Source: Oopsacas minuta
Taxonomy: Eukaryota > Animalia > Porifera
Assembly (NCBI GenBank): GCA_024704765.1
Contig: JAKMXF010000303.1
Span: forward strand, 329,897 to 393,896
Length of the DNA: 64,000 bases
Reading direction: 5' to 3'
Position 1 is the first letter of the stretch; each line of letters starts with the position of its first letter. The translations under genes were made by a program, and so were the position numbers. Below are positions 1 to 64,000 of the stretch, one piece after another. The notes under the pieces were generated by a model. The model was not told the origin of the DNA and made no database searches. It saw only the letters and a list, made by a program, of their open reading frames with translations.

Positions 1-129
1 ATAGCCATTTTTTCAAAAATTATATATTTGATCCCAAGTTATTATTAATTCATGCGTTTACTCTTTTGTGTAAAAATGACGCAGGATCAGATTCATCATT
101 TCCTGCGGGCTTTAAAAAAAGCCAGCTCG

Positions 130-468
130 CTACGAAGCCTCCCAGAACCTGCGTCGGTCACTTTCCTCACGGAAAAATCGCAATGCATACGCATCAGATG
201 GACATTGGGCGGAATGATTCCACCAAAACAATGCCCACTGTATACGTAGATCATCGGCCTTGACCCTCTTAGCACGTAGAATGGGCCGCATGGAACGTCG
301 CGATCGTCGCCCCCTTGCAAAACGTTTCCATTTTGCAAAGAGGCGAGCGACCTGCTCACGTTCATGTTTCTCCCTTTCCACGTCTCCGAGAATCTTGATT
401 AAGGCCTCCCGATTCTGGGGATGCTGAGCGATAGAGATAAAATTTTTGAGTTCTTCAATTTGTGACAT
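130..468 (-). CDS. Unassigned 112-aa ORF, possibly an element-derived relic
   Basis: ORF track; GC-richer than its flanks; no recognisable domain; an overlapping frame (96..365) is also open. Confidence 0.2.
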   Translation of the reverse strand: MSQIEELKNFISIAQHPQNREALIKILGDVEREKHEREQVARLFAKWKRFARGRRSRRSMRPILRAKRVKADDLRIQWALFWWNHSAQCPSDAYALRFFREESDRRRFWEAS

Positions 469-835
469 TACTCGTTATGCTATTGCTATATACAATGCAT
501 TTTATATGATATTTTCTTAGAGAATATGCATAACAGAGTATGTGCATACTCGTATTTACGTAATTTCTACTACTTGGGTGGTATAAACACCATGTTATAG
601 CTTTACTTAGATACAATAGTGAATGTATTTTTAGCTCTAATAATATCTTTTACACTTACTATACTAGTCTTATACAATATTTATTTGCTCCTTTTGACCT
701 TTCTATCCGAGATGTACAGAACTGGACAATGGGCTTGATTGATCACTTGATAATCTCCATGCTGTACCCCAGTCTTGAGTTGAAATTATCACACCTTTTG
801 ACTTATTTTTTATTGTTTGTTAACAGTTTAAAGAA

Positions 836-896
836 GGTGTTGTCTTAAGACAAGGCATAGCTTAACTGATGAGTCCTAGCGGGACGAAACACCACT
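836..896 (+). ncRNA. Hammerhead ribozyme, type III topology
   Basis: GTC at 842-844; stem I TTAAG(845-849)/CTTAA(861-865); CTGATGA 866-872; stem II GTCC(873-876)/GGAC(882-885); GAAA 886-889; stem III GGTGTTGT(836-843)/ACACCACT(889-896) with one mismatch. Confidence 0.8.
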
Positions 897-1407
897 ATAA
901 TATGTATATATTCAAAAAATATATTTTATGAATCTTTAACTTCAATTATCTCAAAACTATGTTTTTCGCCATATAGTCTATTGTTTTTTGAAGACTAATT
1001 CTTGTGCTCTGAAAATTTTGGGGAAGCATTTATACAATGTTATCTAAAATCTGGACCACATTTGGAATGAATGAACGAATAATTTTCATGATATCCCACC
1101 CTAAGTCATGCGGACTCCGGTTTTTAGCCTATTTTTACCAAACCTCCCTTCAACCGTTAATATCTTCTTATTGGAGCGGTATTTGGGCCTAATTGTGGTC
1201 CAGAAATTAGAACTACATATGGTAAGCATATATAACAATTTATAGGTCTTAGGCAATAGTCCTTCTTCAAAAAACATTAGAAAATATGTCCCGAACTTTA
1301 ATGTTACGCCTATGGGAGGACTTTTGCCACCTTTTCATGCCCAATTCGTAATACACACTAGATACATCGGGGTTTATGATTATTATCTCTTAGTTTGGCA
1401 AGTCCAA

Positions 1408-1905
1408 CGAACTGGAATACATTAAGGAAGTAGAATAGCATATACTTTAGAAAATAGCCCATACCGTAATACAAAGTTCGCGGCAAGACTCCTTAATAAC
1501 ATCATTGTTGATTATGATAACGAAATAGAGCGACTGAAACAAGGATTGGATATAACGAAGCTGAAAAAGAACAGGATTAACGAAGAACGACAGAGAAAAT
1601 GCATAGAAAGGCTGGTAAGTGGATATTTGACCCCATTGGAATTTCTTGAAATATGAGTGAGTAACTCACATTGTACTTCATTAGAAACCGAAACTTAAGT
1701 ATCAGTTCAAATGATTCTGATACTTCGGAAGAAGTTGCGGATAGAGACATATGTGTAGTTTGTCTCCAACCAAGAGACAACATGTAGATCTTTAAACCAT
1801 GCAAGCATGCTAATTCCTGCACCCATTGTAGCGAGATCATTGAAGAAAAATAATCCCCTATGTCCTACCTGTAGAAGCATTATTGTGTCAATATTTACAA
1901 ACTGT
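1408..1905 (+). pseudogene. Decayed ORF ending in a C3HC4 RING finger; upstream part reminiscent of a Mutator-like transposase C-terminus
   Basis: CVVC-x12-CKH-x3-CTHC...(frameshift)...CPTC from 1752, with an in-frame TAG at 1785; upstream frame RTGIH*...DNEIERLKQG...YLTPLEFLEI*; the transposase assignment is weak. Confidence 0.55.
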
Positions 1906-2379
1906 TTCTAAGTTATTATCTTCTAAAATCTCATACCAAAATACATATACACTCACCACAGCAATATTAGTGAATTCGAAACGCTAGATTTCGTACAGCC
2001 GCGCTGACGGAAGAAATTCACACAATTCCATTCCATTAAGTCTATCATAAAGTAGTTTGAATGTATTCAAATTAGATAAACAATCTAATTTGTATCTAAT
2101 TTGAGATTATATGATGAATTCCATTTATGGTCTGAAGTATATTCTATAAAGGTTTATATATTTGCAGCAGATAAGCTACGTAATCTAATCAGAGCCTTTG
2201 TTCAGCTTTGTATACAATACATAACGTATTCAACAAAAGAAGAAATTTACAAAATTTGCATTCTTAAAATATTGTAGGGTATGCTTGTGGGATTCAGTAA
2301 AGACTATCACAAAACTAATGCAAATTCGTAGTATATAAATTGAAAAAATTAAACGAAGTGTAAAAATTATATTCAAAGT

Positions 2380-2676
2380 ATGACTTCATCTTACAGTACT
2401 AATACAACAATAGGACATGGTACGATCTGGGAAAATGAGAATTTGAGGACATTAGTGATCGTACTAAGTTCAACCGTTACAGTCATTCTGTTAATCTGGT
2501 GTACACTGTGTTTCGGATCTATTCTGGTGGGACTAGTGTTCTTCAGAAGACAATCTAGGTCTAAAGTAAATGGAGCACGCAAGTCGTTAATAGAGGTGGA
2601 AAACAAGAATCCTAGAGTCTCAAAAATTGGCAGAAAAGATACTGATTCGAAGAATGGAAGTGAAACATCCAAATAG
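2380..2676 (+). CDS. Small single-pass membrane protein (98 aa), orphan
   Basis: ATG-initiated ORF with a S/T-rich N-terminus (NTT sequon), a ~30-aa hydrophobic stretch, then RRQSRSK and a charged tail. Confidence 0.45.
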   Translation: MTSSYSTNTTIGHGTIWENENLRTLVIVLSSTVTVILLIWCTLCFGSILVGLVFFRRQSRSKVNGARKSLIEVENKNPRVSKIGRKDTDSKNGSETSK

Positions 2677-3514
2677 GATAAAGACTTGAATTAGATATTT
2701 TAGGATAACTGCTATCCAACTTCAACATTCTATTAAATTAGTCCTTCAAATTCCCTAGAATTACAGCTATTAGCTATTTACGTACGTCAGTGTCTCCAAA
2801 TTACAAATATTAAAGAGTACAGTTATTTTATCAGTTATAAAGCAATGTTGTAAATTAACCAAACTATTATAATATACGTAGTGACTTGTCCTCAACGGGT
2901 TCCATGGGTAAGAAAGTACGTATAAAGAATCCAAATTCCAATTTCAAGATTTGCATATATAAATATTGTTGTTTATGATTTAATGGAATTAATCAAATAT
3001 GAATTATCTACATATACTGCCTTGAAGGCGTCGTTAAGTAAGGCTAAACTGCTAAAGTATACCTAGAGGCATAAATCGCAGAGTTAATCGAGAATCTACG
3101 AGTCTAAGGCTCGTGAATAATTGAAAATTACCTTAACTAATCAACATCGTTTTCAGTCAATGCTAGAAATAACATTCTCTTATTACAATTCAGGTCAAAT
3201 GTTAACTTGAAAATATTATATTATTAATATAAGAGTAGACTCTAATGCAGTCATCTTCTAAAGAACTTATTATAAAACAATGTACGTATTATTGGGTTAC
3301 TTATTTAAATTTTAAACATCAATACTAAATAACATTAACAATTACAGAATACAAGAATATCACATTAATACGCTATAAGTTCACACAATTAATAATTGTA
3401 TGAAAAACAGTTGAGAATTGCAGTAAAGAAATGCCGAAGCTATGTACAAACACATAAAAATGATGATAATATTATCATTACTATAATAAGAATAATAGTG
3501 GCAGGATTTTAACG

Positions 3515-15003
<11,489 letters not shown>

Positions 15004-15699
15004 GGCGCTATCTCTCTCGATTGTAAACGGTTAAATGTCGGATTTTCAGTCTGTTCGAATAGATTCAGTATATATTCATTCCCTTATTGATCCAGGAAAA
15101 GTTCTAAGAGGATTTGTGCTTTAGTTGAGAATATATGATTACTATAAAATGATAATAAATGAAAATATAAAAATTATAAAATAATTTATTAATTATCAAA
15201 TTCCCTATTTTATATTTTCAAATAAATTCTACAAAAGTTGTTCTATCTCTCTCCCGTATGACATATAAGTATAGCATACTACTCGTTACATTCGAAATAA
15301 CAGATTCCAATGAAAAACTAACCTTTTAGTGTCCTTCAATACAAGTAGGAATCTTCATAATATAATACTGCATAGTAGTCCACTGTAATGGATGAATAGA
15401 GCTGATACTCAATACAACTCGACAGAGGCAATATATTAATATTGTTAATCTTTGTCTAGTATACTGACTCTACTATATACTATAGTTGGAGGCATATTGA
15501 GTTACTTGATACTGAGCTTATAAGTTTTACTAGAACATTTGTACTGAATAGTAGATACTACTAATACTTGAGTACATTCAAGAAATTGATCAACTGTATA
15601 CGCAGACTTAAATATCGCTCTTCTACACGAATAGATGTCCATTTAGATCTTACACTGATAGAAAAATAAAACATAGAAACGTAGGAGAACCTCTCCAAG
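15004..15699. promoter_or_regulatory. Putative bidirectional promoter region shared by the two collagen genes
   Basis: 696 bp between divergent ATGs (15003 minus, 15700 plus); no specific motif identified. Confidence 0.55.
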
Positions 15700-18600
15700 A
15701 TGAGTGCAATGAAGAAATTTAGGTAACTTTCTTTTATTTAAATTAATATCACTACTGAGACGTTAATGCAAAATTTAAATGTTGCATTTCCTTTGTACTC
15801 CATATTATAACCAGGGTTCTGAATTCTATTGAGAGTATTTACCAACCATTCAAATATGAAATTCTTTTCTTGCTAATATTTTGAGGAGTATAATTAACTA
15901 TGTGTGTGTACACCCTATGTGTGTTGCAAAGTGATATTACAAATATTAGTGTCTCTTTTGAATCATTTCAAAAAGTTATACCTTGATAATAGCGTTATAA
16001 ATCTTCCAAAATTATCCTCTGTTATTTGTAAACTTTGGGCTAATATGCTATGTACTTTAGAGAAGTCAGTCATGTAGTGCAAATAACTTCAAATATATTC
16101 CATTAACTAATGATATACATACTATAGTCTGCTAATTCATGAAATATAGATAAAATACATAATATTTGACGTCATAGCAAATATAGAAAATATCTTAATT
16201 CTTCAACAATTATCAATTTATCATTTTTATTCATTTTAGCACTCAAAATGTATTAATTGTGATCTTCACTATTTTCGGTGTAACCTTCGGTCAGAATCTC
16301 TTCCCAGTTTCACCAGTAAGCGGTATGTGAAATAATACAGTATATTAATTAAAATCTTGTATATTCTATTTTAACTACTTATATGAGGCCTCAGGCTAGA
16401 ACGCCTCGAGTTGCAAATATATATATATATGATGAATTCTATATTGAATTGTTCAATGTAAAACATGGCGATAATATAAACATACGAGATATTGCACCTC
16501 GAGATATCCTTTATTATCCAAATTAACGGTCCCTTTGGTACTATAGTTAGTTAAGTCATATTTACATAAGTTCATCAAAATAAACTATAAATTTACATAT
16601 GAGTATAAGAAATTGAAAATGCAATATTCGGATTCAATATACTTGACCAGACCTATATTGCCATTGAGGACAAGTCTCTACGTATTTTTTGATATTTCCA
16701 TTATTTGTTTACATTATATTCACAAAAACAACAATAAATATATATATATATGATAAACTTGAAAGTGCGAAATTCGGAATCATACTTGATTACCTCACAA
16801 ACAAACAAACAAACAAACAAATTAACAACAATCGAGATTCAATCAATATATACAAAACTAATCTCATTATTAAGTGTCTAAATAAAATAGCATCATGACA
16901 GGCATGTTTGTAGGTTAAATCGAAAATTGCTTATCTACGTCAAAATTGTATATGTTAGATTCTAAAGGACCGAGTGGAACAAGTAGCACCTACTTATTAG
17001 TAGCTGCACTAACTTTAATTTGTAATTAAATATTTTTCACACTTCAGGCTATTCGGAGATATTCCCCAGTATACTACAAGGTCAACTCCCGGAAGGAGTG
17101 ACGAGGACTAATTTGGGTTTGTGTACTTGCTGTGCCGGTTGTTTCGAAGAGAACGCATACAGTATCGATGGGAATTTGGCAAGTGTATCTGGTATAGCGG
17201 GTAGAAATTTCCCAACTAATTTCTTACTAACTGGATCAATCAATTTGAGGAATGGACTGAGAGGGCCTCTACTTACAGTCTCACAACGAGGAGCTAGTAG
17301 ATCAAACAGGTTCATCTTCACAGTAGGAGACCTCCCAACAGTCCAGTGGGGATCAAATCTATTGACATTTCCAAATGTAGATTTAGCACGAAGTGACTGG
17401 GTTGTATTCGGTTTGGAAGTAACTGGTAACAGTATCAGGCTGTGTACCCGTGACGCTGTCTCAGAATCAAGGAGTGTGAGCGGTCCGTTAAATTTTCTGA
17501 CATCCTCCAGCGATCAAACATTTGTTAATATTGCGAAAGATTCATTGACATCTCAAACAATTGATTCTGTTTCCGTGAGTTATTTCATTCTAGCACTGCA
17601 GTGTTGACTATTAACAATTTGTTCTAGTGAATCAGGTTGCAAAATGCAACTTGCAGTAGAATAATTCATTGTTGATAATAAATTGAATATCAAATTATGA
17701 TGGTAAAGTTTTACATATATAAATTTGCAGGTCGATATTGGACAGATTAGCATAATCCCAGGACAAAGTTGTGATAATCTTGGTACATATATTCAAATTG
17801 TTGATCAACCATGCGGCACTTGTCCACCAACGAATCCATTCATCTCTGCAGTACCAGTTCCGACAACTCCTGTACCAACTGCGGGCCCAACAAACGTGAG
17901 TTAGATTGACATTAACTACGAAATATTACAAGTAATTTATAAATTACGAAGATGTAACAATGTGCAGTATATACTGCATTAAAAATGATATACAGTCGAA
18001 ATCGTTGTATTTGTCCATTTGACTACATTGCTTAGACTACAACAAACCAATAGACAAAACTCGGATGATGCATATTTTAGTTATTCATATTCACACTAGA
18101 ATAGTAAAATATGCTATGCTACCATGTAAATATTTGAATGAACGAAGTCAAGAGACAACATGATCCGAACATATGGGAATCACGAATAAAACAATCTATA
18201 CAGAGGTTTGTCGACAAAAACTGATGAGATAAAAACCCGGTGTTAAAACCAGATTTCGACTGTAATCTATGTCTGTAATTCGTGTAACAATCAGTGACGT
18301 TGCGTCTTGAGCAAGTAGAGTCTAGACCCCTAAAATTATATTCGGGCAAACCCAGTAATATGAAAATATTTTATGGGACGCTTAGCTTCTGGGTTCTACT
18401 CCTAGAATTTCAAAGCTACACGACACGACGCATGATACATTATTAATATATTATAAATATATTTCTTCCCTCTATGTCAAATGGATCTACAGCTAGTGAC
18501 AAATCCTGTAAGTGCAGTTATTAATACCTGTATTCATAAAATAGTATTCAAATCTCTAGTATTTATGCAAACTAACATTATTGATATTCGCAATTAATTA

Positions 18601-21600
18601 CAATTTGTATTTAGCCATTCGTGTTGAAAGGAGATAAAGGAGAAGCAGGTGACCCCGGACGTGGAATTCCCGGACCGGACGGAGCTCCCGGAGTATCTGG
18701 ACCACCAGTAAGTTAGATATTTCCTACAGATAACTTCAGACACAATTTTATTAAATATTGACATATTAATAATCCTTAAATTTATAGGGAGGTATTGGAC
18801 TTCCTGGAGTTGCCGGAAGACCTGGATTCAATGGACAGAAGGTATGTGTACTTATGAAACTTATTATTATATAAAGAATACAGTTTTATGAATAAATAAC
18901 ATGTGTTTTTAGGGTGAATCAGGTAGAGTTGGTGAGGCAGGATCAGATGGTCCCCCGGGTCCTCCTGGATACTTTGTTGTAAGTTACACACCAAATAATA
19001 CATACAAAATACTTCATTAACAGATCTGTATAATATTGTAATAATTATTTTAATAGGCCGATAGCACTGGCCAGCTCAAAGGTCCTGGATTACAACTGAA
19101 TATTCCCTGTCAAAAGGTAATTAAATTCATAAATATTATAAATCAGATTTGATAATTATAACTGTAAATAATTAAATAAGTAAATAATGATTCGCTCTAT
19201 AGGGAGATACTGGATCAAAAGGACCAACAGGATCACAGGGATCACGTGGACCTCCAGTGAGTATTGTGTATATTTATTGTGTATGTATTTCATTAAATAA
19301 TATCTTAGCATAATTACTAAATTTATAGGGGCAATCTGGGCCGGAAGGACCTCCAGGTGAACAAGGATCCAGAGGTTTTCAGGTAAATAAACGTATATTC
19401 AATCTCTCGTATCAATTGTATTAACAGTTGTATATTGTATAGGGGTTGAGAGGATTACCCGGACAATTAGGAAACCAAGGAGATATCGGTCCACAGGTAA
19501 GCTAAATAATAAATAATTAAACAACACATAAGAGAATATTTTATAATAATACTTACTTAGGGCGAGCAAGGAAGGCAAGGAAATCCAGGTCCACCAGGTC
19601 CACCAGGAAATACTGTAAGTTGACATTACTACAGACCGTTTATTAGAATATAAATTTAGAATTAATTATAAATACATTTGATAGGGTGGACAAGGAGTAA
19701 GGGGTCGTCCTGGTGCAATGGGATCTAAAGGTCCCCCAGGTAATCCGGGAGATACGGGAACTGCAGGATCACCAGGAGAGTTTGGAGAAAAGGTATGAAA
19801 CTAGAATTTTAACAACATATGATTTGTGTAAACAGATTATAATAGTATGAATGTTTAGGGAGAAAAAGGAGAGGACGGTAATGTTGGATCCACTGGAGAA
19901 CAGGTAGGTATACTGAAATAGAAAAGTATATCCTTATTAGAATGAAATATTATTGCAACACATTTTAGGGTGAGCCAGGTCCATTAGGACCAACTGGAGC
20001 TTCAGGCTTTCAAGGAATTCGCGGACCCCCAGGACCAGCTGGACCATTTGGTGATAAGGGTGAGAAGGGGGAATTTGGACAAACAGGAGCTCCAGGACCT
20101 CCAGGAAATGGTGGAACACCAGTACGTTACAGATAAAATGTTGTGTATTTGATAATACATAATTGAATATACTAATGCTTTTGTAGGGTATATTGGGTCA
20201 ATCTGGAACAGAAGGTGATAAGGGATCAAAGGTAAGTATCAAATTGTTTGTAATTTAGAATATGATTGAATTACAAAGTTATTATCAATTCATTAATCTG
20301 GTAGGGAGACAGGGGGTCACAAGGACCAACTGGACCATCAGGAAGAGATGGAACACCTGTAAGAACAATTACATAATGAACAAATACCCACTATAGCAAT
20401 ATAATATTATATTTTCACTGTTTAGGGTGCACAAGGTGAAACTGGTCTGAAAGGAGGAAAGGGTGAGAAAGGACCCCTGGGCAGAAGTGGCCCAGTGGGA
20501 ATACGAGGACCTGAAGGAAATAAGGTAAATTAACTCCAAATGATTGTAACTTTGAAATACAACCTAATTATTTATCTTATCTTAGGGTGCTAGAGGACCA
20601 CAAGGACTCCAAGGGCCTAAGGGCGCTAAGGGTACAGAGGGGGTTGAAGGAGCCAAGGGAGATAGAGGAGAAAAAGGAACTCAGGTATGAAGTTGTATAT
20701 AAACTTTATAAATAGAATATTCTGATAATTAGAGTCTCCTGTTATTCGTACCAACTATCATGTATTCATAATTCAAATTTCAAATGCGAGTTTTGCATAG
20801 GGTATAACTGGTGAGACAGGAATACCAGGAAGAGATGGATCAACAGGACCTAGGGTAGGTTTCTACAATAGTAGTAAGACTGACTTGTGGATACATATAT
20901 GTTATAAATATACACTCTAGGGACAACCAGGTCAAACTGGACCTATTGGTTCACCTGGCACAGCAGGAAGAGATGTAAGTTTAATATCGCGATTTATGAA
21001 TATAAGAGTAAGAAATTAGGACATATGTACATTTATGCAAATAATCTCATATACAGGGACCACCTGGTGAGCAGGGTTATACTGGTAATCCTGGAGCCAA
21101 GGGAGGAAGAGGACAGATTGGTATCAGAGGACCACAGGGTCCTAAAGGAGATCGTGGTTTCAAGGGACCTCCTGGTAGACCTGGTGACTCAGGACCAACG
21201 GGATCATTGGTGAGAATGAACACGAGTATAATTACTACAAACTTGATATTGTTATTGACATATACTTATATTATCTTATAGGGAGAGAGAGGTCTCAGAG
21301 GTAATGAGGGTGCTCAAGGAGCACAAGGTTTAAAGGTATAGTACTATGCACTGCTTATAGTATGAAGCATTTTATTCGTATATATTCTGTAGGGAGACAA
21401 AGGATTGCAAGGACCTATAGGACGACAAGGAGAATCTGTAAGTAATCATATCCTGTAACAGAATAGGTTATATTGTAGTGTCAATGATGCGTTCTATAGG
21501 GACCTAAAGGTGTACCTGGATTTACAGGAGAGATGGGAGCTTTTGGACAGAGCGGTGATACCGGTGAGGATGGTCCTAAAGGAGGAGTAGGAGAGAGAGG

Positions 21601-24600
21601 AGAAGTTGTAAGTAACTATATTAACCACATATAATATATATTATATTTGGGATCCTTTGTGACAACACTATTAATATTGTTTATTAATGTATAGGGTAGA
21701 GCTGGTCTCGATGGACAACAAGGAACAACAGGTCAAAAAGGTGACAAGGTAAGCTCTCTTTTATTATTTACTGCATCAGTTCTTACGTAATATTTAATAT
21801 TACATTTATAATACCTAGGGTACTAAAGGACAATCAGGTGCCACGGGTATACAAGGTGCTGAAGGTAGACCAGGAGTAGTCGGTATAAATGGTATCCCCG
21901 GTGTACAGGGACTTGACGGGCTGAAGGGAGAACAAGGTCCCTTAGGACCACAGGGAGTACGAGGCCCACTTGTGAGTATTTTAGATACAATTCGCATTTC
22001 ATACATTCATGTATCAATTTTATTAAATTATTGTTAGGGCGATCAAGGACCTGTTGGAGCTCCTGGACCAAAGGGAATACAGGTGAGTATGTTAGAAAAT
22101 TTCTATACAAATACAACTGTGTACAACAGAGTTTTATTAGAAGTTTTTCATATAAATATACTCTTGATACACATATGTAATATATAATAACATTTATAAC
22201 TTAGGGAGCTACTGGGCGCGATGGAGAAACAGGGGAAACAGGACAACAAGGCCAACAGGTAAATGTGGTTGCAATCATGTATATAGTTATATGACTGCAG
22301 AATATATAACAAACTGTCATAAATCACAATAGGGAGAACGAGGAGTTTCCGGAGCTCCTGGAGAGAGAGGTGATACCGGATTAGCTGGAGTATCTGGTAC
22401 CCAGGGTACTGATGGAGGTCCTGGAGAGAGAGGATTGAAAGGAGATAAGGGACAAAAGGGAAGAGAAGGAAATCCAGGAGATGTTGGAGAGAGGGTATGT
22501 ACAAATAATAATAATAAATCAACTTTTAGAATGCATAATTATACATTTTTCTTACAAGAAATTTTTTAATAATAGCTTCACTTAAGTTTACACATATTCT
22601 AGGGTGCTGAGGGACCTGAAGGTGATCCTGGAGCGAGAGGAACTGATGGAATGCCGGTAAGTATGCTTATATTATATAGATGAAGATACAGTATTATATT
22701 TACTACATTTAGGGAGCCCCAGGTATACAAGGTTTAACTGGAGCAAATGGTCCAAGAGGAGATAACGTGAGTATAACTTATTAGAATATCAATAATTATA
22801 TATAATATACTGCACTATAATTGTTTCTATAGGGTCCTCAAGGTCCTAAAGGAGACCAGGGTGTGACAGGAGTTGATGGAACACCTGTAAGTTAATGAAT
22901 TTTATATATTAATAATATAATATAGAACATATGATTAATCTAACTTTATTCTCAGGGACTGTCTGGCATTATAGGACAATCAGGAATAGACGGATTAAGA
23001 GGAGAACAGGTAACGTTACTGTCTATTAAGTAATAATTATAATAAATATTTCTATACATTACATTCAAATTAGCCTGTGGTTATAGTGCCGGAAACGGCA
23101 GGCAGGGTAGCCACTTCCTTTAAATTAACACCGATATTATAACAAAGTATTACACAATTGTATAAACAAATATTCCAATCAATTAGGGAGAGAAAGGCTT
23201 TATGGGTGCAATAGGGCCTACTGGTCCCCCCGGAGAAAAGGTGTGTTACATCTCTATGATATATTTGATAGTCAATCTTCTCATAGGATAATACGATAGA
23301 GATTAATTTTGTAATTGTATAGGGTGCACAAGGGGCAGACGGGTTACCAGGAAATCAGGGATTAATTGGTAATAGTGGTGCTCCTGGCGCTATTGGTGCT
23401 GACGGACCCCCGGGTCCTCCAGGAGGACAGGGATTCAATGGAGATGTTGGTAGAGAAGGTGATTTAGGACAGAAAGGAGAAAAGGGAAGTCCAGGAGTTG
23501 GAGGTCCACAAGGTACGAGAGGAGAACGTGGAGAATCTGTAAGTTTAATTAAACTAACAGTAGTATTACACTAGTATATATAATTCTAGATCTCTATTGG
23601 AATAACGATTCATTGACAGAGATAATGGTTATATTGTAACTTTAGGGTAATCCAGGCGCTAAAGGTGACAATGGACAAAGAGGACCTACAGGAGCAGCAG
23701 GAGCTCCAGGTAGTTCAGGTGCACCGGGTCCAATTGGAGAGACTGGGCCACTCGGACCACCAGGACAGCCCGGCCCATCTGGATCAGATGGAGACAGGGG
23801 AGACCTAGGAGAGCCAGGAGCTAATGGACAGCCTGGAAATGACGGAGTTCCAGGAGATATCGGGCCTAAGGGTTTCAAGGGTAATACTGGACCATTTGGT
23901 AATCAGGGACCAACGGTAAGTTAACCTGAACATGAGTTAGCTAAAATATTCAAATAAAACTTCATTTAATATATTCAATATAGGGAGAACGTGGTTCAGA
24001 CGGTGATACAGGTCCTAAGGGTGACAAAGGAGCAAAGGTATGTATGAACAATAATAATTAACAAACTATCATAATACAATAAAATGAATTTGATGTAAAT
24101 GTAGGGAGCAGTAGGACCAACTGGTATTACTGGTAATGCAGGAGTTCAAGGAGATTCTGTAAGTATAATTATTACTATTTCAATACGAAGGGGTATATCC
24201 TGTTATTCAATATATGTTAATAGGGATCACAAGGACCAAAGGGAGATTCAGGATTCCCAGGTACCAAGGGAGAACAGGTAAGAGAGTAAAACCTTAACGT
24301 GTTGTAGAAAATAATTCAAAAATTAAACCTAATGTTTGTAGGGAATCTTGGGAGAACGAGGTATAGAAGGTCAACGAGGAATAGCCGGTCCACCGGTAAG
24401 TACTCAATACAAATAAAGTAGTTATTATGAGAAATATTGATGTATATGTTTACATAGGGACCTAGTGGACCTGAAGGTGATCAAGGTGTACAAGGAAATC
24501 GAGGATCAAAGGTAAGGTGTCCGAATTTAAATATGCTTCAATAATTTATTGACAATTTGATTCAATCTATGTATTTAGGGTGAAAGAGGTGACCCTGGTA

Positions 24601-26658
24601 TTGAAGGACCAGCTGGACAACCTGGAAATGACGTAAGTAGCTATAGTATAACTGGTGGATTACTCAATGGTATACTGTAGTCGGATATTAAGATTATAAC
24701 GTATTTAGGGACCACAAGGAAACCCAGGTACACCCGGTATTAACGGACCAAGAGGAGAACAAGTGAGTTATCAATTAATTGTGAAATGAGTAATAATGAA
24801 ATATACCAATTTATTATATATCGTGTAATTCAGGGACAACAAGGACCTCCTGGAGATACCGGTTTAACAGGACCACAAGGTGCAGATGGACTACAAGGAC
24901 CGCAGGTGCATATTTATCCAATTTAATCATATTACAAGTGAACAAATATAGCTGTTTTAATGACATTTATGTTTCTTATAGGGAGCTACCGGAGATAACG
25001 TAAGTAACATCGTAACCAAGAGTATTAAATGGAATATATATACGTAGATTATTTGATGGTATAAGAGGATCATTTCGAACCTAATTTGGGAAATTTAAAG
25101 ATTATTTATAACATATATTAATAGTCACAATAACTTATCTATTTCTTTAGGGCCCAGCAGGACCAAAAGGAGATCGTGGATTACAAGTAAGTATTTAATA
25201 AAAATACATACGACATTTGTTACAAATTGACGGTCTCTTTGAACAATAATTCAGTAATAAATATCAACAGAAGTTCATTATATCATGAAATAAACAATAA
25301 ATTTACATATGAGAAGCTTTACAATACGAAATTCGGATTGGATACACTTCAGACAGACAATTGAGATTTAATAATATAATAATATTTATATACTGTTATA
25401 CAATAGGGTGTAGCTGGACCACCTGGACCAAGTGGAGCATCTTCGGTAAGTATAAACTTTTATCGTTAATTTTAACTATTAATATTAAAATAAATGTACA
25501 CATTATGAAAGGAAACAAATATGAACCTATCATCCATTGATAAATATTTACAACTTACTATGATTCTAGGATCCTGGACAAACAGGCGGTAGCTCATCAA
25601 CTAAGGGAAATTTCTACGCTAGTTTGAATGTAGAAGAAGATTGCATGACAGAGTTGACAACTAATCTAGCACAAGAGGGTGCCAACCAAGTCGGTATAAT
25701 AAACCTAGTCATTGAGAGATTGGTAGTAAAGAATGGAGAGAGTAAATGCTCTGCATTCAGAAGTTGTAGAGACTTGCATACAAAGGAGAAGATAACTAAG
25801 AAAGTATGGGTTGACCCAAGCGCCTCTGCTAGCGGTATATATGCCTACAGAGCTATTTGTGATCAACAAAACGAGAACTGTACTGAAATAGTGAAATCAG
25901 AGGTAAGGAAATAGTGACAACACATTTCATATATAAAAATACTAAATAGTATAATGACCAATTAAACTCAATGGTGCATTGGTCATTATGGTGTTGATAT
26001 TTGTGTTTAGTACGCATATACTATATATGCGACACTCAATGCCAAAATGAGCGCTTTCCAAAATACTGTGAGAAACGCTGCATATATAAATAGCACTTGG
26101 TAATACCGTAGATCAGAAATTTTTCGTTAGTTTACTGTAAACCACAAAAATAGAAATAATATTCTTGATCTATAGGTGGAAGCCCTAAGGTATGTAGTAT
26201 GGAAGCTACGAACCCGCTATCATCAAAATCTGTATTTACCATAAAATTTCCATATCTATGGTATTCGCAGTTTATTGTAGCAGCATAAATACCAGTTGAA
26301 TTAATACTGTTAAGTTGTAGCATTTAAATAAAATCCCATCGTTTAGATTGAACAGACAATATACCAAGTTCAAAAGAAATTTTTGCTCCTACTATACGCT
26401 GATTCAATACAAACCTACAGCACGGAGTGTAGTAAAAACCTGGTAGCTGCAAACAAAAATTCCTTCGAAGGGCAAGTTCAAGTCCTGCAGGCCCAGAAGG
26501 TGTTTAATGTAAACACCTGTGAAGAATTGATAGCAAAAATGAAAACGTTTCAATGTAAAAATGGAATGAGAGATTTTATCATAAAATCGGAAACGAAACT
26601 TGTTCCATCTATCGATTCGTGTGTGGACTTCTCCAGCGTAAAGGAATCTTTCTGTTAA
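15700..26658 (+). CDS. Fibrillar collagen alpha chain B (multi-exon; signal peptide, TSPN/LamG, minor helix, major helix, divergent COLFI)
   Basis: Exons 15700-15722 and 16240-16322 splice to [25 protein letters not shown]; TSPN exon in ORF 17098..17607; many Gly-X-Y exons from 18.6 to 25.4 kb; COLFI motifs RSCRDL, VWVDPS, AIC...[23 protein letters not shown]; stop at 26656-26658. Confidence 0.93.
16745..16837 (-). mobile_element. 5' part of a Helitron-like element in collagen B intron 2
   Basis: Reverse complement A|TCTCGATTGTTGTT(GTTT)n then CCGAATTTCGCACTTTCAAGTTT, a module shared with 42200. Confidence 0.55.
17993..18262. mobile_element. pogo/Tc1-type MITE in a collagen B intron
   Basis: TA|CAGTCGAAATC ... 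GATTTCGACTG|TA. Confidence 0.75.
25290..25366 (-). mobile_element. Truncated Helitron-like element in a collagen B intron
   Basis: Reverse complement AAA|TCTCAATTGTCTGTC...AATCCGAATTTCG...CTCATATGTAAATTTATTG. Confidence 0.55.
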
Positions 26659-27544
26659 ACTTTTTTGCATTTAACTAATTTTATATTTTGTATATTCATG
26701 TTATTACAGTTTTTTGGTGTTAAGGGAGGATCTGAATGTTATCTGTTTGTAAACAACATTCGTTTTGTTAACATGAGTAGAATAATTTGCTACTCATCCA
26801 TTCATTAGAATTGTATGTATACAGCTTAATTAATTAAACTTATTAATCTTTGTATGTGTCTAACTTTATTAAAATTGATTGTGTATAACAAAAGAGGAGG
26901 ATTATTTCTCATTAGAAGGAAGGATAAAATTAAATGTTGAATAATGTGTGATCAGATATCAGTTACAATCACTACTAGTGACACATAAAAGTCGAAATTC
27001 AGGGCCATAATAAGTAGAGTCTACTAAATTTGTCAAAACTAAAAAATATATAATTTCATTCACTATAAATCTCAGTTTAGTATTGCACCTAGACAAACCC
27101 CTATTACCCCTGACATGGTATGATGTGATAGCTGATAGCTAAAAAGTTTTGAAAACTTCCATACTCCAGCTGCAATATCGGCTCCAAAATTATAAATCAA
27201 ATTTCATATTAACTGATTAACTAGATTCCCGGGATCGCGTAAGTGGACTAATGTCACACATCAATATCATCTTTACCAGTTGGGTATCTTTGGTATAGGA
27301 ATTACACTATAATGTGCTCATACTTGTATTTGTGATATTTGGTTTCATCTTGTTAAGTTGAAAACTTTCCAATTGAAATTGGCTCAAAAATATTTCTACT
27401 TGAGTATTCTTAATGTGTTAAGTTAAATATTCGATAAAAGTTCAAGAACAATAATAGAAATCACTACAATAATATGCAAATAGTTTATGTCCTACCCTTA
27501 CTTATAACACACACATATTGGTATGTACAATTTATCAATTGCGT

Positions 27545-28585
27545 TTAAGTATAGTCAATCTTGAACAAGAGCTTCAATACGATAATACCACTATTGTTAT
27601 AGTCTTGACCTAATAGTACGCTGGAAGGAATATCTAGAACAGAAATGCTACCACCAAACTGAAATGTATTAGACTTTCTAACCCAATTCTTACTTGTATT
27701 GTGTCCATTAAGAAGTATAGCTTTACAGATTACTTTTAGGTCCATAAGGATTGAATCCTTTTCCTTTTCTGTAGAATTTAAGTTGAGAGAGATAGTTTTG
27801 GAATCAATTAACACTAGCTGAGGAATAAGAGTATACGAGTCTAGCTCGAATTTAGGACCAATAAAAGTATTTCTATCTAATAGGTTGAATTGTGAATTCA
27901 ATACACGTGAAGAAGATTTGTTAGGGCTAGCTTCCAACTGAAGTAATTTCATTTTGATCATTTCCCTATTCTTTATTTTCCATACAATTCCATTAAATTT
28001 CATAAACTCCCTCTCTTCTGACATAATATTTATACGATCTTGCAAATTCTGAATCGCTATAGCTTGCTGTTCCCTATCTGTTTCTAATAGTTCTATCCTG
28101 TTTAACATGAATATACTCATCAATTCATTGTGGTACTCCCTCCCATCTACCTTGTGTCGCTCCATCTCCCCTCTCTTCTCATTCTTTCCACACCCGTACA
28201 TCGAGTAAGGACATTGTACTATTAAGCGGTCACACTCGTCTAGATGTTGAGGTATCTCCGCCACTGTCCCCTCCCATCTACACCCCCTAAACTTCAGAGG
28301 ACACCTACATGTCAGTATTGATATCATGGTTCTGACAGCTCCTACAGGTAGAGCTCCTTCTCCCACCCCCACACACGCCTCACAAACCATAGCTCCTCCT
28401 CCTCCTATGTTACAAGCTTCTCGCATGATGCCTGAGCACTTGGAGCAAATTAGCAACGTTTGTTCCATAAAACTTAGAGTTTTTGTGATTAACTCTCTCT
28501 TATAACCACCGTATGTGTTCAATATACCCACCACTGGGGTTAGAGCTAATTTCTCTTTACTATCAATCACTTTACAAGTCGCCAT
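27545..28585 (-). CDS. TRAF-like protein (degenerate RING, TRAF zinc fingers, coiled coil, MATH-like domain), intronless
   Basis: CSKC-x7-C-x9-CEAC; CPLKFRGCRWEG..HLDEC..CPYSMYGC..H; coiled coil; GIVWKI..GPKF. Confidence 0.85.
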   Translation of the reverse strand: MATCKVIDSKEKLALTPVVGILNTYGGYKRELITKTLSFMEQTLLICSKCSGIMREACNIGGGGAMVCEACVGVGEGALPVGAVRTMISILTCRCPLKFRGCRWEGTVAEIPQHLDECDRLIVQCPYSMYGCGKNEKRGEMERHKVDGREYHNELMSIFMLNRIELLETDREQQAIAIQNLQDRINIMSEEREFMKFNGIVWKIKNREMIKMKLLQLEASPNKSSSRVLNSQFNLLDRNTFIGPKFELDSYTLIPQLVLIDSKTISLNLNSTEKEKDSILMDLKVICKAILLNGHNTSKNWVRKSNTFQFGGSISVLDIPSSVLLGQDYNNSGIIVLKLLFKIDYT

Positions 28586-29000
28586 TTTGAACGAATAGAC
28601 ATATACAATTCTGTTTGTATTTCAATTCATTCTGACCTATACGAGACATATAAAATCATAATACATGCATAACCAAGAGTCATGTGACAAGTGGATATAA
28701 GATAGCCCATAAGCCATGGATAGCCACCAGAAGCACGTATATTAATCAGTTGCCTCTGTTTGAAAAACACACATGACTTACTAAATTATATGTTTTCTAG
28801 ACGCTAAATGAATTCCGCGGTAATTTTGTGCTTTAGGTCCGTATTTTTCTAAATTGGGTGAAAAATGTAGTTTGATCTGAGGTCAGAAGCCCGCGAATAG
28901 TTGAGCTTCTGGCTTCGGGTCTATACATTAGGGTTCCGAATAAACCGGCCATTAAATTTTGAAATAATTTGGTTTAATCCCATATATCTATATTGTTAAA

Positions 29001-29453
29001 TCACAATTGTTGTTTGTTTGTTTGTTTGTCCGTTGTCAAGGAAAGGATTTACGGTATGCAATTTTGAAATTGTCTCATAACTATGTATTTATTGTGTTTA
29101 TAAAGGAAGTAAATAGAATTCAATAAAACTTCACTAAATATAGCGAACATGCTAAATCCGATTTTCACACTTTTGGATTAATCATATGTAAATTTATTGT
29201 TGTTGTGTTTTTTAAGTAAACAAATTAGCAAAGTCTCAAAAGTTACGTAGATACTTGCTCTCAACGGCTACATAGGGGGTTGATCTTACAAGATAATTCA
29301 ATAACATATATGCCATATACGTAAATTTGTGAATTACATCATTATAAATATATCTTTATAATAATACTCAAAGGGGCGGTCAATTTGGAGAATAATGGAT
29401 ACCTCAAGGCGTAATGCGCCGAGTCCATTGCGAAGCGACGAACCAAAGGCTCG
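29001..29453 (+). mobile_element. Non-autonomous Helitron-like element
   Basis: A|TCACAATTGTT(GTTT)nGTCCGTTGTCAAGG...GCGAAGCGACGAACCAAAGGCTCG|T; first ~270 bp closely match 41915-42170. Confidence 0.7.
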
Positions 29454-30268
29454 TTTAATTAAAATTATCATTGAAATTTGTATTCAATCACACTTTCTGA
29501 CTGTACGATTTCTTGAATCAATTTTTCATTCAATTTTAGAACATATTCTAAACTATGCTTTAGATATGCGTCGGGCCGGGCTCGGGCTGGAAATCGAGAA
29601 TCTATCCAATCCTTGATTTCCACTCTCCACGGCTCAAAATAATGTTTTTGGTATCAGATAAAGCCCGATTAGCCAGGTTCAGGGCCTGACGTAAGTCTCC
29701 GGGTGGCCAAAAGAGCAGGAGAAAATTTCCGATGCCCACGATCGTTGGTTATCAATATGTATTATTTGCTGACCTAATTAACAAATCCCCAAACAACTCA
29801 AATCCAAGTTTTCAGATCTTTAGCCCTGATATAACTACTCATTTCAATTTCTATGAAAACCGTACTAAGAGTATCGAGAGCCAGCACCTCTACAAAGTTA
29901 ATTCTAATACCACTAAATATTCAAGGACTCCTATCAAATTTAACATAATAGAGAACATATCGTAGTAAGTGATGTGTGTTTCGGACAAAAAGGGGCAACA
30001 AATGCTCCCTATATAGTATGAAGTATAAATTCAGGTTGATACTATGCTTGTTGTCATGTTGTAAAACTTAATTACCACTCTATTGAAGTATAATAATGAC
30101 AACACATCCTAACAATGGATTATAATATTGTATTAATGACCTAATCTGAAAAAATAAAAGGTAATTGTAAGAGAATATGTAAGTATTCGTAGGCCTTAGA
30201 ATTATCCGGGCTTCAGTAAGTAATTCATAAAAGATAGAAGGTATTACAAAATGTAGAATTGAAGTAGA

Positions 30269-31366
30269 ATGGCTACAAGAACAGGTTCAGGACTAGGATT
30301 AGACAAGAAGGATGACTTAATGCTAAACTTCTCACTAGCAGAGAGTAGTAATAATCTAGTGTATCATGGATATAAGAGGGAGTTTATTACTCAACAGCTA
30401 AGTGCTATGGAAGAAGCGTTGGCTGTTTGCTCTAAGTGTTCTGGTATACTAAGAGATGCTTGTAACATAAGAGAAGGAGAGGTTATGGTTTGTGAGGCAT
30501 GTGTAGGGGTGGAAGAGGGAGCTCAACCTGTAGGAGCAGTCAGGATCATGGTATCAAATCTGAGATGTAGGTGTCCTCTGAAACACAGGGGGTGCAGATG
30601 GGAGGGGACAGTGGGACAGATGGGACAACATCTAAACGAGTGTGACCACTTAATGGTGCTTTGTCCATACTCGGCGTATGGGTGTGGAAAAGAGTTGCAG
30701 AGAGAAGAGTTTGAAATGCACAGGAGAGAAGGGAAGGAGTATCACAATGAGTTGATGAGTATATTCATGGCAGAGAGAGTAGAACGACAAGCAGTAGAGA
30801 TTAAGAAATTACAAGTTTCAATAAATGAACTAATCGAAGAGAGGAAATATCTGAGGGTGAATGGGGTAGTGTGGCGGATTAAGGACTGTGAAAGTATAAA
30901 AGAGAAAATATCAATATTCACCCGTTCATCAGAAATTATTTCTTATAGAGAATCTATTTGCACTGATCCTATTTCACCAATCTCAAATCAAGATGATAAA
31001 GTAATGAAGGAGGGGAAAATTAAACAAAATAAATGCTATAAGGGCCCTAAGTTCGTATTAGGACCTTGGTATGTAGTCAGTCTTCAACTGTTGATAGACA
31101 AAACCTCTGGAGAAGTTTCTCTCAATTTACTCTCAGATAAATCAAATGTCAAAGAGAAGCACTTGAAATGGCCTCTACAAGGAAAATGCAAGGTAATAAT
31201 CCTCAACCAGCAGAATGCTGATACAAACTGGAGATTGGAGACTGATACGTTTGAGCTGAGTCGTGAAGGAACTGTGAAATTGACAAGTATACCTTCTGGT
31301 ATTATATCAGCTGATGAGTACAATGGTACAATCATATTGAAGGTGCTCTTCGATATAGAGCAATAA
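30269..31366 (+). CDS. TRAF-like protein, paralog of 27545..28585, intronless
   Basis: Same Cys spacing and zinc fingers; GVVWRI, GPKF and LKWPLQGKCKVIILNQ MATH-like motifs. Confidence 0.85.
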   Translation: MATRTGSGLGLDKKDDLMLNFSLAESSNNLVYHGYKREFITQQLSAMEEALAVCSKCSGILRDACNIREGEVMVCEACVGVEEGAQPVGAVRIMVSNLRCRCPLKHRGCRWEGTVGQMGQHLNECDHLMVLCPYSAYGCGKELQREEFEMHRREGKEYHNELMSIFMAERVERQAVEIKKLQVSINELIEERKYLRVNGVVWRIKDCESIKEKISIFTRSSEIISYRESICTDPISPISNQDDKVMKEGKIKQNKCYKGPKFVLGPWYVVSLQLLIDKTSGEVSLNLLSDKSNVKEKHLKWPLQGKCKVIILNQQNADTNWRLETDTFELSREGTVKLTSIPSGIISADEYNGTIILKVLFDIEQ

Positions 31367-32217
31367 ATACTGCCACTTTACATACTTCTAATATGCTCAG
31401 ATTATCCTCGATCATCCTCATATATAACAACGTAAACGTAGTATATAGCTCAGGGTACAAACTCAGTAATTGAATTATATCTCTTGGTGTATTGGTATAT
31501 GGAAAGTGGATTTGTATTTATTTTGTTAAGTGCTCAGACCCCTATTTTTGTTTATTTATAAATGATGAATACCAAATTCTATTAAAATATTTGTTTACGA
31601 GAAATACTACGTATGTTCGTTGTTTTAAAGTATAGAAAATATGTACAAAGGTCGCTTGTCGTATTTCGCGGAATCTCCATTGGTGCCAAAGATAACTGTC
31701 TCTTACAATTCATAGTAACCCCGTTGCAAAGTCCACAATATATGATACAGCATTGTTGCAAGCAAAAAAGGTTTCTCGATGCAACAATGTTGATTGTTGA
31801 ACTAAATATAATTATCACATACTATTTCCATGTACTTAATATCCCAACATGCACGATACAACAATGTTGCGTTATGTATGAATGTACTAGTACGGTGGTG
31901 ATAGAGTCTTTAGATAGGGATTTAGTATTAATAAGTTCGGGTCCTCCCAATCACTTTAGCATTAAGATAATCTCCTACCCACTTCAAGTTATAGAAGTAC
32001 TTACCTGGATATTGAACCAGATTAGTGAAGAGTGCTAATTCTATTTGGATCGTAATAGTGAATAACCAAGGAAGAAAGGTGTATAATAAAGTCCAACTAA
32101 CAATTCGATAGATAAGGAGAGATAACGAATACGAAAAATAATAGATTGCGATAGCATCCCCAGTCCTATAGCATGTATCAGTTATTCCTGAGTCCCGATG
32201 AGTTATCTATAATTAAT

Positions 32218-32550
32218 TCTCAATTTGTGTGTGTGTGTGTCACGCTCCCATATAGAAAACAAATAGGTTCAGTTCATAAAGTCCAGAGCCAAATATTACA
32301 CGACATAACAACAACAAAACAACATTGTACTGGGGTAATCGAGTATGCTGAATACAAAAATGATATTGTAAACAACACTTCATAAATATTTGTTCACTTT
32401 TGGGGTCATAAAGTAAGCAGATTTAAAGATAATGGTAATATCATGTTTGCTACGGTTAAGATTATGAGTTTATGTACTCGAGGGCCGTAGGCCCGAGTGT
32501 GGACACGAAGTGTTCGCAACCGCGTAGCACGAGCAAGCGAAGCGCGCTAG
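32218..32550 (+). mobile_element. Non-autonomous Helitron-like element
   Basis: TCTCAATT(TG)n 5' end; 3' GCAAGCGAAGCGCGCTAG|T; 3' half near-identical to 42305-42522. Confidence 0.7.
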
Positions 32551-32681
32551 TATTAATTAATTAATTAGCTAAGATAAATGTCAGTATTCCAATGAATCAA
32601 ATTATCCCTGACAAATAGTTTAATTAAGTGATCAAAAGTGAAATTATACAAAATTAATATTATTCTAAGTAAAATTTTTTA

Positions 32682-33482
32682 CTATAAATTTGCACAATTC
32701 TCTTTGATATCCCCAAATTCCTCAATCAATCTGTTAGCTTCTGAAACTCTGTTCTGTCTATTCAAAATAATAAATGCTATTTTCACTGCTTCATGAGTGA
32801 ATCTCCACTCACTCAATTTAAGCTTGGCCAATAATTCTCTTGCTTCCATCATCAAAGCAGTACTACCCTCACATACATGAGCGAATGCACCTATAGCTAT
32901 AGCCTGACCTGTGATAGGAGAGAACACCTGCTCGAGTAGCTCATAGGCATCAAGAGCAAGTTCAAATTCCTGCTCCTTCAGCAAACTGTCCATTAGTATT
33001 GAAATAGGATAACTAGAAGGGAAAAGTGCAAATTCGGGATGTTGAAAAATATCAAGTGCCAATTCTGATGAATTCAATCTAATTAGTGTACGTATCAGTG
33101 CAAGGGGGAGACCTGGTATTTGAGGGAATACTGTGTTATGATATTTTCGCACAAAATCAAGAAAAGTTTCAATTTCAACGACGCTGTTACAAGCGTTTAC
33201 TAGGTTTATCATATGTCCTGGACTTAATGAACGATCTTCAAACCCAGCCTTAACAACGGCCAAACATTCATGGAATGCTTCTGGGGGAAGTTGCGGTACA
33301 AAACTAGGTATAAGACCGGTGTAGCCAAGAATATGTTTAGTTTTACCAAAGTAGAAGGGAGAAGTCTGTTCCTCCTGGTGTATATCAGCTTGAGAATGAG
33401 ATCTGAGTGGAGAATAAACTGGAGTGGAAGAGAGATATCGATAACTGGTCCTACTTACAGACCTCATTACAGTAGATATCAT
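32682..33482 (-). CDS. Mitochondrial helical-repeat (PPR-like, PTCD2/MRPS27-like) protein
   Basis: Arg/Ser-rich, acid-free N-terminal presequence; PPR-like segment LALDIFQHPEFALFPSSYPISILMDSLLKEQEFELALDAYE; intronless 266 aa. Confidence 0.55.
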   Translation of the reverse strand: MISTVMRSVSRTSYRYLSSTPVYSPLRSHSQADIHQEEQTSPFYFGKTKHILGYTGLIPSFVPQLPPEAFHECLAVVKAGFEDRSLSPGHMINLVNACNSVVEIETFLDFVRKYHNTVFPQIPGLPLALIRTLIRLNSSELALDIFQHPEFALFPSSYPISILMDSLLKEQEFELALDAYELLEQVFSPITGQAIAIGAFAHVCEGSTALMMEARELLAKLKLSEWRFTHEAVKIAFIILNRQNRVSEANRLIEEFGDIKENCANL

Positions 33483-33673
33483 TTCGTTTTGGTAATAATG
33501 CTGAATAACGGACTAGTAGTGAAACGAACGAATGCATATAACCCAGTTTCACAAAAAAAGTTATACAGTATGTCAATTAATAATGCAAATTGATAATGTA
33601 TGTATATCCAAAATAAACAGCACACACAAAATTGACAATCTAACAAACAAGCTATAAATTGATTCTATCAGGT

Positions 33674-37585
<3,912 letters not shown>

Positions 37586-37768
37586 AGACCTTAGCTAGTA
37601 GTGAGGAGAAGACAGTCAGTAATATAGTATAGAGCTAGTTGCATAGTAGATTTGACGTCATTCCCAGTACGTATGTAGTGTTATGAATAAGTTGAAGCGA
37701 TAATTAATAATTATAGGTTGTAAATAAATAATAAGAAGATAAAATTGAACAGCTGGGGGAGTAACCAG

Positions 37769-39950
37769 TTATGATATTAAGTGTGAGTAGGAGAGGTTCT
37801 TCTGATACCCTCTTGGCCCATTCCCCAATCTATGGAATAGTTCAGTAGAATTAACAATCTCATTGAATCCTTTCTTCCCAGATTGCTCCTTGATCGTGTC
37901 TCTTAATAATTCTGTCATGTCTGCGATCTGTTTGGACTCTCTCGCTTCTAGACTACGTCGTTTATCTCTGATGCTAACTCTCTGCTCCTTGCCTTCTAAT
38001 TCTCTAGCTACTGATCTCCTCCACTCAAATTCATTCTCCCTGACCTGAGATATTCTCTCTTGATGTGATTCAGCTCTGCTTCTACGCTTCTCATTCAGAC
38101 TCCTAGTTCTAGTGAGTAGACTGTCTCTCAGCTTAACCTCTGCTACTCCCTCTCTCTCTCTCCTTTTATTCTCTTGTTCCTGTATCCACTCGTCTCGACC
38201 TTCTTCTTGCTGTCTCAAGGATAATTGCTGTTGGAAGGTTTTCAAACACTCTTTCTCTCTTTTAGCTTTATAAGCACTAGAAATAGAATCTCTCTGTGTT
38301 AACTGACGTATCTCAGCAGCTCCCATCTTATCTTCCATCTTATATTTATTCAGTTCTCTAGCTCTCTCTGCAGCACTACGTGTGTGTAGCTGTGCTAGTC
38401 TGCTTCTAGCCTCCCACACTAAATTTCTATATCCAGCTCTCTGTTTCTTATCCAGCACATACTCTTGTTTGTTATCTTCACTTTTGAGAGCAGATTCACT
38501 GAGACAGGTGTCTAGCTTATGTTTGTCATTTTGCTTTTTCAGCTCACTAACACGTAGTCTGTGTTCCTGTAATCTCTTCTTAACACCTCTGTCACTCCGT
38601 GATAGCTCTAAAGTCTGTCTCTTAACTCTATCTCTCCGCTCCATAGCAGCTCTGTGTCTATCCTCAGATTCCCTCATTCTCTTCTCTTTCTCATTCCGTC
38701 TGTTACGGTCATCCATCTCTCTACTCCTACGAGACATGTTCTCTTCTAATTCATAAGCAGAGCGAATAGAAGCAAGATTCTTTTGGTGTATTTCCTCCCT
38801 TTTCGTCCTATCCACTACTGTCTGAGCACGTTGTTTCTCCCACAGAGAACTCCAATAGTGTCTCAGTGACTGTGCATATTCCTCTTCTACGGATTGATGT
38901 AGCATTGTATTTATACCCTTCTTTTCTCTCTCAGGTATCCTTACCAAACCTATAAATTAAACTAGCTAAACCACTCGAGTTTATTTTCAGCAGTAATCGG
39001 GAGATATTATTACTTATCTCCCTGTCTCAGAACAACAGATGAGATCTTATACCGTGAGATTGAACATCAGTTATACAGATTATCTCTGGATAAATTTTCT
39101 CTATTGGAATTAAAGTACTTATTTCAAATATATTAATTCTACCTTTTCGTGACATGAGTGTACCAGTTAGTGAGAAGTCAGGAGATAGGATTCTGTGTTC
39201 TCGTGTTGAAATAGGACGAGTAGCAAGTGACCGGGCGTTAGGTTTAGCATTGACAGCACCTGCTGATGTTTGAAGATTAGGACTACTGTCAGAACGAATG
39301 AATTTAGTGCTATCATCTTTCCCTCTTCTTAAAGAAAGGTTGGAATTCTGTTCTTTATTTTTCTTATTTCTATAATTCTCAATGATTATCTGATCTCTTT
39401 CTCTTCGTGCTAGCTCTAATCTATCACAACGCTCTTTCTCCAGCTCCTCCCACACAGCATAGCAGGCATCTGTACTCGTCTCATATACAGGCTCTGAGTG
39501 CTCTCGTGTAGGAAGGAAATATATTTCTAGAGAATGTAAATACATTAGAACCTCGTTAATACGTAAACGAGCGTACCAATTTGTACTTCTTATCCAGAAA
39601 TTCGTATTAACCGTGTTCGTACTAACTAACGAGGTTCTGTATATTACAAATAATATATAAAACTTAATAATTCTGACAAACTTCATTCGATTTTCCCGAA
39701 ATTTGGGATAATCCTTAACAAAACTACGTATACTAGTCATAAATAAGTCGTTTAGCATTACACCTTGTGTTTCATAATGTTTGTAAATATCTTTCATGAC
39801 TTGCGAGAGTGTACGAGGTAACAAATCAACAGGTTTTACACCAACCCTTTTACAAGCTTGTAGAGACCGAGGACTAGTCAGTACGAATCTGCTATCTTTG
39901 CAATCTTCATTGAGAAAATTAGTCAGAGATATATTTGGAATAGAACTCAT
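37769..39950 (-). CDS. CCDC177/DUF4659-like coiled-coil protein (probably 3 exons)
   Basis: N-terminal RFVLTSPRSLQACKRVGVKPVDLL motif typical of CCDC177; EELEKERCDRLELARRER; long E/R/K-rich coiled coil in ORF 37769..38947, joined through a phase-1 acceptor near 38950. Confidence 0.75.
39543..39640. mobile_element. ~100-bp deletion derivative of the 40641 MITE
   Basis: TA|CATTAGAACCTCGTTAATACG ... GTGTTCGTACTAACTAACGAGGTTCT; both ends match the 40641..41290 termini. Confidence 0.7.
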
Positions 39951-40230
39951 TCAAAAGTCAATTGAGCTAACCTAATAAAATCACAAATTAATGATCAACT
40001 CTCAGTTATATCGATGTTCAAGGGACTGTCACGCCAAATTTGGTCCCCATAGTCCAATTTGTATCGTCATTTATCTCCGCTATTTGAAGCGAGGATTTGA
40101 ACTCGTGCGTCCAGCATGGTCTACCTCCTTTCTTAATAGTCCCAGAAACTTGGTTTCAATGGTTATACTGGGGAAAAAGTACGCTGATTCTGAACTTTCA
40201 AATTACTAAATTATTGTTGTTTCTATAAAA

Positions 40231-40288
40231 AATTCGAGGCACGAAGTGTTCGCAAAGCCGCACAACGCGAGCAGGCGAAGCACGCTCG
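40231..40288 (+). mobile_element. 3' end of a Helitron-like element
   Basis: CACGAAGTGTTCGCAAAGCCGCACAACGCGAGCAGGCGAAGCACGCTCG|T matches the family 3' terminus. Confidence 0.6.
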
Positions 40289-40640
40289 TATTATGCTAAA
40301 ATATTAAGTTGAAACCGAATCAGTATGGATGAATATCAAAAGTTTGTAAATATAGAAGAAAAGAGAAAAAGAGAAGTATGAGAATCAAACAAAGTAGAAG
40401 GCGAAATATCAAAATATCTGAAAACAATTCTCGTTAGGCTGACACACTACAATAATCCTTTTCTTCATTATCTACTAATTGTAATTCCCATTGGATTGTT
40501 AGATAGAGAAATCTTATGAATCAATTCGCAGAGAGGATTGAATAGTATAGAATTTAGGATCAGAAATAAGAATAATTCTAGAATTATCAATAAAGAAGAA
40601 ACATGGGTCGATAACTTGCATTCCAGGTCCTCTAGATATA

Positions 40641-41290
40641 CAGTAGAACCTCGTTAGTACGAACACTTAACGGATGCACCATTAAATTGGCAACTGAATT
40701 CAATTATTTTGGCAAACAAAGCAATTAATTTGACAAATGGTTAAAATTATACGCTCTATATATTGGTATCATTTCAACATTCCCATTTCCCTTTGTAAAG
40801 TGTGGATTCATATACTCAGACCAGAATGTTAAAAATGTATAGAAACATTATTTACATTAGTAACTTCTAGGTTGGGTTCTAAACAGTCAATAATTACTAG
40901 CAAGTAATTCTGAAATAGAAAATATGGTTAATTACTAGATATTCTTCTACATTAACAAATCCTCGCTAATAGTGTCTCTCTAAGGTAACGCTCCTAGTCG
41001 AATGAATAACAATTCCCTCTTTTGGGCCTGCCTGGCTTTTCAGTTCGGTTGCCAAAATAATTAAATTTTTAGTGCAGTTGCCAAAATAATTGAACTCAGT
41101 TGGCTAGATAATATTACATTCAACACTTAACACGGTTAATACGAATTTCCGGGTAAGACGAACAAATATTCACACAAAATCAGGTCCCTACAATGGTTTT
41201 CAATTGATGTTGCTACAGTTACTACGTACTTTGGATAAGAATTACAAATTTTGTATTTCAGTTCGTGCACGCATTAACGAGGTTCTACTG
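40641..41290. mobile_element. pogo/Tigger-like MITE, 650 bp, TA target duplication
   Basis: TA|CAGTAGAACCTCGTTAGT ... ATTAACGAGGTTCTACTG|TA; subterminal inverted repeat GGCAACTGAATTCAATTATTTTGGCAA / TTGCCAAAATAATTGAACTCAGTTGGC. Confidence 0.9.
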
Positions 41291-41461
41291 TAACACTCTT
41301 GTGTAGTATGTGATTGTAATAGAAGAGATGGAGACAAGAATTTGTCGTAATAGCCAGAACTAATATGTAATTTTCTGTCAGTTTTACTTCAAGAAGGTAT
41401 GAGTTTGAATGATTTCCAAACTGAGATTTAAATTTGAAATCATTTTAAAGTACCTGAACCC

Positions 41462-41570
41462 GATGAATACCAGTATCCCCCCCCGATGAATACCAGTATC
41501 CCCCCCCGATGAATACCAGTATCCCCCCCCGATGAATACCAGTATCCCCCCCCGATGAATGCCAGTATCA
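41462..41570. repeat. 23-bp tandem repeat (GATGAATACCAGTAT-C8) x4 plus a partial unit
   Basis: Directly visible; the unit derives from the NHL CDTGIHR codons. Confidence 0.95.
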
Positions 41571-41844
41571 CAAATATAAATATCTCCATTAGATTTATGA
41601 ATTAGTTGAAATTCTATTTTACCTGCTTCACTTCCACCTATTCCAGATATAAATATACCATCAAGTTGATAATTGAGAATACAACAATTAGAGTAGAAAT
41701 ATCCCAGAAAATAATAATCTCCTATCTCCACAAATAACTATATTGTGAGGACGTTTCATCTTCCCTTCGCCTACTCTGTCTCCAAATTGGAATATAAACT
41801 CACAACTAGTATCAAACACTTGTATACAATCTATATTTATTAAA

Positions 41845-41854
41845 TCTCAATTGT

Positions 41855-41914
<60 letters not shown>

Positions 41915-42522
41915 TTTGTTTGTTTGTTTGTTTGTCCGTTGTCAAGGAAAGGATTTACGGTATGCAATTGTGAAATTATTGCATAACTATGTATTTATTG
42001 TGTTTATCAAGGAAGTAAATAAAATTCAATAAACTTCACTAAATATATCGAACATACGAATCCGATTTTCACACTTTTGGATTAATCATATGTAAAATTA
42101 TTGTTGTTTTTATGAAAATAAAGTAAACAAATTATCCAAATCTCAAAATATACGTACAGGCTTGCTCTAAACGGCTACCCAGGGGTAACTAAGTACACTG
42201 AATCCGAATTTCGCATTTTCAAGTTTCTCATATGTAAATTTATTATTTTTATGTATATAAAGTAAATAAATTTCAAATTGTGATAGAATCATTCTTTAAC
42301 GACTTTACTGGGGTAATCGTATGCTGAGTCCAAATATGGTATTGTAAACAACAATTCATAAATATTTGTTCACTTTTGGGGTCATAAAGTAAGCAGATTT
42401 AAAGATAATGGCAGTATCATGTTTGCTACAGCTAAGATGAGTTTATGACTCGAGGGCCGTATGCGAGAGTGTGGACACAAAGTGTTCTCAACCGCGTAGC
42501 GCGAGCAAGCGAAGCGCGCTCG
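41845..42522 (+). mobile_element. Non-autonomous Helitron-like element, longest copy (678 bp)
   Basis: A|TCTCAATTGTT(TG)n(TTTG)nTCC ... GCAAGCGAAGCGCGCTCG|T. Confidence 0.75.
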
Positions 42523-42629
42523 TTCACATGAAATGAATAACTTGTCTGACCAATCGATAATAATTACTTGCATCATAATTATCTGTTAATTGAATTCGAA
42601 CACTAAGCACTATAATAACTAGAAGATTA

Positions 42630-43169
42630 TTAATAAGACCGATTATTATATCTCCCTCTTCCTCCAAAACCACCACCACCTCTCCCTCTCCCTCCACCCC
42701 TGGGGCTTTTGAACCCTCCACCCGATCCTCCCCTGCCACGAAATCCTCCACCCCCACGACCTCTGAACCCTCCTCTCCCTCTCCCTCCTCCCCCTCCCCC
42801 TCTACCCCTCGACTGCTTCGGTTGGCTGGGACGAGGCAGGAACCTCTCTAACGGCAGTAGCTTGTAAGGATCTATGTATAGTTTCTGATCTGGAGCGAAA
42901 GAGCTGGCTTTCATGTTGTCATCCAACTTGACAGAGAAGAAATAATCAGTCATAGGACCGAAGATATCATCTACCTTTCCTATTCGCTGCTTATTCTCAA
43001 GATATAGGGGAGCATTGAAGAAGGGAACCTTAGTGTGATCAGATTTACACACCAGATCTCCCTCACACGGCTGCAGAAAGTGCCCTACCTCCTCTACATG
43101 CTCAGGAGGACCTTGGTCATACTGACGACCTTTGTTTCTGAATGAATCTCTACCTCTCCCACGGTACAT
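42630..43169 (-). CDS. GAR1: H/ACA ribonucleoprotein complex subunit 1
   Basis: [63 protein letters not shown]-rich tail; first true ATG at 43169. Confidence 0.97.
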
Positions 43170-43475
43170 GCTCAACTGCTAATAACCAGGATTAAGTCTA
43201 AATTATGTTTATATATAAAGCCGACTATACACAATGTAATTTTGTTGCATGCAATTATGTATTTGGAATTTTGAGTACAAATTATAATTACATACTGTAG
43301 TTGCATGCAAGACTATTGCCATGGTGTATGTTGCGATGAAAATGTCTGATGACGATGTGTACGATTATCAAATATATGAAAGAGGTCTGATCCTAGACGT
43401 ATAATAATTTAATTCTTCAATAATATCGAGAACACATGTATCATAATAATCTACTATTATAATGAGTAGAATAAC

Positions 43476-43964
43476 CTAAAGCGCCTTGAGAGCTGCTTCG
43501 TAGAAATCTATACCAATATTAGCAGTAGCCCTATCTTCCTCACTAGATGCACTGTTCAGGTCCTGTTGACACTTGTCCAATCCTTTCTGAGCCTCTAATC
43601 TGTCCAGATGTGTGAGTGGAGCAGCTTCCTCTGCTAGTATCTGTACACTAGAATCTTCATTGACTGTTACAACACCACTGCTCACAAAGAACTTGTTTAT
43701 ATCTCCATTCTCTTCGTAGACACTAACCAGCCCCGGGCTGAGAGCTGCTATGACAGGCACGTGGTCAGGGAGTATACCCATGTCTCCACTCAGTGTTGAT
43801 ACATCTACTTGGCTGATGTTTTGTTTCTTGTAGAATGATTCATAAGGAGAGGAGAAAGTGAGGGGGAGCTCATTGAAATGATACCCTGAAGTGCTGACAG
43901 AGCGTGCCTGTAATCTGAGTAAGGGAACTGCTCTGTACAAAAGTAGAGGCAGTCTGGATACCAT
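43476..43964 (-). CDS. ATP5F1D: Mitochondrial ATP synthase subunit delta
   Basis: Presequence MVSRLPLLL..., LTFSSPYESFY, GDMGILPDHVP, FFVSSGVVTVNEDSSVQILAEEA; ATG at 43964. Confidence 0.97.
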   Translation of the reverse strand: MVSRLPLLLYRAVPLLRLQARSVSTSGYHFNELPLTFSSPYESFYKKQNISQVDVSTLSGDMGILPDHVPVIAALSPGLVSVYEENGDINKFFVSSGVVTVNEDSSVQILAEEAAPLTHLDRLEAQKGLDKCQQDLNSASSEEDRATANIGIDFYEAALKAL

Positions 43965-44036
43965 TATTATGTATGCTATTAAATAATAATCAGTAGGAAT
44001 TTGTATAAACAACTAAAATTAACACAAAATTAGTAA

Positions 44037-45083
44037 TTACACCATTCCAGAATAAAATACATTTATATTCTTTTTCAAATCACCCGCTAAGAATTCTCCC
44101 GCCTGTTTTGCTCCCAGATAACACGCCCCCACAGCTGATGTTGTAATCAGCTGTACTATAGTTAGTTGGAACGGTTCCATCCCCTTCTCAAGTCGTCCTT
44201 CTTTGACACGCTTCAAGAAAGAACTCTTCAACAGATCCCAGCTCTTCCACACACCTCCAGCAGCTACTACCAGTAGTCCTGTATCCTTTTCCTTCAGTAC
44301 AGACTCTGTCACGTAACCTAACAGAGCAACTACATGCTGTCCAAGATCTCGACCAGCTGTATCGAATAGACTCAAGCTAAGCGCGTCACCAGCAGTAGCT
44401 AACCCTGCTATTTCACGACAGAATCCAGCTATACTACCTTTACAAAACTCAGTATAGAAGTGCTGTAGTATATCCTTCTGCTCTTTCATGTCGAAATACT
44501 TATACAATTCAGTCTCTACACGAGTGACGTCATGCTGAGAACTATGGTAACCATCTCTGTGGTCAATAACAATTTTAATTCCTGACCAGCTGATCTGGTA
44601 AGCAGACCCCTCATCCCCTAACATGTTACCCCACCCCCCACAGTTATGAGTGATCCCATCTGGTGACAACAGCTGGCAGTTAGATCCACTACCAGCTATT
44701 AGCACCATACCTCCGTTCATAGAGGCTGTGTGTATTGCTCCCATTGTATCACTCCCTACAAATATGAACTCAGCTCTGCTCTTCATTGCTTGTTTGATTC
44801 TCTCTTGTACATCAGTCTTCTCAGCTCCACTGAGTGTCATACCTATACTACATATAACAGCTGATTCCTCTACTCCTGCACACTTTAGCAGCTGTACAAT
44901 TATGTCGTGGAGAGTAGCGAAACATCTCTGCTCTCCTACCAAGTAGTAGTTAGTGCTACCTGTCTCAATCTGACTCACTACCTCACCTCCAGAGTTCATT
45001 AGTACTCCTACAGAGTGAGATCCACCCCCGTCTATACCGCAATAGTATACTTCTTTAAATCTGAGTGCTTCTATGCCAGCCAT
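44037..45083 (-). CDS. NAGK: N-acetyl-D-glucosamine kinase
   Basis: YCGIDGGGSHS, IGMTLSGAE, GGMVLIAGSGSNC, CGGWGNMLGDEGSAY, VAAGGVWKSW. Confidence 0.95.
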   Translation of the reverse strand: MAGIEALRFKEVYYCGIDGGGSHSVGVLMNSGGEVVSQIETGSTNYYLVGEQRCFATLHDIIVQLLKCAGVEESAVICSIGMTLSGAEKTDVQERIKQAMKSRAEFIFVGSDTMGAIHTASMNGGMVLIAGSGSNCQLLSPDGITHNCGGWGNMLGDEGSAYQISWSGIKIVIDHRDGYHSSQHDVTRVETELYKYFDMKEQKDILQHFYTEFCKGSIAGFCREIAGLATAGDALSLSLFDTAGRDLGQHVVALLGYVTESVLKEKDTGLLVVAAGGVWKSWDLLKSSFLKRVKEGRLEKGMEPFQLTIVQLITTSAVGACYLGAKQAGEFLAGDLKKNINVFYSGMV

Positions 45084-45555
45084 ATCTATCCTACAGTACT
45101 ACACTCACTCGTTAGTTTAATACCTACTACAGTGATATCTCCACAAACGGGGCATGTGGAAACGGGGAACTTCTGTGAACGGAGTGAAAAATAAATATAG
45201 CGAATTCCTAGTGCTAGTCCTATACAAGTGAACCTCCGAAAACGGGAGATTGCAGAAAAGTGGTAGCATTTTTCGCTGTCCCAGACACACCATTTGTGGA
45301 GGTTATATTGTACATTGAATCGCCTAGCAATAAGTCCAAATGCTTAAGTATAAGAGACCATGCATGTTGTGATAATTTACCACGGAATAATATATTAAAT
45401 TAATAAAGTTGTCAAAGAAAATCGTACAAGTTCATGATATACAAACTGAGTCTGAAAAAGTTCCAAAAGCAATCAATACAGCTGATGGATTAAGAAATGA
45501 AATGATATTATGCAGACGTAGACTGAGTGAAAAACAAACAAACTGTAAGAGACGG

Positions 45556-46785
45556 TTATGAGCTGAGATATAGTGTGATAGATCCGATATGCTGATTGTG
45601 CATAATTTCAAATATTATGTCCTGGAAGCCGCAACAGAATGTAGGAGAGAATGGATTAGTCGTGTTAGTAGATCCTCTATTTAAGATTGCTAGCTCTTCT
45701 CTTGGCTGTCCAACAAATCCCTCTATTTCATTCCATCGTGTGCAGGGGTTTATCTGTAGTGTGCTACCCTCTGATTGTCCTACGCCCCCACGGGTCATAC
45801 GGATACTGAACGGACACCGTGCGTATATATCAAAGTTATAATGTCCTGGGAAGTTAGTGTGAAGGATAAACTTCTTGACACGACTAGTTTTAGCATCACA
45901 TAATATATCTACTCCCAGAGAGAAATAGTTACAGAAAAAGTCTGATTGTTTGCGAGTATGCATAGTTTTCTTCATTGAATGAATCCGCATCTTATCTTCA
46001 TCTTTGTAGAATATCTTAGAGGGAGAACCTAGGGCACTTAGAACGTCTTGTAGCTTGTCGTTAAATAATACTTTCTTGAGTACAACCTCTTGTGCTTGTG
46101 TCTCAGAAATAGAAGAAGTAATGTTAGTGTACTCTCTGTCTAGATAGAATGCTAGTCCCTGAAGTCTCTCCTTAGTCCACAAGGCCTCAACACGAGCAGC
46201 ATGCACAGCCCCTGACAAGAACTTGGTAGGGATAACAGGTACAGGGGAGGTGTTTAGATTATCTCCTGAGAATATTGATATATTAGATACCACGGGACTA
46301 GGACTGCTCTGTCTAACTTGTATAGATTCTAACCCAAACTGCTGGGAATGAAGCAGTCGTGACGCTAAGTTGAAGTGAAATGAAATGCCTCTATAGTTGA
46401 TAGCGAGTAGATTTTGATCTGAGTTGTATACACCAGGGACAGTAGCACCGAATGTTTGATAAACTAAATCAAGAGTAGGTTGTATCTGTGGTGAGCAGAA
46501 GGTCCTGTTAGAGTAGATCAGCATTACTTTTGATACGTCGTATATCTCTATAGTACGGAGTCTCTGAGTGCTACAGTCAAATACCAGAGCTATGCCATCC
46601 TGAGACAGGTAGAGACAGATGTCTTTGTCAAGTGGGTTCTGATCGGAGTAGACTAGAGTTACGTTCTTAATCTCTTCCACCTGCTGGCGGATTATGTGGA
46701 TAACTTGCGGGAGTGGCATTCCCAGGATCAAGGACCAACAGCGAGTGCCGATAGAATGTTCAGGAGAAACTGACAATTCAAGCAT
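45556..46785 (-). CDS. PHAF1: UPF0183 / phagosome assembly factor 1 (C16orf70 homolog)
   Basis: LGMPLPQVI..IKNVTLVYSDQNPL, DGIALVFD..TQRLRTIE, QTFGATVPG, SALGSPSKIFYKDEDKMRIH, NYFSLGVDIL, KFILHTNFPGHYNF. Confidence 0.92.
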   Translation of the reverse strand: MLELSVSPEHSIGTRCWSLILGMPLPQVIHIIRQQVEEIKNVTLVYSDQNPLDKDICLYLSQDGIALVFDCSTQRLRTIEIYDVSKVMLIYSNRTFCSPQIQPTLDLVYQTFGATVPGVYNSDQNLLAINYRGISFHFNLASRLLHSQQFGLESIQVRQSSPSPVVSNISIFSGDNLNTSPVPVIPTKFLSGAVHAARVEALWTKERLQGLAFYLDREYTNITSSISETQAQEVVLKKVLFNDKLQDVLSALGSPSKIFYKDEDKMRIHSMKKTMHTRKQSDFFCNYFSLGVDILCDAKTSRVKKFILHTNFPGHYNFDIYARCPFSIRMTRGGVGQSEGSTLQINPCTRWNEIEGFVGQPREELAILNRGSTNTTNPFSPTFCCGFQDIIFEIMHNQHIGSITLYLSS

Positions 46786-46997
46786 TTTCTCTATAATAGA
46801 CAGAAAAGCTATTCATGAAGGAATAAAAGTATTACTCAATCTTTTGGATGGTTATTGTACCATAATTATGATGATTTAATAGATCCAAAGGAAAATCAGG
46901 ATTCAATTCAGCTATAAAGCCTAGAAATATAATACACCAGCTTATGGAGACAAGTAAATTATTCAAATAGTAGAAAGATGCCTCAAATAAAGAGGTA

Positions 46998-47232
46998 CCG
47001 TAAACTGGGGCTACTTTGGCCCACTGGGTTTGCTTTAGCCCAAATATTGAATTTGCTTACGTATCGAATAGATATTGTATTTGTATTCGAAATTGTCTCC
47101 CGATATTTGAAAATTCGCTAAAATTTTGGCAAGTCATTTTCAAGTATAATACTGAATCTAAACTAGTTTCTTTGAAACTTTGATATTTGGGCTAAAGCAA
47201 ACCCAGTGAGCCAAAGTAGCCCCAGTTTACGG
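46998..47232. mobile_element. pogo-like MITE with ~55-bp TIRs, TA duplication
   Basis: TA|CCGTAAACTGGGGCTACTTTGGCCCACTGGGTTTGCTTTAGCCCAAATAT ... ATATTTGGGCTAAAGCAAACCCAGTGAGCCAAAGTAGCCCCAGTTTACGG|TA. Confidence 0.92.
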
Positions 47233-48371
47233 TATTTAAAAGTACTCTTTGCATGCGCTAAAATTAATGTCATAATACTTTAGCATAATAGATACACATT
47301 TGTAAATAATTATTAATTAATTCAGCCATTTTTTGGATTATTATATAATTATTAGTTATCAGTTAGTGTTTACATTTTATGTTCTATTAGCACCAGGGAA
47401 TTTGATATTTGGAATGATGTACTCTCTCTCTGAGAGCCTTCTACTCGGTTTCAACTCGATGACTAACTTAAATCTAGCTTGTTGACGTATGATAGTTAAT
47501 AAACATGAAAACTAACTTCTCCCAATGCAAAGTTAAGTACTTTGCGTAATTTTTCCATCATAAATCGGCGAGGTCGATGTTATAGTTAAGCAAATTAGCT
47601 AAATCTGGTTCAGCAACATCTGATGAGCTGCAGAGCTATAGAGCTGGTAGGGTGGGTTGAAGAGGTTCCTATTCGTAGAATTGAAACAAGCGATCAATGA
47701 TCTTTCAATTTACCCTCGATGAGCATTAACAAACAACCTATTTGAAAGACTCTTTACCATTAATGGTTACCGAACCTCTCCAAGTGAAAACGATCCCCAC
47801 ATGCTCACCTGTGAGTTCAGTGAACTTTCTAACAGCTGTAAAGAGATGCTCTTTAGCGTTTCCTTGAGTAATTTTAGGCATTTGTAACTTTAGATTTATT
47901 TGAAACAAGAACTGTTTGTATTTATATTAAATGTGTCACTGGATCGTAAGATATCCCAAGAAACGTGTCTAATTAGGAATTCAACCCTAAACTAATCCAC
48001 TAATGTCTCTGATTTTGAAGTGACGGTTTGAAAAGTGATGTCTAGAATTATACCACTGTGCATTGAGATGTTTATTAACTATCATACGTCAACAAGCTAG
48101 ATTTAAGTTAGTCATCGAGTTGAAACCGAGTAGAAGGCTGTCAGAGAGAGAGAGAGTACATCATTTCAAATATAAATTCCCTGGTGCTAATAGAACATAA
48201 AGTGTAGACACTAACTGATAACTAATAATTATATAACTAATCTTCATATAATAATCCCAAAAAATGGCTGAATTAATAAATAATTACTTACAAATGTATA
48301 TCTATTATACTAAAGTATTATGACATTAACTTCAGCGCATGCAAAGAGTACGCGCTGAGTACTTTTAAATA
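47233..48371. mobile_element. Long-TIR (foldback/Mutator-like) element with ~270-300-bp arms around a decayed ORF
   Basis: 47233-47506 is the reverse complement of 48068-48371; the core carries a minus-strand ORF from ATG 47881 with multiple stops. Confidence 0.8.
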
Positions 48372-49030
48372 TATGCAAATAAAGTACACAATATCAGGGC
48401 TCTCAACTTGGAAACCTAGTTGAGAGTCTGATATTGTGAATCGTGAGATTTTTGACCAATCTCTCAATTTTGAAGGTTCATGGTCAGAGTGTAATGTATC
48501 ATTACACTCTCTCTGGAAATTGAATATTTCAAATATACAAGTAGTAAAATTGGGATTACACAATTCGTATTCAAAACACTATCCATAAATTTGTGAAAAG
48601 TAAAAATATAATCTTTCCAGACGGGTATTAATTTGGGATAGGCAGAGATGAGAAACATGTACTCTATAACTTTGCATGGCTTGACAGATAACAACACAGT
48701 TCATAAATATAACACTGATTGATCTCAGGTTAATCGAGATACTTTTACGAAGGATTCAGCAGTCCATTAATTGATTGTAAATTATCTGGATTTTTGCTTA
48801 ATGTGGTATGAGATGCAACACTGAATATATCACACACAACCATGAATGCATAACTTAAATTAGCAACTTATAAATCTGAGTAATTTAAGTGTAAATCTTG
48901 CACACAACTCAACTTCATTCTTATATTTGATTGCTAGTCCGAATGTGTGCGTAAAACAATCTTCTTGTGACCCCCACTAATTTCTATAATTGGGGTACTA
49001 AGAGGAGGAAATTACCATCTTTAATGTTAA

Positions 49031-49112
49031 TCTCAATTGTTGTGCTGTTTGTTTGTTTGTTTGTGTTGTTTGTCCGTTGTTAAGGAAAGATTTATGGTAT
49101 GCTATTTGATCA
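49031..49112 (+). mobile_element. 5' part of a Helitron-like element
   Basis: A|TCTCAATTGTT..(GTTT)n..GTCCGTTGTTAAGGAAAG.TTTATGGTATGC. Confidence 0.6.
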
Positions 49113-49312
49113 TTACGTATTAGTGCTTTTGACAAAAAATGTGGAAATTGTGTTTGATATCTACAATTGCTCTATGGTCGAGGCTATCAAATAATTGCAT
49201 ATAAAAATTACAATATGAATCAGAAGATCTTTATAAGGAAACTAGAATGAGAATCGGAACGCTTTTAAGGATTGTATATTGCCATAATAATACAAGTATA
49301 CTTATTTTCGGG

Positions 49313-49837
49313 TTATGTTTCATGAAAGAAATCTGACTTGAAGACTATCCTCGGAGCTGCTGCTATCTGTTCGGGAGTAAACTCACTCAAGCGAGTAAAG
49401 TTAGACGGACCTTCCAGCTCCATAGAAATGTTAGAATTGAACGGATGCCTATCTCCCGGGAATAAATGTAAGTTCTCCATGAATCGCCTCTTACTAACAG
49501 GTAGTAGTTTAAACACAGCTCGTCTCAGCACCATGGTAGGGTCCAGTTTGTGTGCTTGTTCATGTGTCATAGACCTGAGTTGTCCGGGATACCCAGTATG
49601 CCAGCGTATCACTCTTGACTTCCAAGCATTTCTGTGCATGACCAGATTTGCACAGTTAGTAATCACCACACAGTCTCCATTACCTGAATTGGGTGCGTAA
49701 ATAGGCTTATGGAGACCTAGCAATATCCGTGAAACTATGTCAGCTACTCTACCCAGAATCTGTTTGTCTCCGTTCATTATGAACCAGATGGTAGAGTGAG
49801 TCCGTAACATCTGACTCAGATTTCTGTTAAGCGCCAT
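49313..49837 (-). CDS. MRPL13: Mitochondrial ribosomal protein uL13m
   Basis: WFIMNGDKQILGRVA, LLGLHKPIY, GDCVVITN, WHTGYPGQL, DPTMVLRRAVFKLLP. Confidence 0.93.
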   Translation of the reverse strand: MALNRNLSQMLRTHSTIWFIMNGDKQILGRVADIVSRILLGLHKPIYAPNSGNGDCVVITNCANLVMHRNAWKSRVIRWHTGYPGQLRSMTHEQAHKLDPTMVLRRAVFKLLPVSKRRFMENLHLFPGDRHPFNSNISMELEGPSNFTRLSEFTPEQIAAAPRIVFKSDFFHET

Positions 49838-51132
49838 ATAACCTAAGTTGCTTAGTTACAAAATAGGACATAAGTTATGCTGACTCATAAATAAGCCACC
49901 CTCTGACCCTCGGAGATACTTCACCCTAAGTAACGGTAGATTAATATCTTTATAGTGAGGGCATTATTCACTGCAGCGGGTATTAATATATAGGTCCCTC
50001 TGCGGGAGCGATTATCCAGAGTGGGGGTTACTATTCAAGTAAATCATTACCCATACCAGCTAATGTATTGCAGTGAAATCACTGGGATGTATGGTTTTCC
50101 TGGATATATCGCTAGTCCAGGGGTGTATGACTAAAATCGCTTGATCTACTCAGACTATAATCCCTAACTATTGGTAAAAAAGTAAATCTGGACAGATGGC
50201 AGGGGAGGAGTGATATAATCTTATATACTGATATGATTAGTGTTATTATAATATATTAAGTAAATCAGTAGAAATTTGACTCTCTATTGGGTAATTCTAA
50301 TATTCCGTTAATATTTCAAGGTAAGTCATAGACACTTGCTATTATCTATGCGTATGCGGCGCGCTTTCAGGCGCATGAATTTCAGTAAATACATTTCTGG
50401 GCATAGAAAAATCCGACCAGGCTCCCATATCGTAATACAAAATGAGAGGCTGGGTACTAGGCACTAGGAATGAATCGAACGAGTTTACGAACGAGTTCCT
50501 ATTTTGGTGAAATATACTGAGTTTGTAAACAAAATATTTCCCTCATGGAAGTCCATAGCTGTATGTTATTAATCGTCATATTTTGTGATATAACAAACCT
50601 GCAGCACGGAAGTGTTGATAGCAATTATGATAAATTGTAAGACAATGATGATGATATGGCCTTACTCTATCCTCTTTATTCTTATTAATCATACTATTAA
50701 CAATAATAGAAATCCAACTATATGAAATGATCGATAAATGTATTGTTATAGCATGAATTCAGTGAATATTTTGGTGTTAAAACCTCAAACAAATCGGCCA
50801 AGATCAGCCAAGACCTAGTTCTCTGTCGATTTACGGCACTAGGCGTATGATCCTGATAACTTGGATAAGCCCTTGCATGGTCATAGTAGTTGTGAAGTGC
50901 CTGATAGGTTGTTCTGGGATAGACCAGCAATATTACAAATACTGTAATATGTAATAGAATCAGGTCTAGGTCATATATATAATACCAGATATAAGAAAAT
51001 AAATAAATCGATTACAAACCTAATGTATTTTCACATAAAATAATATTCTACCTCTTTGAATGAGAAATAAGCTAATAGCTTGCTCTAAGCACTGCCAAAT
51101 CCACAAAGGCGTTACAAATTATTTTGTCTGTC

Positions 51133-52365
51133 CTAAAAGATTTGAAGGCAGTTCTTTACACCTTGAGATACAACAATAATATTTCCAGAATTATCCATGG
51201 TAACTCCCATCGGAGAGTTAGAAATAGGAATTTCATGAAGTGATTCGAATTGAGGATTGAAAATAGAAACGCAATTAGAAACACAATCTGAAATTAGAAT
51301 GTCATCATTAATATCTACTTAGAAGTAATACGAGTTAGGAATTTGATTTCCTTTCCCTCGAGATATTGCGTTCCTTTGTAAAATGAGATTTGAGTCGAAT
51401 AGATGACGACAAGGATTGGATTCGTCTAATATGTAAACGTATTTTTCAGATATTTTGATGTCATGAGGGAATTTTAGTGTGTATTTACCAAACTGTGATT
51501 TGAATTTGAATTCGCTAGAAAGTACCTGTATAAGATTGTTATAATAATCACAAATATAAATCTCTTGATTTTCTCTATTAATGGTCAGTGCTAGAGGATT
51601 GTTAAATTCAACTTCTCCTTTTCCAGATTTGCCAATTTTAGAAATAAACTCTCCATCTAGTTTATAACATAGGGTACAATGATTGCCTTGAAGTACAATA
51701 ATATTAGTCGCACTGATAGCCACAGATCTTGGATAGTGTATCTTACCTTATTACCTCCGAATTTGAACAGATAATTACCAGAACTGTCAAAAACTTTAAC
51801 ACAGTTATTCAACTGATCTGCTACATAAATATTACCAGTTCTTACATCAACAATCACTCCTCTCGCATCATTAAGTTCATTCGTTCTATTACCTTTCTCA
51901 CAAAGACTAACAACAGGCTGTATCTTGCTTTTATAGTTTATTTTACTTGTCATAACCTCCACTAGCCGACCCAAATTATTAACCTCAGCGAACAGTTTCT
52001 TATCATCACACACAAATTGGAACTTTTTGGGATCTGCAAGACTTTGACTATTTCTATTTTTTGATCCAACTGAGTGAGGAAATCCTCCAATAGAATCTAT
52101 TAGGGAACTGGTTAATTCTTCTTTGAGAACTGATCTCCTTCTTTCCAGAGCAATCTTCCTATTATTCTCTTTATCAACTTTAATTTGTATGAGCGATAAG
52201 ATGTTATAATGTTATCTAACTGTTTCAACAACTCATTTCCCCGTTTTTTCAAGGAATCGGTTAATTCCATGAATCGTGTTTGAATCGCTTCTCTAACTAA
52301 GCTTAATTCCAATTCATAGTTATCTCTTTTAATGCATCTTCACTAGGAATAGCAGTAACCATCAT
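51133..52365 (-). pseudogene. Full-length but frameshifted coiled-coil + NHL-repeat gene
   Basis: Colinear with 53453..54676 but broken over ORFs 52112..52312, 51657..52013 and 51319..51723; ends with PMGVT...NCLQIF-TAG. Confidence 0.85.
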
Positions 52366-53452
52366 AAGCTATCAGAGAGAGAGCTATATTTGGATATATG
52401 GGAACCATATCCCCTAGTGAATAATGTTCGGGGAAACATTATTCACAAGGAACACTATTCGCTGTGACACAGGGATATTTTCTGACTTCCCAAAAAAATG
52501 GATCATGTCGATACAATACCAAGCTTCTCTGTGATTAATTTCAATGGAAATAACTATGTGTATCTACATTTTAGTCATTTCTATTATAGGAACTCTTTAG
52601 GGAGCAAATTACAATATTTACAGTTTTGTTGTATCGATATTTGAGGATTGGCTTGAACTCGAATGGTTCTCGGACTCTCTGAGGAAGTAATAAATGTTGA
52701 GGATCTTGGTTGCAACTTCTTTAGTGTTGTGTCCTAGTTTTATAAGTGAGGGGTAGGTACTTCCTGAGTAGATGGTCTAGTGCGTCAGATGGATCCTTTG
52801 CGATTTTAGAGGCTCGGAAGGTGCTACTCTGATACGTGTTCTTACACATTCTCCTTGATGGGTGGTAGGAGGACTGGTTGCCTGTATTCTTGTGTTACAG
52901 GGAGGATTTTCTTCTGGTCAGGGTCATATCTGAAGTTTTGGGTCTCATTTGTTGCGGTCTCCTTCAGGTTGTAGGGTCCCAGCGGTAAGTCCATGATGGG
53001 ATATGTTGCGGCTACGTCATCAAAGTATATGGTGAGGACCTTCCTGGGGGTGACTTGTGGGTGTTAAGAATTAAAGTTGTACACAGGCGGGGGGTTCCGG
53101 TGCAAGCGGTAGGCCTATTGGGATCCCACATGTCGTAAGTAGAAAAAATTCGTTTGTTAAAATAACTTTTGTTGTAGATTGAATAGGTCCCATCCAGAGC
53201 CGTAGCCAGGGTACTATGCCTCTGGTCCCATTGAATGTGATAAAATTATAATTTTCTATTAATATAATACTACAAAGATGGTAGTTTCATCAATACAATT
53301 AATTATGCATGAATTAGATATGTCAAACTAAGATTGAGGAATCAAAAATAATAGAATTGTTCGTATAAAATGCATAAGAAATTACTAAAATCAAAAAATA
53401 TTACATCCAATAATTTAATAGAAGTAAAATATATAATACAGCAAGAATGAGG

Positions 53453-54676
53453 TCAAAATATCTGAAGACAATTGCTCTCACCCTGACACACAACTATAAC
53501 TCTATCTTTGTCATCTAAAGTAACTCCCATTGGAGAGCCAGAAACTTGAATTTTATGAATTAATTCGAATTTTGGATTGAAAATAGCAATGCAATTACAG
53601 TCACAATCTGATACTAGAATATAGTTAGAATTGTCTATGAAAAAGTTACAAGGATTAGTAACTTGCTTCCCCGTTCCTCTAGAAATAACCTTCTTCTTTA
53701 GCGTATAATCAAAGTCGAAGAGATGAATGCAAGGATTTGATTCATCTAGAACATAAATGTAATCAGCAGATAGTTTGATGTCCAGGGGTTGTTTGAGATC
53801 ATCACCACCAAATTGAGATTTGAAAACAAGATATTTTGTGACTACTAAGATACGATTATTAGAATTATCACATACATAAATATCTTCGTTTGATTTATCA
53901 AAAGTTAAACCTAATGGCTCGATAGAGTCTAATCCTCCTTTTATATATTTTCCAATTTTAGATTTAAAAGTACCATCAAGTTCATAGTTTAGAATACAGT
54001 TGTTACTTTGAGAAATAAGAATTCTATCACCACAAATTGCGATGCTAGTAGGATAGTTCATTACTCCATCTCCTTGAACCTCTTTAATCTTCGACAAACA
54101 ATTGGCAGAACTGTCAAATACTTTAACACAGTTGTTCCATTGATCTGCTATATAAATGTTACCAGTTTTATCATCAATAGCTAAACCATATGGACCGTTA
54201 AGTTGATCAACTCCCTCTCCTCTGTCACAAACACTCACTATAGGTTGTGTCTTGCTTTTATAGTCTACAGAACTTTCCACTCTATCAACCAGATGACCTA
54301 GTTTGTCACATTCAGCTATCAGGCTTCTGTTATCACACACCAAGTGTATAGTAGGAGGTTCATCAGGGTAATCAGTTATGAGTGGAGGGCTAACTAGCTT
54401 CTGAATTGGTCTTAGAGGAATTGTTAATATGTCTAGTTCATGTAATTCATTCGATCTTTCTATGGATAACTTTTTCGCATCCAATATTTCAACTTGACTT
54501 TTATATGAGTGATAAGTAGCTAGAAACTTATCTAACTCCCTCAATAATTCAGCTTCTCTCGCTTTCAAGCAATTTATTATCTCAAGAAATTGTCTTTTTA
54601 TCTTCTCTCTAATTTTTGTTAACTGCAGTTCATAGCTGTCTTCTACTGGAGGTTTTACAATTGAACCAGCTGCCAT
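53453..54676 (-). CDS. Coiled-coil + NHL-repeat beta-propeller protein (TRIM-NHL-like, no RING/B-box), intronless
   Basis: QLNGPYGLAID..GNIYIADQWNNCVKVFD; PLGLTFD..DIYVCDNSNNRI; PLDIKL; PMGVTLD. Confidence 0.9.
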   Translation of the reverse strand: MAAGSIVKPPVEDSYELQLTKIREKIKRQFLEIINCLKAREAELLRELDKFLATYHSYKSQVEILDAKKLSIERSNELHELDILTIPLRPIQKLVSPPLITDYPDEPPTIHLVCDNRSLIAECDKLGHLVDRVESSVDYKSKTQPIVSVCDRGEGVDQLNGPYGLAIDDKTGNIYIADQWNNCVKVFDSSANCLSKIKEVQGDGVMNYPTSIAICGDRILISQSNNCILNYELDGTFKSKIGKYIKGGLDSIEPLGLTFDKSNEDIYVCDNSNNRILVVTKYLVFKSQFGGDDLKQPLDIKLSADYIYVLDESNPCIHLFDFDYTLKKKVISRGTGKQVTNPCNFFIDNSNYILVSDCDCNCIAIFNPKFELIHKIQVSGSPMGVTLDDKDRVIVVCQGESNCLQIF

Positions 54677-54872
54677 TATTTGGGATGGATATAGGTGAAT
54701 TGTGGTGAATATGAATAATAAAGAGCTAACGAAAGTAAGATTTAATTACTGAATGACATTCTGAATACGTAAAGTTATTAAATCACTTAAATATAAAATC
54801 CTGATAAGAAGTGCAGTTTTGACCGCTTTTCCATATATTAAATATGTAAATCCGCATGCGGATTTAGTGACA

Positions 54873-55150
54873 ACCTTTGGGAGACGATCAGGGTCTTTAT
54901 TTACAAATTTTTGATGTTGAGGAAGTACTTAGTTAAACGCAATTCCATTAAGACGGGATGAGCGCCTTTGTCTACGAATTTTGATGTCATGGAAGGCTTT
55001 TTTACACTAATTGAACACAATTCCATTGGGAGGGGAACGGTGTCTTTATTTACAATTTTATAGATGTTGGATGAGGATTATTTTGTACTAGTTAAACACA
55101 ATTCCATTGGGAGAGGATCACGGTCTTGATTTGCAAAATTTCGATGTGGA
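54873..55150. repeat. Degenerate ~70-80-bp tandem repeat, about 4 copies
   Basis: Recurrent AATTCCATTGGGAG..GTCTTTATTTACAA.TTT.GATGT..CTAGTTAAACAC. Confidence 0.7.
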
Positions 55151-55269
55151 AACAGTTTAAATTTCCACAAGTCCCCCATGCGATTTACATTTTTAATAGC
55201 TCCTCTTTTCACATAGATACAAAATGAATACGCTGTGGCTACAGTATCGGTACTGTACTACAAAGAACT

Positions 55270-56712
55270 GTCACGGCATAACTGGTCCCCTCTGGCCATA
55301 ACTGGTCCGGCAATATGGATACCGGTGTCAGAGGGTCAGATATCCCCTCGGACTTCTGGCACTAGGGCCAAGAGCCCCTGGACATCTAGCCCTAGGGCGA
55401 GATCTTCCCCTTTGGGGACTCTCTCTATTAATACAAAAGACTCTGCTTAATAGGGATATATCGGGACAGGGTGTATTTAGATGCGTGGCGGGTAACTTGT
55501 AGTGCTATTTCAGCCAGCCATGAAGGACACAAAGTGCCGATCTTTAAATTCGTGCAGGATCAATATATTCCTGTACAAAAATGTACCATCAAGCATACCC
55601 AGATTCTTAGAGAGACACTTACACATGAAGAAGTGCTTCTCAACAGACTTTCGCGATTATTTGGCCTTGAGGCAAATCTGTAATCCGTAGAATATCGGAA
55701 TATAATAGAATAATTCAGGATTAAAGGCTCACGAGATATGAAAACCAATGGAATCGGGGTAACATGGATCCCGACGGTTTCTTGATATACTGTCATATAC
55801 ATTAGCCCACTGAAATTGAACACATTGTTTCTCACCACAAGTGCAAGTAGTATATTAGTTTATACATAGGCGCAGAACCGGGGCCAGGTCCCACGAGAGG
55901 GGGGTGAGTCTGGTACGAAAGTACCAAGGCCAGGGTCAGTTGGGGGCCCGATAGCTAGTAATAATTTAGGTTAGAGAGAGGACGAAATAAAGTGTAAGTG
56001 GTGAATTCGAATATAACAGTTAAAAGGAAAAATAATGCCTGAGTGAATGACGCCTATGATTGTTTGACTGATAATCCTTGTACATATTTTATATATGAGG
56101 AACCCAAATATCAATTAAGGGTGAAGACTCCACTGGGTAAGGTAACAAAGGAAATCATGGCATAGTCAATAAAAACGTAAATATTTCATGCGATTGCTTA
56201 TTTGAAACGTTTAGAAATGTGTCCGTTAAATTTTTCATTCGCAAAAACAGATAGGGGCCCCGACCTGGAATTTCTCTAACGGGCCCTGCCGGGGCAGGGG
56301 ACTTAAGCCTCCCCATTCGATTCGTTACAGTCTCATAGAGCTAATAAAATATAAGTAATTGTGTGAGCCCTCACTGGATATTCGAGTGTGGGAAAGTTCG
56401 CGTCCCTGCTATCATAAATGAAATACGTACTAGTATATAGCTGATTTTTGTTTAGGCTGTGCGATGTATGGGTGTAAGGGAATCAGGGGAGGATCGTTCT
56501 GCAAAGGGTGAAGCGGTTATTGGTACCAGAACTGGTCCGGTGTATCAGCCGAGATTATACCCCGTCCTAAAATGTACTCGTATGAAGTGGACAAGCCCAG
56601 AATATGCCCAGGCATATTCTGGGGCTAATACAGCGGGGCCGGATCAATGAAGGCAAGGATGGACCAGTTGTGATCGGCCATAACTGGTCCCGGACCAGTT
56701 AAAGCGTGATAA
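55270..56712. mobile_element. Cluster of nested MITE-like fragments, possibly bounded by TGTCACGGCATAACTGGTCC-type inverted repeats
   Basis: TGTCACGGCATAACTGGTCC near 55271 vs GGACCAGTTAAAGCGTGATA near 56694; internal GC-rich islands; boundaries uncertain. Confidence 0.35.
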
Positions 56713-57479
56713 AACATTTAACAGTACCGGTGTCATTTGGAATCCTGTTCCCTCGAACACTATTCCCTAGGGAATATTGTTCCCCCGAACATTATTCACT
56801 AGTGAATCATATTTAGGGAAACAAGATTACCAGTAAGAATGGTGGGAAAATCTGTCACAGCGAAGACTGTTTCCAGTGAATAATGTCCCCTGAACGTTTA
56901 TTCTTTAGTGAATATGTTTCTTTCGAATATTATCCATTCGTAAATAGTGATATGAGAATCTTGAAATTCCGATTAAACATATTTTGTTACCCCAGTATAA
57001 ATGCTGAGAGCAAATCTCTTCCAATATTTTCAGATTTGTGTAAATTTGTTTATTCATAGTTTATACCCAAATAAGTATCGACAACTAAATTTAGATATGA
57101 TTAATTAAAAAGTGTAATACTTGGGTTCAACACAATCTATTTTGCATTTAATATTGCTTACTAAGGATAGGATACAATTTTGAAATTTGGCCGACCGCTG
57201 AAAGTCTTGAAATGGTGAATGCGGCCCTCTACCCGACCCCTGGCACTATAATCATATGATTCTTATCCAATCTAGTTTTGAACCTAATAATTGTTAAGAT
57301 TGAAATCTTACAATAATCAAGAAATACTGAGTATCCAACTTACATTAGCAGCATAGTTTAGATTAGGTTGCATGCTAATATGTAAACTATTTGAATGTCT
57401 CAATGTAATGTAGATAATTCATTCTTACATTATTAACGTAAGGAATTACATTTACTGAGATCTGTTGTCTCATATTTTT

Positions 57480-57593
57480 GGGACATAACTAGAGATCTCA
57501 GTGCGAGGCAAGGATGGATATTTGCCTCAATATATTGGCGATTACAATAAGGAGGAGACAACTGCCTCCTCTGCCTCAGTGTTAGTTATGCCC
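57480..57593. mobile_element. Short MITE-like element between two ~100-bp direct repeats
   Basis: GGGACATAACTA ... TAGTTATGCCC inverted ends; 57381-57479 is repeated at 57606-57704. Confidence 0.6.
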
Positions 57594-58464
57594 TAGTATT
57601 TTATCTGTAAACTATTAGAATGTCTCAATGTAATGTAGATAATACATCCTTACATTATTAACGTAAGGAATTACATATATTGAGATCTGTTGTATCATAT
57701 TTTGAGGCACTGTAATATAGTACCATAGAGAGTCAACATCTATAATATTTAGAGGGAATACTGCAATTTACCAACACATTGTCATATTGTTACGCGTTAA
57801 AATACCCTAGTACTTAGATTCAATGAAATGTAACCGAATATAGAATAAATATAATATGACATTACCCCTGGCTTCTTTAATTATTAAACGCGCGAACGAG
57901 CGCGAGCTTCGCGAGTATTGGAGTGCAGCATATGTATAACTATATGCTTCATATATTCTGTGATACCTGGGTGCGTGATTATTGAAACATAATTATGAGG
58001 GTGGGCGAAAAATGACCTATATCATCAGGTGCTATCCCCATGTTCATAATACATTAGGGTACGGGAAATTTATACTATGTACAATTAGCGTGCTGTGCGG
58101 GTTGCCTAACTCTAGATGAAGCCCTGATTCTGTGCTATCCTACTATCCTGGGATCTTATAACTAGTAGGTGAAATATTATGAGGCCGGTGTAACCGGTGA
58201 GGGTGGCCTGATAACTAATACAGTAGGACCAACGAGCCATCTATGGCATATTATAGCTAGTGTGAGAAATTAGTAGTCCTATTTCACTGGATTGGTTTCT
58301 GATATGCTAGCGGTATACGGATCTCAGGGATCGCCAAAATGCTTGTGTTTTAGGTCCCAAAAAGGCGATCGCACCAGGGGCAAGCAAAACACTCTGCAGC
58401 AGCATCTCGGGAGTGCATACGCTCTGAATAAACAGGTGGCGGTGTCTAATCCATAAAACATATA

Positions 58465-58771
58465 CAGTCGAATCTCCGAGATCCGGACCTCCAAGATACG
58501 GGCACCTCCCTCAACCGGGCACCCTTATTTTAAATTGGTCCAAAAGAATTTTACCATTTCATATAGTTCTCCTCATACTAACGTTGACTTCAGTTACTAT
58601 ATTTCATATTGGATTACGTTTGTATACAGTATGTAAAATTAATAATAGAATTCGAATACCTAAGGGAATTCATATGTACATTATGGGTTGTAACTACCAT
58701 AGAGTTAATGATATTTCCGAGATCCGGGCACCCTCCGATCCCACACTGCCCAGATCTCGGAGGTTCTACTG
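58465..58771. mobile_element. pogo-like MITE, TA duplication
   Basis: TA|CAGTCGAATCTCCGAGATCCGG ... CCAGATCTCGGAGGTTCTACTG|TA. Confidence 0.85.
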
Positions 58772-59028
58772 TAGTTATACACTTTGGGAGGTTACTGCAA
58801 CGTCATGTCCCTTACTTTAGGCATCTACATTTCCGGGACCGTCACGTCACCTCCCGTAAATTAGGTAGACCCTCACTGGTAATTTGTAGCAGTCCCCTCA
58901 AAATATTATAGAATAACCATGGTAATATAATACATGTCCAAATATTATACAACAGATCTCTCATCCCCCTTTGGTATATATAATTACAAATCATTTGTTT
59001 TCTCAATTAACAAACCATTTCAATTCAG

Positions 59029-60192
59029 ATGTTAACTTCGGAAAAAGTTTTCAATATTATCAATCATATTTCTCTAGATTTCTTCTATGTATATGTGTAT
59101 GTAGGTTTTATTTCCCTTAGTTTGTGGACTTTTCTCTCGATTATTTGGTTGGGAATATTGATTCACAAACTCTATGCCGAATCGAAAAGATTTAAGTACC
59201 AAGCAATGAATAAAAGTTTAATGGGTATTACTAAATGGAATGCAGTTAAAAAGAACTACAACTTGAACCGAACTAAGTCATTGCTGTTGATTCTGTTGTG
59301 TATCCTTGAAATTGTTGTATCTTTAACAACAATATATGTGTGGGGTCAAAATATAGGGATATCTAACATTACCCAAAGGAATATTGTTCATGTCCTACAA
59401 CCATTTGAAAGCGATATAATCTTCTCATTACGTTGGAGACTTATCATTACTGCACTTTTGTCCACATATATAACAGTATTCGATATTATCTCTATTATGA
59501 TCGTCAGTCTCATTGAATGCTATGCTTACTATCCTTCTAAGTGTAAACACCCAGTTCGCTATGGTTTTATACGTCTTTCATTAAAGTTATCAACGATAAT
59601 TTTGCTCAGCTGTGCGGCACAATTTGCGATTGTACAATATTGTATTGCAGTCATTCTGTTGGTTTATGAATACATTCGAATTATGAGGTTAGCTCGAAAA
59701 CTTAGCATTTTGTTGTATCAGCGATATTTCGATGCTCGCTACCATGAGAACCAGGGTGCGGAAATAGTTGCATACTACAAGGAAGCGGGTTTAAAATTTA
59801 GAATTGGATCAACTGTCTTGCTACTATCCTTTTTCTTTCATATTTTATCATTCTTCATCGAATTATTCTACTCCATTCTTTTAATTATATTATACAAACC
59901 TAAATGGTTTCAGCAAGTCTATAACATCCCCATAGAAATAGATCACATTGTTAGTCCTCATAACTGGGTCTTAAAGAGCGTTAATCAAGTTATGGTTATA
60001 CTATTTGGAACTTCTGTTAGCATTGGAGTTGTAGTCATTACTATTCCTTATCTATTCGTTACCTGTAGCTTCTTTTACAGGTTGATTAAGCAAACAATGA
60101 AATATCGTGCTTACCAAAAGTTTTCTTTTCGCATAGATCTAATTGAGAAGATAAACAAGCACAACTATGCTTATACTCAAATCATTAATTGA
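59029..60192 (+). CDS. Orphan multipass (6-7 TM, GPCR-like topology) membrane protein, intronless
   Basis: 387-codon open frame in AT-rich DNA; 6-7 hydrophobic segments separated by basic loops; no canonical rhodopsin motifs. Confidence 0.8.
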   Translation: MLTSEKVFNIINHISLDFFYVYVYVGFISLSLWTFLSIIWLGILIHKLYAESKRFKYQAMNKSLMGITKWNAVKKNYNLNRTKSLLLILLCILEIVVSLTTIYVWGQNIGISNITQRNIVHVLQPFESDIIFSLRWRLIITALLSTYITVFDIISIMIVSLIECYAYYPSKCKHPVRYGFIRLSLKLSTIILLSCAAQFAIVQYCIAVILLVYEYIRIMRLARKLSILLYQRYFDARYHENQGAEIVAYYKEAGLKFRIGSTVLLLSFFFHILSFFIELFYSILLIILYKPKWFQQVYNIPIEIDHIVSPHNWVLKSVNQVMVILFGTSVSIGVVVITIPYLFVTCSFFYRLIKQTMKYRAYQKFSFRIDLIEKINKHNYAYTQIIN

Positions 60193-61647
60193 TCTATGTT
60201 TTCCTATAGTATATCCTTAAGTAATAAATATTTATCAATCCCTGTATGTATTTGTAATTTACTCAAATAAACTATTAAAAAAAATAATAATAACAATACT
60301 GGGCCACTATACTAAAGTATAGTCGGCACATTAAAATTATGTAATTAGAAGAAATTGTCAATCAACTGCAGACGTATAACGTTAAGGAATGGACGACCAC
60401 CCTTCATATGAGTCAGTATATCTATAAATATGGGGTAATTATTATTTGTCAACAATCTTCGATTGGTTAGAAACTTTGCACACTACAAGTCCGAGTCTAT
60501 AGTATTCTGAAAGTTACAATACATTTCATTTAATAATTTTAAAGAAAATCAATTTTGAATTTCCGAAATTTCAATATGATGAAAAAAATTGTCCGGTCCC
60601 CATCACTTCCCTCTGAGTTATATATAATGACGTCACATTGACCCCTCCATATTTGGTGACGTAATCTTAATTATTGCGAATCTTCTGTTTATATTTTATT
60701 TTTCTGTACTAAGACGCTTAGAATTTAACCGTCCCACCTGTCACTCAAAGCATTTATCAAATTTTGTTGATCATTATCATATACTTCTTAATGGTAAGGA
60801 CTGTCGACTCTCCAATTCGAGCCATTGTTATCTCTAAGACTATCCAGTATTTTGTTGCAAAATGTATAATTGTTGAATAAGAAGTTGTATATGGGAAGTG
60901 TATTATGGCATTATGTGGAATACACCAATAATATACAACTTTGTCAGAGGAAAAAAATGAGAAATTTCAGAAATTCAAAGTTGATTTCTTGAAAACTATT
61001 AAATGGAATTTGTTGTAACTTTCAGAATTCTATGGACTAGTAACGCATTTGCAGTGTGCAAAGTTTCTACCAATCGAAGATGGTTGGTGAAATCATTGGA
61101 TGGTTTGACAAATAATTACCCTATGGTATGCTCAAGTTATAAGTATTTCGAATGGAGGGGTGTATCTAGGTCTAGAACCCCTAACTAACCTAATCATATG
61201 GCTAAGCTAGTTGTAGAGCGTTTTTATGATAAATTAAGAAAAAAGCTGATCGTCCATACTTGTTACTTGCGGTCTGACAGTTGGAATTGGAAGACTGAAA
61301 TTCATCCTTGCTTGATCTCCTCTCCTCTAATAACATGTTGTCCAAAATCTTATAACGGATATCAATAACCTGCAAATCTGTACATAAGACATATATTGTC
61401 CTCAATGATATTTATGTTTAAATTTGTCTCACAAGAGTCTAAAAAAAGCCTAGCCAACAGACTGGTTGTGTAGCTCAGAGCAGGCTTAATATAGTGTGCA
61501 GTTATAAATTGTATTATTTGCAGCTTTAAACTTCCATCTTGCTACAGGTTTCCTGGTGAACTTTGACTGTGTTCATGAAATTCTGTTTAAATGAAAATTT
61601 TATCATGGATGCAAAATGATATTACTAGATGTAATCAGAAAAAAATA

Positions 61648-63290
61648 TCATATCCAGTTGTAATAATATCTCTCTACCCACATTTGTGTCACAGCACTCA
61701 GAGGATCATCCAACAGATAAATAGCAGCCTCTTGATAGATAGTACGAGCTAGAGCTACACGAGCTTTCTGTCCTCCGCTTAGTGTCACGCCTCTCTCTCC
61801 TATCAGTGTCACGTCACCTTCACTGAATAACTGTAAATCATCTGTCAGACTACTAACTTGCAATACTCGCTGATAACGACAGGAATCAAAATGTTTATTG
61901 AACAAAATATTATCACGAATTGTTCCAGGTAATATCCAAGGTTGTTGAGAAGTGTAGAAAATGACACCAGTTATATTGATATGACTAGACATACCGGATA
62001 ACTCATTGATCAGACTCATGAGCCAGACTAGACTTACTTGAACCTATGTGACCTGTTATAACAACTAACTGAGCTCTATCTACTCTCAAGTTTGGCATTT
62101 TCAAAACAATTCTATTTCTGTCCTTCTCTTCTGTTCCACTCCAAGAAGCTGAGAGATCTACTATTTCAATAGAAGCGTGTTCTAACAAGGGAGACTGTGT
62201 CAGACATGTGTCTATGTATTCTGGAAGTTCTAGAATATTTGAATTAGTTTCAGAGCAATCACGGATTCTCTTGCTGTTAAAACGGCGATTCCAAAGTACG
62301 AATTACGTCAGGGCGAAGATTACTGAAAATGAGAAAACCAAATCCTAACTGAGAGGTCATCAAGGATTATTATCAGCAGCAATACTCACAGAGTAAATAT
62401 GGAATAATGCAATGAATATACTACTATTGTAGATTGAGGTAGTTATACTTTGACAGATACCAGCTAGACTGGCAAATCGTATTTCCTTCCCTCTAATCTT
62501 CTTATCTGTTTAAGGAAAGAATTCTCCCAAACATCCAAAAATTTTATCACACGCAGCCCTCTGATTATCTGATCCATCAATTCTATCCGTTTGTCTCCTG
62601 TTATAGATTGAAGATATCTGAAATGACCAAATAAATATCCAACAACCAACTGAAGAGGTATATGTAAAATTATATAGACCAACCAATGAAACCCATTGGC
62701 CCAATATAAATTTGAAAATAGTGCAATCGATAGAAGAATTAAGACAAATCCAAAAGCAATTCCAATACACTACAAAATCCAACTTATAAACATCATTAGA
62801 CATCAAATTGATAATTTGACCAATAAAAGTTTAAATAAATAGCTTTTCTATACAGAGCAGTGGTACATACAGTTCTCAGCTGCATTCCAATCGAATATCC
62901 ATCAACATTGTTAATTGCATGGTAAAACATAAGATAGATAATTATTGATGAAATTCCTATTGCATAACCGAGTGAGGGAGCTACTGCATTATTCTCAGTG
63001 AAACTTGTAGAAAGATGTGAAAATAATACAGGTAGGATTAAAAGCACCAAACTATTAATTAGATATAAGATTTCTGCAATTATGAAATGTCTACTGAGAG
63101 CTTTTGTAAGAGCTATCTTCATATCAGGTGTTGTCTTCAACTCTACCTGTCAGTACTCTTCAAATTTATCATATAGATATTCAGAACATTGTTCTCTCGG
63201 ACAAGGAAATAAGTCATTTAGCTTGAATCTGTTTCTGAAATTCGAACCAAAAATTTCCTCTTTAATCTAACTTTCTAGGATTAATGTAAA
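61648..63290 (-). pseudogene. ABCC (MRP4-like) transporter pseudogene: N-terminus, TMD1 and NBD1
   Basis: FEEY*QVEL (TGA at 63150-52), IGQIINLMSNDV, QQPWILPGTIRDNILF, LSGGQKARVALAR, YLLDDPLSAV; several frameshifts; Walker A altered to GHIGSSKSS. Confidence 0.9.
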
Positions 63291-63820
63291 TCTAAAAACT
63301 CATATGTGCAAAATCTTCACAAATTGTATGTTCATTCCACCGAAGTTACCAAATTCGTTTGAAAATTCGTTAGTCTTAGCATGGCTATGGTCGTAGCTAC
63401 TAACCAATAATTGAATTTGTGGGATTTCAAAATGTTCAGCCCAGTCCTCAAACTATTACGTCACAAATTTGATTTCACCTATTATAAATTTTTGTATATT
63501 ATACGATCTTTGGCAATGACATACTTTGACAACCAGGAGGTGGAAATGGAGTATGACACAATTGCAACTCAAGAACTGGAGGAATTCCGGGAAAGGAATA
63601 AATTGTTACGCTTGTTATTAACAAAATTACTCCATCCCCTTAACAGTTATGCCAAAGAAGTATTTCATAAATTTGTAGCAATATTCAAAGATTTTCTATG
63701 ATCTATAGTCTAATATACTCCAATACTGCATAATATGAAGAGTTGGTATTAAACAGCTGCAGAGCAGTACAATATATACGGATGATGGATAAAAGAATAA
63801 AATCAAAATTTATGGATATA

Positions 63821-63862
63821 CGAGCGCGAGCCTTTGGCTCGTCGCTTCGCGAACAATTGAGA
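63821..63862 (-). mobile_element. 42-bp minimal Helitron-like element
   Basis: A|TCTCAATTGTTCGCGAAGCGACGAGCCAAAGGCTCGCGCTCG|T: family 5' end joined directly to the 3' hairpin end. Confidence 0.65.
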
Positions 63863-64000
63863 TTTAATAATATTGATGTTATTTACAATATTCAGATTCA
63901 GCATACACTATTATCACAGTATAACCATTGAAAGCATGTTTCTACAACAATTTTGAAATTTTAGTTTATGTACCTAAAAGTAAACAAATGTTCACAATAT

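Follow-up and report, generated by a model that had tools for sequence, protein, structure and literature searches.

In a glass sponge, head-to-head fibrillar procollagen genes flank a strongly conserved spacer that probably serves as a shared control region

Two old fibrillar procollagen genes of the glass sponge Oopsacas minuta, which we call A and B, lie head-to-head and are probably transcribed, in opposite directions, from one compact and strongly conserved control region. Within the window, by which we mean the whole 64,000-nucleotide stretch of contig JAKMXF010000303.1 that was analyzed and to which all positions refer, gene A is encoded on the minus strand and gene B on the plus strand. 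Both genes are complete, their introns are all GT-AG, and their start codons (minus-strand ATG at 15003-15001, plus-strand ATG at 15700-15702) are separated by a spacer of 696 bp (15004-15699). An earlier note on this DNA had described a head-to-head pair of fibrillar collagen genes across 696 bp and had proposed looking for the pairing in related sponges. The gene models agree with that description, and so do the assemblies: five other sponge assemblies (L002, L004, L005, L006 and L007) carry the same pair, which makes six genomes in all, and the spacer has kept a nearly constant length of 627-699 bp in the five genomes in which it was measured. These concordant assemblies, together with a DNA contig that spans the spacer unbroken and comes from the same sample as the RNA-seq-like run X4, rule out an assembly artefact. 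The pair displays two features of bidirectional gene pairs of the collagen IV type, namely a head-to-head arrangement of genes that lie less than 1 kb apart and conservation of that arrangement across species.

The coding region of gene A (3515-15003, minus strand; start at 15003, stop at 3515) comprises 63 coding exons and encodes 1609 aa. Its exon 2 (14895-15141, minus strand) contains a 138-nt 5'UTR and the signal peptide, with the ATG at 15003. Run X4 behaves as RNA-seq, and the 5' introns of both genes are visible in its contigs, which support the gene A joints 13230/13318, 13371/13435, 13474/13551, 13915/13974 and 14501/14892. An mRNA fragment from a related species (P0001) agrees with the splicing of coding exons 1-9 of gene A, including a 9-nt micro-exon. 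Two exons (13776-14504, minus strand) encode an N-terminal globular domain that resembles a LamG/TSPN/pentraxin-like beta-sandwich: in its protein-atlas features it comes close to Laminin_G_3 clusters (score 0.96), and an AlphaFold model built from an 11-sequence alignment (pLDDT 68) aligned with the TSP-1 N-domain (Z 8.2), collagen IX NC4 (8.1) and NEL (8.4), and also with pentraxin (8.8) and LG domains (8.2), in VIA-align. ConA-like, LamG, TSPN and pentraxin folds score alike, and the modeled structure is consistent with a TSPN assignment at the fold-superfamily level only.

Downstream of this domain, gene A encodes a minor triple helix of 3 triplets, a break and 17 triplets (13169-13589, minus strand) and a major triple helix of 339 triplets (5196-12845, minus strand) spread over 48 exons, 32 of which are 54 bp long. 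The orthologue in L006 likewise has 339 triplets. A single Ala-for-Gly substitution in the major helix, at 5509-5517, is species-specific, with Gly at this position in L004 and L006. The C-telopeptide and COLFI C-propeptide (3515-4933, minus strand) together comprise 239 aa in 7 exons. Two exon pieces of the C-propeptide match Pfam COLFI (PF01410) with E-values of 1.4e-5 and 4.5e-4 at adjacent profile positions (19-78). A single exon spans just a fraction of the domain, which leaves both matches short of the gathering score. By eye, the remaining exons follow the COLFI cysteine pattern, and the C-propeptide exons are 62-89% identical in L004 and L006.

Gene B (15700-26658, plus strand) encodes a fibrillar-type procollagen of 1594 aa in 51 coding exons, and contigs of run X4 support its joints 15722/16240, 16322/17048 and 18707/18788. 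Its N-terminal globular domain is likewise encoded by two exons (17048-17895, plus strand) and has features like those of ConA-like/Laminin_G_3 clusters (score 0.95-0.96), and single-sequence AlphaFold prediction gave no usable fold (pLDDT 29). Pfam returned nothing for either N-terminal domain, whether searched as exons of A and B or in the natural mRNA fragment P0001. A minor helix of 3 triplets, a break and 18 triplets (18615-18978, plus strand) is followed by an uninterrupted major helix of 339 triplets (19203-25445, plus strand) in 40 exons, of which 22 are 54 bp long, and the orthologue in L007, in which exon 50 is joined directly to exon 51, also has 339 triplets. The C-terminal propeptide (25570-26658, plus strand) is Cys-rich, about 214 aa long and a very divergent COLFI-like sequence. 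Searched as exons, its sequence in the window had no Pfam or PDB sequence match, and two of three orthologue sequences gave weak COLFI matches (best E 0.004, profile positions 9-73). PDB profile and single-sequence searches with the N-domain and the gene B C-propeptide returned matches at chance level. The earlier note had read both genes as full sets of TSPN domain, minor helix, major helix and COLFI domain; their completeness, both helices and the COLFI domain of gene A, as identified by its exon matches, hold, whereas the TSPN identity reaches no further than the fold superfamily and the COLFI domain of gene B is weakly recognizable. A further N-domain exon, P0003, is 42% identical and was found in a different run on a 936-bp contig, with no relatives on longer contigs.

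Both genes follow a common plan in which a signal peptide precedes a LamG/TSPN-like head, and a minor helix with a break, a major helix and a Cys-rich C-propeptide come next, and in both the N-propeptide with its minor helix is followed by a non-helical telopeptide. The major-helix exons of A and B are all phase 0, start with a Gly codon and consist of 54-bp exons and their 45-, 99- and 108-bp derivatives, which is the 54/45/99/108-bp exon pattern known from fibrillar collagens, whose major helix has about 338 triplets (PMC2852846). The position of a TSPN-type N-propeptide, the minor helix, the helix of about 338 triplets, the COLFI domain and the exon sizes resemble those of B/C-clade fibrillar procollagens (V/XI and XXIV/XXVII, with their sponge and cnidarian homologues; Exposito et al.), a likeness judged by layout rather than by a tree. 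Unlike those proteins, A and B have N-domains that escape Pfam, and the C-propeptide of gene B is extremely divergent. Of the 40 major-helix exon boundaries of gene B, 30 coincide to the triplet with those of gene A, despite only 11% identity at the X/Y positions of the two helices, which indicates that the pair is old and rules out a recent inverted duplication. The N-domains of A and B are 22% identical. Their C-propeptides are 19% identical (z 2.3), with 12 of 500 shuffles scoring equally well, and hhalign gave no alignment between the two as single sequences. As far as sequence comparison can tell, A and B are anciently diverged fibrillar procollagen paralogues.

A stronger claim would make A and B obligate partners of one heterotrimer, like the alpha1 and alpha2 chains of collagen IV, with the pairing setting chain stoichiometry. 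We regard this explanation as rather doubtful. The helices are equal and in register, with 30 common exon boundaries, both genes reach high contig depth in one library, and the pairing is conserved, all of which would be expected of such partners. The earlier note had inferred a heterotrimer and had suggested that major helices of equal length would support co-assembly, and the count is indeed equal, at 339 triplets in each gene. However, fibrillar collagens in general have helices of this size, with about 338 triplets (PMC2852846), and this equality therefore says little about co-assembly. Furthermore, the C-propeptides, which are the parts that select chains, are barely alike, and the COLFI domain of gene B is hardly recognizable. 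An A/B heterotrimer is possible, and separate trimers within one fibril fit these observations equally well.

At the DNA level, conservation of the locus peaks in part of the spacer. Against L002, the top-scoring DNA match of the entire locus falls on the spacer (76% identity over 855 bp), and the long introns do not align. The core of this conservation is an ultraconserved non-coding block of 276 bp (15310-15585), which shows 88-95% pairwise identity among species and 80-93% invariant columns in most 30-nt bins, including a 50-nt run (15462-15511) that is invariant in six of six genomes. For comparison, identity is 44-62% at four-fold sites, where saturation lies at 37%, 80-87% at codon positions 1 and 2, and about 53% in short introns. 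Conservation is poor in the AT-rich stretch of the spacer closest to gene A (15100-15220), where 10-40% of columns are invariant. This pattern of substitutions indicates strong purifying selection on the spacer. A TATA-like element of the TAAATATCGCTCTT type (15610-15622), placed between the putative start sites of the two genes, is invariant in six genomes. An exact search for the block in JGI metagenomes returned 0 matches. The motif ATAGTAG, which was picked post hoc and is without window-wide enrichment, occurs in 3 copies inside 180 bp of the block.

Part of the conserved spacer is also transcribed. Contigs of run X4 (15323-15481 and 15452-15579) reveal a non-coding first exon of gene A (15324-15579, minus strand), which provides a long 5' leader and is spliced to the acceptor at 15141. 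The joint 15141/15323 has CT..AC ends, which correspond to GT..AG on the minus strand, and the intron (15142-15322) lies inside the spacer. For at least some transcripts, gene A can thus have a putative start near 15579, about 120 bp from the ATG of gene B; position 15579 is the limit of a contig, and the contigs preserve neither strand nor transcript ends. Contig depth over the exons of A and of B reaches thousands in this one RNA library, and the summed contig depth of the leader exon is about 6% of that of exon 2. In the related mRNA L001, the 5'UTR fails to align to the window and thus carries no information on the leader exon. We also considered whether the leader exon is a spliced-leader RNA gene, which is ruled out by a spliced exon of at least 159-256 nt that occurs once in the window.

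The limits of the ultraconserved block coincide with those of the leader exon, and the block is more conserved than coding sequence, both of which would be expected if the block were a functional RNA element, either a 5' leader that regulates gene A through translation control or a separate non-coding RNA, rather than a DNA control module. There is precedent for an RNA leader in vertebrate collagen mRNAs, which carry a 5' stem-loop bound by LARP6. However, an Rfam scan of the spacer matched no family beyond a snoRNA row at chance level, and RNAfold and RNAalifold predicted for the block a folding energy no better than that of shuffled sequences (z -0.09) and no useful covariation. The leader also contains several short upstream ORFs and, by depth, belongs to a minor isoform, and the block is absent from the mRNA of gene B. 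We conclude that an RNA-level role is quite improbable as the explanation of the block.

A different explanation is that two independent promoters happen to be adjacent, with an AT-rich proximal promoter immediately upstream of 15141 accounting for most transcription of gene A and another near 15610 for that of gene B, with the block serving one of them, as an enhancer of B or as the leader of A, and with the neighborhood reflecting ancestry in compact genomes rather than selection for coupling. The low depth of the leader exon, minus-strand TATA-like runs at about 15165-15180 and the poor conservation of the half of the spacer nearest gene A are consistent with this possibility, and the main start of gene A may indeed be much nearer its ATG, in the AT-rich stretch. 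However, orientation and spacer length have been retained across six genomes with near-saturated synonymous sites, and the long transcript of gene A begins beside the putative core promoter of gene B. Glass sponges use spliced-leader trans-splicing, which hides true transcription starts, and a spliced leader may be joined to the acceptor at 15141, in which case the gap in depth would need no second promoter. Given these observations, we consider independent promoters unlikely.

A single control region serving both genes is the reading that we favor. The stretch 15580-15699 would act as a core promoter read both ways, with the TATA-like element at a distance of about 30 nt both from the contig end of the gene A leader and from the sequence CCATTT at 15639, which is also invariant. 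The ultraconserved block would work chiefly as DNA, in the form of a module dense in factor-binding sites that ties the output of A to that of B. Most transcripts of gene A would probably shed the uATG-rich leader, either because a spliced leader is trans-spliced at 15141 or because transcription begins at a proximal site. Such coupling would deliver two chain types at a fixed ratio for the sponge collagen matrix, whether as A/B heterotrimers or, equally likely, as two kinds of trimer within one fibril. The position of the leader exon near the ATG of gene B fits a compact bidirectional control region. The pair itself, the nearly constant spacer, the purifying selection and this leader exon all speak in favor of the co-regulated locus that the earlier note had inferred, and promoter function is what we infer from them.

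The arrangement is reminiscent of COL4A1/COL4A2 and the other gene pairs of collagen IV, which share a bidirectional promoter and are conserved in arrangement across species (PMC3308698). As in those pairs, two collagen paralogues lie head-to-head across a spacer of less than 1 kb that is kept across species, and the high depth of both in one RNA library is compatible with joint control. In contrast to collagen IV, A and B are fibrillar-type chains with 339 triplets, 54-bp exons and a COLFI domain rather than network-forming NC1/C4 chains, their co-assembly is hypothetical, and their spacer holds a 276-bp ultraconserved block whose sequence also serves as a non-coding exon. We tentatively propose that the block could be the core of a bidirectional module that locks two diverged fibrillar chains into fixed-ratio co-expression, as a fibrillar counterpart of the collagen IV pair. 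Collagen IV is reported to be wholly absent from glass sponges (PMC10280926); if the proposal is true, such a counterpart arose or survived in a lineage that lost collagen IV, and the block would rank with the best conserved non-coding elements so far described in non-bilaterian animals.

The locus also bears on the open question of how invertebrates select among their fibrillar collagen chains and keep them in balance. Exposito et al. noted that sponge chains are without the vertebrate chain-selection sequence and suggested differential expression as one solution (PMC2852846), and a conserved divergent pair with an ultraconserved spacer offers a specific mechanism, open to experiment, by which two chains could be supplied in stoichiometric amounts. 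The block is in addition a rare, sharply bounded candidate for studying how sponge promoters are built and how non-coding DNA is conserved over great evolutionary depth, in animals whose trans-splicing masks transcription starts. Head-to-head linkage in B/C-clade fibrillar collagens is not described in the literature accessible to us. In Aphrocallistes vastus, Francis et al. (2023) reported two tandem pairs of collagen genes with raised expression in the growing osculum, and the pairs are also present in Oopsacas minuta. Like A and B, these are paired and very highly expressed hexactinellid collagen genes, and the A/B locus is probably one of them. Co-regulation at the locus is a candidate reading that draws on that report and on the single RNA library analyzed here. 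The suggestion in the earlier note that the pair may be undescribed holds in part: paired, co-upregulated glass-sponge collagens appear in Francis et al. (2023), whereas orientation, domain type, promoter and conservation analysis are missing from its text. What is new here is the divergent orientation, the common spacer and the ultraconserved block.

The window, which is AT-rich animal DNA, contains two series of Gly-X-Y exons that flank a short spacer (15004-15699) and head outward from it, one on the minus strand (5351-13372) and the other on the plus strand (18663-25186). Exons of both series have clean tag/GG.../gtaag borders and are separated by introns of ~70 nt. Both gene models were assembled locally from the window sequence, with database searches confined to single exons or database proteins. 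Gene A, the minus-strand procollagen gene, extends from 15003 down to 3515 and has 63 coding exons that encode 1609 aa; its start ATG (15003-15001, minus strand) opens a signal peptide. Its plus-strand partner, gene B (15700-26658), has 51 coding exons that encode 1594 aa, and its start ATG at 15700 (plus strand) opens a short first exon. All introns in both models are GT-AG, and the gap between the two ATGs is 696 bp. Read support was drawn from one sample, for which contigs of four public runs were compared with 13200-19000; three runs are DNA-like and one (X4) is RNA-seq-like, and the RNA evidence comprises contigs from that single library. A single DNA contig covers 13200-16788 with zero differences from the window. 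X4 contig depth reaches thousands over A exons and B exons alike, and the X4 joints agree with the 5' introns of both models. Furthermore, the exon joins of the gene A model recur in P0001, a 412-aa mRNA fragment from a related species (69% identical). The earlier note's observation of two complete collagen genes diverging across 696 bp is confirmed. Each gene also has a micro-exon: 9 nt in gene A (13691-13699, minus strand), for which both an RNA loose end and P0001 give confirmation, and a predicted 15 nt in gene B (18493-18507, plus strand), which lies within DNA that is 82% identical to L002, a contig of another sponge assembly. Runs of both kinds from this sample, DNA-like and RNA-like, show an A>G difference at 17147, which is therefore probably allelic rather than due to editing.

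Our main new result is that the divergent arrangement, together with an ultraconserved 276-bp non-coding block within the spacer (15310-15585), is kept in six genomes. Through exon-sized orthologue ORFs we reached contigs of five other sponge assemblies (L002, L004, L005, L006 and L007); these are metagenome-assembly contigs that we take, on sequence similarity, to be hexactinellid. Identity of the A head to the window is 60-74% in four of the five and 78% over a partial exon in L007. Pairing in other sponges had been put forward as a check on the locus, and A and B orthologues proved to be head-to-head in all five other assemblies, with ATG-to-ATG spacers of 654 bp (L002), 693 bp (L004), 627 bp (L005) and 699 bp (L006). 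When DNA of the entire locus was compared with L002, the spacer gave the best match (window 14886-15740, 76% over 855 bp), and the long introns did not align at all. Between-species identity is 44-62% at four-fold degenerate sites, where 37% is expected at saturation, about 53% in orthologous short introns, 80-87% at codon positions 1 and 2 of helix exons, and 88-95% in the block. In a five-genome alignment, most 30-nt bins of the block have 80-93% invariant columns, and all six genomes agree at every position of a 50-nt run (15462-15511); conservation is poor in the part of the spacer next to A (15100-15220). The block occurs once within the window. It matched no Rfam family, its folding energy was no better than that of shuffles (z -0.09), and its alignment held no useful covariation, which leaves a structured RNA without support from these three analyses. 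Three copies of the heptamer ATAGTAG/CTACTAT, at 15372, 15470 and 15548, occupy invariant columns over 180 bp of the block, with both orientations represented; this motif was a post hoc choice and shows no enrichment across the window.

RNA contigs revealed a minus-strand intron within the spacer (joint 15141/15323, with GT..AG ends on the minus strand), and they cover the exon upstream of this intron from 15323 to 15579. Therefore, the block matches in position a first exon of gene A that is non-coding, and we read some A transcripts as beginning ~120 bp from the B ATG, with 15579 being a contig end. Summed contig depth over this leader exon is only ~6% of that over A exon 2, and the leader contains several short upstream ORFs, which indicates that the leader-bearing A transcript is a minor mature form. 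Good splice acceptors are found near the 5' ends of both genes, at 15141 (A) and 15699 (B), and because glass sponges have a trans-spliced leader of ~37 nt (Francis et al., 2023), these sites may be spliced-leader acceptors; the read contigs listed no loose ends at either site. If the acceptor at 15141 mostly receives the trans-spliced leader, then 15142-15579 would be an outron; alternatively, the low leader depth could reflect a second, proximal start of gene A. A TATA-like element (15610-15622) that is invariant is located between the block and the B ATG, at a distance of ~30 nt both from the A leader contig end and from a CCATTT at 15639 that is likewise invariant, and it is possible that this element is a core promoter used in both directions. 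With regard to the shared bidirectional promoter of the earlier note, geometry and conservation support well a compact, conserved control region, which is probably shared by A and B, and we only tentatively infer a core promoter at 15610-15622.

Parts follow the same order in the A and B proteins. A signal peptide is followed by a globular head (~240 aa) and by a minor helix in which a break separates 3 triplets from a further 17 (A) or 18 (B). A short linker that is not helical then leads to the major helix, which has exactly 339 triplets in each protein, and the C-propeptide is Cys-rich (239 aa in A, 214 aa in B). Exons of 54 bp account for 32 of A's 48 helix exons and for 22 of B's 40, the others having the classical lengths of 45, 99 or 108 bp or being fusions of such exons, and 30 of B's 40 exon boundaries fall at the same triplet number in both genes. 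Identity between A and B is 22% in the head, 19% in the C-propeptide and 11% at helix X/Y positions, which rules out a recent inverted duplication and argues that A and B are old paralogues that retain one ancestral layout. The 339-triplet count recurs in the orthologues of B in L007 and of A in L006, despite differing exon fusions. Triplet 325 of gene A (5509-5517, minus strand) carries the sole change of Gly to Ala in A (GNP-AVS-GAR); this position is Gly in the L004 and L006 orthologues, which suggests a species-specific substitution, allele or assembly error. With a simple exon finder, the A orthologue of L004 is 11 triplets short of expectation at ~13470-13800, probably because one 99-bp exon has a border that is not canonical or contains a sequence error.

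Of the TSPN and COLFI domains assigned to both genes, COLFI is found in pieces in A, TSPN in A is compatible at the level of fold and position, and COLFI in B is hinted at by weak matches of orthologues. No Pfam model matched either head or P0001, and language-model features place both heads near Laminin_G_3/ConA-like clusters (0.95-0.96). From an 11-sequence alignment, the main head exon of A is predicted to form a beta-sandwich (pLDDT 68, with residues 57-176 at 70-92). This model gave near-equal Z scores to pentraxins (8.8), NEL (8.4), the thrombospondin-1 N-domain (8.2), LG domains (8.2) and collagen IX NC4 (8.1), and thus TSPN is consistent with fold and position yet not singled out, as other sandwich folds align equally well. 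The C-propeptide of A, which is well conserved across species, matched COLFI with E values of 1.4e-5 and 4.5e-4. The B C-propeptide exons from the window matched nothing in Pfam or in PDB sequence searches, and two of three orthologue sequences gave a weak match (best E 0.004, profile positions 9-73). Just 58 nt separate the two exons of B's propeptide in L007, which excludes a hidden exon. By eye, the C-propeptide of A (3515-4933) keeps the vertebrate C2 cysteine position and lacks C3, and that of B (25570-26658) lacks both; the vertebrate procollagen interchain disulfide pattern would not apply to either.

The earlier note had also proposed a co-assembling heterotrimer, with equal major-helix lengths as a sign of it. 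The lengths are equal, but a heterotrimer is not supported, because such equality is a general trait and there is hardly any similarity (z 2.3) between the C-propeptides, which select the chains. For collagen IV, it is textbook knowledge that gene pairs lie head-to-head on one promoter (PMC3308698), and the likeness lies in head-to-head collagen genes, whereas A and B encode fibrillar-type chains; collagen IV is reported absent from glass sponges (PMC10280926). Reviews of fibrillar collagens cover a 338-triplet helix, TSPN-bearing B and C clades, and sponge chain selection as an open problem, and describe no head-to-head linkage (PMC2852846). Full-text literature searches for fibrillar collagen genes in a head-to-head or bidirectional arrangement returned no match. 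Co-regulated collagen pairs in glass sponges are already published (Francis et al., 2023), and the A/B pair may be one of them. The text of that paper gives no orientation, domain type, spacer or conservation for its pairs, and the suggestion that the locus may be undescribed is narrowed to these features.

Three introns of gene A (8445-8989, 7639-8117 and 6833-6991) are unusually long and contain insertions, one flanked by (ATT)n/(AAT)n runs, one whose core is GC-rich and repeat-like and whose tail is (CAAA)n/(CA)n, and one with a short MITE-type inverted repeat. A further A intron (9044-9197) is largely a perfect (ATT) microsatellite of ~35 units. In L007, a gene for a 1454-aa URGCP/GBP-type GTPase (15135-19499, minus strand) lies ~4.6 kb past the end of the B orthologue.
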